A stretch of 44,209 bases of DNA from a virus (lineage: Duplodnaviria; Caudoviricetes): positions 1-44,209 of IMG/VR virus record IMGVR_UViG_3300037424_002275. The stretch is one strand, 5' to 3'. Within the stretch, counting starts at the first letter, position 1. Each line of letters starts with the position of its first letter. Position numbers and translations under genes: made by a program. The notes below the pieces were generated by a model. The model worked only from the letters and a program-made list of their open reading frames with translations, did no database searches and was not told the DNA's origin. This document shows, in pieces, positions 1 through 44,209 of the stretch.

Positions 1-127
1 AACTGGAAATAAACGAGGCCAATATCGAGTAATTGACCCCAGCATGGCGCCGATGGATTGGGAAAGCTGCGATGTTGCTAAAACCTATGATTTCAAACTC
101 CCCCTGGGCCTGCACAAATTGATGTAC
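1..127. repeat. Terminal direct repeat (circular assembly overlap), copy 1
   Basis: 1-127 is identical to 44083-44209; it falls inside a gene and 127 is a common assembler k-mer length. Confidence 0.97.
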
Positions 128-742
128 CTTTACCCCAAAAATATTATTGTTATTGCCGGAGACACGAACGCCGGGAAGACTGCCTACCTTTTAAACGCCG
201 TGCGGGAAAACGCCGACACCCACGAAATTGATTATTTTACCAATGATCTCACTCCGGAAGAATTAAAGAAGCGGGTGCAGAGGTTCACCGAAGCCGGCAT
301 GAACACCGATAACTTTTCCAAATGCCGGTTCATCCCCCGGGTCAAAGATTTCCTGGACGTGCTTCATCCTGACCGGGTAACCATCATCGATTACCTCCAG
401 CTTACCGATAAGTTCTGGCTGGTGGCCGAGGATCTGGACAAGATCTATAACAAACTGGGCAAGGGCATTTGCATTGTAGCTATCCAGAAAAAAACCGGCG
501 TGAAACTTGGTCGTGGCGGGGATTTCGCTATGGAACGTCCCCGCCTGTATTTCACCCTGGAGCGCGGTAAGTTGATCGTCAAGAAAATGAAAAATCTTGT
601 CGACGCCGAGAAAGATCCGAACGAAAAATATGTGAAGTTCAATTTATGGGGCGGCTGTAAGTTTATTCCCAAGGGCGGCTGGCAAGGTGGGGCCAAAGAA
701 GAATCCCGGCAGCCTGGAGGCGATGATGATCTTCCCTTCTAG
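1..742 (+). CDS. 3' part of DnaB-like replicative helicase (P-loop NTPase)
   Basis: Walker A GDTNAGKT, DnaB-type Walker B IIDYLQL, acidic DDDLPF tail. Confidence 0.8.
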   Translation, partial: TGNKRGQYRVIDPSMAPMDWESCDVAKTYDFKLPLGLHKLMYLYPKNIIVIAGDTNAGKTAYLLNAVRENADTHEIDYFTNDLTPEELKKRVQRFTEAGMNTDNFSKCRFIPRVKDFLDVLHPDRVTIIDYLQLTDKFWLVAEDLDKIYNKLGKGICIVAIQKKTGVKLGRGGDFAMERPRLYFTLERGKLIVKKMKNLVDAEKDPNEKYVKFNLWGGCKFIPKGGWQGGAKEESRQPGGDDDLPF

Positions 743-1358
743 TTTAAAATTCACCATCATCATCCCGCCGAAGCCACAAAAACGGGCCCGGTCTGCCACC
801 AAGATCACCAAAACTGGCAAAGCCTTTACCATGGAATACAAAGACCCAGATCAGCGTTTGGAAGAACGGCGCATGATTAACTTACTCTTGGAGCACCGCC
901 CCCCCGAGCCCTTGCAAGGCCCCCTAATGTTTGGCATGAAAGCTTACCTGCCTATCCCGGCCAGCAAATCAAATAAGTGGAAACAAGCTGCCCTGGACGG
1001 CCTGGTGCGGCCCACGACCAAGCCTGACCTGGACAACCTGGCCAAAAATATCAAAGACGTGCTCAAGGGAATTTTTTGGATAGATGACTGCCAAGTAATA
1101 GGGTATCTTCCCGGTTTTGGAAAGTATTACGGCGCTCCCGCCAGATGGGAACTGGAAATTAAGCTCTGGCAACCGGACACATTAAAAAGTATAGTTGCAA
1201 CAACCTATCCCGACGTTTGCTTTAACTGTACTGGCCCGGTAGAGCCGAATAATTATTCTATTCGGGCTTACCGAGTCAAAAAATGTTGTCCGATTTGTGG
1301 GAACGATTACGAACACCTGCAAGAACCTGAAATGAAGAATAATAACTTGACACGATAA
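687..1358 (+). CDS. rusA: RusA-family Holliday junction resolvase with C-terminal Zn ribbon
   Basis: PKPQKRAR and PTTKPDLDNLAKNIKDVLKGIFWIDDCQVI motifs; CFNC...CPIC; true start probably ~723. Confidence 0.88.
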   Translation: MGPKKNPGSLEAMMIFPSSLKFTIIIPPKPQKRARSATKITKTGKAFTMEYKDPDQRLEERRMINLLLEHRPPEPLQGPLMFGMKAYLPIPASKSNKWKQAALDGLVRPTTKPDLDNLAKNIKDVLKGIFWIDDCQVIGYLPGFGKYYGAPARWELEIKLWQPDTLKSIVATTYPDVCFNCTGPVEPNNYSIRAYRVKKCCPICGNDYEHLQEPEMKNNNLTR

Positions 1359-1375
1359 ACTGAAAAACCTATATT
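1347..1375 (+). promoter_or_regulatory. Sigma70-type promoter
   Basis: TTGACA-17 nt-TATATT. Confidence 0.65.
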
Positions 1376-1396
1376 GAGGTTGGCACTAACTCCTTA

Positions 1397-1436
1397 ACTC
1401 CCCGGGGCCCTGGTCAGACCTCGGGGAGTTTTTTAT
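1397..1436. terminator. Intrinsic terminator between convergent operons
   Basis: AACTCCCCGGGG...CCTCGGGGAGTT followed by a T tract. Confidence 0.75.
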
Positions 1437-1687
1437 TCTTCTTCCTCCCATACTTCCCGGCAATACTTGGTTCGCAAAATAATAGAAGACGTGGCCATGA
1501 TCTTGAGACACATCTCCAGGCTGGCCACCAGGTTCTTCTCGATAGGAGCCTTCCGTAATGGCCGCAATGCCAGATCCAGGTGACAAACCGCATAATCCAT
1601 ATCCTTAACGAGAAGATCAATAAACTCGGGAGCCGGGAGGGGGTTATCGTCAACAACCTTAAGCACTACCTTCTGGAACTTTGCCAT
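1433..1687 (-). CDS. Hypothetical protein
   Basis: GAGGAGGT RBS before ATG 1687 (MAKFQKVV...), packed in the operon. Confidence 0.6.
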   Translation of the reverse strand: MAKFQKVVLKVVDDNPLPAPEFIDLLVKDMDYAVCHLDLALRPLRKAPIEKNLVASLEMCLKIMATSSIILRTKYCREVWEEEE

Positions 1688-1889
1688 CCTTGGCGACCTC
1701 CTCGCTGAACTCAGCATAGCAGCAAGCCGACCGATAACAAAACAAATGATGCGGGGGCCAGCCGGCGCCGTGGCCATAATCTCCCCACCGCGGATTGCAA
1801 ACTTCGCCGCAGCTTTGGCAGACGAAGACGAAGCCCGGCGCCGGTTCGGGAACACCCCGCTCCCATTTGTCGATGTCAGGGAGAGGCAT
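1659..1889 (-). CDS. Small Cys-rich (Zn-finger-like) protein
   Basis: CQSC...CYRSACC; start coupled to the upstream stop. Confidence 0.55.
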   Translation of the reverse strand: MPLPDIDKWERGVPEPAPGFVFVCQSCGEVCNPRWGDYGHGAGWPPHHLFCYRSACCYAEFSEEVAKDGKVPEGSA

Positions 1890-2179
1890 TAAGCAGATCC
1901 TACGGGATTCGGGCGGTCCACATAATAATCAGCCAGGCAGGAGAGACAATAAGGTCCATCAATCCCTTGTTCGAAATCCTCACCCCGAGCCGCCACCGTT
2001 CCACATTGGACACACTGGTCAGTTACCGGCTCCGCTGAGAGTGCGTCGTGGCAGCAGGGAGAGCGCCAGTCGTCGACCAGGCCCTTACCCCCGGTTCCCT
2101 CGTCGTGGTCCTCAGCGGGCCGTCTGAACTTCTCAGGGGTGCATTTCTGACCGCAGCATTGACAGTATGCTTCATCCAT
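1889..2179 (-). CDS. Zn-finger hypothetical protein
   Basis: CQCC, SPCC, CVQC, CLSC; GAGG RBS before MDEAY. Confidence 0.6.
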   Translation of the reverse strand: MDEAYCQCCGQKCTPEKFRRPAEDHDEGTGGKGLVDDWRSPCCHDALSAEPVTDQCVQCGTVAARGEDFEQGIDGPYCLSCLADYYVDRPNPVGSA

Positions 2180-2183
2180 ATTT

Positions 2184-2420
2184 TTATTCCTCACTTGTGG
2201 GGGAGGCCTCCACAGGAAACCGCCCCTTACTTTTGGGAATCTGGGGCAACTTATCTGCATCCCAGGGCCCATGATCAAGGTAAAACTGGCAGGGGGGAGA
2301 AGGCAGCGCCGGCCGGGGAATCTTCAAGACAATCTCCCGGGTGTACTGCTCCCCCATAGGCCACATCTGCCCATTGCCCGCGGCCAACCCCACCACCAGG
2401 AGCAGCGCCAAATACTTCAC
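2184..2420 (-). CDS. Small exported protein
   Basis: Signal-peptide-like MKYLALLLVVGLAAG; overlaps upstream stop. Confidence 0.55.
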   Translation of the reverse strand: MKYLALLLVVGLAAGNGQMWPMGEQYTREIVLKIPRPALPSPPCQFYLDHGPWDADKLPQIPKSKGRFPVEASPTSEE

Positions 2421-2689
2421 CCCTGACTCCCATCCGTAAGGTGCTCGATGATGATTGCCGCTTCTTCCGGATGGTACAAGTGCTGGATCGCTGCCTTCCC
2501 CTGGTCCATGTCGCCGGGAATTATCAGATTGCCAGGCTTCTTCCCACGCCGGCCGTCACGGGACACAAACCATTCAGTGCCCCATTTTATCCGGCCCTCC
2601 CGATCTTCCCGCATTTCCTGGGAGAGCCGGGCCGCAGTCACCAAGCATTGAGCCTTAGTCAGATACCGTTTCTTCTGGGTCAGATCCAT
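2417..2689 (-). CDS. Hypothetical protein
   Basis: AGGAGG RBS before MDLTQKK. Confidence 0.55.
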   Translation of the reverse strand: MDLTQKKRYLTKAQCLVTAARLSQEMREDREGRIKWGTEWFVSRDGRRGKKPGNLIIPGDMDQGKAAIQHLYHPEEAAIIIEHLTDGSQG

Positions 2690-4652
2690 CGGGTTCCTCC
2701 TGTGCAGGTTGATACCCTGCTTCATGGGCACAGTTCGGACAGAGCAGTTGATCATTAAACTCAATCAGGCCGTCCTCAGGGTGCATTTCGCCGCAGTTAT
2801 AGCAATCTGCAAATTCGCCGGTCCTGCCCGATTCCACAGCTACAACCGCCTCCTCCTTAAGCAAGTCGGACCGATCCGCTATCTCCTTGGGCAGCCGGCC
2901 ATGCAGGTCTACCCCGCAATTCAGAATCAGATTGACCAGGAAGGGTTTCTTTTCCTTGGCCAACTTCTCGATGTCGTTGGGCAAGCCCCGCCCTTTCAAA
3001 TATCGCTGAAATTCCGGATCGGGAAGAAGCCACAACTCAGAACCGATCAGCTTGATAATCTCGGCCTTGGTTTTCTTCTTAAGATATTCCTCCGTGACCA
3101 CAAAATTTTTCCAGTCGATCCCCAGGAACTCGGCCAGGGCCTGCCGGTCTTTATCGTTGAAGACGGTCTCATAGCCCCGGTCTTTCTTAAGAGCCACCCT
3201 TACCAGAGCCTCGGCCAGCAGCACCTTGATCCGGCCCGGATCCAACTCCCGCACCGTGAGCAGCAGAGAAGAAAAGCTAACCGCAAAGGTATAGTAATCG
3301 GGCAACTGGTGAACTGCACGCCCGGTTTCCTGCCAAAACCAATCATGCAGAAACTTGGCCGAATAGAGAACCGTGGCCAGGGTAAGTTGCAGGTGCCGGG
3401 GGTCGTCCGGGTCCAAAGCTTGCATGAGGCTGGGGATTTCCTGATGATAAAATTCCTGCCGGTAAAACTCGCCATGCCAGGGCACCCGGGGAGCATCCGG
3501 GTCTTTGGGTAGGGCCTTGCCGTTTTTATCTCGTCCTCGTTTGCCTTCCTTGACAATCGCGGCGAAGCACTCCTCCTCACCCATGCACACCCATTTATGG
3601 TTAAAAACCTCCAGACCATTCGCCAGGCGCAAGATGGTAGTGAAGTGGCCACACGACTGGCATTTTTCGCCCGGTTTCGGGTCGCCCCAATCGGGAAAAG
3701 CTCCAGTGGTTTCGGTGTTGTAATCCCCGATGATCGCCTGCTGAGTCCCGTACCTGTTCTCTTTACAGGTAGCCCAATTGACATCAAGCCAAGCCTGCTG
3801 TTTAGCCTGAAAACATTCCTGATCCTGACATTGGCCTTTCTCATTACAGGTATCGAAAAGTTTCCGTTGGCAATCAGTGTTCTTGGGGCACGCCTTACAA
3901 TCGGCCTTATCGAAACATGCTTTCTTCAAGGGCAAAGCCATTTGATCAATATTCCTGGCCAGGTCCCGCACCGTAAGGTCTTTGGCACGACTACCGAACA
4001 AACCCGACTGGAGCCTCATATACTCCTCCACCCGGTCCCCCAGGCGTAGAAACTGTTCCATGTGGCCCACATGCCAGGTCCCGGCCTGCCAGAGCACCAG
4101 CACCACCTCAGGCAGCTTAAGGATTTCAAGCCGTTTCCGAATGTACGGCTGCCGGACGCTGAGTTTTTCGGCCAGCACCTTCACCGCTGACTCCCCGTAC
4201 TGCTCGCTGCAGGACCGGATGAACTCGGCCTCCTCATAATCGGTGAAGCCCTCCCGTTGCAGGTTCTCGATGCCGGAGAGGATCATGGCCCGGGCCTCGT
4301 CCATTTCCTCGATCTCACAGCGCAGCACCGCATGAGCCGCATCGACCTTTTCGGAGAGCAGCTTCTTGGCCGCATAGCGCCGGTGGCCGAAGACCAGTTC
4401 ATAAAAATCAACTTGTCCTGACCCTTTGCATCGGAAACAAATTTCTCCAGAATCAGGATTGTACGTATAGCCGCCCCCTGTGCAATCAGGACATGTTTCT
4501 TTTACCGGCCGCACCAGGGCCGCCGACTTCTGGCCTTCCCGCCTGATGCTGGCCGCCAGGTCCTTAACCGCAGCCGGGTCCAGCCGTGAAGGTGGATTCC
4601 AGGGCGCCGGCCGAATCTGATCAAGGGGTATTTCGTGGATCTGGTTAGACAC
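2655..4652 (-). CDS. ParB/RepB/Spo0J-family protein with inserted Zn finger and Cys-rich C-terminal region
   Basis: IPLDQIRPAPWNP, LAASIRREGQ, YELVFGHRRYAA, ENLQRE, HTH region; CPDCTGGG..CFRCKGSG insert. Confidence 0.88.
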   Translation of the reverse strand: MSNQIHEIPLDQIRPAPWNPPSRLDPAAVKDLAASIRREGQKSAALVRPVKETCPDCTGGGYTYNPDSGEICFRCKGSGQVDFYELVFGHRRYAAKKLLSEKVDAAHAVLRCEIEEMDEARAMILSGIENLQREGFTDYEEAEFIRSCSEQYGESAVKVLAEKLSVRQPYIRKRLEILKLPEVVLVLWQAGTWHVGHMEQFLRLGDRVEEYMRLQSGLFGSRAKDLTVRDLARNIDQMALPLKKACFDKADCKACPKNTDCQRKLFDTCNEKGQCQDQECFQAKQQAWLDVNWATCKENRYGTQQAIIGDYNTETTGAFPDWGDPKPGEKCQSCGHFTTILRLANGLEVFNHKWVCMGEEECFAAIVKEGKRGRDKNGKALPKDPDAPRVPWHGEFYRQEFYHQEIPSLMQALDPDDPRHLQLTLATVLYSAKFLHDWFWQETGRAVHQLPDYYTFAVSFSSLLLTVRELDPGRIKVLLAEALVRVALKKDRGYETVFNDKDRQALAEFLGIDWKNFVVTEEYLKKKTKAEIIKLIGSELWLLPDPEFQRYLKGRGLPNDIEKLAKEKKPFLVNLILNCGVDLHGRLPKEIADRSDLLKEEAVVAVESGRTGEFADCYNCGEMHPEDGLIEFNDQLLCPNCAHEAGYQPAQEEPDGSDPEETVSD

Positions 4653-4959
4653 TGAATTTCTCCTTTAACCTTTTAATAAAATTTTCGGCTTGCTCCATGC
4701 TGTGAAAAACATTAGATTCTTCCGAGTAATTCCCCCGCCTGGTTTTGGGCGGCAAAATACCATCCCGGTCTTCCAGCAAGAACGTTGTGGATACCCCATA
4801 AATTACCGACCCTCGTTCCAAGCCCTCGCCCTTAGATAATTCATAGGCAATGGTCCCCCGTTTAATCCAACCATACCGGATTATCGTAGGGGTCATGAAG
4901 TTTCTGGAGTGAACCCCGTACTCCAGTTGAATCAGCACTTTAGGACTGGTGATTGCCAT
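4645..4959 (-). CDS. Hypothetical protein
   Basis: GAGGAG RBS; overlaps parB start. Confidence 0.65.
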   Translation of the reverse strand: MAITSPKVLIQLEYGVHSRNFMTPTIIRYGWIKRGTIAYELSKGEGLERGSVIYGVSTTFLLEDRDGILPPKTRRGNYSEESNVFHSMEQAENFIKRLKEKFSV

Positions 4960-5077
4960 TTTAATACTCCTCTGCCAGCGTCATCACCAGCCGGCCGGGC
5001 CAACGTGCTCTTTGACCGCGGCGGACTCCTGAGAATCAGTCACCAGGAGCAAGTTGCGGGGCAATTCCCCAATGGTT

Positions 5078-5320
5078 TTATATTCCTTCATCGTTTTCTT
5101 CTTCCTGCTCAAGATAGCTGATGTTTCTCTCACGGCTATACCACCACCTTACCCATCCGATTTGTACCCCTGTCACCGGATGGTGCACCAGGTAGTGGCG
5201 CCAGAGCCGATCGCTTCGATGGTAGGAAAGGATGTAAAGCTCGCGATCTTGCCACCAAAACCGTTCTTCGCCATGTTTTACCTGACGGAAACAGGCATAG
5301 TTAAACGACCGGCAAAGCAT
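5078..5320 (-). CDS. Hypothetical protein
   Basis: AAGGAGG RBS before MLCRSF. Confidence 0.55.
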   Translation of the reverse strand: MLCRSFNYACFRQVKHGEERFWWQDRELYILSYHRSDRLWRHYLVHHPVTGVQIGWVRWWYSRERNISYLEQEEENDEGI

Positions 5321-5381
5321 GACGTCCTCCTTAAAATGAAAGGGGCCAGGTTGCCCCGGCCCCCAGGTTTCGTTTCCAAAC

Positions 5382-5552
5382 CTACCTTCCCGCCAGGCCC
5401 ATGAGGTTTTCTTTGGCCTGGTCCCAATCCTTGATGGCTTTTTCCAAGTCAGTAAAAGGAGCACCCCGCATTACCAAATTTGCCAACCGGGTGCCGGCCC
5501 GGATGAGGTTCTTGTTCTGCGCCGCAAGATAATTCCTATTGGGCGTTTTCAT
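5382..5552 (-). CDS. Small hypothetical protein
   Basis: GAGGAGG RBS before MKTPNR, directly after the upstream stop. Confidence 0.5.
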   Translation of the reverse strand: MKTPNRNYLAAQNKNLIRAGTRLANLVMRGAPFTDLEKAIKDWDQAKENLMGLAGR

Positions 5553-5553
5553 C

Positions 5554-6219
5554 TTAAGCAGCCTCCTCACCCGCTTCCGCTTCCGGAACAACTTTTGGCA
5601 GCGGGTCACCCAAGACGTAGTAGAGCACATCGGCCTGGCCTTTGAAGGCGTCCCGGAAAAACTTGGCAGCGATTTCCTCGTTACCGTCTGCCAAGTCCAG
5701 ATACCGGTCATAGGCAGCCTGAGCTTGTTGCCGCTGATATACTACATGGCGGGCATTGCTTACGGCTCCCATGACCTCGTGCTGGAAGGCGTCGATCTGC
5801 TGCTGGCACTCGCAGTAGGCTTTGTTGGCCTCTTTGAAGGTCGTTTCAGCTTCCTTGGCCGCGGCGACCTGGCCCTTGACCTGTTCGAGTTCTTCTTTGC
5901 GGTAAAATTGCTGGGTCTCGATGCCCACATCGGTTTTCTCGTCCAGGTATTTGCGGTCGTAATCCGGGTAAACATAGTTAGGAGTGAAGATCACGGCGCC
6001 TTGCAGCACCTTGGCAACTTCCAGGTCCTCCACCAGCACCCCCTTCACGTGATAGGCCGACACCGTGGGGACGATCGCAATCCTCGACGTTTCAATCGGA
6101 AGGGGCTTGGTCACCATCTGGATACCGGCGAAAGCCACTTCAATGTCGATGAACTTTCGGATTTCCGCATCGGTCAAGGCGTTCAGTTCTTCCATGGTTA
6201 AATCGGTGTATCGTTTCAT
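5554..6219 (-). CDS. Hypothetical coiled-coil protein
   Basis: AAGGAGG RBS, 221 aa, phage-like codon usage. Confidence 0.8.
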   Translation of the reverse strand: MKRYTDLTMEELNALTDAEIRKFIDIEVAFAGIQMVTKPLPIETSRIAIVPTVSAYHVKGVLVEDLEVAKVLQGAVIFTPNYVYPDYDRKYLDEKTDVGIETQQFYRKEELEQVKGQVAAAKEAETTFKEANKAYCECQQQIDAFQHEVMGAVSNARHVVYQRQQAQAAYDRYLDLADGNEEIAAKFFRDAFKGQADVLYYVLGDPLPKVVPEAEAGEEAA

Positions 6220-6296
6220 ACTCTCCTCCTTATTTTTTTCTTATTTGAAAAATTCACCCTGGGACAAATCCTTATTTTTTATTTAAAATTTCCAGG

Positions 6297-6500
6297 TTAT
6301 CCGCTCTCCAGATGAGCCGGAAAGACAGGAATACCTTCTGCCTGCTTTACAGATTCTTGAAGGTCGGTGAGAGCAAGAAGCGCACTCGACATCAAATGCC
6401 CGGCCATTTCCAGCGCCTTTGCCGGGGTAAGATACTCCCGGGGGCCCCGATTTCGCTTGATAACTACTTTTTTGCTGTTCGGATCGTAATAGACCGCCAA
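6297..6500 (-). CDS. Hypothetical protein
   Basis: AAGGAGG RBS before TTG at 6500. Confidence 0.55.
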   Translation of the reverse strand: MAVYYDPNSKKVVIKRNRGPREYLTPAKALEMAGHLMSSALLALTDLQESVKQAEGIPVFPAHLESG

Positions 6501-6622
6501 TTTTGTTTCCTCCTTTAAAAATGGACCACCAGGCCCCGGCAAGAGGACCTGGTGCGTGTTAAGGGTCGAGCGCCGCCGCACCTTGCCGCCAACGGGTGTT
6601 ACTGCCACCGTCCAAAAAGGGT

Positions 6623-7072
6623 TTAATGCAGAGCCTTGAGGGTGTCGTGGAGCTTGCGACGACGGTTACGCTCATAAAGAGCATGACAGCTTAAATGATA
6701 AAAGCTGGTTCCATTTTGCTTTACTTTTTTTATAGAATCATACTCCTTGCAAAAACAACATCTACGCCAATCAGCATGCCCGCAAGCCTTATGTGCTCTG
6801 GTCCTTTGCTCTAATAGCATGTGATAAGCATTATCCTGACAAATCACTAAAGGACCATTGTCTTTAGAGCCATTGGCATGATGTACGGCCGCTCTCTTAG
6901 GCAGCGGTTTGCCAAATGCTTTTTCAGCAATAAGAATATGCTCGAACACATATCCTCTGCTATCCGCTCTTGAATGATGAGGCATATGAATTTGAACATA
7001 GCCGCGGCCGTGAATTTTGCATCCACCTTTCCAATTTGGATTGTTCGAACCGAATTGGTCTGCTTTTGCCAT
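6623..7072 (-). CDS. HNH homing endonuclease
   Basis: NPNWKGG, GYVFEHILIAEKAFGKPL, VHHANG..DN..LVIC..H; AT-richer than neighbours. Confidence 0.85.
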   Translation of the reverse strand: MAKADQFGSNNPNWKGGCKIHGRGYVQIHMPHHSRADSRGYVFEHILIAEKAFGKPLPKRAAVHHANGSKDNGPLVICQDNAYHMLLEQRTRAHKACGHADWRRCCFCKEYDSIKKVKQNGTSFYHLSCHALYERNRRRKLHDTLKALH

Positions 7073-7842
7073 TAGTGTAAATCCACGAGAGTTTTATGGA
7101 GAAGCCTATGCCTTTCCATGATCTCGTTCACCGGGGAGGTCTTGAGGGCCTGGTTGCAGGCGTTGTAGAGGCTCCAGATGTTGCGGGGCTCAAAGGCCGG
7201 CAGGGTCGGGTGATCCCATTCCCAGTAAGCGTGGGGAATTTGCCGGGGGGAGAGGACGTCGGCCCCGATGAGACGCCCCAGGAGCTCATGACCGTGCAGG
7301 TCACCGATCTTAACTTGCTTCATGGCTTCCACGTCGCTCTTGAGCGCATCCCAGGTCGGGGCATAGCGGTAGAGGGTGCCGATCGCCATATTCTCGATCG
7401 CCTCCCAAACCCCCTGCGTATGTTTCCTGACAATCCTGATTTCCCCGCTCATGGCCAGGTTGTCGCAGACGAAGACCCGGCCGCCCAGGGCCACGCCGAT
7501 GCTCATGGTTTTGTCGTAGCTGTTCCTGATTCCGATGCTGAGGCCCATGTCCTCGTCGTCCCCGTTCTTGTAGGTGAGGACCCCGAACATCTGCTTACCT
7601 TCCCGGGCCAGACCGAAGCTCTCTCGCACCAGGTCCCGGTGCAGCAGGTCCCGGGCGATACCGTCGATCTTCTCGATGAGGGTCAAATGCGGAACCGGGT
7701 GATAGGTGTCGGTCTGCTCCGGGGTGATCACTTCGGCCAGGGCCAGACGGTCCGCAGCTTTTCCGCCACAGTGAAGAACAAGTTTCCCTTCCATCGCTTC
7801 CATGCGTTTCTCCTTTGATTCAGTTGTATGAAATAGCTCCAC
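7072..7842 (-). CDS. DUF932-family protein
   Basis: TYHPVPH, GIRNSYDKT, RVFVCDNL, WSLYNA motifs. Confidence 0.75.
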   Translation of the reverse strand: MELFHTTESKEKRMEAMEGKLVLHCGGKAADRLALAEVITPEQTDTYHPVPHLTLIEKIDGIARDLLHRDLVRESFGLAREGKQMFGVLTYKNGDDEDMGLSIGIRNSYDKTMSIGVALGGRVFVCDNLAMSGEIRIVRKHTQGVWEAIENMAIGTLYRYAPTWDALKSDVEAMKQVKIGDLHGHELLGRLIGADVLSPRQIPHAYWEWDHPTLPAFEPRNIWSLYNACNQALKTSPVNEIMERHRLLHKTLVDLH

Positions 7843-7880
7843 GAGCCAAACAGCGCAGAATGATCATAAGCCAGAAAGAA

Positions 7881-8129
7881 TCAAGAGCTGGCACCGTACC
7901 GCTCCTTCATCACCCGCCCCTTGAACCCTTTCATGGCCTCAATCGGCAGAATTACTTGCGGGGCCCGGGTCGAAAAACAAAAGACCCCATAGTCCACTTG
8001 AACCCCGTTGCGTTCTTGAGACAGGACCGCATGGCGCCAATGATGCCCCAGGCGCGTTGTTACCTGATGCGCTATGATTTGTGATCCGATGTGGATTTGC
8101 AAATAGGCCCGATCGTTAATGAAATTCAT
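7881..8129 (-). CDS. Hypothetical protein
   Basis: AAGGAGG RBS, operon packing. Confidence 0.6.
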   Translation of the reverse strand: MNFINDRAYLQIHIGSQIIAHQVTTRLGHHWRHAVLSQERNGVQVDYGVFCFSTRAPQVILPIEAMKGFKGRVMKERYGASS

Positions 8130-8139
8130 GTGGCCCTCC

Positions 8140-8469
8140 TTAGCCGATACAGCACCAGCGCAATTCTTTACCGCCCTCTTTTACGGCCAGGGAAAACCAC
8201 TGGGCGAACTTAATTCCTTCTTGTTTGAAATTCTTGATCTTGTAATTCCGAATAGCCTCAGCCATTTCAGAATTAAGGGTAAAGGCCACCACGTCATAAA
8301 TGCGGTTCAATTCCTCTACCAATTCAAGGCATTTCTCCGGGTCAAACTGGCGCTCCGGGGGCAAGAAAACAAATTCAACTGGTTTATCACTTTTGCCGTT
8401 CAAACGGTCTCGCAGTTGTTGCGCAGCGCCACTGTTTTGCGGGAGCCAGGTCATCCAACAGACACGCAT
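8140..8469 (-). CDS. Hypothetical protein
   Basis: AAGGAGG RBS before MRVCW. Confidence 0.6.
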   Translation of the reverse strand: MRVCWMTWLPQNSGAAQQLRDRLNGKSDKPVEFVFLPPERQFDPEKCLELVEELNRIYDVVAFTLNSEMAEAIRNYKIKNFKQEGIKFAQWFSLAVKEGGKELRWCCIG

Positions 8470-8705
8470 GAATTTCCTCCTTAAAAACACGGGGGAGTTT
8501 CACCTGTACCACTCCCCGAAGGTTTTTGCGCCAAGGGTTTGTCGGATTACCTCAGCCTCCTGGCTTAAAACCGGCTATCCTTGATTAACGTGGGTTTGAG
8601 CGCCCCACAAGGTTTTGCCTCAGCGCAAATTGTGAAGAAGGTGGGCCAGCCTCTTTTCACGGCAAGGATACTGGCCTGGTCGCCTACTTTACCGCCACCT
8701 TCAAA

Positions 8706-9128
8706 TTAAAACGGAATGTCATCCTCCATACTGCCACCGCCACCAGCCGGCGCGCTACGATCCGGAGGAAGACCAGTGTCGCTTTCCTCACGCCGGCCGC
8801 CAGTGCCGCCCAACATTTGCATCGACTCCAGGACGATGTCAGTCGTATAGTGCTTCACGCCGTCCTTCTCATAGGACCCGTACTCTATCCGGGCCTCGAC
8901 GAGGACCTGGCTGCCCTTGTGCAGGTACTGGCCGCAAATCTCCGCCAGCTTCCGCCAGGCCACGCACCGGTGCCATTCGGTCTTTTCCTGTTTCTGACCA
9001 TCAGCCCCCGTGTACTTCCGGCTCGTTGCCAGGGAAAACTTGCATACTGCCGTCCCCCCCGACGTGTACCGCATCTCCGGGTCGCTCCCCAGGTTGCCGC
9101 ACAGAATAACCTTATTGAACCCTGCCAT
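8706..9128 (-). CDS. ssb: Single-stranded DNA-binding protein
   Basis: NKVILCGNLGSDPEMRYT, EKTEWHR, LHKGSQV, DDIPF tail. Confidence 0.96.
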   Translation of the reverse strand: MAGFNKVILCGNLGSDPEMRYTSGGTAVCKFSLATSRKYTGADGQKQEKTEWHRCVAWRKLAEICGQYLHKGSQVLVEARIEYGSYEKDGVKHYTTDIVLESMQMLGGTGGRREESDTGLPPDRSAPAGGGGSMEDDIPF

Positions 9129-9667
9129 ACCTACCTCCACTCAGGTTTCACCACCTACCTGAAAGGCCCATTGTATTTCCTGGTTATCTCAAGCCCTCTC
9201 CAGTAAAGTTCATAGGTTCCCTGATTCATGTAACAAGGAAACAAAAACGCCGCTTGAATTAAGCTGAGATAATAAAAATAGGTAGCCATATTTTCCCCTT
9301 GACTTCCCCTCCCGCCACGTGATATACCCCGTGTCACGAAGGATGGTTGTTTTAAGAAAAGCTTTTAAAATAACTACCTAGTAAACGTAACCAATATAGG
9401 AAATCCCACCACCACACTCCCCTGCCAGCATCACTTTCCATCACAACCTTATAGCTAAAATTCACCTTTTCCACCTCCACAAATTGCCCTGAAATGTGTC
9501 AACCACGCTGGTTTGATCAATTACCTCTCCAGAGAGAAAAATTGGGGGGAAAATGATGTTCAGGTTTTGATACATATCGTGCATTTTGCAATGCCATGTT
9601 CACATATTGAAACATTACCCTTTACACAAGTGTAAAATACTGCATGGATAAAGAGTTTCCGGGGTGT

Positions 9668-9737
9668 TGTAGACACGTGAGGACAACTGCCATTTTGTGT
9701 CGACACGTGTGGACAGCGTGTAGACAGTTTGTGGACA
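9668..9737. repeat. Phased array of six TGTNGACA-like octamers
   Basis: Copies start at 9668, 9678 (TGAGGACA), 9698, 9708, 9719, 9730. Confidence 0.8.
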
Positions 9738-9745
9738 ACGTATTT

Positions 9746-9973
9746 TCATATATCGTCCGGTGACAGGAAGTTGCCGATATCGTTGACAATAAAGGCCCGG
9801 CAGCATGGAGAGAGTACTTGGGTAATTTCCTGAGCCTGAGTGAAGTAGCCCCAGGCCTCGCCTTCGTAGCCAAATTCTTTTTCTAGAATCACCTCATCGA
9901 GATCTACTAGTTCGCCGCAATCGGCACAGCGCCAGGTTTCGACTACTCTAGAGGGGAGTGGCAAGGCGCTCAT
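9746..9973 (-). CDS. Small Zn-ribbon protein
   Basis: WRCADCG...SPCC, similar in style to ORFs at 1659 and 1889. Confidence 0.55.
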   Translation of the reverse strand: MSALPLPSRVVETWRCADCGELVDLDEVILEKEFGYEGEAWGYFTQAQEITQVLSPCCRAFIVNDIGNFLSPDDI

Positions 9974-9975
9974 GA

Positions 9976-10242
9976 TCAGAACCCCGCGATAGAAGCCTGA
10001 AGACATTCATCGGCTTCTTTAGTGAAGGGTTGTTTTTTCTCTAACTGCTCTTGAGCTATCACCGCGGCCGCGATAATAGATTTACCGAGTTCGATGAGGT
10101 TTTCGGGGTAGGAAGTAAGTTCTAAAGTACCGGCTATGTCCCCGGCGTCGTTCATTTCAGTGATAGTTATACAAACGTCAAAATTGTTGGGACAAATCGC
10201 TATTTTTTGGAACTCTTGGCGGTAACCCAAAACTACTCTCAT
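9976..10242 (-). CDS. Hypothetical protein
   Basis: AAGGAGG RBS before MRVVLG; extended -10 promoter (TGcTATGAT) upstream. Confidence 0.6.
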   Translation of the reverse strand: MRVVLGYRQEFQKIAICPNNFDVCITITEMNDAGDIAGTLELTSYPENLIELGKSIIAAAVIAQEQLEKKQPFTKEADECLQASIAGF

Positions 10243-10475
10243 GGCGGTGCCTCCTTGCAAGCTTTTGAGAGCGCTATAGGAACATCATAGCACAACTCAA
10301 AAGAAATGGAAGAATTTTTTAACAATCCAACAATTATTTTTGGCGCTGTTTAAAAAAGATACACTGTTATTCTAGAGAGGGAAGTTGCGGTTACAAAATT
10401 CCAGGTTAAAAACCTGCTGGGGTTAAAGGCGTCTGTGTGCTGTTTCTCTTGGTTGGTTTAGCAATTAGAGAAGGT

Positions 10476-10510
10476 GGGGCCCGGGAGTTCCTATGTCTCG
10501 GGCCCCTGTT
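10476..10510. terminator. GC-rich hairpin, putative terminator
   Basis: GGGGCCCGGGA...TCTCGGGCCCC downstream of ORF ending at 10529. Confidence 0.5.
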
Positions 10511-10528
10511 TAGAAGGTTAGGGAAAGG

Positions 10529-11026
10529 TTAGATGAGTTCGATAAATTTGACCTGCTTGTCAGTGGTGATGACCACAAGCTTCACATCGTCAACCCGCAT
10601 CATGCGGCCGGAGCGAATCACGCTCCCATTGACGGTTAAGACGGTGATCATGGGGCGCTTCCCCTCCAGGCGGGTCTCGATGGGCACACCGGTCAGGTCG
10701 TACCAGCGGAGTTCGCTGCGCATGGTTCTGGTCTGCTCTTTCCGGTCGGTGGCGTTGTTGGCCCGGGCTTCCATGAACCGGGTGCGCTTGATCTTGACCC
10801 GGACGATCTCACGCTGGGCCAGTTGCGTACCGCGGGGCAGGATCGCCATGACGTTCCCCCCAGCCAGCTTGTCCAGGTCCTGCAGGTTGCCGTCCGTGGC
10901 TTCAACTACGGTCACGCCCTCGATGCCGGCCGGGGTTGAGGGAGTCAGGATGCCGCTGTAGGCTACGGCGATCCCCAGAGCGGTAATGAGGGCGGTGAGA
11001 CCAATGGTGATGATGGTACGTTTCAT
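10529..11026 (-). CDS. Exported/membrane-anchored hypothetical protein
   Basis: AAGGAGG RBS before MKRTIITIGLTALITALGIAVAYS (signal peptide); frame is open back to 11200. Confidence 0.7.
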   Translation of the reverse strand: MKRTIITIGLTALITALGIAVAYSGILTPSTPAGIEGVTVVEATDGNLQDLDKLAGGNVMAILPRGTQLAQREIVRVKIKRTRFMEARANNATDRKEQTRTMRSELRWYDLTGVPIETRLEGKRPMITVLTVNGSVIRSGRMMRVDDVKLVVITTDKQVKFIELI

Positions 11027-11196
11027 GCTGTGATCCTCCTTTATTTTAGGCATCTGCATAGAAGCCTCTACTCGTTTACGGCAAAGGTTATAGGCGGTGT
11101 TGCCTGGCCAGCAATCTTCTCTTGGGCATGGGCGGCCATTTCTACCAAAAGATATTTTGCACCAGGTCCGCCACTCTGCTTTCATTGGCGACGGTT

Positions 11197-11403
11197 TCAA
11201 TTACTATTTCCTGCCAGTTCCCAATTTATCTTGCCGAGAACCTGTTCTTGTTCAGCGGTTGGCGCCCCAAACGGATTATTCACACTCTCGATCATGGCTG
11301 GGTCAATCCAGTCTTCTGTGTCCAGTTCCCAGCGAGCGTTCTCGAAGCACATTCCACAGACAAAGCCGACGATAAACAGTAAGACAATGGCGATAGTTTT
11401 CAT
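11197..11403 (-). CDS. Small membrane protein
   Basis: MKTIAIVLLFIVGFVCG; AAGGAGG RBS. Confidence 0.6.
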   Translation of the reverse strand: MKTIAIVLLFIVGFVCGMCFENARWELDTEDWIDPAMIESVNNPFGAPTAEQEQVLGKINWELAGNSN

Positions 11404-11516
11404 GGCAAGGCCTCCTTGTAAGTTGATAAGAGAAATTTTATCAATGCCAGTCTTTCTATTACTCTCATTTCAAAGTAATGTGGAGAATCTATAAGAATAG
11501 CAATTACCATTCTCAT
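11400..11516 (-). CDS. 38-aa peptide (not in ORF track)
   Basis: AAGGAG RBS; MRMVIAILIDSPHYFEMRVIERLALIKFLLSTYKEALP; ATGA overlap with next gene. Confidence 0.5.
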   Translation of the reverse strand: MRMVIAILIDSPHYFEMRVIERLALIKFLLSTYKEALP

Positions 11517-11598
11517 TTTTATATTCTCCTTTTATTTTTAATTAACAATCAAAGAAAAGAGATTAATGTTATGTTTTTATTGTTTTGTAGCTGAACAT

Positions 11599-11630
11599 AA
11601 AAAAAGATGGGGAGCCTTGCGGCCCCCCAG
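11599..11630 (-). terminator. Intrinsic terminator
   Basis: GGGGGGCC-GCAA-GGCTCCCC followed by a T tract on the - strand. Confidence 0.7.
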
Positions 11631-11634
11631 GTTG

Positions 11635-12030
11635 CTATAGCCCGTACTGCTGATTTATGCAGACGAATCCTGTCGTGGTTTCTCCTTGATGCTCGAACCG
11701 TTCCCGAACCTCGTCCTCCCAGCGATCATCACCCGCAAAGCATTGGTCGTACCCGGGTTCTCTCGGGAGAAGCTGGACCATTTTGCCCTTGCGGAAGGCG
11801 ATAGCGTAGAGATCCTTGAGCGGGTCTCTTGTGTCCGGGTTCCACCACCTGGCGTCGGGGTCCAGGGTGACCGGCGCCCCGAAGCCCGGCTTCTCTTTCA
11901 GCTCCTCCCCTTTGCCAGTTTGCCATTTCTCGAAGCTGACGGTGAAGCGACAAACCCAGCAGCTACACGGCCCTTGGACGATGTGAATCCAGCCGTTGCA
12001 ACCGCATTTAATCATTCTCGAAATCTTCAT
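11635..12030 (-). CDS. Cys-containing hypothetical protein
   Basis: AGGAGGT RBS before MKISRMIKCGC. Confidence 0.6.
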   Translation of the reverse strand: MKISRMIKCGCNGWIHIVQGPCSCWVCRFTVSFEKWQTGKGEELKEKPGFGAPVTLDPDARWWNPDTRDPLKDLYAIAFRKGKMVQLLPREPGYDQCFAGDDRWEDEVRERFEHQGETTTGFVCINQQYGL

Positions 12031-12082
12031 GGCACTACCTCCTTGAAATGAAGGGGGAGCCGGGCGACTCCCCCAGGTTGGA

Positions 12083-12661
12083 TTAGCGGCGATACTGTGG
12101 GTTCGGGTTGGGCGTCGACGGGACGGTCCAGACCAGGACCGGCTTGCCCAGGCGCTTTGCAATCTCCATCGTATGGGCCGTCCCCTTGCTCACTCCATCC
12201 CATAGGGCAGCCACCCGATCGCAGCACATGACCATCTTCCAGTTGCGGGCGAACCCAGCCGCCCCTTTCAGGATCTCCCAATCTTCGGCCGTGACTTTGT
12301 AGACTTCCGTCTTACGACCGTATTTCTCGGACAGGATATGATGCGCCAGAGCGTCGACGCCCGCGGCCCCACCCGAGATGAAGATGGTATTGCGGGGATA
12401 GAGCTCTATCAGGTGTTGTACGAAGCAGGCTGCCAGGTCGTACTCCCAGTGTGCCCGGGAACCGGTGACCAGGACCCGGAGAGCCGGTGTCGGGGGCGCA
12501 GCAGGCTCAGGCGGCGGGGCAATCGAGATCACCGGGCCATGCGTGACTTCACCCGAGAATTCACAGGTATTGACGTCCGGACATTCCATGCAAAGGGTAT
12601 TCGGATGTTCACAAACTCCAGAAGCTTCAACTCCATGCTGATTTCCCATGACTTCCTCCAC
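12083..12661 (-). CDS. YspA/DUF2493-like SLOG-family protein with Cys-rich N-terminus
   Basis: RVLVTGSR, FISGGAAGVD, AGFARNWKMV, WDGVSKGTAHTMEIAKRLGKPV; AGGAGGT RBS before GTG 12661. Confidence 0.85.
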   Translation of the reverse strand: MEEVMGNQHGVEASGVCEHPNTLCMECPDVNTCEFSGEVTHGPVISIAPPPEPAAPPTPALRVLVTGSRAHWEYDLAACFVQHLIELYPRNTIFISGGAAGVDALAHHILSEKYGRKTEVYKVTAEDWEILKGAAGFARNWKMVMCCDRVAALWDGVSKGTAHTMEIAKRLGKPVLVWTVPSTPNPNPQYRR

Positions 12662-13227
12662 GACGGTTTCACCTCCTACCGACAAGGCCAGATTAACAGA
12701 ACCACCACACACACAGTTTGCCCGAGAGCTCGTTGGTCTTAGGCCAGCATAATGACGGCTTCATTCGATACGGGCGATAGAGTTGGACAAGGTGAGCTGT
12801 GTGTGTGTGTGCGAAGTAATAGCGACCCCTGGCATAGGACGTACACCTTTTCATGGTTTTACTGGCAGTTGGGCCGGGCCTTTCGGCCTTACTGCCATAA
12901 ACCAGGATTAGAAGGTGTAGTCGTAGGCCAGAGAGGAGCGGTAAATCTTTGGCTTTTGGTGGAAGGAGGGAAGTACGGACTTGTTAGACTCCTTGAACGG
13001 TCCGTACTTGCTGTGGAAGACATTGAATTATGCCGAAGCATGACCGACTGGAACCATTTTGCCCTGCCGGAGGCACCTTGCCCGCTTCGGGCCATTTCAG
13101 ATTGCAGTGCCCCGCCGAGTGCTTCCCTGGCCAATGAAGGGGGCAGGGGTGACCCCTTCTTGGCCTTGGGAATTAGCAGGAGGCGGGATAATTTTAGATT
13201 GATTCCGCCCTGCCGGAGGCCAATGTC

Positions 13228-13269
13228 AGATTTAGGCTTTTCATTTTAGATTTAGGCTTTTCATTTTAG
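13228..13269. repeat. 20-bp tandem duplication
   Basis: AGATTTAGGCTTTTCATTTT x2 plus partial copy. Confidence 0.9.
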
Positions 13270-13357
13270 TTTTCATTCGCCTTGAGTCATCATTCCAGTA
13301 GCCCACTGCTCTCCACGACACTAGTTCTCTTTAAAGACCATCATCAAAATCGTTCGC

Positions 13358-13392
13358 AAAAAAAGAAAGGCCCTGATCCGAAGACCAGGGCC
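13358..13392 (-). terminator. Intrinsic terminator with cUUCGg tetraloop
   Basis: GGCCCTGGTC-TTCG-GATCAGGGCC-TTTCTTTTTTT on the - strand. Confidence 0.85.
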
Positions 13393-13399
13393 CCAACCG

Positions 13400-13537
13400 C
13401 TACTCCTGCAGGCCTTCCATGACGTCAGCTATGTACTCAGCCGTGTACTGACCTACGGCGTTCCCCACGTAAGCCGCAGAAGAGAACAGAACCACCAACC
13501 CCACGATAGCCACGAGAACCATCCGAAACGAGAACAT
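13400..13537 (-). CDS. 45-aa single-pass membrane peptide (not in ORF track)
   Basis: GGAGGT RBS; MFSFRMVLVAIVGLVVLFSSAAYVGNAVGQYTAEYIADVMEGLQE; terminator follows immediately. Confidence 0.7.
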   Translation of the reverse strand: MFSFRMVLVAIVGLVVLFSSAAYVGNAVGQYTAEYIADVMEGLQE

Positions 13538-13567
13538 GATCTACCTCCAGAGAGAGTTACGGGCCCT

Positions 13568-13877
13568 ACCAGGCCCGGACACGAAGCGAGCAGACAGCGG
13601 GAGGCACCGGGACCCCAAGAGCCCCCAGCCGCCACCCAGGACGCAACACCGCACAGGCACAAGCGAGACAGGACGAAGGCCCCGACACCCGAAAACGACG
13701 ACCACAACAAGGACAAAGGCACGAGAACACAGCAGCACCCCCAGCACGAGAAGCCCCGGAGCCGAACCAGCCCCGAACCGACAGGCGCTGCCCAAGCAGC
13801 ACGAGAGGAGGGGAAAAGCAAGGCGCCGGACCGAAGGGAGGCCGGCGTAGGGGGGAGCACCGACCCAGGAGCGAGCC
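13568..13877. other. T-free (+) / A-free (-) tract
   Basis: No T in 13568-13788; only two T (13789, 13848) in 310 nt. Confidence 0.97.
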
Positions 13878-14202
13878 TTACTTGTGACGGTGGATATTTA
13901 CGACTGAGTTTCCTTTACGGCCAGACCGCGGCGGGCGGACCCCCGGAGACCGCTTGGCCTTGCTTTTGCCCCGACGGCCCGTGATACAATTGGGCGAGCA
14001 GGCGGGCGGGCTTTGCTTTTGCAAGGGCTATCAAGCCCGGAGCCGGGGGGGTCCGGGGAGCGGCTGAGCGCCCCCGGGTTTTTGATCTATCGCGTGTCCA
14101 TGCAGGAAATAGTTCCGACATTCCTCTGAAGCCAGACACTTCAAGGCCTCGATGCTTCCCTACACAGCAGGAGCGCCGAGTACGCTTTTCGAGGAAGACT
14201 GT

Positions 14203-14310
14203 CAACCAAGAGAAACAAGAGGGCAAAGAGGGGGGCGGGGGGAGAACGGAGACGCGGGGAGGGGGACCCCGCGCCGGACCCCCGGGGGGGGCCAGGAGGG
14301 GGGCCGAGAC
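14203..14310. other. Second T-free (+) tract, G-rich
   Basis: 108 nt without T. Confidence 0.93.
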
Positions 14311-14998
14311 TCCACGCCTCCTGGGGCGCACAAAGGGGGGGCTCGGGGGGAGCTCCCCCCCTTAGAGCTTTTCACCTCAGAAAAAGCTTGTGGATGGAAT
14401 ACCTATGCAGTTGATTACCGCAGGCCCCGGACTAAGGGGGCCGGAGGACCGGGAGCGCAGAACACATTAGCTCCAATGCAGATAGAGTCTCCTGCGTAGC
14501 AGAAGCCAACACCTTTGCCACGGAGCCAGGTGGGTAGGGTTACGTTCTCTGTTTATCGTCCACACATAGGGCATGCACACATAGAGCACCCATGCACAAG
14601 GAAGGCAACAAACACACAGGTGAGCTATCATCTCACCATATGAGTATCCTATGCCCTCTGTCCTCATCGCCAGCCAAGGGGAGCACCAGACACCCCCACC
14701 CCTATTACCTTCAATCTTTCTTCTCCTCCAATATTACCTACCCAGAAATTTTAAAATTCCTGCCATCCCCCTCCTCTAGGAAGAAAACACCCCTAAGAGT
14801 AAGGACAGGTGTAGTTCTCCCGAGGTGACCAATTTGCCTCTAGGAAGACCAGGAATAATTCTGGAATATTTCGCACCCTTTTCACACCTGGATCGAGCCA
14901 TCTGAGTCCAATAAAAGGGAGAAAAGACGTGATTTGTCCAAGAAAGTGCGGAAAAGGCATGAATTGTCCAGAAGCGTCATTATTTTGACACTTTTTTC

Positions 14999-15027
14999 TT
15001 GACAGGGTTATAGGGTGCAGGTAGAGT
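14999..15027 (+). promoter_or_regulatory. Sigma70 promoter upstream of the late operon
   Basis: TTGACA-17 nt-TAGAGT, preceded by a GTCA-N6-TGAC palindrome. Confidence 0.7.
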
Positions 15028-15077
15028 TAAATCACTCCGTTTGACACCTTTTGCCGCAGCACCGCCGCCGCAGTAGC

Positions 15078-15120
15078 AAGCCCCCCGGGAGTCTGGGCAA
15101 CTCTCGGGGGGTTATTTTTT
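15078..15120 (+). terminator. Intrinsic terminator in the late leader
   Basis: AGCCCCCCGGGAGT...ACTCTCGGGGGGTT-ATTTTTT. Confidence 0.8.
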
Positions 15121-15382
15121 GACCATATTGCTGACATCGGCAAATGGTGTCTCCATCCCACTTTCCTTGATTCCGAGCTCCGGATTTTACCTCTTCCTGG
15201 AAGTACCTCATCCCACTTTGCCATGAATAAACGACCTGGCCCACGGGGTCACGATCCACTTGTTCAGATTATGAAACATGATGTGTTGGAATATTGACGC
15301 TATGTGTCAGTATTTTGTCAATACGTCAAATTATTGACGATTTTTCTTGACAGAAGTGTAAGGTTATGTTTTCAGTAAGGGC

Positions 15383-15871
15383 ATGGCGCGGAAACGAGAA
15401 GACGACAAGAATTGGGCAGACCGTGGGCGGATAGATTTCCACCGCTGTTACAACGAAGCGGAGGGGTACTATCTGGCCGGACTCTCTTTGGATGAGATTT
15501 CCGAGCGGTTATCGCTGGACCTGGAGCGTCTTCGTGATTGGGAGAAGGAATACCAGTGGAAAGCGAAACGGGCAGCGATGATAACGAGTCCCCGGGGAAT
15601 TGGGGCGATGTTGCGAGAGCGCCTGCAGCGCCAGATGGAAAAAATGTCAGCATCGACGGGGGACCTGGAGGTTGACGAAGTAAAGAAGATCACGGAGTTG
15701 ACCTTGTTAATCAACAAGACTGAGGGAGCGGGGGGCAATGTTCTGGCGGCGATGGTGGAGGTCCTGAGGGATTTCAGCCGGTACTTGCGGGAGCACATTG
15801 GGGACCGGGACCAATACCATCTTGTCTCATCCTGGGTGCAGGAATATTTGAGGTCAAAAACAGACGTCTAG
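15383..15871 (+). CDS. terS: Terminase small subunit (HTH, DUF1804/Mu-like)
   Basis: GLSLDEISERLSL..LRDWEKEYQW HTH; upstream of TerL. Confidence 0.75.
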   Translation: MARKREDDKNWADRGRIDFHRCYNEAEGYYLAGLSLDEISERLSLDLERLRDWEKEYQWKAKRAAMITSPRGIGAMLRERLQRQMEKMSASTGDLEVDEVKKITELTLLINKTEGAGGNVLAAMVEVLRDFSRYLREHIGDRDQYHLVSSWVQEYLRSKTDV

Positions 15872-15874
15872 AGA

Positions 15875-16345
15875 TTGGAAAAACTTATGGGAAGACCAAA
15901 AGGATCAATAGGTAGAAACAGATTGTCTTTGGAACCCCTGAATCCATCTGGATTATGTTTTTGTGGTTGTGGCCAAAGAACTCCAATAGCACAGCAAGGT
16001 CTCAAGAGAGATCAGTGGGTTAAAGGCCAGCCAATCAGATTTATCCCAGGCCATCAGAAGAGAAAACCAGAAGGCAACAAATTCATTAATCGTGAAGGGT
16101 ATGTGCTGGTAAAACAGACCGGTCACCCAAGATCAGACAATAGCGGTTATGTTTTTGAACATGTTTTGGTTATGGAAAAAGTTTTAGGCAGACCAATTTT
16201 ATCAACAGAGGCGATTCATCATATTGATGAGGTTCGTCACAATAATGATCCTGGCAATCTTATGTTATTTGCCAAACGTGGAATGCATTCGGGGTTCCAC
16301 AGAGACCTTGAATTTCGAACCAAGATGGAGAGTGCCGATGTGTGA
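15875..16345 (+). CDS. HNH homing endonuclease
   Basis: LCFCGCG, RFIPGH, GYVFEHVLVMEKVLGRPI, IHHIDEVRHNNDPGNL. Confidence 0.88.
   Translation: MEKLMGRPKGSIGRNRLSLEPLNPSGLCFCGCGQRTPIAQQGLKRDQWVKGQPIRFIPGHQKRKPEGNKFINREGYVLVKQTGHPRSDNSGYVFEHVLVMEKVLGRPILSTEAIHHIDEVRHNNDPGNLMLFAKRGMHSGFHRDLEFRTKMESADV
16151..16257. repeat. 107-bp identical segment shared (inverted) with 39942-40048
   Basis: Base-by-base match of the HNH core coding sequence. Confidence 0.9.
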
Positions 16346-16613
16346 CCGGAGAGAACCCTTTCCTGACCCCCATGGGTCACCCTTTACTGGGGTCATGGGG
16401 CCGGTGGAGGTACAGGATCTGGAGCCTCACGAGATCAACCTGACGATCTCCGCTATCCAGAGGCGGCTTTACTCCCTGGCGAAATTGGGTATCCCGGCTT
16501 TGGAGAACGTGATGGATCTGCCCCTGGAGGCGTTTTACCCGCATTGTCAGGCTGAGGTCGCAGTCCTGCAGAAGGCCGGAGAGAAACTTTGCCGATTGAA
16601 TATGGAGCTTTAG
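16338..16613 (+). CDS. Hypothetical protein
   Basis: GGAG RBS before MCDRRE; overlaps both neighbours. Confidence 0.55.
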   Translation: MCDRREPFPDPHGSPFTGVMGPVEVQDLEPHEINLTISAIQRRLYSLAKLGIPALENVMDLPLEAFYPHCQAEVAVLQKAGEKLCRLNMEL

Positions 16614-18214
16614 AGAACAAGTCTCTGAACAAAAAACTCGGCAAGGCAGCCTTTCGGCGTCAGGCAGAGGAAATTTTAGGAATTCTGCGGAGCGAGTACG
16701 ACCCCTTCAAGAACGACACTCCGGAAGAACAGAAGCGGCGAAAACACCGGGCCCTGAGTGACCCGTTTTTCTTTTTACGGACCTACCTGCCGCACTACTG
16801 CCCGAACAAGTTTGCTCCCTTTCATTATGAGTTGGTGGCAGCCCTGGAGCGCCGGCCGACCCTGGGGGACTCCGCGGTGGTCCTGCCGGTGGCGAGGGTG
16901 GCCCCCCGGGACTTCGCTAAAACCACGATCACCTCCTTTGGCTACGTCCTGCATCAGATTTGTTTCAAACTGAGGCACTTCATCGTCCTGACGTCCGACA
17001 CTCAGGATCTCGCTTCTGACCTTACGGGTTACATCTACCTGGAGCTCTGCTTCAACGAGCGCATCAAGCATGATTTTGGAAAACTCGTGCGGGATAATTG
17101 GGCAGTGGAGGCCTTCACGACCCTGAACGACGTGCGCATCCTCTCCAGGGGCAAGGGGCAGCGGTTCCGGGGTATCAAGCACAAACAGCATCGCCCGGAC
17201 CTGATCATCCTGGACGACCTGGAAAACGACGCCAGCGCCCGGAACCCAAAGCGGTGTGACGACCTGCTCAGGTGGATCAAGGGGACGGTCTACAACGCTA
17301 TCGATCCCCGGGGCAACCTGTTCATCGTGGGCACGCTTCTGAGTCAAAAAAGCGCCCTGGCGAGCATCGCCCTATCGAAAGATGAGCCGTTTTGTCATTG
17401 GGACCGGAAAGTCTACCGGGCGATCACAGACGAAAACGAATCTCTCTGGCCTGACAAGTTCCCCATGGAAATGCTGGAAGAACAGCGGCTGATGATGGGG
17501 ACCGTGGCTTTCAACCGGGAAAAGATGAATTTCCCCGAACAAGAAGGCGGTTACTTCCGGGATGAGTGGTTTCAATACTACACCGTTGACGATTTGATCG
17601 ACGTTGATGGTAAACCAAAAGAACTTCTGGTGTGCTGTTGGTTTGACCCCTCACTTGAAACCGGTTCCCAACACGACTTTAAAGCCTACGTTACAGTGGG
17701 CTACTCACAGGCCGAAAATATTTTCTACTGTCTGGACGCCTATATCAAGCAGGTTAGCCTTGAAATTGCCGTGCAACTCTCTTTATCGCTGCACCTGATC
17801 TATAAATTTTTAGTCCTGGGCGTAGAGTCCAACCTATTCCAACGCCTGCTCATCAAAGAATTCGATGCTGTAGCTAAAAAAGCAGGTGTGCCGTTACCAG
17901 TGCAGGGGATAGTCAATCATCTGAACAAGGAAGTTCGGGTAGCGGGACTATCCCCTTTGGTGGAGCGGGGGCAGATTAAATTTCGCAAAGGGCACTCCGA
18001 TCAAGATTTGCTGGTAGAGCAACTTTCCTTTTTCCCCAACAAATCCTTTCACGATGATGGCCCCGACGCCCTGGAAGGGGCGGTACGGCTGGCGACTTCC
18101 TTTGCATTGCCAATTATAGACGTGGTGGTGCTTCCTGACCGGCGTTCATATCGTCCCGGAGCCTACAAGGAATACACTAGCTTTGATGGAGTAGCCCAAG
18201 GAGTGATCCATTGA
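16589..18214 (+). CDS. terL: Terminase large subunit
   Basis: APRDFAKTT Walker A, RPDLIILDDLE Walker B, VGT coupling motif, FDPS and HDDGPDALE nuclease motifs. Confidence 0.93.
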   Translation: MPIEYGALENKSLNKKLGKAAFRRQAEEILGILRSEYDPFKNDTPEEQKRRKHRALSDPFFFLRTYLPHYCPNKFAPFHYELVAALERRPTLGDSAVVLPVARVAPRDFAKTTITSFGYVLHQICFKLRHFIVLTSDTQDLASDLTGYIYLELCFNERIKHDFGKLVRDNWAVEAFTTLNDVRILSRGKGQRFRGIKHKQHRPDLIILDDLENDASARNPKRCDDLLRWIKGTVYNAIDPRGNLFIVGTLLSQKSALASIALSKDEPFCHWDRKVYRAITDENESLWPDKFPMEMLEEQRLMMGTVAFNREKMNFPEQEGGYFRDEWFQYYTVDDLIDVDGKPKELLVCCWFDPSLETGSQHDFKAYVTVGYSQAENIFYCLDAYIKQVSLEIAVQLSLSLHLIYKFLVLGVESNLFQRLLIKEFDAVAKKAGVPLPVQGIVNHLNKEVRVAGLSPLVERGQIKFRKGHSDQDLLVEQLSFFPNKSFHDDGPDALEGAVRLATSFALPIIDVVVLPDRRSYRPGAYKEYTSFDGVAQGVIH

Positions 18215-19548
18215 ACCTTATTACCCGGATTAAAAATGCCATTACTGTCTTTCGTGAGGGACTTCCAACGGTCGATCTTGACGATGATGCCTGGAGCCGG
18301 ATAACTGGCGATGCATCCCGTGACTTATCCCCCTATCTCCATGAGCGTGCGCAGCAAATAGCCTACTTCCTGTTTGAACGCAACCCCATGGCGAAACGCA
18401 TGATCAATATGACCTCTGAGTACATCATTTCGGAGGGGGTAAAAACCGAAGCGGAAGACACGGAGTTACAGGAGTTTCTTGACGACTTCCAAACTCTCAA
18501 CGACCTGGAAACCCGTTGGGAGGACTACAGTAAAGAGCTTGGGCTTTGGGGTGAGCAATGTTTCCAAGCATTCGTTAATCAAACTAACGGGCGTATTCGC
18601 CTGGGCTACCATGATCCCGGGACTATCAAGGATGTTGTGCTGAATAAACAGAACGTCCTCCAAATCGACAAAATTGTTCTCCGGGGCAATCCTGAGCGCA
18701 CCCTGGCCCCGGTGACCAAACTGGACCTGGGGCAGTCTGAGGGGGTAAACGGATCTTTCTATATTGGCGACACCTTCTTTTTCAAGGTGAACTCGGTGAT
18801 CAAGGCCTCCAGAGGCCGGAGTGACATCTTCGCCGCTGCCGACTTCTTCGATCTGGTGAGTCAATTCGTTTTCTCACGGGGAGAAAGGTCCATCTTTGGC
18901 AACGCTTTTTTTTGGGACTGCAAGGTGGAGGGAGCTCAACAGCCTGAAATTGATGCTCTGGCCAAAAAGGTAGGTGTTCCAAGGCCGGGCTCAACGCGAT
19001 TCCATAACGAAAAGACATCATGGTCGGCGGTCACTCCAGACCTCAAGGCACACGACGCCTCGTATGACGCGAAGCTGCTCAAAAACTATTGTCTGGGCTC
19101 CCAGGGGTTCCCTGAACACTTCTTCGGTTCCGCTGAGGACGTGAACAAGGCGGTGGCCAGTGAAATGCACGAGCCGGTGGTCAAGATGCTCACCCGGCGC
19201 CAACTGGTAATCAAGGGAGCCTGGAAAAAAATTCACGACTTCGCTATCGATAAAGGCATCGCCTACGGTTCTCTGCGACCAAACATCAACCGAAAATACG
19301 ACCTCTATTTCCCGGAACTCTCTGCGGCTGATATGCAGAAGACCGGCTTGACCATGCTTTACCTGGCGCAGTCTCTGGCCATGGCGGAAAAACGTGGCTG
19401 GATCGACGGCAAGAAAGCCGCCAAGGTCTACTGCGGGGTGGCTTCCACCTTCGGGCCGAACGTCGAACCGGAAGAAAACCCCAAACCGCTCCCGGAAGAA
19501 AAACCGCAGAAAGACTTAAAACCTCCCAAAGTACAGGTGGTTAAATGA
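18211..19548 (+). CDS. Portal protein
   Basis: Follows TerL; 445 aa; LFERNPMAKR, LWGE, RGRSD, GFPEHFFG. Confidence 0.85.
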   Translation: MNLITRIKNAITVFREGLPTVDLDDDAWSRITGDASRDLSPYLHERAQQIAYFLFERNPMAKRMINMTSEYIISEGVKTEAEDTELQEFLDDFQTLNDLETRWEDYSKELGLWGEQCFQAFVNQTNGRIRLGYHDPGTIKDVVLNKQNVLQIDKIVLRGNPERTLAPVTKLDLGQSEGVNGSFYIGDTFFFKVNSVIKASRGRSDIFAAADFFDLVSQFVFSRGERSIFGNAFFWDCKVEGAQQPEIDALAKKVGVPRPGSTRFHNEKTSWSAVTPDLKAHDASYDAKLLKNYCLGSQGFPEHFFGSAEDVNKAVASEMHEPVVKMLTRRQLVIKGAWKKIHDFAIDKGIAYGSLRPNINRKYDLYFPELSAADMQKTGLTMLYLAQSLAMAEKRGWIDGKKAAKVYCGVASTFGPNVEPEENPKPLPEEKPQKDLKPPKVQVVK

Positions 19549-21692
19549 AAAACGACAAACCTTTCCGTATTCTCCTGGCGGAAAACGACCAGACGCCCGG
19601 CAACCTGTTTATCGAGGGTGAAGTCGCCACCCTCATCGAAGCCAAGGAAGGCGAGGCTACCGGGCGGTCCTGGGACGTGGTGCTTATCCGTCCGGGGAAG
19701 TCAAAGAACCAGACCTACTACCCTGAGGCGGTCCTGCAGAAAGCCGCCAACCTCTTTGAGGGCGCCCCGGCCCTGGCCCGGTCAGACGATGAACACTCCT
19801 GGGACAGCAACCGCTCGGTGAAGAACATCGTCGGGATCTACTCGGAAGTGGCTTACCGGGAAGGGGCCTTGCGGGGGAAGTTGACGATCCTGGAAGATGG
19901 CGCCTGGATGCACAACAAAATGGTGGAGGCCCGGGCCCTGGGAAGCCAGAACCTGTTCGGCCTGTCCATCGTCGCCGGGGGCACCGCCACCATCAAGAAA
20001 CACAAAGGCGAAATGGTTCGCTACGTTGAATCCATCGACAGGGTTTCCTCCGTCGATCCGGTTATTAACCCCGCCGCAGGAGGCCGGTTCGTAAAACTGG
20101 CTGCGGCCGAAAACGCCTCTCTGGAAGGAGAAATCGAGATGCTGAAAAAGTGGTTGAAACTCATCGAGGCCAAACGGCCCGACCTGCTTAAGGGGAAGGA
20201 CCTGGAGGCTATCACCGAAGCCGAGATCATGGCCCTGGCTGGCCAGTGCATGCTCACCGAAGCGGAGATCACCGCGGCCAAGGAACCCCCCAAAAAGGAA
20301 CCGGAAGCCAAGAAGGTTGGCCTCACCGAGGCCGAGACCCGGTTGGCCGAAGCTGAAAAGCGTTTCACCTGCCGGATGCTCCTGGGCGAGAAGCTGGCCG
20401 AGTGCAAGCTGCCCCCGGCAACCGTGACCCGCATTCGGGCGAACTTCGACGGCAAGATCTTCACCGAAGCCGAACTGGACGCCGGGATCAAGGCCGAACG
20501 GGACTACCTGGCCATCTTCGACAAGAGCGGCCAGATCTCCGGGGCCGGCGGGCCGGCTGCGGGCGGGATGGCCGAGCAGGACCGGAAGAAAGCCGGCGTC
20601 CTCGGGTTCTTCATGCGGGAAGCGCAGAAAGTGGGCGACGAGCTGGTGCCCCCTTACCGCTCCGTCAAGGAGATGTACCAGGAGATCACCGGCGACCGCT
20701 ACATCACCGGCTTGCTCCGGGAAGCCACTCACCTCCGTGAAATGGGCCAGGCGCAGTTCGGCGCCATGTTCCACGAATCCATGATCTCCACCACCCTGTC
20801 TGACATCCTCTACGATGCGATGCACAAGAAGATGATCGCTGACTACCGGATGCCCGGCATGGAACAGTGGAAGCTCCTGGTGAGCGATATCGTGCCGGTG
20901 CAGGACTTCCGCACCAACTACCGCGGGCGCATGGGCGGGTACTCCGATCTGCCGGACGTGGCGGAACGGGGCGACTACCTCCCCCTGACTTCCCCGGGTG
21001 ATGAGAAGGCCTCCTACGCCATCACCAAACGGGGTGGCACCGAGGACATCACCATTGAAATGATCGCCAATGACGACGTGGGCGCCGTCCGGAAGATCCC
21101 CGAACGCCTGGCCCTCGCCGCCAAATCCACGCTGTTCAACTTCGTCATGTCCCTGATGACCGACAACCCGACCTGCACCTACGACAGCGCCGCTCTGTTC
21201 GTGGCGGCCGGTCATGCCAACTACTCGGCTTCCGGCCTGAGTCTGTCCGCCGCTTCCCTGAACACGATTCGGATCGCCATGCGGAGCCAGACCCCCTACG
21301 GCCAGACCAACATCCCCCTGGGGATCGTCCCCAAGTTCCTGTGGATTCCGAACGAACTGGAAGACCTGGCGAACAAGCTCTGTAACGCCATGGTCAACCT
21401 GATCTCGAACGGCACCACGGAAAACAGCGATATGCCGAACCTGCACCATGGGATTAAACCCGTGGTGATGGACATCTGGACCGACGCCGACGACTTCTAC
21501 GTCAGCGGCCCCCGGGAGAACCCCATGATCGAGTTGGGCTTCTTCCAGGGCCGGGAAGAGCCGGAACTGTTCCTGCAGTCGGCTCCCACGTCCGGCTCGA
21601 TGTTCCTGGCCGACAAACTGACCTGGAAGATCCGGCACATCTACGGTGGCCACTGGCTGGATCACCGGAACGTCTACTACTCCAAAGTCTAA
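19545..21692 (+). CDS. Prohead protease-scaffold-major capsid fusion (Mu gpT-like capsid)
   Basis: N-terminal protease-like region (GKSKNQTYYP, GLSI, SVDPVINPAAGG), helical scaffold, capsid motifs (ITIEMIANDDVGA, PKFLWIPNELE, KIRHIYG). Confidence 0.88.
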   Translation: MKNDKPFRILLAENDQTPGNLFIEGEVATLIEAKEGEATGRSWDVVLIRPGKSKNQTYYPEAVLQKAANLFEGAPALARSDDEHSWDSNRSVKNIVGIYSEVAYREGALRGKLTILEDGAWMHNKMVEARALGSQNLFGLSIVAGGTATIKKHKGEMVRYVESIDRVSSVDPVINPAAGGRFVKLAAAENASLEGEIEMLKKWLKLIEAKRPDLLKGKDLEAITEAEIMALAGQCMLTEAEITAAKEPPKKEPEAKKVGLTEAETRLAEAEKRFTCRMLLGEKLAECKLPPATVTRIRANFDGKIFTEAELDAGIKAERDYLAIFDKSGQISGAGGPAAGGMAEQDRKKAGVLGFFMREAQKVGDELVPPYRSVKEMYQEITGDRYITGLLREATHLREMGQAQFGAMFHESMISTTLSDILYDAMHKKMIADYRMPGMEQWKLLVSDIVPVQDFRTNYRGRMGGYSDLPDVAERGDYLPLTSPGDEKASYAITKRGGTEDITIEMIANDDVGAVRKIPERLALAAKSTLFNFVMSLMTDNPTCTYDSAALFVAAGHANYSASGLSLSAASLNTIRIAMRSQTPYGQTNIPLGIVPKFLWIPNELEDLANKLCNAMVNLISNGTTENSDMPNLHHGIKPVVMDIWTDADDFYVSGPRENPMIELGFFQGREEPELFLQSAPTSGSMFLADKLTWKIRHIYGGHWLDHRNVYYSKV

Positions 21693-21704
21693 CCGCTAAC
21701 CCCG

Positions 21705-21727
21705 GGGCCTCCGGGCCCCTTCTTTCC
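21705..21727 (+). terminator. Hairpin/terminator after capsid gene
   Basis: GGGGCC-TCCG-GGCCCC-TTTCTTT. Confidence 0.5.
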
Positions 21728-21746
21728 ACTTTGAAGGAGAACTACC

Positions 21747-22175
21747 ATGGCAAAGACTCTTCACGGCGACCGCATGGCCGGCTTCAAACTGCCGGTCAAC
21801 CTGGGGCAGTTGGCTTCCGGCGCCACCAACACGACTCAAGATGAAGCCAGGTTTGTAGCGCCTCATGACATGAAACTGGAAGCCGCTTACGCCATTTTTA
21901 TTGCGGCTTTGACTGGTGGCCATGCCACGAACTACACCAAGTTTAAGCTCATTAATGTCGGGACTGCCGGGGCCGGCACGGTTGAGATGGCCAGCTTGTC
22001 GTTTACCTCTGGTATCACCGTGGCCGCCGACACTCCCAAGGCTTTCACCCTGAACACCACCGCTGCAAACCTGTTGCTGTCTGCGGGTGAAGCAGTGCAA
22101 TTGGTAGCCTTGCCTCTGGAATCGGGCTTGGCTTATCCCATCGGCAATTTCAGCGCTCATTTCACCATGCAGTAG
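21747..22175 (+). CDS. Putative capsid decoration/cement protein
   Basis: Position after capsid; Ala/Thr/Gly-rich beta composition. Confidence 0.55.
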   Translation: MAKTLHGDRMAGFKLPVNLGQLASGATNTTQDEARFVAPHDMKLEAAYAIFIAALTGGHATNYTKFKLINVGTAGAGTVEMASLSFTSGITVAADTPKAFTLNTTAANLLLSAGEAVQLVALPLESGLAYPIGNFSAHFTMQ

Positions 22176-22187
22176 GAAAGGGTCACG

Positions 22188-22685
22188 ATGATTCGTTGCC
22201 TAAATTTAGGGTGCGGGGATAACGTCAAACCTTCTACGGAAGAGGTAGTCTGGACGAATCTTGACCGGACCACCCGGGAGGGCGTGGACGCTGTGGGAGA
22301 TCTGGAAAACGGTCTGCCGATGTTCGAAGATAACCATTTCGATTTCGTGCTGGCCTCCCACGTCCTGGAGCATGTTCAAAATTTCCTGCCCTTAATGCGG
22401 GAGATTCATCGTATCCTCAAGCCGGGGGGGACACTGGTGGCCAAGGTGCCAGAGTTCCCCTGCCGGGCTGCCGTAGCCGACCCGACGCATGTCCGGTTCT
22501 TCGTGCCGGAAACCTTTACCCACTTCGTCAAGCACTGCATGGGATTTGACACGGGCGGGCTTGCCGGCCTGTTTGAACTACTCTGGCTGGAAAGCACGGC
22601 CCATGACCGGCCCCAGATTGACCGGGGAAAAATCGGACAATATTTCACCGAGATCCACTGCGAACTCAGAAAGGCGGCAGCATGA
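22188..22685 (+). CDS. SAM-dependent methyltransferase (class I, type 11-like)
   Basis: LNLGCG, FDFVLASHVLEH, EIHRILKPGG, DPTH. Confidence 0.88.
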   Translation: MIRCLNLGCGDNVKPSTEEVVWTNLDRTTREGVDAVGDLENGLPMFEDNHFDFVLASHVLEHVQNFLPLMREIHRILKPGGTLVAKVPEFPCRAAVADPTHVRFFVPETFTHFVKHCMGFDTGGLAGLFELLWLESTAHDRPQIDRGKIGQYFTEIHCELRKAAA

Positions 22686-23707
22686 AGGTTCTCCTGATTC
22701 GAGGCGGCAAAGGTATTGGCGATTTGCTGTTCACTACGCCGATCCCGAGACTGCTTCATGAGCAAGGACACACGGTAGATGTGGCGGTGCACCCTGAAAA
22801 CGAAGCGGTCTACCTCCATAACCCGCACGTTGGCGCCCTGGTCCCCTACCCAACCCAGGAAAGCGACTACGTTCCCTGGCAAGATCAGGTGGTCAATGCC
22901 TATGACCTAATCCTCCCCCTGGGGGAAAGCCTGGAGAAGAAATACCTGCATCGGACTGATGCTTTTTTCGGCCCGGTCCCCTCTTTGGAAGAACGCCGGG
23001 CGGCGGCGGCCGGCAAGAACTACATCAACGAGACGGTCAAGTTGGCCGGGTTCGAACCGGAGCCGGACGGCTACTTTCTGCCGGAACTCTACCCTTCCAA
23101 AGAAGAAGCGGAAATCTTGAACCGCTATCGTGACGAGATTAAGGCCAGCGGCAAAAAGATCATCTTCTGGAATCTTGCGGGGTCCACGAAAAATAAAACC
23201 ATCGTGAAAGGATTCAAATATATCGAGGCGGTGCTGGCCCAGGTACCCGACTCTTTCCATTGGATCGTTAACGGGCGCCATTGCGTTGCGGCCAATATGC
23301 CGAATGACCCCCGAGTACAGCAATCCGCCTGGGACCTCAGAACCTCCATGTTGCTCACGGGACTGGTGGACGTGGTGGTAGGCCCTGAATCGGCTCTCGT
23401 GAACGCTGCTGGGGCTTACGACACACCCAAAGTGATCCTCTATTCGCACTCTGCGCCGGAAAACCTGGGGGCCGGATACAAAAACCACTATCCGGTTTGC
23501 CCGGAGTGCGATTGCCACCCCTGTTACCTGCTAACCCTGGAATGGTTCGATCTTTGGGACCCTGTAGCCAGGAACCTGGCCCGCCAACAAGACCTGCTGT
23601 GCCGATATAAGACTTTTGGCGACCCCTACCGTTCCATGGGCTATCACTGCACCTGGACCCTGCCGGACAAGCAAATTATCGATACCGTTGTCAAAATTTT
23701 GACATAG
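22682..23707 (+). CDS. Glycosyltransferase family 9 (heptosyltransferase-like, GT-B)
   Basis: KVLLIRGGKGIGDLLFTTP, HNPHV, VVGPESALVNAAGA, CHPCY. Confidence 0.85.
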   Translation: MKVLLIRGGKGIGDLLFTTPIPRLLHEQGHTVDVAVHPENEAVYLHNPHVGALVPYPTQESDYVPWQDQVVNAYDLILPLGESLEKKYLHRTDAFFGPVPSLEERRAAAAGKNYINETVKLAGFEPEPDGYFLPELYPSKEEAEILNRYRDEIKASGKKIIFWNLAGSTKNKTIVKGFKYIEAVLAQVPDSFHWIVNGRHCVAANMPNDPRVQQSAWDLRTSMLLTGLVDVVVGPESALVNAAGAYDTPKVILYSHSAPENLGAGYKNHYPVCPECDCHPCYLLTLEWFDLWDPVARNLARQQDLLCRYKTFGDPYRSMGYHCTWTLPDKQIIDTVVKILT

Positions 23708-23717
23708 GGAGACCACT

Positions 23718-24050
23718 ATGCTCTACGAACCGATTTATGAATTGACCCCTGGGGCTTATGAAAAATTAACCGTGAGCACCGATGTGGTTTCGCCTGCTGC
23801 TGGCACTTTGAAACCCACCACGGGTCCTTTTGCTGGCCAACACGCCCAGGCGATCATGATCACTGTTGAGGGAACCGCCGCCAAAGGCGTTCGCTTCAAA
23901 CAAGATGGCGGTGTTGTTTCGGCAACTGATGGTCACCTACTACTCACTGGTGACGTCCTGGTTATTGCTGGCCTCCAAGCACTAAAAAATCTGCAATTTA
24001 TCCGGGCGAGTGACGCGGATAACGTGCTTCACATGACAAGTTATTTCTAA
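23718..24050 (+). CDS. Putative virion protein
   Basis: Beta-rich; ITVEG..VRF..DG motif; in the structural operon. Confidence 0.6.
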   Translation: MLYEPIYELTPGAYEKLTVSTDVVSPAAGTLKPTTGPFAGQHAQAIMITVEGTAAKGVRFKQDGGVVSATDGHLLLTGDVLVIAGLQALKNLQFIRASDADNVLHMTSYF

Positions 24051-24061
24051 AGGGGGTTACG

Positions 24062-24637
24062 ATGCTTACTCGCCATGCAAGTGTAAATTTGCCTACTGAA
24101 CAAGATATCAAGGCAACTTTTGAGGCCTTCAAAAAAGCAAATCCGTCTCTTAACGCCTCCAAACTTTCCGAGGCCAAGGACGGTTTGATTCCTTTCCTGG
24201 GATTCTGTTTCGGAATCTTCGATGTCTACCAGATCCTCTTGCTGGGCATCGAGATCAAAAAGAAACAGTCTGACTACCAGGACGGCATCAAAACCCTGGA
24301 AGAGAAACAGGTTGCCCTCGCCGCCTCTCTGGAGGTCGCCCAAAAAGATTATGACCTGTCAATTTCGGTCATGGCACAGGAATTGGTTTTCAAAAAGACC
24401 TCTTTCGAGAACGAGAAGAAAATCCTGGATGCACAAATCTCTGACCTTGAGGGTCAAGTGGTGGACTTGCAAAAAAACCTGGCCAAACAAAAAACCGTTT
24501 ATGAGACCGAGGCCATGGCATCCCTCCAGGCCAAGAACAATGAACTATCCAGGATTCAGGAAGAAATCGCCACTGCCGAAACAAAACTCGCCAAAACCCA
24601 AAAAGCTTTCGACAACCTGAAAGCGAAATTGGAGTAA
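24062..24637 (+). CDS. Coiled-coil protein
   Basis: Long heptad pattern. Confidence 0.65.
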   Translation: MLTRHASVNLPTEQDIKATFEAFKKANPSLNASKLSEAKDGLIPFLGFCFGIFDVYQILLLGIEIKKKQSDYQDGIKTLEEKQVALAASLEVAQKDYDLSISVMAQELVFKKTSFENEKKILDAQISDLEGQVVDLQKNLAKQKTVYETEAMASLQAKNNELSRIQEEIATAETKLAKTQKAFDNLKAKLE

Positions 24638-24640
24638 CCA

Positions 24641-25288
24641 ATGGCAGCAATAGATACCATCGAAGTCCTGGATAATCTCCAATTCCAGCATCTTGACACG
24701 GCGGACATTTATACCGTTCATGCCGACGGAATGGCGGGGGAATCAGTTAAGACCCATGCAATTACTCTCCCGGCTATGGATATTTTGGCCGCCCGGGTCA
24801 TCATCAATAACAACTACGGCGCCACTGGTTCGCAGGTCCATGCACGGGTCAGGCTTACCGGAGCAACCTCTATCAATGGTTTGGTGAAATCTCAGAGCGT
24901 CCAGCCTCTTGAATGGACTGCTGTTGCCCTGGGAGCTGCGGTTGAGAGTGCCGATATTGACCTAACCGATTTTTACTCAGCACTGCTCCATGTGGATATT
25001 GCCATCACTGGTACCACGGCGCACCTGGGAACGGAAATCATCGTTCAAATCCGCAAAGAGGCGACCGTAGACGAATGGACGGAGTGGGCCAGGCTGGTAA
25101 GTTGTTCCGGGTTGACGGCCTTTAAAACTGACGTGCTCTCAACCGCCAACGCCGGGCAAAAGGTTATTCCGGTGAATAACCCCACCGCCGGAAACCTGAA
25201 TCATATTATGAAAAACATCTTTATCCTGGACGCAACGGTAGCCAACTCTGAAATTTGTTTCCAAACGGCTTGTGGGGCGGATGCGTAA
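24641..25288 (+). CDS. Putative virion protein
   Basis: GGAG RBS; beta-rich. Confidence 0.6.
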   Translation: MAAIDTIEVLDNLQFQHLDTADIYTVHADGMAGESVKTHAITLPAMDILAARVIINNNYGATGSQVHARVRLTGATSINGLVKSQSVQPLEWTAVALGAAVESADIDLTDFYSALLHVDIAITGTTAHLGTEIIVQIRKEATVDEWTEWARLVSCSGLTAFKTDVLSTANAGQKVIPVNNPTAGNLNHIMKNIFILDATVANSEICFQTACGADA

Positions 25289-26160
25289 TGATCCTTTTCC
25301 CCTACCAGAAACCACCTATCGGCTCAAGACTAAATCAGGGGCACCCCCTCGCTAAAGGCTTGGTAGGCTGCTGGCTAATGAACGAAATGTCGGGCGACCG
25401 GGTATGGGACTACTCCGGTCAGGGCAATCACGGCACCTGCATAAATATGTCGCCTCAGTCACCCACCTCCGGCTGGGGTCCGGGGCCGCATGGGGGGGCG
25501 CTGGGGTTTGATGGGAGCAATGATTATATTTCAGTAGCAGGAGAACCCTTATTTGCATCAATAAATGGGCTAACTGCAATAGCATGGGTAAAAACAACTA
25601 CCACAGGTAAGGTAATATTAGACAAAGGGATAAGTAGTTTGTATGACTCCTACCAATTATATATCTCAAGTGGTAAAGTTAGATTCTATATAACACTTAA
25701 TACAAATCAAGACAAGTATATTACTGGCGCAACGTCGATAGTTGACGGATTGTTGCATCAATTAGTTGGAGTTTGGAACGGTTCCAATATCTATTTTTAT
25801 TTAGATGGGAAGTCTGACAAAACACCAGTTGCGGCTTCTGGAACTATGCAATACAATACAACACAACCGCTTATTATTGGTAGAAATGGGTTACTTCTTC
25901 CAGCAAACTCGTATGTTGGCAATTTATCCTCCGTCTCCATTTACAACCGTGCCCTATCCGCCGAGGAAATCGCCTATCTCTACTCCTTTCCTTACTGTAT
26001 GTTTGAACAACCGGCTTACCCGGCCTGGATGGTGCCAGAATCATTACTATTTAAACCACTATCTTTCCCAAATAAGGAATTGGTTCAGCAATGCAGAAGT
26101 ATTAATACAATGTCTATTAATTCAAGAATAAACAAAGAACAAGTTTTGCAACGCCGATAA
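25288..26160 (+). CDS. LamG/concanavalin A-like domain protein
   Basis: GLVGCWLMNE..G..DYSG.GN.GT, FDGSNDYI, HQLVGVWNG, SIYNRALSAEEI. Confidence 0.88.
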   Translation: MILFPYQKPPIGSRLNQGHPLAKGLVGCWLMNEMSGDRVWDYSGQGNHGTCINMSPQSPTSGWGPGPHGGALGFDGSNDYISVAGEPLFASINGLTAIAWVKTTTTGKVILDKGISSLYDSYQLYISSGKVRFYITLNTNQDKYITGATSIVDGLLHQLVGVWNGSNIYFYLDGKSDKTPVAASGTMQYNTTQPLIIGRNGLLLPANSYVGNLSSVSIYNRALSAEEIAYLYSFPYCMFEQPAYPAWMVPESLLFKPLSFPNKELVQQCRSINTMSINSRINKEQVLQRR

Positions 26161-26172
26161 GACGAGGTTACC

Positions 26173-27654
26173 ATGGCGCTCCCTGTTCTCGCTGCGTATC
26201 AGGCCAAAGTCGATTTGATCGTCCAGGACCCGGAAGACAACCTTCTTCAAGCTGAGGTTGATTCCTTTATTGCCGAAGCGATCAGCACCTATTCTCAATA
26301 TCGACCAGTTATCAAAGTTTTCGAATACACCGGGGATGGGACCGCCTACGAGTTTTCTCTGCCGACCGACTGGGAAGACGGTTTCTCGGCAATTAAAGAG
26401 ATCGAGTCCCCGGTAGGAGCGCATCCACCTACCTATTTGGCCGAGAGCGCCTACATGCTCCGGCAAACTGACCTGGCCAAGTCCTTTGTCCTTTCAGCAA
26501 TCCCGGCGAACCTGGCCGACTTCCTGTTTGCCTACAGTATTCGCCATAGCGTCACCGCTGGCGCCGGGACCATCTCTGAAGCCGATTTTGAAGCTGTCTG
26601 CAACCTGGCGGCGGGCCTGGTCTGCCTGGCCATCGGCCGCAAGCTGAATCAGGGCGACACCGGCGCCACCATCACCGTGGCCGATGAAACCTGGCGGACG
26701 GTGATACGGTACTCGGAGAAAGGCCAGGAGCTCATCGCCCTGTTTGCTCAACACATGGCCATGGGCCCCATTACCAACCCGGCAACTCCAGCCGCAATAG
26801 TGACCCCTGGGGCTTCAAGTGATCCCTACGCAGCCGAAGAAGAAGCCCGGAAGGTAGCCAAAGAGGGTCGGCTTGACGCTCAGGAAGCCAGACTCGATGC
26901 AACCCTGGCCATTGCCCAAGCCGACCTGGTGATACGCCAGGCAGATGAGGCCCGCCAAGCTGCTGAGGCGACACGTGTAGGCGCTGACCAAACCGTAACC
27001 GATGCTCTGATCGCCGCCCTGGAAGACCTGCTCTCCGGGGGTCCTGGCGACCTCCAAACCCTGAATACCGAAACCTACCTCCAGGAGGCTGTTACCTTCT
27101 ACTCCCGGCACCGGCCCCAGGTGGCCACTTCGGTGATTGCCGGTGATGGAACAGGAATTTACGACCTTCCGACCAATTGGATAGCCGACTTCTCCATCAT
27201 TACAGAACTTGAATATCCCTATCCCTCAGAATTAGGGGAAGAAAAGCTCAACATCATGAGCTCGGAAGACTATTGGCTTTACAGCGCCGAAGCCGGCTGG
27301 GAACTCCGGATGCGCACCGCTACACCCGAGACAACTGAGAACTTCAAGCTCACCTACACGATCCCCCACACCCTCACGGCCGAAGCAACTTCAATACCCG
27401 ATGAAGACCTTGACGCGGTTATCACCCTGGCCGGCGCCCTGGCCTGTTTTGCCCTGGGCCGGAAGATCCTGGTAGCAAAAGGTAGCTTCTCCAAAGAAAA
27501 GAAAAGCTGGTTTGATAAAGGGAATGCCTTAAAAGCGGTTTATGACCAGCACATGAACAAATTCCGTGGAAGTCCAGAAGCTGCTTTTGCTTCGGTACAA
27601 CAAACAGCTGGTCCCTCTTGGGGCGGCCGATTCTTCCATCGCAGGGGTTACTAA
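26173..27654 (+). CDS. Putative head-tail adaptor with internally duplicated domain
   Basis: Two homologous halves (EAISTYSQYRP..GDGT..LPTDW / EAVTFYSRHRP..GDGT..LPTNW). Confidence 0.6.
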   Translation: MALPVLAAYQAKVDLIVQDPEDNLLQAEVDSFIAEAISTYSQYRPVIKVFEYTGDGTAYEFSLPTDWEDGFSAIKEIESPVGAHPPTYLAESAYMLRQTDLAKSFVLSAIPANLADFLFAYSIRHSVTAGAGTISEADFEAVCNLAAGLVCLAIGRKLNQGDTGATITVADETWRTVIRYSEKGQELIALFAQHMAMGPITNPATPAAIVTPGASSDPYAAEEEARKVAKEGRLDAQEARLDATLAIAQADLVIRQADEARQAAEATRVGADQTVTDALIAALEDLLSGGPGDLQTLNTETYLQEAVTFYSRHRPQVATSVIAGDGTGIYDLPTNWIADFSIITELEYPYPSELGEEKLNIMSSEDYWLYSAEAGWELRMRTATPETTENFKLTYTIPHTLTAEATSIPDEDLDAVITLAGALACFALGRKILVAKGSFSKEKKSWFDKGNALKAVYDQHMNKFRGSPEAAFASVQQTAGPSWGGRFFHRRGY

Positions 27655-28103
27655 TGGCCGGATTTCCTCCGATCCGGGACTATATCGAAGCTGCCCTTAC
27701 CGCGATCCAGAGTGTAGGCACCGTCCATGACTATTTTCGGTTCATTAAGGGCAAGGTAGCCATCGCCGCGGCCCTCAATGAAGGCGGTATCCTTAATGCC
27801 TGGTTTATCCGGAAGGTAGGCGAAGCAAACACCTGGGAAGGCCCTGGGGTGCTCCTGACTACCCATATTGTCCACCTACTGGGAGTCATGGAACTCAACG
27901 ACGCTATCGCCAGCGAAAAGGTCTTCCTGGGAGTCGTGGCCGACGTCCTGGCTGCACTTTGCATCGACTACACCTACGGGGGAATCTGTTTTCAACTCAA
28001 GGCACCTTTTCTTAAAAGCCACGAACCGAAAGGGTTTGCTGGCACACTTGCTCATCAAGCTATTATCGAACTGCGCTTAACGGAACGGATCGATGTTTCT
28101 TGA
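27654..28103 (+). CDS. Putative tail completion/terminator-like protein
   Basis: Size, position and IRDYIEAAL...AIIELRLTE pattern. Confidence 0.5.
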   Translation: MAGFPPIRDYIEAALTAIQSVGTVHDYFRFIKGKVAIAAALNEGGILNAWFIRKVGEANTWEGPGVLLTTHIVHLLGVMELNDAIASEKVFLGVVADVLAALCIDYTYGGICFQLKAPFLKSHEPKGFAGTLAHQAIIELRLTERIDVS

Positions 28104-28827
28104 TTCATTCTTTAATAATAGTTGGGATAGCAACAATGATTTTGCTGTTGCCGACTTTAACCAAGACTTTGAGGCGCAAGCAAAATTAATAGACGAAACG
28201 ATACATTCCTTAAACACAAGAAACTTAGATACAATTGATATAGCTAAAAAAAGAATTACATTGGACCTTGGCATAGTTTTTAAAACAATAAGCCAAACAC
28301 AAACAGATTTAAAAAGTGCAATAAGAAATTATTCAATTAAAACAAACGATGCTATATTAAAATTTCATAATCGCTATGCAACTGTTCAAAACACAGCATA
28401 TAAGGCAGGCTTATCAAATGATATAACCCGTATTGACTATGATGGAAACGCAGTAGCCTTTATTGATTCAATGCTTGAAGCATTCGACGAATTATCAAAC
28501 GAACTCAATGTGTTCAGTTACGAAATAGAAAACGAATCAGGTAACCTCTTGGCGACACTTAATACAACAATAAATGAATACCAACAAAACATAGAAACTG
28601 CATTGGCAAACGCAGAAAACAATATATCTAATGCTGGCAACGAAACACGATCGCTTATAGCAACCGCAAACACAACTTTTCAACAAAAAATTACCACAGA
28701 TTTTGCAAATACATTATCAAGTACAATGAACAAATGGCTTTCTTCTATTGGTTCTTTTAATGGTGATGCAGAATATTTTGTTGGCGAACTTCTCGGTGGA
28801 GCACTTGACATTGGAGACTGGTTCTAA
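28093..28827 (+). CDS. AT-rich alpha-helical protein at the tape-measure position
   Basis: 244 aa, Asn/Thr/Ile-rich amphipathic helices; GC well below flanks. Confidence 0.6.
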   Translation: MFLDSFFNNSWDSNNDFAVADFNQDFEAQAKLIDETIHSLNTRNLDTIDIAKKRITLDLGIVFKTISQTQTDLKSAIRNYSIKTNDAILKFHNRYATVQNTAYKAGLSNDITRIDYDGNAVAFIDSMLEAFDELSNELNVFSYEIENESGNLLATLNTTINEYQQNIETALANAENNISNAGNETRSLIATANTTFQQKITTDFANTLSSTMNKWLSSIGSFNGDAEYFVGELLGGALDIGDWF

Positions 28828-29459
28828 TGGGATACGCTAAATTCATATGGACCCCTCCCGGGGGATCAGAAACCTCCTACACACTTGCTGCTAATTATTC
28901 CTTTCCCAGCAAAGCCTTCCTGCAGGATGAGTCAGACCGTGGCCGGGCTATTGATGGCACGTTAAGGTCTTATGGAAAAGCATTAAAGGAATCCTGGCTC
29001 TTGGCCTTTAAAAATATCAGCCTGGCACAACGTGATCAGCTCAAAACGATCAAGGAAGCCCAGGTTGACCTTGCCTTTTATAAAGAAACCAATCTCACGG
29101 GTGTTATTGACACGCTGACTCTGGCCAATGCCGGGACCGACTTCATCGCCGGCAACGTCCTCCTGCTGAATCAGGCCCGAGCTCAAGGGGCCACTATCCG
29201 AATCGACACTGTGCACGCAGTGACCGGAGCCATAGTAACCTGGACCTTAACTGCCCCAGGATCAGGCTACCGGGTCGCCAATGGCATTCCGACTTCTGTT
29301 TATCCAAGCGGATATTCAGCCGCCACCTTCAACATCACCGCCCTGGAGGCAAGTGTTTCTGACGTATTGACCTTTAACGCTCAATGGGTCAACGACTTCA
29401 ATTTCGTCGAGGTAGCCCCGGGGATCTGGGCCGGCACCATCCAGCTTGAGGAAGTCTAA
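28827..29459 (+). CDS. Distal-tail-like protein with beta insertion
   Basis: RAIDGTLRSY..W.L.F, C-terminal W.GTIQLEEV. Confidence 0.55.
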   Translation: MGYAKFIWTPPGGSETSYTLAANYSFPSKAFLQDESDRGRAIDGTLRSYGKALKESWLLAFKNISLAQRDQLKTIKEAQVDLAFYKETNLTGVIDTLTLANAGTDFIAGNVLLLNQARAQGATIRIDTVHAVTGAIVTWTLTAPGSGYRVANGIPTSVYPSGYSAATFNITALEASVSDVLTFNAQWVNDFNFVEVAPGIWAGTIQLEEV

Positions 29460-30679
29460 TGCCGATTCCCGCCGACCAGGACTATCTTACCGAAGAAGCC
29501 CGACTCCGAGGGGGCCGCCCTACGATCAGGGCCACTGTCAACCCGGACGGAACCCCTCAGGTAATCGAAGCCAGTGAAATCATCAACCCCGGAAAACTCT
29601 TTAGCGCCATTCCCCGTAATTTCCAGAGCCTGCAAACGGCCTCCCACGTCCTCGCCGTAAACAACCGGGCCGCCGCTTTCATTCCGAGCGCCACCACTTG
29701 CCCGGGGGCTGCTGCTGATGAAATCAAAATCGAGCAGGGATTCAAGTTGGCCGACAATTCGGTTTCCTGGTTGACCCTCTTCACCGGCCGGATCAACCGC
29801 ACCCACAGTCCTCATGCCTGGAAATCAGCCCACAACGCTATCATCGAAAGTTCGAGCATCATCGCAGAAAAACTCCAAACAAAAATTGGGACCCCGGCCA
29901 GCGACGGCACCCGCCAGCCCTTCATGCATGGTACTTACCTGGCCAATGCCGAACTGGAAGAAACGACCGATCCGGCTATCTCGGAAATCGTCAAGACCGG
30001 CACCGGCACCGGCACCCTGCAGGTCCTGGGAGTAGACGACTACTCCGGCAACGAAGATCTGAATATTCGGGTGAAAGCTGAAAGTACCGGCGAAATCGGC
30101 ACCGCCACCTTCAAGTGGTCCCTGGATGGTGGGCAGACCTGGGAAAAAACCGGCATCCTGTCTCAAAACATCACCCTGCCGGTCACGCTCACTAACCGGA
30201 TCAAGGTCTACTGGATCGCCGGGACCGGGAACGATCTGGTGGCAAATGACTATTGGGACTTCACCATTTCTGCCCAGGTATATAAATACGTGATCCCCGG
30301 GTTTCCCTTTTCCAGCATCCCCTCGGTCTACAACAACGCCGTGGAGATCTTCATAGGCTTCACCTGCAGCCCCACCACTGGCGAAATCCTGCTCACCGGT
30401 TCCTCTGGCCGACTCCGGGCCCGGACAATCAAGGACGAACTCACTCACCCGGTAGACGTGATCGAGGACATTCTGACTGAGGTGGGGTTAAGCACCTATA
30501 TCAATGCCCTGTCATTCGCCGCTGCCAAAGAAATCACCTTGCCGTACAACATCGGGACCCGGTTTGAAAACGTCACCGCGGCCAAAGCCATTCAGCTTAT
30601 TACTCAGGCCTGTCTCTTTTTCTTTTGGATCGATGCCGATGAAATTTACCTCTACGCCTACACCGGAGAGCTCATTTGA
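29459..30679 (+). CDS. Tail tip/hub protein (N-terminal hub part)
   Basis: IEQGF..WLTLFTGRI, HPVDVIEDIL, AIQLITQACLFFFWID. Confidence 0.6.
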   Translation: MPIPADQDYLTEEARLRGGRPTIRATVNPDGTPQVIEASEIINPGKLFSAIPRNFQSLQTASHVLAVNNRAAAFIPSATTCPGAAADEIKIEQGFKLADNSVSWLTLFTGRINRTHSPHAWKSAHNAIIESSSIIAEKLQTKIGTPASDGTRQPFMHGTYLANAELEETTDPAISEIVKTGTGTGTLQVLGVDDYSGNEDLNIRVKAESTGEIGTATFKWSLDGGQTWEKTGILSQNITLPVTLTNRIKVYWIAGTGNDLVANDYWDFTISAQVYKYVIPGFPFSSIPSVYNNAVEIFIGFTCSPTTGEILLTGSSGRLRARTIKDELTHPVDVIEDILTEVGLSTYINALSFAAAKEITLPYNIGTRFENVTAAKAIQLITQACLFFFWIDADEIYLYAYTGELI

Positions 30680-30834
30680 AACTGTTCTGTGAAAACTGTA
30701 GGCATTGGGAAAAACTGGCTGCCCCTGGCAATATCGGCTGGTGCCCAAAACTGAAAAGGCGCATGGAGCATAATCAGTTCTGCATTAAGAATTTTACACC
30801 GGCCGACAAGAGGGATTCCGATGGGGCGAGTTAA
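30676..30834 (+). CDS. 52-aa four-Cys protein (not in ORF track)
   Basis: GGAG RBS, TTG start overlapping the upstream stop; MKLFCENCRHW..GWCPK..QFC. Confidence 0.6.
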   Translation: MKLFCENCRHWEKLAAPGNIGWCPKLKRRMEHNQFCIKNFTPADKRDSDGAS

Positions 30835-33800
30835 TTGGGGCAGGACCTCCCGGATGAATTGGGTCTATGACAACATGGGCGGGTCCAAGGTCTATGCTCC
30901 TATCTCCGGAGTCCTTTCAGGCTACACCGCCCTGGTGGAAGCTGATGGAACCGTGATCATCGAGACCCCGGCGCCTGGCGGCGGGAAGGTGGCTATGGTC
31001 CGGGGGGTGTGGCTGGCGGCGACCACCTTCCCTTACACCGGCTTTTGGGCCAACCCAGAAGGTGGGGACCTGACAAACTACTTTACCGGAGGGAGTTATG
31101 AGAACACCGGAGCGCAAACGACCATCACCCTGGGCGCCGCCCTCACTCCGGGCGATGAAGTACAAATCTATTACTTCTACGACCTGGAAACCCCCACGGT
31201 CAAAGGGGAGGGAGTCAATAACTTCCCGTGTCCCCGGAAAGCATACCGGGGCGCCACCGATTTCACTTACGACTTCGCCGTTGATCGGATCTTCGACCTC
31301 ATGGGGATTCTCCACGCAGCCGGCCTCTCTCGAGGAACTGACTACTCCCAATTTTGGAAATTCCTCTGGAACAAATATGTCGAACACGCCGCCTCTTTGC
31401 AAAATCCGCTTTTCCTGGACGATTTCGAAAGGTCCCTGGTAGGCGCCGGCCGACACCTGCTCTACAACAACTCGGACCAGGGCCAAGCCGGGTTTGACGT
31501 TTTTGGAATCCAACTATACCCCGGAGATGATGCGAACCCGGTTACCGGCCTCATCACGCCCCGGGCCTTGCGGGTGGTGACCCCCTCCTTCACCGCCTCC
31601 TGGCACGGGGCTTGGTGGGGATATGGTCTCAATTGGGACCTGAGCAATCCCCCCCTGGATACCGTAGACACCCTGACATTCAAGCTCCGCACCGCCAGAA
31701 ACGCCTCCAGCGTCCACAATCAGGTTCGCATAGGATATGCTGGTGGTAATGCAAATTTGATTGTGCAAGACCGTGGGGGCGGAGCAAACCCCTATGGAAT
31801 AGTAGTTTATATTGACGCTGGTGGAGTCCTCGGAACTGCTACTTATAAATGGAGCAAAGATTGGGGTGCAACATGGGAAGCCACTGGATTAAATACTTGT
31901 GGAGTCGATTCGCCAGCCCATCTTTTTGATAATATTTATATCTGGTGGGAAATTTACGACACTCCAAACTTTGCAACCAATGACTATTGGGAATTCAAAA
32001 CTATAGATATTTTAGATTATCCCCAGCGCCTACTTATTTGCTTAAATGATTCAATTATCTCAGATCCTACGCCGTGGACAGAAGAACACTGTTTTTATGC
32101 AGCCTTGCCAGACATTTACGAAACACTTACCGAAGTTGCTATTGCCTTTGCTCAATTTTGGCGCAGAGACAATATTGTTTATGACGGCGACAGAGTTAAG
32201 GGAAGTGGTTGGGGACCGTGGTACGCTGGTGGAACCATGTCAATATTATTCGCTACCGAAAGACAACTTGAGCAAACAATCTCTGGAGAAACCTTTTACA
32301 CACAGCTTAAAATTGAATGGGCTGGATCTGGAATGACTGATTGGGGAATGTGGACCGGTCTCAACACTTCCGAAGTGGATTCTACCGGCCGCACCGGAAT
32401 CAACCTTGCTGTCTATCCTGAAATCTCCGGAGCCGGAACCTGTAACCTACGACTCAAAGCGAAAGACGCAGCCGGGTCATATTTTTACAAGGATTTCACC
32501 CCAACCAAGAACCAATGGAACAGGCTCACCGTGGCGCTGGCCAGCATGACCCTGGAATCGGGAAGTGCCCCCATGGTTCATCCGATCGCTTTGATAGACG
32601 TGGGCCAATCAACTCCTGACGCATCAGGCATTTTTTACCTTACCGACATCAAATTTGATGACCATATCGTCTTTGCCGGGCCCAACCTGCGCACCCTGGA
32701 GTTCAAGTACGAAGAAAATTTCATCGCCCTGCCGCCCCCGGCTTACTGGCTCGACGATATTTCGCTGAACCTGGAGGCCACAGACCCTTACCCTCTGGCT
32801 CCCCGCATGGCCCTCTCCCTGGGACCGAACGGCTTGAACCCCTACCGCGGCCCTTCCCTGGTGCACTATGCGCAACCTCTGGCACCTTACCTCATGGACT
32901 TGGCCACAGAAGTTGCAACCTTCCTGTCCATGCACGTCGACGCCCAGGACGCCTACGACTTAACCTACAGGGGCACCAAAGGGCCTATCATGCCAGTGCA
33001 CACCCGGAACGACATTGAAAATATCGCCATCTTAGAGAGCGCTGCTTTCAATACATTCTGCTGGTGGTCGGACTACCCCGAGGCCGGCAGCGGCCTTGGC
33101 CAGTATTGGGCCTTTATGCGCCTGGCGCATTACTACTTCGTTTCTGGCGACTCCGGAGCTTGGACAATCTTAAATAATTGGCTGACATGGCTGAATGAAA
33201 AGGGAATTGCCGATGGTAGTGGCTGGAAGTTCCCTGCTGTATTCCAACCTTACACGTTCGGTTCAGAATTAATGCTCAATTCTGGAGGACCTGGACAAAC
33301 AGATTGGGTAGATAGTGATAGCGACGGAGTTGCAAATGAATGGTGGGTAGGTTGGGGAGGCACACCTTCAATAGTAACTGGCAATGGATTCACAGGAAAC
33401 GCACAAAGATTCGCAAATGCAACCTGGTCAAATGGATTGGTCTATTGGGGAAACCCTCCGGTTGATACCAAAAAATATCAACTTAATTTTAAATATAGAT
33501 CAAACAAACCCATAAGAATACTAACTTCAACTTCTGATCAAATTTTTGGAACAGTACCAGCAAATGAAGGTAATGCAATATCCGCTTCAATAAACATTAC
33601 TCATGCCTCTGCAATTTATGGTTTTATGTTCATGATTTATGACAACGATGCTGGCAATTGGCTTGAAGTGGATGAAGTTTCTTTAAAGGAAATCACTCAG
33701 GACGGCACAACTTATAGTGATTATGACCCCGGGCAAACCGCAGCTATCGCTATCGGCTGCCTCTATTGTTATATGGCAAACGAAGATTCCAGGGCCTCTA

Positions 33801-34693
33801 CCTGGACTCGACGCATCCTTGATGATCTTCGAATCAATCGCCAAAGTGCTACCTACGATTACCTTTACAAATCCGACCTGCATTATGGCTGGCTCAATGC
33901 CCTGGTTGCCCATGCGTTCGGCCTGGCTGTCAATGGCAGGTCCGGGAGCTCCTTCACCTTTACCAGCATCGCCGCCGACCAAACCCACTTTGAAGCCATG
34001 GTGGGCCAGTTCATGGCCATGGCCGGCGACTCAAAACCCAACGTCCTCAACGTCGATCTCCTGCCTTTCTCCCTGGTGGAAGACGGCGATAATTGGGCTT
34101 TCGCCCCGAACTATATGATGAACAAGGAGTATGGCAGCACCGAGGCCCTGGTCCTGATGATGAATGTAGCCCATGACTACGCGATCCTCAATAACGACTG
34201 GACCTGGTTCGACGCCATGCTCAAATTTTTGTTGGCCGACTTCCTGACGGTCCTACCTGAATCCAGTATCGAAAGTATCACCAGCAGCATTGATACCTCC
34301 CTCACTGCCAACAAAATTCGCGTCCTCTTTGGCGATTTCATGCGAGATAAAGCTTATTACGTCGAAGAAGAAGATGCAGTCCTTATAGCTGCTCAGGGCG
34401 AAAAACCTCTGGAAATCGATCTACGCTATGGAAACCAAATCATTACCGAAAGTGTCGCCATGGCAAACCTTATTGCGCAACGAGGCCTTGCATACTTTTC
34501 TAAACCTGTTGAAATAGTAGAAATTGTCAGTTGGCTTGAAGGAATGAGAATTATCAACGGAGAAATTGCTAACCCTAAATCAACTTTTCACAATTATACA
34601 ACCGAGCAATTTTTCGTGATGAGCAAGCTTATTGATCTGGCTAAAAAAAGAATCAAGATAACAGCACTCAGACAAATTGATTGGAAAACTTAA
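30821..34693 (+). CDS. Large tail/receptor-binding protein with carbohydrate-binding inserts and hub-like C-terminus
   Basis: 1290 aa; Trp-rich CBM-like segments, alpha/alpha-toroid-like helices (AFMRLAHYYFVSGD), C-terminal ANKIRVLF...IKITAL. Confidence 0.7.
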   Translation: MGRVNWGRTSRMNWVYDNMGGSKVYAPISGVLSGYTALVEADGTVIIETPAPGGGKVAMVRGVWLAATTFPYTGFWANPEGGDLTNYFTGGSYENTGAQTTITLGAALTPGDEVQIYYFYDLETPTVKGEGVNNFPCPRKAYRGATDFTYDFAVDRIFDLMGILHAAGLSRGTDYSQFWKFLWNKYVEHAASLQNPLFLDDFERSLVGAGRHLLYNNSDQGQAGFDVFGIQLYPGDDANPVTGLITPRALRVVTPSFTASWHGAWWGYGLNWDLSNPPLDTVDTLTFKLRTARNASSVHNQVRIGYAGGNANLIVQDRGGGANPYGIVVYIDAGGVLGTATYKWSKDWGATWEATGLNTCGVDSPAHLFDNIYIWWEIYDTPNFATNDYWEFKTIDILDYPQRLLICLNDSIISDPTPWTEEHCFYAALPDIYETLTEVAIAFAQFWRRDNIVYDGDRVKGSGWGPWYAGGTMSILFATERQLEQTISGETFYTQLKIEWAGSGMTDWGMWTGLNTSEVDSTGRTGINLAVYPEISGAGTCNLRLKAKDAAGSYFYKDFTPTKNQWNRLTVALASMTLESGSAPMVHPIALIDVGQSTPDASGIFYLTDIKFDDHIVFAGPNLRTLEFKYEENFIALPPPAYWLDDISLNLEATDPYPLAPRMALSLGPNGLNPYRGPSLVHYAQPLAPYLMDLATEVATFLSMHVDAQDAYDLTYRGTKGPIMPVHTRNDIENIAILESAAFNTFCWWSDYPEAGSGLGQYWAFMRLAHYYFVSGDSGAWTILNNWLTWLNEKGIADGSGWKFPAVFQPYTFGSELMLNSGGPGQTDWVDSDSDGVANEWWVGWGGTPSIVTGNGFTGNAQRFANATWSNGLVYWGNPPVDTKKYQLNFKYRSNKPIRILTSTSDQIFGTVPANEGNAISASINITHASAIYGFMFMIYDNDAGNWLEVDEVSLKEITQDGTTYSDYDPGQTAAIAIGCLYCYMANEDSRASTWTRRILDDLRINRQSATYDYLYKSDLHYGWLNALVAHAFGLAVNGRSGSSFTFTSIAADQTHFEAMVGQFMAMAGDSKPNVLNVDLLPFSLVEDGDNWAFAPNYMMNKEYGSTEALVLMMNVAHDYAILNNDWTWFDAMLKFLLADFLTVLPESSIESITSSIDTSLTANKIRVLFGDFMRDKAYYVEEEDAVLIAAQGEKPLEIDLRYGNQIITESVAMANLIAQRGLAYFSKPVEIVEIVSWLEGMRIINGEIANPKSTFHNYTTEQFFVMSKLIDLAKKRIKITALRQIDWKT

Positions 34694-34712
34694 CCTGAGA
34701 GGATAATATGGA

Positions 34713-34955
34713 ATGGTCGACTACATGCCTCAACTTATATCACTCGGGATCACAGTTATTGGACTACTCTGCGCTGTTATCGGTTTCCTTGGCGTTGGTT
34801 ACACTAAGCATGTGGACAATTGCATTACGACGCTGTTCGAAAAATTTAGTGAAGAGAGCAAAGCTGTTGAAGCAAGATGGACTAAATTGCATGAATCTTG
34901 TTCCGAATGCATCAAAGCTGTTGGGTATATCCAAGGACGATTAAACGGCAAATAA
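34713..34955 (+). CDS. Putative holin/membrane protein
   Basis: One TM helix plus coiled coil ending IQGRLNGK; directly before endolysin. Confidence 0.55.
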   Translation: MVDYMPQLISLGITVIGLLCAVIGFLGVGYTKHVDNCITTLFEKFSEESKAVEARWTKLHESCSECIKAVGYIQGRLNGK

Positions 34956-34967
34956 AGGAGGAAACCC

Positions 34968-35663
34968 ATGGCAAAATTACAAGTTGTACCAGCGGGATTA
35001 AATTTGCGGTCCTCCCCGGGGACTCAATACCCCAGCCTGAAGGTATTGAAAGCAGGAGACCAGGTGACCGAACTTTCAACTGCCGGCTGGCGATTGGTAA
35101 GCCACGACGGCAAAATTGGGTGGGTATCCGCTGCTTACGTAAAAGAAGTAGCAGAAACCGAAGAACAGCCTCAGTCAAACGATCAACTTCGGCCGGCCTC
35201 CTCGAAACCCGCGGTCGTGATTTATGAGAACCGGTTGACCGACCTGTTCGGTGTCGGCCGGGATCCGGCGCCATACCTCAAGGTAATGGATTTCGGGGAA
35301 TTCAAAAAAGATCTCAGTCATGTGAAGGATTACCTAGGGCGGCCCTGGTCCTGTCGGATTTACGGCCACGAGTTGATGGAAGCTCCCCTACGCCAGGCAT
35401 TTCAGAACCTGGTGGATCGTGGATACGCCTTGCAATGGCTAACATACGAGGGCTGTCTTAGCATTCGGCCGAAGACCGCAGGAAACGACCCGAGTACCCA
35501 TAGTTGGGGCCTGGCCATTGATCTGAACGCCGGTAGAAACGGTTATGGCAAAAAGCCCACTTTATCGCCCGGCTTCGTCAAATGCTTCACCGATGCCGGA
35601 TTTACCTGGGGAGGATCTTGGCACACCCCCGACGGGATGCATTTTCAATTACCCAAACTGTAA
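34968..35663 (+). CDS. Endolysin: SH3b domain + M15-family peptidase
   Basis: LNLRSSPG..GWVSAAYV; STHSWGLAIDLN, WGGSW, PDGMHFQ. Confidence 0.92.
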   Translation: MAKLQVVPAGLNLRSSPGTQYPSLKVLKAGDQVTELSTAGWRLVSHDGKIGWVSAAYVKEVAETEEQPQSNDQLRPASSKPAVVIYENRLTDLFGVGRDPAPYLKVMDFGEFKKDLSHVKDYLGRPWSCRIYGHELMEAPLRQAFQNLVDRGYALQWLTYEGCLSIRPKTAGNDPSTHSWGLAIDLNAGRNGYGKKPTLSPGFVKCFTDAGFTWGGSWHTPDGMHFQLPKL

Positions 35664-35675
35664 GTGAGGGGCAAC

Positions 35676-35852
35676 ATGAATACACTAAGTGGCAAAAAAA
35701 GTTACATCACGGCAGGAGTAGGGGCGATTTGCTGGTTCGCTGCTCAAATGGGGTGGCTGACCCCAGAGCAATTTGATAGCGCCCTTAAGGGTCTCGGCGT
35801 GCTCTGGGCTATCTTTATGCGAGAAGCAATCACCAAAAATGGCCCCATTTAA
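35676..35852 (+). CDS. Putative holin
   Basis: LSGKKSYITA, two short hydrophobic helices, MREAITK. Confidence 0.65.
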   Translation: MNTLSGKKSYITAGVGAICWFAAQMGWLTPEQFDSALKGLGVLWAIFMREAITKNGPI

Positions 35853-35884
35853 TCCTTAAAACCCACAACATCAAGGAGGATACC

Positions 35885-36364
35885 ATGCAATTACTGATTA
35901 TCGCCATGCTGGTTCTTTTCCTGGGGTGTGCAGGAACCACCCCGCCTACCGACTCCAATCAGATCCCGACTGGCTGCGAGAACGCCCTGGTTTATAAGAT
36001 CCAGGGGTTCATGCCCAACGGCCCGATGATTGCCCGGGTCACCGCCTCAACCGCTCTGGCGTTATCCGCAACCGCGGGGCACTCAGAAGTAAAAATGATC
36101 GTGGCCACGACCATGCCGATTCTTTATCGAGCCACCTTGGAAAACAGACTGGCCGGCGCCATGGAAGAAGTGAAAGCCAAATTTAAGGTCCCGCAGATGG
36201 TCAATTATGTAACTCCTTTCCTGGTGCTGTTTGATTCGTTGAACCAAGCCGGGATTATCAATTCAGGGAAAGTAGGCTTAACCGATTGCGACAAGAATGT
36301 GCTGGCCAGCCTGTTCAAAAATATCGGGTTGGACTCTGGAACCGACCCCCTATTGTTTCAATAA
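35885..36364 (+). CDS. Lipoprotein (possible spanin component)
   Basis: Lipobox LFLGC after hydrophobic leader; last gene of the lysis cluster. Confidence 0.65.
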   Translation: MQLLIIAMLVLFLGCAGTTPPTDSNQIPTGCENALVYKIQGFMPNGPMIARVTASTALALSATAGHSEVKMIVATTMPILYRATLENRLAGAMEEVKAKFKVPQMVNYVTPFLVLFDSLNQAGIINSGKVGLTDCDKNVLASLFKNIGLDSGTDPLLFQ

Positions 36365-36475
36365 TTTCCGGCCATAAAAAAGGGGGAAGGGCCTCGTGCT
36401 CTCCCCCTCCCCCTCCTGGCACAATCACATTAGCCATTTTATCTCATCAGCATCACCTCCCAGGCCTTCTGGCAA

Positions 36476-36616
36476 TTATTTACTGGATTTGCCGCCTTTA
36501 TGCCCCCGGGCCGCGAGACACGCTGCACAGCACCCGGTAGAAATGCCGTCATGCCTTTTCACTGCCTCAACCTCCGGGTGCTTCTTACACATGCCTGGAT
36601 TCGGATTTTTCGCCAT
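36476..36616 (-). CDS. 46-aa Cys/His basic peptide (not in ORF track)
   Basis: GGAG RBS; MAKNPNPGMCKKHPEVEAVKRHDGISTGCCAACLAARGHKGGKSSK. Confidence 0.5.
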   Translation of the reverse strand: MAKNPNPGMCKKHPEVEAVKRHDGISTGCCAACLAARGHKGGKSSK

Positions 36617-36706
36617 AATCTATCTCCTTCCTTTTTTTTGGGATTTTGGTTTGTTGTGATTTGTTAAATTAGACGATCAGGTTCTTGCCCATGGGGTAGG
36701 GCCGAT

Positions 36707-36949
36707 TCATCCGGAGGCCCCTGTAGACTCATCAGGCGGCGCCAGAGACTCCCATGCTCTTTCCAAATCATATTCTAAACAAACCGCCTTAAACTCCTGT
36801 TCTTCCTCGGTGGAGATCCGATCTTTCAAAAGCTTCCAGGTTTTTGACTTAGCAAATTTCTCCCAGGTGAACACCCCTCCCAGGTTTGTCACGATCACCA
36901 TGAACCGGAGGGCCAGGACCTCAATGTCGAGTGAAGATCCTCTAGCCAT
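36707..36949 (-). CDS. Hypothetical protein
   Basis: GGAGG RBS before MARGSS. Confidence 0.55.
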   Translation of the reverse strand: MARGSSLDIEVLALRFMVIVTNLGGVFTWEKFAKSKTWKLLKDRISTEEEQEFKAVCLEYDLERAWESLAPPDESTGASG

Positions 36950-37105
36950 TAAAACCTCCAAGGATGGCCATGTTCCCGGAATGTGGACTACACTTGATAT
37001 AATTGGCAATAATCAGCATAATCCACATAGCCAGTGAAACTTGACAAGTATTTGAACTATCTTGGAAAGCTACGGTTGGCGTGGGTTTTGCAAAGCACTT
37101 ACCCA

Positions 37106-37153
37106 GGACTACGAATCCGAGTGTCGGGGGTTCAAATCCCTCCGGGCGCGCCA
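37106..37153 (+). mobile_element. attP core: 3' half of tRNA-Arg(ACG)
   Basis: GGA-CTACGAA-TCC anticodon loop, GGGGG-TTCAAAT-CCCTC T arm, CGGGCGC-G-CCA; 5' half absent; near integrase. Confidence 0.88.
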
Positions 37154-37316
37154 CACCAGGAGTCAAAATGTGGGACAAAATATCATGGATTATCGGCATC
37201 TTACTGGTTCCCCTAATCTTGATTATCTGGTGGAAGGCCTTCTTTGGGGGCCGAAAATACTGACGATGTTCCCAAAATGTTCCCCGATTTTCAACATATT
37301 GAAATAATTACCCGAA

Positions 37317-37817
37317 TCAAGAAGCGATTGAAATTAAAGGCCAAATAGGTGCTGATTGGGTAGTCATGCGGATAAAAGACAAAAGTTCTTCGGTAACCCG
37401 AAACCACTCTCCCTTTATCCGCAAATGAGAAAACTGCCGATGGATTTCTTTTTCTCGTTTATGAGTTCCGAAGATCACCCCCAAAATAGTCAGATGAGAA
37501 GAAACCGCGACATTGATGTCATTAAATCGAGCAAGAAAATTAGTGCTAAACCCGATTTTTATAAAGCCGTTTCCGTCCTGAATAAAATACACCAGAGATT
37601 TGTTAACCAAGGCTGCATCATATTCATAGGGTACGCCAGAAAGTCTGAACGGATTGGCAAAGCCATTTTGAATCGGCGCTTTCCTGTTGATCGAATTATG
37701 AGCGGCAAAAAGCTCTGCGTCTGCCCTTGATCGAAACCGTCGCTTTGTTCGCCGGCCATCTATATAACCGTCAGCCAGCCAAGCATAGCCATTTTTATTT
37801 TGAACTTTCTTTACCAT
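37317..37817 (-). CDS. T5orf172/GIY-YIG protein with integrase-arm-like N-terminus
   Basis: LVYFIQ..FIKIGFS..R, EKEIHRQFSHLRIKGEWF. Confidence 0.85.
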   Translation of the reverse strand: MVKKVQNKNGYAWLADGYIDGRRTKRRFRSRADAELFAAHNSINRKAPIQNGFANPFRLSGVPYEYDAALVNKSLVYFIQDGNGFIKIGFSTNFLARFNDINVAVSSHLTILGVIFGTHKREKEIHRQFSHLRIKGEWFRVTEELLSFIRMTTQSAPIWPLISIAS

Positions 37818-38326
37818 ATGAACTCTTTACCTCCCTGATCCCGATCAGAATTTTTCACTCTGACATATTCATGGCCACCTACAGAAAAATTATCAAGGTC
37901 GCCACTAGCCAAAAGCGCAAAAAATTTCCCAATATCCATCTTTTCATGAGCTACTAGTTTTAAATTTTTGGTGCAAATGATTTCTTCTGACATACAACCT
38001 CCCTGGTCCCGGTCAGGCTTGAGGGCTATTGGTTTTGCATTAGGTCTTGGAGTTTTAGGAGGGCTATTTCGCCCGCCCTTTTTCACCTTGCCTTCACGGA
38101 TGATATCAAGCCATGGTTTCCCAGGAAGTTCTTCAAACAATTTCTGAGCCTCTTCCCTTGTAGGAGCACAACGCAAACAGATAAAGGTATGCCAGCCTTC
38201 ACCCCCGATCGTCGAACTCCAACCCCATTCTCTGACAAAATCCTTTTTGCAGACCTCACAAAATTGCCAAAAAATTAAAGGGAAGGCCTTATTAACTAAT
38301 CTTAGTTTTTTGGTTTCCCGAATCAC
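37811..38326 (-). CDS. Hypothetical Zn-finger protein (possibly two fused ORFs)
   Basis: CEVC..CLRC; internal RBS and ATG at 37993. Confidence 0.55.
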   Translation of the reverse strand: MIRETKKLRLVNKAFPLIFWQFCEVCKKDFVREWGWSSTIGGEGWHTFICLRCAPTREEAQKLFEELPGKPWLDIIREGKVKKGGRNSPPKTPRPNAKPIALKPDRDQGGCMSEEIICTKNLKLVAHEKMDIGKFFALLASGDLDNFSVGGHEYVRVKNSDRDQGGKEFIW

Positions 38327-39380
38327 TCTTCACCCCTCGTGTCCCGATCAAATTTATCGCCTCTTGCTGGTGGCCCGGCGCCAGGTGAGCGTAACGCATG
38401 GTCATGGTCAGGGTAGCGTGGCCGAGCTGCTGTTGCACCGCCTTAAGCGAGGCCCCGGCCATCACCAGCCAGGAAGCGCAGGTATGCCGCAGATCATGAA
38501 AGTGGAAATCCTCGATCCCGGCCCGGCGACACGCCGCCTCGAACCCTTTCCGGATGGTTACCAGGGGAAGACCCTTGACCCCGGGGAAGACGTAGGGACT
38601 CTTAAGCTCCACCTTTGCCCGAACCTCCTTGAACACTTCCACCTGGGCCTGGTTCAAAGGCACCGGCCGGCCCTCCCCGGACTTGACCATGCCCCCAGGC
38701 AGGTACACCCAGGCACCGCGGATCCACTCCCAACGCAGCGCCAGGATCTCCCCCTTCCTCATGCCGGTGTTCAAGGCAGTCTCGACTATCGGCCGAAGAT
38801 GATCAGCGCACGCGGCGAGAAGTCGGCTCGCGTCTTCCTGAGAAAGAAACCTGCCGCGAGCGTTCCGTTCCCGGGCAAACAGAGACTCACCCTTGCTAAA
38901 AGGATTGACCTCAAGCCAGCCCCAAGACACCGCCTTGTTGAGCATGTGCCGCAGTACCGCCATTTCCCGGTTGACCCGGGCCATGCTCCGGGGCCCCCGG
39001 CCGGTAGGAGTCTTCTCCCGGCCGCGGCGAAACAATTCCAGGTCCCGATAGGTGATGTTTTTCAGGGAAAGGTTCAAAAAAGCGGGATACAGGACAGTCT
39101 TTATGATTTGAGTTTTGTCGATGATGTTACGTTTATCGTCCATGAGCACCAGGTAGTCAAAGGATAAATCATCAAAAGTTCGGGCCACTTCTTTCTTACC
39201 GAAAACCTCCCCATATTTACCCTCTTTTTTGGATACCACCACCCGGGCAAGCACGGCCTCGGCGTCGGCCAGCTTCTTGAAACGCCTCTTGACTCTTTTC
39301 CCCTTGTCGTCGTAGAAGTCAATAAGCCAAGCATACCCGCCACCTTTGTTAAAAACCTTCTTGGGCTTCATGATCGACAA
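38292..39380 (-). CDS. int: Tyrosine integrase
   Basis: TGMRKGEI, VKSG, FHDLRHT, LGH, RYAH catalytic residues. Confidence 0.96.
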   Translation of the reverse strand: MSIMKPKKVFNKGGGYAWLIDFYDDKGKRVKRRFKKLADAEAVLARVVVSKKEGKYGEVFGKKEVARTFDDLSFDYLVLMDDKRNIIDKTQIIKTVLYPAFLNLSLKNITYRDLELFRRGREKTPTGRGPRSMARVNREMAVLRHMLNKAVSWGWLEVNPFSKGESLFARERNARGRFLSQEDASRLLAACADHLRPIVETALNTGMRKGEILALRWEWIRGAWVYLPGGMVKSGEGRPVPLNQAQVEVFKEVRAKVELKSPYVFPGVKGLPLVTIRKGFEAACRRAGIEDFHFHDLRHTCASWLVMAGASLKAVQQQLGHATLTMTMRYAHLAPGHQQEAINLIGTRGVKSDSGNQKTKIS

Positions 39381-39505
39381 CCTTTAACATTTTTAACAAT
39401 TATCCAAATTAAAATAATTAATCCACAAACTTGTCCTGTCTTAATTAGCCAGCTCGGAATCCAGTCTAAAATCATGGGCAGTTACCATCCTAAAAAACTG
39501 GTAAC

Positions 39506-39697
39506 TTAAGAAGGATTTTTTGTCAAGATGAACCGAAAAACTTCATCACCAAAACCCAAAAATTTTACCTTCCAAAGCTCACACTCTGGAATAGTTGAAT
39601 TGGCCCGACGTAGCAAAACCGCCAAACCTTCTTCTTTCGTTTGTGTTAATGGGTCATGGTAAATCATCACTTCCTGCCCTTTAAAAAGTTCCCTCAT
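39506..39697 (-). CDS. Hypothetical protein
   Basis: ATGA overlap with xis. Confidence 0.55.
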   Translation of the reverse strand: MRELFKGQEVMIYHDPLTQTKEEGLAVLLRRANSTIPECELWKVKFLGFGDEVFRFILTKNPS

Positions 39698-39876
39698 CCA
39701 GTAGCCCCCCTTTTTTTATCCTTAAGCCATGTTTCAATTTCTTCCGCATCGAACCGCACGCACCGCTCTATCTTATAGTGCGGTATCACACCCCGGCGCA
39801 CCCAGGAAAAAACGGTAACTGGGGGCACGCCGAGTTTTTTGGCCAAATCCTTAGCCGAGATTAATTGCAGGTCCAT
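39694..39876 (-). CDS. xis: Excisionase (HTH_17)
   Basis: LISAKDLAKKLGV..TVFSWVRRGVIPHYKI..VRF. Confidence 0.88.
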   Translation of the reverse strand: MDLQLISAKDLAKKLGVPPVTVFSWVRRGVIPHYKIERCVRFDAEEIETWLKDKKRGATG

Positions 39877-40324
39877 TGCTCCATCCCTTCAAGCCACCAT
39901 GAAATCTCGTATGCATTACAATTTTAGCAAACAACATTAGGTTGCCAGGATCATTATTGTGACGAACCTCATCAATATGATGAATCGCCTCTGTTGATAA
40001 AATTGGTCTGCCTAAAACTTTTTCCATAACCAAAACATGTTCAAAAACGTATCCCCCAACGGCTCTTGGATGATCTGGACTATGTATTTTTACATAGCCA
40101 GTTTTATGAATAAACCTTCCTCCTTTCCACTGAGGATGATTTTCACTATTGTGGTTGTGACCATTAACAAACCGCATATGTTGACCCTTCACGATGCCCT
40201 TTCTTGAATCATTTTTAGGGGCGATTGCAGTTCTTTGGCCACAACCACATTCACATAAGCCTGGCGTCACCTTGGGTACGCAGAGACGTCTTGCCAGTTC
40301 TTCGGGAGAAATTAACTGCGTCAC
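39851..40324 (-). CDS. HNH homing endonuclease
   Basis: LCECGCG, HPQWKGG, GYVFEH..IHHIDEVRHNNDPGNL. Confidence 0.88.
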   Translation of the reverse strand: MTQLISPEELARRLCVPKVTPGLCECGCGQRTAIAPKNDSRKGIVKGQHMRFVNGHNHNSENHPQWKGGRFIHKTGYVKIHSPDHPRAVGGYVFEHVLVMEKVLGRPILSTEAIHHIDEVRHNNDPGNLMLFAKIVMHTRFHGGLKGWSNGPAINLG

Positions 40325-40782
40325 TATTTATGCTCCAAGAGAAAATCAGATTTGGCTAACCGTTCATAGAGAGTTTCCTGGTCCTTGCCCTGCACCACAT
40401 AGGGCAAAAAAACCTCCTGGATTTCCACCATGCCGGAATCAACCCAGGCCAATTGAGCCTCAAGGCCTGCTTTAGCAACTCGCCAGGCGGTGCGCCGGGC
40501 TTGCTCGGGTTCCACAAGGGAGTTGCCTCGTTTCTTCTTGGCTGCCTCCTGGAGGACCTTGAAATAGTTTCGCCAGCGCACCGGGAGCCGAAAGAAAACC
40601 TCCTTATCTTGAATTATCAGGGAAAAAGAGATAGCCACAACCTCGCCGGCGTCGTATTCCGTCATGACCCGTTTGGCCCGGCGCCCTAAAATTTCTTGAA
40701 TCTCTGCCGCGGTACGTTCGGCCGAAATCTCCGTCTGGCTCAAGAAAGGTGTGTCAGCATCCCTTTTCCCCCGGGGGCTCAT
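40324..40782 (-). CDS. Phage hypothetical protein
   Basis: 152 aa, coupled to both neighbours. Confidence 0.7.
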   Translation of the reverse strand: MSPRGKRDADTPFLSQTEISAERTAAEIQEILGRRAKRVMTEYDAGEVVAISFSLIIQDKEVFFRLPVRWRNYFKVLQEAAKKKRGNSLVEPEQARRTAWRVAKAGLEAQLAWVDSGMVEIQEVFLPYVVQGKDQETLYERLAKSDFLLEHK

Positions 40783-41150
40783 GCCGCTTTATCCTCGTCC
40801 TTGTCCGCCCCGTCCTGCATGGGGAGGCCCAACTGCTTCTCGTCCTCGTCCATGGGCCGGGAGTCGACGATCTCCAGGGTGTCCAGGCGCACCATTACCA
40901 TCATGGCCGCATCAAAGTCTTTGCGCCACTCACATTCAACTTCCCGGAGTTCGGTACGGTTGATGACCTTATCAGCCAGGTCGTCAACCTGATCCTGGAG
41001 CTCCAGGATTTCGACGTTGCGCTGCTTGACTTCGATCTTTCGAGCCCCCTTCATCCCCTCGATGTCTTGAATGCCCCGGGCCAGTTGTTCGGAATACTCA
41101 CGAACCTCATCATCGGTAAGATCAAACGGGATTTCCTTGGTGAAGCTCAT
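40779..41150 (-). CDS. Hypothetical acidic coiled-coil protein
   Basis: AAGGAG RBS before MSFTKE. Confidence 0.7.
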   Translation of the reverse strand: MSFTKEIPFDLTDDEVREYSEQLARGIQDIEGMKGARKIEVKQRNVEILELQDQVDDLADKVINRTELREVECEWRKDFDAAMMVMVRLDTLEIVDSRPMDEDEKQLGLPMQDGADKDEDKAA

Positions 41151-41386
41151 CTTGAATCTCCTTTTGTGGTTTTCTTCCAAAATGTAAGGCAATAGCCGAA
41201 TCCAAATATCCGACATACCAGTCAGGGGCCCCGGGTCCCATCCACCCGGTTCCCAGCCACCACTTCTTAAGATCCTCCAGAGGATGAATCGAACAGGCGA
41301 CCCGCCAGGCCGTGACCGGGCCAATACGTCCGTACCAGTCCCGGCCCACCAGCCCGCACCAGCACCCCAGGCGCTGCCAGTAGAGC

Positions 41387-41626
41387 CTAAGCAGTTCCAC
41401 CAGCTTCCTCCAGCTGCATCCGGACACCCCGGGTGGAGTATCCATCATCATAATATTGCTTGATGGTTTTCAAGAGGTCCACCTGGTCGGCAGGGTAACG
41501 ACGTTGCCGGCCCTCGCTTCGGGGGGTATCAATATCAAAAATCTTCCCCCAATAACGCAAGGTGGATTTGTGAACTCCCACCATTTCAGCTACCTGATCA
41601 ATAGTAAAACGAATGTTGTTTTCCAT
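41387..41626 (-). CDS. MerR-type HTH DNA-binding protein
   Basis: FTIDQVAEMVGVHKSTLRYW..PRSEGRQRRY. Confidence 0.88.
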   Translation of the reverse strand: MENNIRFTIDQVAEMVGVHKSTLRYWGKIFDIDTPRSEGRQRRYPADQVDLLKTIKQYYDDGYSTRGVRMQLEEAGGTA

Positions 41627-41639
41627 GTTGATTTTCTCC

Positions 41640-42032
41640 TTATGCAGCTTTTCTTCTTTCAAAAGCTGTGTGCATGGCGGTTGTAGCAAAAACCATTAAA
41701 TTGCCAGGCACATTATTTTTCTTTTTACCATCAATATGATGTACTGCTTCTGAAATCAAAATAGGACGGCCCAGGGCTTGTTCGGCTACCAAAATATGTT
41801 CAAACACATATCCTTTTTTATCGGCCCTGTGGTGCCCAGGTTGATAAATAACAATATAGCCACCCCTTAATTGTCTACCACCTTTCCAGCCCGGATGATC
41901 TTTGCCCGACCTTGCACCCCCGCTATGACCTTTAATAAAACGCAAAGACTGACCTTTAAAAATCCCATATTTTGTGAAAGTACGATCAGCTATTCGGGTT
42001 TCTCGACCACAACCGCATCCACATTTTGCCAT
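41640..42032 (-). CDS. HNH homing endonuclease
   Basis: CGCGCG, HPGWKGG, GYVFEHILVAE, VHHIDGKKKNNVPGNL. Confidence 0.88.
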   Translation of the reverse strand: MAKCGCGCGRETRIADRTFTKYGIFKGQSLRFIKGHSGGARSGKDHPGWKGGRQLRGGYIVIYQPGHHRADKKGYVFEHILVAEQALGRPILISEAVHHIDGKKKNNVPGNLMVFATTAMHTAFERRKAA

Positions 42033-42772
42033 TCTCCCTCCTGGGGTTCATCTTTGAGCCAATGAATCATCATCTTGCCAGTTTCCTCAGTAAGCACACG
42101 AGGAATCCCATCGAAGAGGCCGGTTCTGTCTTTCGAAGCCAAAGCCACATGGCCGTCAACGGACAAATCCAAAACCGTACTAAACTCGAAATCCATGCCT
42201 TCCCGTTGCACTGGCGCCAGGCCAATCTTCTCGGGAACCTTCCTGCCATTCCGTTCCACCACTTCATAGGCCGTCTTGGACCGGATGGTGGCAATGATAT
42301 GGAGAGGGCTTTGCAACATCGCCTCAACAAACTTGGTGTGTTCCTCAGAAGGGACCTTCCAGGCAGTGTAGGCGTTCTTCTGCGCCTTGGCCGCGGCGTC
42401 CACCATTTCCAGGACCCCTCCCTGGCCATTCCACTCGTGGCTGATGCTGTCGATAATCAAAATACCGATACCCTCTTCCTCAGCCACCTTAATGCCCTTG
42501 ACATACTTACGGGGTTCGAAAGGGGGATTGAAAGGCAGGACTGCAAACGGCAATTCCCATCCATCCGGCATTAACCGCCCCTTGACATTTTTCCCCGCAT
42601 AAAGAGCACTCGATCTTTTCTCGGTGTCAATTACCCCGATTCTGAGATTCAAAATTTCAGCCATGCCCTTGGCAATTCGCAGGGCACTCATGGTCTTACC
42701 GGACCCAGCCGGGCCAGCCAACGCCAACCTTAACTTGGCCTTTTCTCTTACAGCTTCTTCAAATAACGCCAT
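41990..42772 (-). CDS. AAA_24/Sak4-like recombination ATPase
   Basis: GPAGSGKT, VIDTE, LIIDSISHEW, QREGMDFEF, SKDRT. Confidence 0.88.
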   Translation of the reverse strand: MALFEEAVREKAKLRLALAGPAGSGKTMSALRIAKGMAEILNLRIGVIDTEKRSSALYAGKNVKGRLMPDGWELPFAVLPFNPPFEPRKYVKGIKVAEEEGIGILIIDSISHEWNGQGGVLEMVDAAAKAQKNAYTAWKVPSEEHTKFVEAMLQSPLHIIATIRSKTAYEVVERNGRKVPEKIGLAPVQREGMDFEFSTVLDLSVDGHVALASKDRTGLFDGIPRVLTEETGKMMIHWLKDEPQEGEWQNVDAVVVEKPE

Positions 42773-43073
42773 AAATTCCTCCTTTAAAACTACCCGAACA
42801 AGACATTTAAACTCTTTGTTTGAATCAAGCTATATTCATTGTTAAAACTTGAATTATAGTAAAATGATGTTAACCGAATCTGAAAATATTCTATACCAAA
42901 ATTGAAGGTTTGCAAGAAAAAAATTGAACTTACTGTAAAATTTTCTTGATCATTCCAAATTAAGGTGATATTGTGGTCTTACTCTACCGAACACTTGCTG
43001 AACATTGCTATTTTATGCCTTAAATTGCCTCTCCTTATTTAATAGTTATTTAATCAATTAACACAGAGCAAAT
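42773..43073. promoter_or_regulatory. AT-rich divergent promoter region
   Basis: TTGATC-17-TATTGT (+); TTGCAA-16-TAGAAT (-); inverted repeat CAAGAAAA...TTTTCTTG. Confidence 0.6.
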
Positions 43074-43757
43074 ATGAACCTTTGCAAGCTTCATTACGGT
43101 CTGCATTTACTCGCTAATCGAGAGGGGGTAATTTTAGAAAAATTTGAAACCATTGCCGCTAAAGTTTTTCCAGATCAAAAACTTAACATAGCACCACTAT
43201 TGACAGTCTTAGAAAAGTGTGGAATTTTGCAGCTTGAGGGAAATCCGCTACACATCAGGCTTAATCAATGGCCTGAAATGGGTCACCGACAAATTGCTTC
43301 AAAGGCCGACTGCTTCCAGGCAGCACACCATGGTTCCGGTGATCCAGAAACAAAAGAATCGGCACCCCGGAAAACGCCTCAAGAAGTGAATCAATACGAA
43401 ATGCGGTTAAAAAAAGCCGGGCTTACAGGATTCACCCGGTCGCCAGCTTTTAGCGTCTTTCTGGAAGCCTGGCCCAACCCGATCACCGATAAAAAAGCCA
43501 CCACAACAGCAGGCCAGGAGTGGGATAAACTGGAACGTGCTAAAAAATTGCCCGATATATCACTACTGCTCGTTGCGCTTAAAAAATCCCCACCACCCCC
43601 TCGTACCTGGCCGAGTACCTGGCTTAAGAAACACCCCTGGTATCAAACTACCCGATTACCTGATTGCCCAACCTGCAATGATGAAGGACTGGTGTACGGA
43701 GTTACGCCGGAAGGAAAAAAAGGAGCTATGCCATGCCCGAAGTGCCAACCCTCGTGA
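43074..43757 (+). CDS. Putative replication initiator/organiser with C-terminal Zn finger
   Basis: FSVFLEAWP..KK..W..L..WPSTWL pattern; CPTC..CPKC; upstream of helicase. Confidence 0.6.
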   Translation: MNLCKLHYGLHLLANREGVILEKFETIAAKVFPDQKLNIAPLLTVLEKCGILQLEGNPLHIRLNQWPEMGHRQIASKADCFQAAHHGSGDPETKESAPRKTPQEVNQYEMRLKKAGLTGFTRSPAFSVFLEAWPNPITDKKATTTAGQEWDKLERAKKLPDISLLLVALKKSPPPPRTWPSTWLKKHPWYQTTRLPDCPTCNDEGLVYGVTPEGKKGAMPCPKCQPS

Positions 43758-44209
43758 ATGTAGATTCGCCTGAGTACCAGTCGAGAATTAAAACCTCACT
43801 TTTGGACCTTGCCCAGGATATTTCCAAAGCAGCCGGCAATGGAATCCCGGTCAGCCAAACCCAACTTTCTTCCTACCTGGACCTGCTGCAAAGCCTGATC
43901 CCCTTCCCCAAAGAAACTGCCAAACGCACCCTGAGCGATGAAGTTCGGGAATGGGTGTTGGCGACAGATGGCATCTTCTTGTCGACAGATGTCGTCAAAG
44001 AATTGAAGTTGTCGACACGTGTCGACATAAAAAATGTCAGTACCATCTTAATACGAATGGCCAAAGAGAATTTGGTTACCCGAACTGGAAATAAACGAGG
44101 CCAATATCGAGTAATTGACCCCAGCATGGCGCCGATGGATTGGGAAAGCTGCGATGTTGCTAAAACCTATGATTTCAAACTCCCCCTGGGCCTGCACAAA
44201 TTGATGTAC
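43733..44209 (+). CDS. 5' part of DnaB/RecA-fold helicase (winged-helix-like N-terminus); continues across the circular junction to 742
   Basis: ATG at 43733 after AGGAG; open frame MPEVPTLVN...LSDEVREWVLATDGIFLSTDVVKELKLSTRVDIKNVSTILIRMAKENLVTRTGNKRGQYRVID is in frame with ORF 44..742 (~363 aa in total). Confidence 0.8.
   Translation, partial: MPEVPTLVNVDSPEYQSRIKTSLLDLAQDISKAAGNGIPVSQTQLSSYLDLLQSLIPFPKETAKRTLSDEVREWVLATDGIFLSTDVVKELKLSTRVDIKNVSTILIRMAKENLVTRTGNKRGQYRVIDPSMAPMDWESCDVAKTYDFKLPLGLHKLMY
43980..44027. repeat. Phased array of TGTCGACA octamers including an 18-bp palindrome
   Basis: Copies at 43980, 43990 (TGTCGTCA), 44010, 44020; TGTCGACACGTGTCGACA at 44010-44027. Confidence 0.85.
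44083..44209. repeat. Terminal direct repeat (circular assembly overlap), copy 2
   Basis: Identical to 1-127. Confidence 0.97.

Follow-up and report, generated by a model that had tools for sequence, protein, structure and literature searches.

A 310-nt phage tract nearly devoid of adenine on one strand, with a diverged and apparently equally adenine-free copy in a relative

Several described systems approach the locus reported here, each from a different side. Mobile elements are known to drop the letters that a host weapon reads, as in the avoidance of restriction palindromes and of the substrates of Csx1 and CmdT; here, however, what one strand lacks across hundreds of non-coding nucleotides is an entire base, not a motif. 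DGRs and the engineered DGRec are adenine- and strand-specific, gain C, G and T evenly and, by overwriting themselves, would leave an adenine-free copy. The natural template repeats of DGRs nevertheless keep their adenines, and our locus differs from them in that neither a reverse transcriptase nor a variable-repeat partner was found in this genome, in its greater length, and in diversifying no detectable protein. Type I toxin-antitoxin modules (zorO-orzO, ldr-rdl; in the available text of PMC3919570) are alike in combining a small hydrophobic ORF, a long leader, a terminator and a small RNA, here a candidate, with short complementarity to the leader, whereas in our case there is no sequence family match, the peptide is net negative, and the likeness is one of layout. 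The small hydrophobic ORF with a ribosome site that is expected of type I modules is present (45 aa, hydropathy 2.5, found in 2 other clusters). We know of no type I toxin-antitoxin leader that lacks a base, and the tract is unexplained by known systems. No description of adenine-free tracts was found in a literature that was mainly open-access and available at abstract level, and in the accessible part of a paper on leading-region composition (PMC13478746) the word 'adenine' occurs 0 times.

The DNA analysed here (the window; 44,209 nt, to which all positions refer) is a full viral record whose ends are direct repeats; it represents a circular temperate phage of 44 kb that encodes an integrase, TerL, a portal, a protease-capsid protein and a lysin as well as an AAA_24 protein. 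On one side of the tract are leftward early genes (SLOG, SSB, DUF932 and ParB), on the other a rightward packaging module. Downstream of the tract on the minus strand is the SLOG (YspA/DprA-like) gene (12083-12649; PF02481/PF10686 below cut-off, phrog_289), which is ordinary in composition (20.2% A, normal GA content). On the plus strand, a probable small terminase gene, terS (15383-15871; weak PHROG match), lies 1.5 kb to the right of the tract and is followed by TerL (16589-18214; strong PHROG match), whose relatives at ~50% sit, in 7 of 9 loci, in genomes named Desulfobaccales or delta proteobacterium, a loose pointer to the likely host. Four related HNH endonuclease genes are also present (6623-7072, 15875-16345, 39851-40324 and 41640-42032); two of them share a 155-nt inverted repeat at 92%, and the one between terS and terL is missing from L002, the closest terminase relative (TerL 89%). 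TTGACA-containing promoter-like repeats occur upstream of terS at 14993-15016 and 15341-15364, with a terminator-like hairpin between them, and both repeats are kept in L002. Left of the cassette, 12713-13340 appears to be a long non-coding region; it holds a 20-nt tandem repeat, runs of (GT)n/(CA)n and several hairpins, is partly conserved in L002 (600-1650, 77-80%) and may be a structured RNA or an origin.

Base counts confirmed what an earlier note on this DNA had reported: 13568-13788 (221 nt) contains A72 C87 G62 T0 on the plus strand, and the whole of 13568-13877 (310 nt) has just 2 T, at 13789 and 13848. Read on the minus strand, the 310 nt are G111 C101 U96 A2, evenly over codon positions, and the tract is thus a real adenine-free minus-strand stretch. 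The probability of such a run by chance is about 1e-20, about 3e-20 one-base-free runs of such length are expected in the window when all bases and both strands are counted, and none of 100 dinucleotide shuffles gave a T-free run of at least 120 nt; the claim that chance is negligible therefore stands, although the T content, put at ~20%, is actually 23.4% over the whole window. The other one-base-free runs are far shorter (108 nt without T at 14203-14310, then 58 without T, 56 without G, 50 without A and 42 without C). The tract is complex, as had been noted, and not a simple repeat: C, G and U are near-even, dinucleotide bias is mild, and a repeat search found no long internal repeat family in it. 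That 13568-13788 is stop-free in all six frames is a by-product, since stops need A or T. Neither Rfam 15 (gathering score) nor ARAGORN (tRNA/tmRNA) gave any match in the window. A Logan contig from run X1, possibly the window's own sample and so not independent, is identical across 12000-16180, and a 172-nt contig from run X2, which belongs to a different study, is identical across 13668-13839; zero tract variants were seen among these contigs, which drop rare variants.

The depletion is broader than the 310 nt: six minus-strand segments within 13367-14345, delimited by eye, sum to 638 nt with 14 A. Between them stand short A-containing islands, namely the C-terminus of a small peptide gene, its ribosome site, a 39-nt island, a segment X with a promoter-like site, and 14079-14202. 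Leftward on the minus strand, the order is an A-rich island of 39 nt (13916-13878, 44% A) that bounds the tract's 5' side, the tract itself, a G-C hairpin at the tract's 3' edge (13560-13578, matched by eight identical residues in the relative described below), a Shine-Dalgarno sequence GGAGGT (13543-13548) 5 nt ahead of an ATG, a 45-aa ORF (13537-13400), and an intrinsic-terminator-like hairpin of 12 bp with a U run (13394-13367, from a terminator scan), which would close a leftward transcript. The adenine-free strand is hence the sense strand of the adjoining peptide gene, and the ORF and terminator are where the earlier note had placed them, with the tract ahead of both. Upstream of these elements, 14203-14345 on the minus strand is another tract poor in adenine: its 143 nt hold 4 A and include the 108-nt run without A. 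This tract is G-run-rich on the plus strand and, positioned downstream of a rightward promoter-like site, might promote R-loops or G-quadruplexes. A short motif, GGCC(C)GT(A/G)A, flanks the main tract on its two sides at 13921 and 13565 (minus), is found again at the promoter-like site (13975-13983, plus), and is a possible regulator site.

The 45-aa product has one predicted transmembrane helix (hydropathy peak 2.5 over 19 residues) and an acidic tail, and its charge is net negative. It has no family in Pfam, PHROG, NCBIfam or PADLOC; its homologues, P0002 (84%) and P0003 (73%), are two other clusters, and a profile search of representatives returned the window's own peptide as its sole match. 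Adenine is unevenly spread along the ORF, with 3 A in the first 22 codons and 18 in the last 24, and optional third-position A occurs in 0 of the first 22 codons vs 3 of the 23 C-terminal codons (P=4e-4 at the tract's rate).

The single informative relative is P0005, a 333-aa gene call on a 36.9-kb contig that was clustered with the peptide homologue P0003. It reads across DNA homologous to window positions 14080-13412, as judged from exact words in colinear order, and its W-R-W is compatible with the GGAGGT. Counting ten residues as needing A in their codons, 0 of 169 residues at positions 113-281 need one vs 39% of codons in intergenic frames of the window (P about 1e-36), P0005 being seen as one translated frame in which third positions are invisible. 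Over 81 aligned tract codons (57+24), the window and P0005 differ at 23; none of these changes calls for an added A, and at 13789 one of the two A of the window's tract is replaced in P0005. For comparison, 73 of 113 differences involve A in the flanks common to the window and L002. A segment near 13790-13710 is present twice in P0005, read in two frames, and the tract extends to ~500 nt there vs 310 nt in the window. These comparisons suggest that adenine avoidance is maintained rather than frozen, as it has persisted through a duplication, frame shifts and the change of roughly every third residue. The related phage thus appears to keep a longer, diverged and equally adenine-free copy and, on this evidence from translated sequence, the tract is real and maintained in at least two lineages. 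The earlier note had named free tolerance of A or T at homologous loci as grounds for abandoning its reading; on the contrary, the P0005 locus does not tolerate adenine freely.

Protein coding was considered for all six frames and rejected, because openness follows from the missing A/T stops and P0005 shifts frame. No Pfam match at E<=10 was obtained for three minus frames, the plus ORF or P0005, matches in the Atlas were all < 0.9 or unusable, and the structure model of P0005 has a pTM of 0.18. As P0005 reads the same DNA in two frames, models poorly and belongs to no family, the tract does not seem to be protein-constrained and is probably non-coding; and if the copy is non-coding and duplication-tolerant, a nucleotide constraint can be separated here from protein constraints, something that adenine-free genes do not allow. 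The substitution spectrum in the tract (C-T 9.5, G-T 7, C-G 8.5, A-G 1) does not part selection from mutation, because its baselines disagree.

Outside these two lineages, the tract was not recovered. L002 shares 13063-13340 and 14692-15872 with the window, and does so without the tract or the peptide. No tract was present at the matching place upstream of TerL in any of the 17 loci that reach > 3 kb, L002 included, and none of 36 TerL-related loci (17 of them reaching > 3 kb upstream) has a one-base-free run > 88 nt. Two T-poor patches, one of 88 nt in L014 and one of 61 nt in L017, are rich in G and A and have no blastn similarity to the tract; the former adjoins a (GATC)n tandem run of ~36 nt (L014 1237-1275). 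Searches of phages and plasmids found no DNA copies of the tract by blastn and no DNA homologue of it by tblastn with P0005. Three exact window stretches sought in viral contigs gave nothing, and queries with the peptide, TerS and SLOG in viral contigs gave no further tract copy. Metagenome-contig queries likewise gave no further copy, one search returning L002's contig alone. The tract was also absent from 401 genomes of the likely host phylum, from five viral records and, save for one 29-nt chance match, from five TerL-bearing genomes. No adenine-free locus was seen among 21 PF02481 loci from five genomes or in five plasmid regions, and no adenine-free ORF of the SLOG/DprA type was found here (no Pfam match at E<=10 for three minus frames or P0005; the SLOG gene is 20% A). 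Judged by this distribution, the cassette is accessory.

The explanation that we tentatively prefer, at rather less than even confidence, is that selection keeps the tract adenine-free as the likely body of a non-coding RNA, which would be spared by an adenine-directed attack on single-stranded RNA. We infer that the tract is transcribed: a leftward RNA would carry it as a non-coding body and end in the 45-residue membrane-peptide gene. The attacking agent might be an adenosine-specific RNase of the Csx1 kind or an adenine modifier resembling CmdT; in the text available, Csx1 cleaves ssRNA after adenosines (PMC4712672) and CmdT modifies the adenine in GA of ssRNA (PMC11618068). The useful product would then be the surviving 200-500-nt G/C/U RNA, for instance an uncuttable decoy, and the peptide and an opposite-strand small RNA may form a type I toxin-antitoxin-like module around the tract. 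The free length (310 vs ~500 nt) suits a product whose bulk matters, and together with the free sequence and the indifference of the coding tail to A it fits selection on RNA; the tract also heads the leftward early region. Against this, the ribosome site holds GA and the C-terminal half of the peptide keeps its 3 optional A in 23 codons; depletion is found on both sides of a rightward promoter-like site and need not be one RNA; residual adenines are not more paired than controls (0.56 vs 0.48-0.58, with 3 of 12 controls higher); L002 does without the tract; and the tract is shown by one relative only, via one translated frame. Nor did any leftward sigma-70 promoter upstream of the tract pass the promoter scan, which leaves the 'first-expressed' RNA of the earlier note conjectural; at 14205-14177 (minus), a perfect TTGACA spaced 17 nt from a poor -10 is the sole candidate seen for a leftward promoter that would span the whole cassette.

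The earlier note is partly supported: the tract is real, it lies ahead of a leftward peptide gene and terminator, and a homologous locus is not free in its use of A, but several of the suggested purposes were weakened. With optional A in the peptide's coding end and ordinary A and GA content in the SLOG gene, not all of the message is shielded, an argument against both ATP sparing and plain mRNA protection. The sparing of ATP/dATP is further at odds with a transcript whose ribosome site and start codon themselves need A, as do 18 of the final 71 bases of coding sequence; translation, moreover, consumes ATP anyway. Simple protection of the mRNA is disfavoured by the same 3 of 23 C-terminal codons (P=4e-4) and by the SLOG gene (A 20%, GA ordinary). 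The idea of an unstructured template fares no better, as neither strand of the tract folds in a way that sets it markedly apart from shuffled sequence (z +1.75, +1.28 and +0.26).

Composition and substitution spectrum fit the main, mutational rival equally well. This rival, which we regard as possible though doubtful, is a ratchet in which a DGR-type adenine-mutagenic reverse transcriptase, acting in trans from the host or from a co-resident element, copies this RNA into cDNA that recombines back into the RNA's own locus; each round would turn A into C, G or T and never restore it, A would stay where function needs it, and the tract would be an exhausted template and not an adaptation. The C/G/T fractions match an even redistribution of A (chi-square p=0.58), but simply forbidding A predicts the same composition (p=0.58), and the tract's G-C and G-T exchanges do not clearly exceed the baselines. 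A is indeed retained in islands that look functional and reappears gradually toward the 3' side, and the phage encodes SSB, DUF932 and AAA_24 proteins. As reported in the part of the source available, the RNA locus of an engineered DGR overwrites itself, with 85.5% of mutations at adenines and mostly mid-template (10.1101/2025.03.24.644984). However, no reverse transcriptase was found among the 70 window ORFs scanned with Pfam and PHROGs, several of which are without a family. With A treated as neutral and without gaps, no template/variable partner was detected in the genome (14 and 16 vs 15-17 for five shuffled tracts), and a repeat of the template/variable type was also missing from the repeat search of the window. 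Usual DGR template repeats are shorter than the affected ~1 kb span.

Selection at the level of DNA is, in our view, unlikely. It would hold that thymine is kept out of the plus strand because that strand is single-stranded, near the packaging site, at entry or during replication, and so open to thymine-directed modifiers such as DarT; DarT, however, recognises short motifs and not every T. The depletion does cover ~1 kb whatever the predicted transcripts, and it lies 1.5 kb from terS. Clusters of GCGNAGC, which we take to be a mini-hairpin motif, occur upstream of TerL in relatives (6 in L002 and 9 in L003 within 4 kb), whereas the window has just 2 such motifs in 4.5 kb. With no one-base-free run > 88 nt in any of the 36 TerL-related loci, 17 of which reach > 3 kb upstream, this is no general packaging feature of the clade. 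The GCGNAGC clusters themselves (L002 1150-2400; L003 300-900; and L010, L018, L022, L029-L031 and L036 at 1.6-2.6 kb upstream of TerL) are intergenic, with some recurring spacings (57 and 147 nt), and may be ssDNA hairpins or binding sites.

Still less probable, we think, is that the tract is a regulatory leader only, in which removal of A would rid the message of AUG and Shine-Dalgarno sequences and of A-rich sites where ribosomes or nucleases land, and so keep the message of a putatively toxic peptide silent in type I style. The layout is indeed like that of zorO-orzO (in the available text of PMC3919570), with its small hydrophobic ORF, long leader, predicted paired ribosome site (GGAGGT is mostly paired in the folding model), long-range stem and candidate complementary small RNA on the opposite strand. 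The stem would join the A-containing segment X (13957-13971, minus) to segment Y within the tract (13810-13824), to which it is complementary at 14 of 15 positions (inverted repeat I3), with a mean pairing probability of 0.53 or 0.91 according to where the 5' end is placed. An extended -10-like site, TG-n-TACAAT (13982-13990, plus), points away from the tract; it was read by eye and is absent from the promoter scan's output, and P0005 residues 41-54 fix its TG, TA and AA and not its last T. It is followed by a candidate 90-nt small RNA (13996-14085, plus; repeat D11), which would end in a G-C stem and U run near 14083, carries a near copy of segment X's complement and has a flank conserved in P0005 residues 8-19. 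Silencing, however, takes the loss of a few motifs and not of 300-500 adenines. Nor does the leader fold better than its shuffles do (z +1.19), and the small RNA and its duplex are marginal (fold z -0.89, not significant; core duplex with the leader -32 kcal/mol, an energy that 6 of 200 shuffles reach).

Strand-specific A-to-G deamination, which in ssDNA yields such one-strand asymmetry, and an assembly or low-complexity artefact are both largely refuted and highly improbable, the former because it predicts ~50% G where 36% is observed (p=6e-6 vs the neighbouring intergenic background), the latter because X1 and X2, from two studies, give identical sequence at the level of contigs and a diverged homologue exists. 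Two further candidates were rejected: restriction-site avoidance, since an A-free strand loses A/T-containing palindromes while G/C-only sites stay (GGCC 3, CCGG 5 and GCGC 2 in the tract) and 300 nt would protect little, and thymine-dimer avoidance, since the opposite strand is pyrimidine-rich.

Both leading readings, selection on RNA and the ratchet, are new. Were the ratchet true, an adenine-mutagenic reverse transcriptase would edit RNA beyond its own cassette and leave a readable scar, and such scars would mark unknown retroelement activity in genomes. If selection is instead the cause, a phage would escape an RNA attack aimed at one base by giving up that letter, and the tract would serve as a direct assay for a host weapon that reads adenine. 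In a broader form that we consider a long shot, phages may make G/C/U RNA whose sole fixed property is to have no adenine, an uncuttable and unmodifiable early decoy for adenosine-specific immune RNases and RNA-modifying toxins, which would make it the non-coding side of a widespread counter-defence that works by dispensing with adenine.

Follow-up and report, generated by a model that had tools for sequence, protein, structure and literature searches.

Promoters that act on single-stranded DNA are known from conjugative plasmids (PMC12672017 and PMC9849209). In the geometry described in PMC9849209, one arm of a fold-back serves as the template. Frpo1 and Frpo2 of plasmid F and ssi1-3 of ColIb-P9 (class 1) are single-strand stem-loops that rebuild -35 and -10 boxes, a property shared by the computed fold described here (PMC9849209 and PMC11541004). 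The klcA and ardA promoters of pESBL represent class 2, and their starts mapped by 5' RACE matched the prediction (PMC12672017); a class 2 promoter of F ("ssp2") was predicted independently (PMC13478746). Our search of titles and abstract openings, covering few subscription journals, returned neither a single-strand promoter in a tailed double-stranded phage nor adenine-free bacterial or phage genes.

The window analyzed here is a stretch of 44,209 nt that constitutes a whole virus record, with a terminal repeat of 127 nt and an estimated completeness of 53% (CheckV). The phage is tailed and temperate; besides integrase, terminase, portal, and head genes, it has a leftward arm carrying SLOG, SSB, DUF932, and ParB genes. 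The locus of interest, a predicted fold-back at 13787-13999 that heads an adenine-free tract, is in the noncoding gap that separates this arm from the small terminase gene at 15383 (Table 1).

Table 1. Coordinates of the predicted fold-back promoter, the adenine-free unit, and genes of the leftward arm
Feature	Position	Strand or direction	Remarks
Right (non-template) arm	13957..13999	+	Pairs with 13787-13824
TG-extended -10 TACAAT (13985-13990)	13982..13990	+	5/6 to consensus; in mismatch bubble; 19 nt from -35
-35-like hexamer TTGCTT	13960..13965	+	Fully paired in fold
Left (template) arm	13787..13824	+	Purine-rich, one T (13789)
Predicted +1 (A)	13789	-	Templated by T13789, which pairs with A13997; 7 nt past -10
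Adenine-free tract (thymine-free on +)	13568..13847	-	Runs of 221 nt (13568-13788) and 58 nt (13790-13847)
Shine-Dalgarno-like GGGGGTG, adenine-free	13736..13742	-	5 nt before GTG start
54-codon adenine-free ORF (MFSCLCPCCG...CLAC)	13566..13730	-	Adenine-free run ends exactly at its TAG
45-codon ORF	13400..13537	-	GGAGGT Shine-Dalgarno; hydrophobic N-terminal half; adenine 15% (ordinary)
Intrinsic-terminator-like hairpin	13367..13394	-	12-pair stem plus T tail; closes predicted ~420-nt transcript
Promoter-like site, separate	13290-13263	-	
SLOG gene	12083-12712	leftward	Normal adenine content, 20%
SSB gene	8706-9140	leftward	
DUF932 gene	7072-7842	leftward	
ParB gene	2655-4652	leftward	

The fold resembles the class 2 klcA and ardA promoters (pESBL, F, and ColIb-P9) in its paired CCTTGC/GCAAGG core at the -35 box, its -10 bubble on the 3' arm, a spacer other than 17 nt (15 nt in klcA and ardA, 19 in the window), about 140 nt between the arms, and boxes that face away from the gene in linear DNA. 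Unlike class 2, its arms are about 19 kcal/mol weaker, it sits in a temperate tailed phage in which no relaxase was found (PF03432; no Pfam relaxase match among the 57 window ORFs), and its predicted message is adenine-free, whereas the leading genes of F and ColIb have 41 to 59 adenines in their first 200 nt. The upstream hairpins of klcA and ardA gave no blastn match to the window and an uninformative alignment; the 6-bp CCTTGC/GCAAGG core alone is shared. A broader comparison (blastn, word size 7, E value 1) of 13500-14400 with sequence from F (14 kb) and ColIb-P9 (20 kb), including Frpo1/2 and ssi1-3, likewise gave no match. From the modeled structure, the fold likely works like a class 2 promoter without being a member by sequence, and is likely not an Frpo/ssi element of class 1.

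The first-pass annotation had compared a larger nest of inverted blocks, 13813-14190, with Frpo/ssi elements. That resemblance did not survive, there being no sequence match and only unremarkable folding stability (z of -0.86 for the nest and of -0.78 to -1.25 for the fold as redrawn here). In addition, Frpo/ssi folds are long continuous rods of -95 to -118 kcal/mol per 400 nt, unlike the window's, and folds of 300 nt in the window reach only -65 kcal/mol, less stable than the -75 screen used in PMC12672017. The class 1 regions and the window do share ssb, parB, and DUF932 genes further on along the same strand. No Rfam family matched the window at gathering scores.

The same annotation proposed that a fold-back on the + strand fires leftward into the adenine-free tract. 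The geometry for this is present, but the structure is 13787-13999 rather than 13813-14190; it uses the AAAAGC left arm of the nest with a different partner. This redrawn pairing of 13787-13824 with 13957-13999 is the minimum-energy fold in three contexts (13775-14010, 13700-14100, and 13700-14200). Its helices comprise 11 bp (13814-13824/13957-13967), then 4 bp, 4 bp, and 6+3 bp, with pair probabilities of 0.97 to 1.0 in the -35 helix, 0.7 to 0.97 in the downstream helix, and 0.46 to 0.6 in the GGGG/CCCC helix; A13984, A13986, A13988, and A13989 are unpaired. In this computed structure, the boxes are rebuilt on a template fold-back facing a gene, while in linear double-stranded DNA the right-arm boxes point away from the adenine-free genes. 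A scan for sigma-70 consensus sites found no leftward promoter upstream of the tract and hence no equivalent double-strand promoter of the sigma-70 type for the gene. Sigma-70 spacing would set the start at 13789.

The arms alone have a computed energy of -34.1 kcal/mol (z of -4.1), a strength matched by 0 of 300 block shuffles and 0 of 4,398 genome windows of like geometry; the arms were picked after the fold had been seen, so that these figures overstate their significance. The wider halves of the fold have z values of only -0.56 and -0.22, and the whole fold is unremarkable (13770-14010, z of -0.78, 10 of 60 shuffles as good; 13785-14000, z of -1.25, 8 of 60).

A test for fold-back promoters, fixed after four loci (L061, L065, L103, and L106) had been seen, was applied to computed structures. 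Sixteen of 586 genome windows passed, representing 13 distinct sites. The site at 13787-13999 had arms of -35.0 kcal/mol, compared with -8.0 to -20.0 kcal/mol at the other 12, and was the only one with a thymine-free template. Two of six plasmid controls passed, namely the regions upstream of klcA in F and of ardA in ColIb, while the three class 1 regions and a methylase region failed. Both passing controls have TTGCAT-15-TAAGAT, a loop of 143, and a template span of 32; the corresponding values in the window are TTGCTT-19-TACAAT, 139, and 27. The CCTTGC/GCAAGG core around the -35 box occurs in both controls and in two other adenine-free loci, L060 and L065. The arms of klcA (-53.6 kcal/mol) and L065 (-58.6 kcal/mol) are stronger than those of the window, and the whole-fold z values of klcA (-2.9) and ardA (-5.2) contrast with -0.78 to -1.25 in the window.

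The predicted template leads into the adenine-free tract, in which T13789 is the lone T of 13568-13847; reading from 13789 to 13568, the - strand contains one A in 222 nt. At the composition of the genome, the expected number of thymine-free runs this long is about 1e-22, and the next longest on the + strand are 108 nt, in the same gap, and 47 nt. The tract, which closes at a TAG, carries the adenine-free Shine-Dalgarno-like signal and the GTG start, and a similar pattern of Shine-Dalgarno sequence plus start heads the adenine-free stretch in 11 of the 17 loci examined. The encoded 54-residue, cysteine-rich protein contains CPCC and CLAC and is likely a small zinc ribbon; CPCCGR is also found in the first adenine-free ORF of another locus (L116). 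The two remaining frames of the minus strand were disfavored, though not disproved, on the grounds of Shine-Dalgarno sequence, stop position, and cysteine pattern. The product of the 45-codon ORF that follows is likely a membrane peptide. Neither ORF matched a family in Pfam, PHROGs, or NCBIfam, and the best score of the 54-residue protein in the ESM Atlas, 0.81, gave no usable lead.

Further features lie upstream in the same gap. The second thymine-free run of the + strand (108 nt) occupies 14203-14310, and two G-quadruplex-like clusters of G tracts, of seven on the + strand, lie within 14221-14360. The strongest local folding in the gap (z of -3.5) is at 14250-14449, and no ORF or promoter accounts for the thymine-free run there. 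At the edge of that run, 14200-14205 reads a perfect TTGACA on the - strand, followed 17 nt on by a poor -10, TACTCG; no partner arm for this TTGACA was found.

How far the predicted unit extends bears on the suggestion that this is a plasmid-style leading region. Gene content agrees, with SLOG, SSB, DUF932, and ParB in the leftward arm and ssb, parB, and DUF932 also in the leading region of F; as in conjugative leading regions, the establishment genes (ssb, parB, and DUF932) are present on the template strand. However, the terminator-like hairpin and the separate promoter-like site suggest a unit of two genes only. Since both these sites, which lie in DNA shared with the nearest relative (L001), precede the SLOG gene, which is located beyond the terminator-like site, the fold probably drives the two small genes rather than the whole arm, and the establishment genes probably form a separate transcription unit. 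No ArdA, KlcA, or PsiB gene was seen.

Adenine-free loci with DprA-like genes were gathered from virus contigs, genomes, and plasmids. The window resembles the adenine-free DprA/SLOG-like operons of cyanobacterial plasmids and phages (L054-L119) in its adenine-free coding strand, GGGGGTG-type Shine-Dalgarno sequence, GTG start, and small cysteine-rich first ORF, but lacks the adenine-free DprA-like gene. Its portal family (phrog_10963) is present in five of nine adenine-free virus records checked (G001, G002, G412, G414, and G415). On plasmids, adenine-free loci head operons with ArdA, SSB, ERF, Rad52, or DUF2493 genes. A fixed link to the packaging end as a general rule was rejected, as the orientation of the adenine-free operon varies among phages: in G001 and G002 it points the same way as the head genes, whereas in G003, G004, and the window it runs against them.

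Applied to 37 of these loci (excluding duplicates, loci without an adenine-poor stretch, and those with <250 nt upstream), the fold-back test passed six on the template strand and none on the other strand, whereas shuffles passed in 12 of 296 cases and distant control stretches in 0 of 68; four of the six had already been noticed by eye when the test was set. One of four loci fetched afterwards passed, weakly, and two of its eight shuffles also passed. In a stricter scan, the window and two of 33 other loci passed (shuffle expectation, 0.08 in all), and loci seen by eye were missed; duplicates, two loci without an adenine-poor stretch, and six with <250 nt upstream had been dropped. The clearest case is L065, where long helices flank a bubble containing TAAAAT. 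L060 has a -35 helix with arms 130 nt apart and is cut off by the contig end; the phages of both loci carry the portal and head families of the window. The remaining 31 of 37 loci fail, many having ordinary -10 boxes on the adenine-free strand, and adenine avoidance therefore does not need this fold. At many cyanobacterial adenine-free genes (L075, L081, L085, L095, L101, and L104), a TATAAT promoter lies inside a short palindrome that could be either an operator or a miniature fold-back. Long near-perfect hairpins also occur upstream of adenine-free genes at L085 (1380-1470), L090 (1650-1790), and L119 (about 990-1135), with TTGAC on both arms and no clear -10.

One true homologue of the 54-residue protein, P0020, was found among 1.84 billion proteins; the second of two matches was unrelated. 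It is 87% identical over 54 residues, with an identical stop and start context, and has CPVC for CPCC, so that CPxC and CxxC are kept. Read through at the protein level, P0020 retains the ORF and the codons close to the stem, but has diverged in the loop that separates the arms. The codon at the position of the lone A reads Arg, not Gln, and the lone A is probably not kept.

Nucleotide relatives of the cassette were sought widely. The nearest relative of the phage, L001, is 89% identical in the terminase gene and shares both flanks but not the cassette. Blastn of 13400-14500 against phages and 72,556 plasmids gave no match, and no DNA homologues of the arms were found in viral contigs, metagenome contigs, or 401 genomes of one phylum, where two short matches both lay outside the cassette. 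A cassette 18-mer had no match in viral contigs and 26 in metagenome contigs, all due to chance. Small terminase, SLOG, and ORF alignments yielded no relatives in viral contigs. SLOG relatives of 80 to 90% identity were found on contigs of up to 45 kb. Small terminase relatives were present in 19 of the 401 genomes, none with a thymine-free tract in the 1.5-kb flanks, and thymine-poor spots in large terminase relatives (L013 and L016) proved unrelated. No RNA holder is listed among the sequencing runs. Contigs of one wastewater run cover short pieces of the window only, including 13569-13747 with three differences. The contig matching 13569-13747 is 190 nt long and of doubtful RNA label; its match comprises the Shine-Dalgarno sequence and the adenine-free ORF only, with loose letters upstream of 13747.

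On the computed structure, we lean slightly towards the redrawn fold serving the adenine-free gene as a functional single-strand promoter. A single + strand would fold at 13787-13999, the right arm providing the -35 and -10 boxes and the left arm the template. Host RNA polymerase, meeting a -35 duplex and a pre-opened -10, would initiate at 13789 and copy leftward, using one adenine and then 221 adenine-free bases. The resulting message of ~420 nt would encode the cysteine-rich protein and the 45-residue peptide and stop at the terminator-like hairpin. Because the boxes face away in double-stranded DNA and no leftward sigma-70 site was found, the unit would be turned off once the DNA became double-stranded, and second-strand synthesis would in this way silence it. 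The fold may form and be used by polymerase in the cell, with a possible role in establishment or counter-defense. The strand might be exposed by passage of prophage or circular phage DNA or by resection during recombination; we judge single-strand passage (conjugative or by natural competence) or end resection likelier than cruciform extrusion, for which the arms, 132 nt apart and imperfect, are poorly suited.

Several reasons for excluding adenine can be envisaged. It may permit escape from adenine-directed RNA defenses, a thymine-free template may escape DarT-type modification, and binding of SSB may be low. Easier release of the RNA from a weak hybrid is weakly supported: adenine-free RNA averages -1.70 kcal/mol per step, compared with -1.88 when each U is given the value of A, and ordinary genes have -1.53 to -1.69. 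A Z-genome explanation was rejected, with no PurZ-like match among the 57 ORFs and with the opposite strand being the depleted one.

If the fold works, DNA of a tailed phage spends useful time single-stranded, and that moment is exploited for gene control. From the models, the fold likely represents a single-strand switch of the plasmid type in a tailed phage. The predicted start coincides with the start of the perfect adenine-free run and thereby offers a handle on why genes of mobile elements drop one base. A bolder and doubtful extension is that the device might be a trip-wire common to the phage group, in which the + strand, bared in lytic entry or in replication (by nuclease resection of a genome end, for instance), would fold into the promoter, and promoter and base depletion would form one device. 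The message would then need one ATP and none for the next 221 bases, on a thymine-free template; the first counter-defense protein would be made from the very single-stranded DNA under attack; and neither adenine-directed RNA defenses nor thymine-directed DNA defenses would find a target.

The boxes on the right arm might instead belong to an ordinary promoter of double-stranded DNA. TG-A-TACAAT would then drive a short rightward RNA from about 13997 to 14083, the arm match being incidental or an operator, and the adenine-free gene would be read from an unseen leftward promoter. An extended -10 works without a -35, a GC hairpin followed by TTTTT at 14055-14083 could end the RNA, and the whole-fold z of the redrawn structure is unremarkable. 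We nevertheless regard it as unlikely, given that the hairpin was not called as a terminator, the sigma-70 consensus scan found no such leftward promoter, the redrawn arms are far above background, and the matching boxes in L065 point into repeat-rich DNA that has no evident gene. Rightward and leftward outputs could also coexist.

The single-strand promoter reading is also to be weighed against priming. The sso of rolling-circle plasmids is a hairpin on single-stranded DNA that is read by RNA polymerase, and Frpo reportedly serves both transcription and primer synthesis, to judge by a 1997 title of Masai and Arai. This dual role, and the presence of SSB and recombination genes in the window phage, would suit a fold that acts mainly as an ssi/sso-like signal, providing an adenine-free primer for complementary-strand synthesis, with the ORFs secondary. 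The 54-residue protein is, however, conserved in P0020, the end of the tract coincides with a stop codon, a Shine-Dalgarno sequence and start are present, and a terminator-like site follows the second ORF. Unlike in sso plasmids, no rolling-circle initiator was seen among the 57 ORFs scanned. Priming as the main function therefore appears improbable.

We attach equally little probability to the cassette being a decaying relic of a conjugative element that no longer works in this phage. Such a history would fit arms weaker than those of class 2, the absence of the cassette from L001, the missing DprA-like gene, and a leader about 65 codons shorter than that of P0020. Under drift, however, 221 adenine-less nucleotides should erode, and the recurrence of the portal family in five of the nine other adenine-free virus records points to a trait that recurs in the phage group.

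The nest 13813-14190 remains to be accounted for. The blocks named in the first-pass annotation lie at or near their given places, and once registers are corrected every one of the 53 pairs is Watson-Crick or G-T, but the arrangement does not exceed chance. Folding of 13800-14200 did not outperform shuffled sequences on either strand (+ strand, z of -0.86, 18 of 100 shuffles as good; - strand, z of -0.82, 19 of 100), and the supposed preference of G-T wobbles for the + strand is compositional, with z alike on both strands. Among + strand windows 200 or 300 nt long within 13700-14150, none reaches a z of -1.5; 14000-14199 (+) has -2.5 but contains the right-hand nest arms only. Forced by constraint, the nest has -64.6 kcal/mol, compared with -78.5 for the free fold (-73.7 and -94.8 with more left flank), and its sampled pair probabilities are ≤0.06. 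The outer helices attain 0.1 to 0.5 only in a sequence trimmed precisely to 13813-14190; including 13700-13812 brings them to 0. The outer-arm duplex (-22.7 kcal/mol; shuffled mean, -21.1) is equaled by 90 of 300 composition-matched shuffles and the nest halves by 64 of 300. As a stable fold the nest was thus rejected on its unremarkable z, worse forced energy, and shuffle-like arms, and its left arm, 13813-13824, is the sole part that belongs to the supported fold. That the nest is the working structure, or an "off" conformation sequestering the AAAAGC arm, is very improbable: its 53 pairs are possible and roughly coaxial, its outer helices show some probability in the exact cut, and three GCTTTT copies might compete for that arm, but with the left flank present it is less stable than the best fold by 14 to 21 kcal/mol, its arms are no better than shuffles, and one of them, CCTACAC, is part of a motif that L001 has in four copies, all on a single strand.

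Several other elements of the region were recorded. The GCTTTT copies at 13962, 14015, and 14184 are weak direct repeats, each able to pair with the AAAAGC arm. The motif CCTAC(A/G)CAGC occurs in four copies on one strand upstream of the terminase genes of L001 (1832, 2179, 2254, and 2369) and once in the window, at 14159, in the corresponding place; it is perhaps a protein-binding repeat. Four related HNH endonuclease genes are present in the window (6623-7072, 15875-16345, 39851-40324, and 41640-42032), and the one after the small terminase gene is absent from L001. A noncoding stretch at 13063-13340 is kept at 77 to 80% in L001 (1336-1652), with the motif CCCTGCCGGAGG repeated at both ends; the consensus fold has 35 pairs, one of them compensatory, and the stretch is possibly a regulatory RNA or a leader for the leftward arm. 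At 14999-15120, a 14-pair terminator-like hairpin comes no more than 100 nt after a promoter-like TTGACA-17-TAGAGT; L001 keeps both, which suggests a short RNA or an attenuator before the terminase operon.
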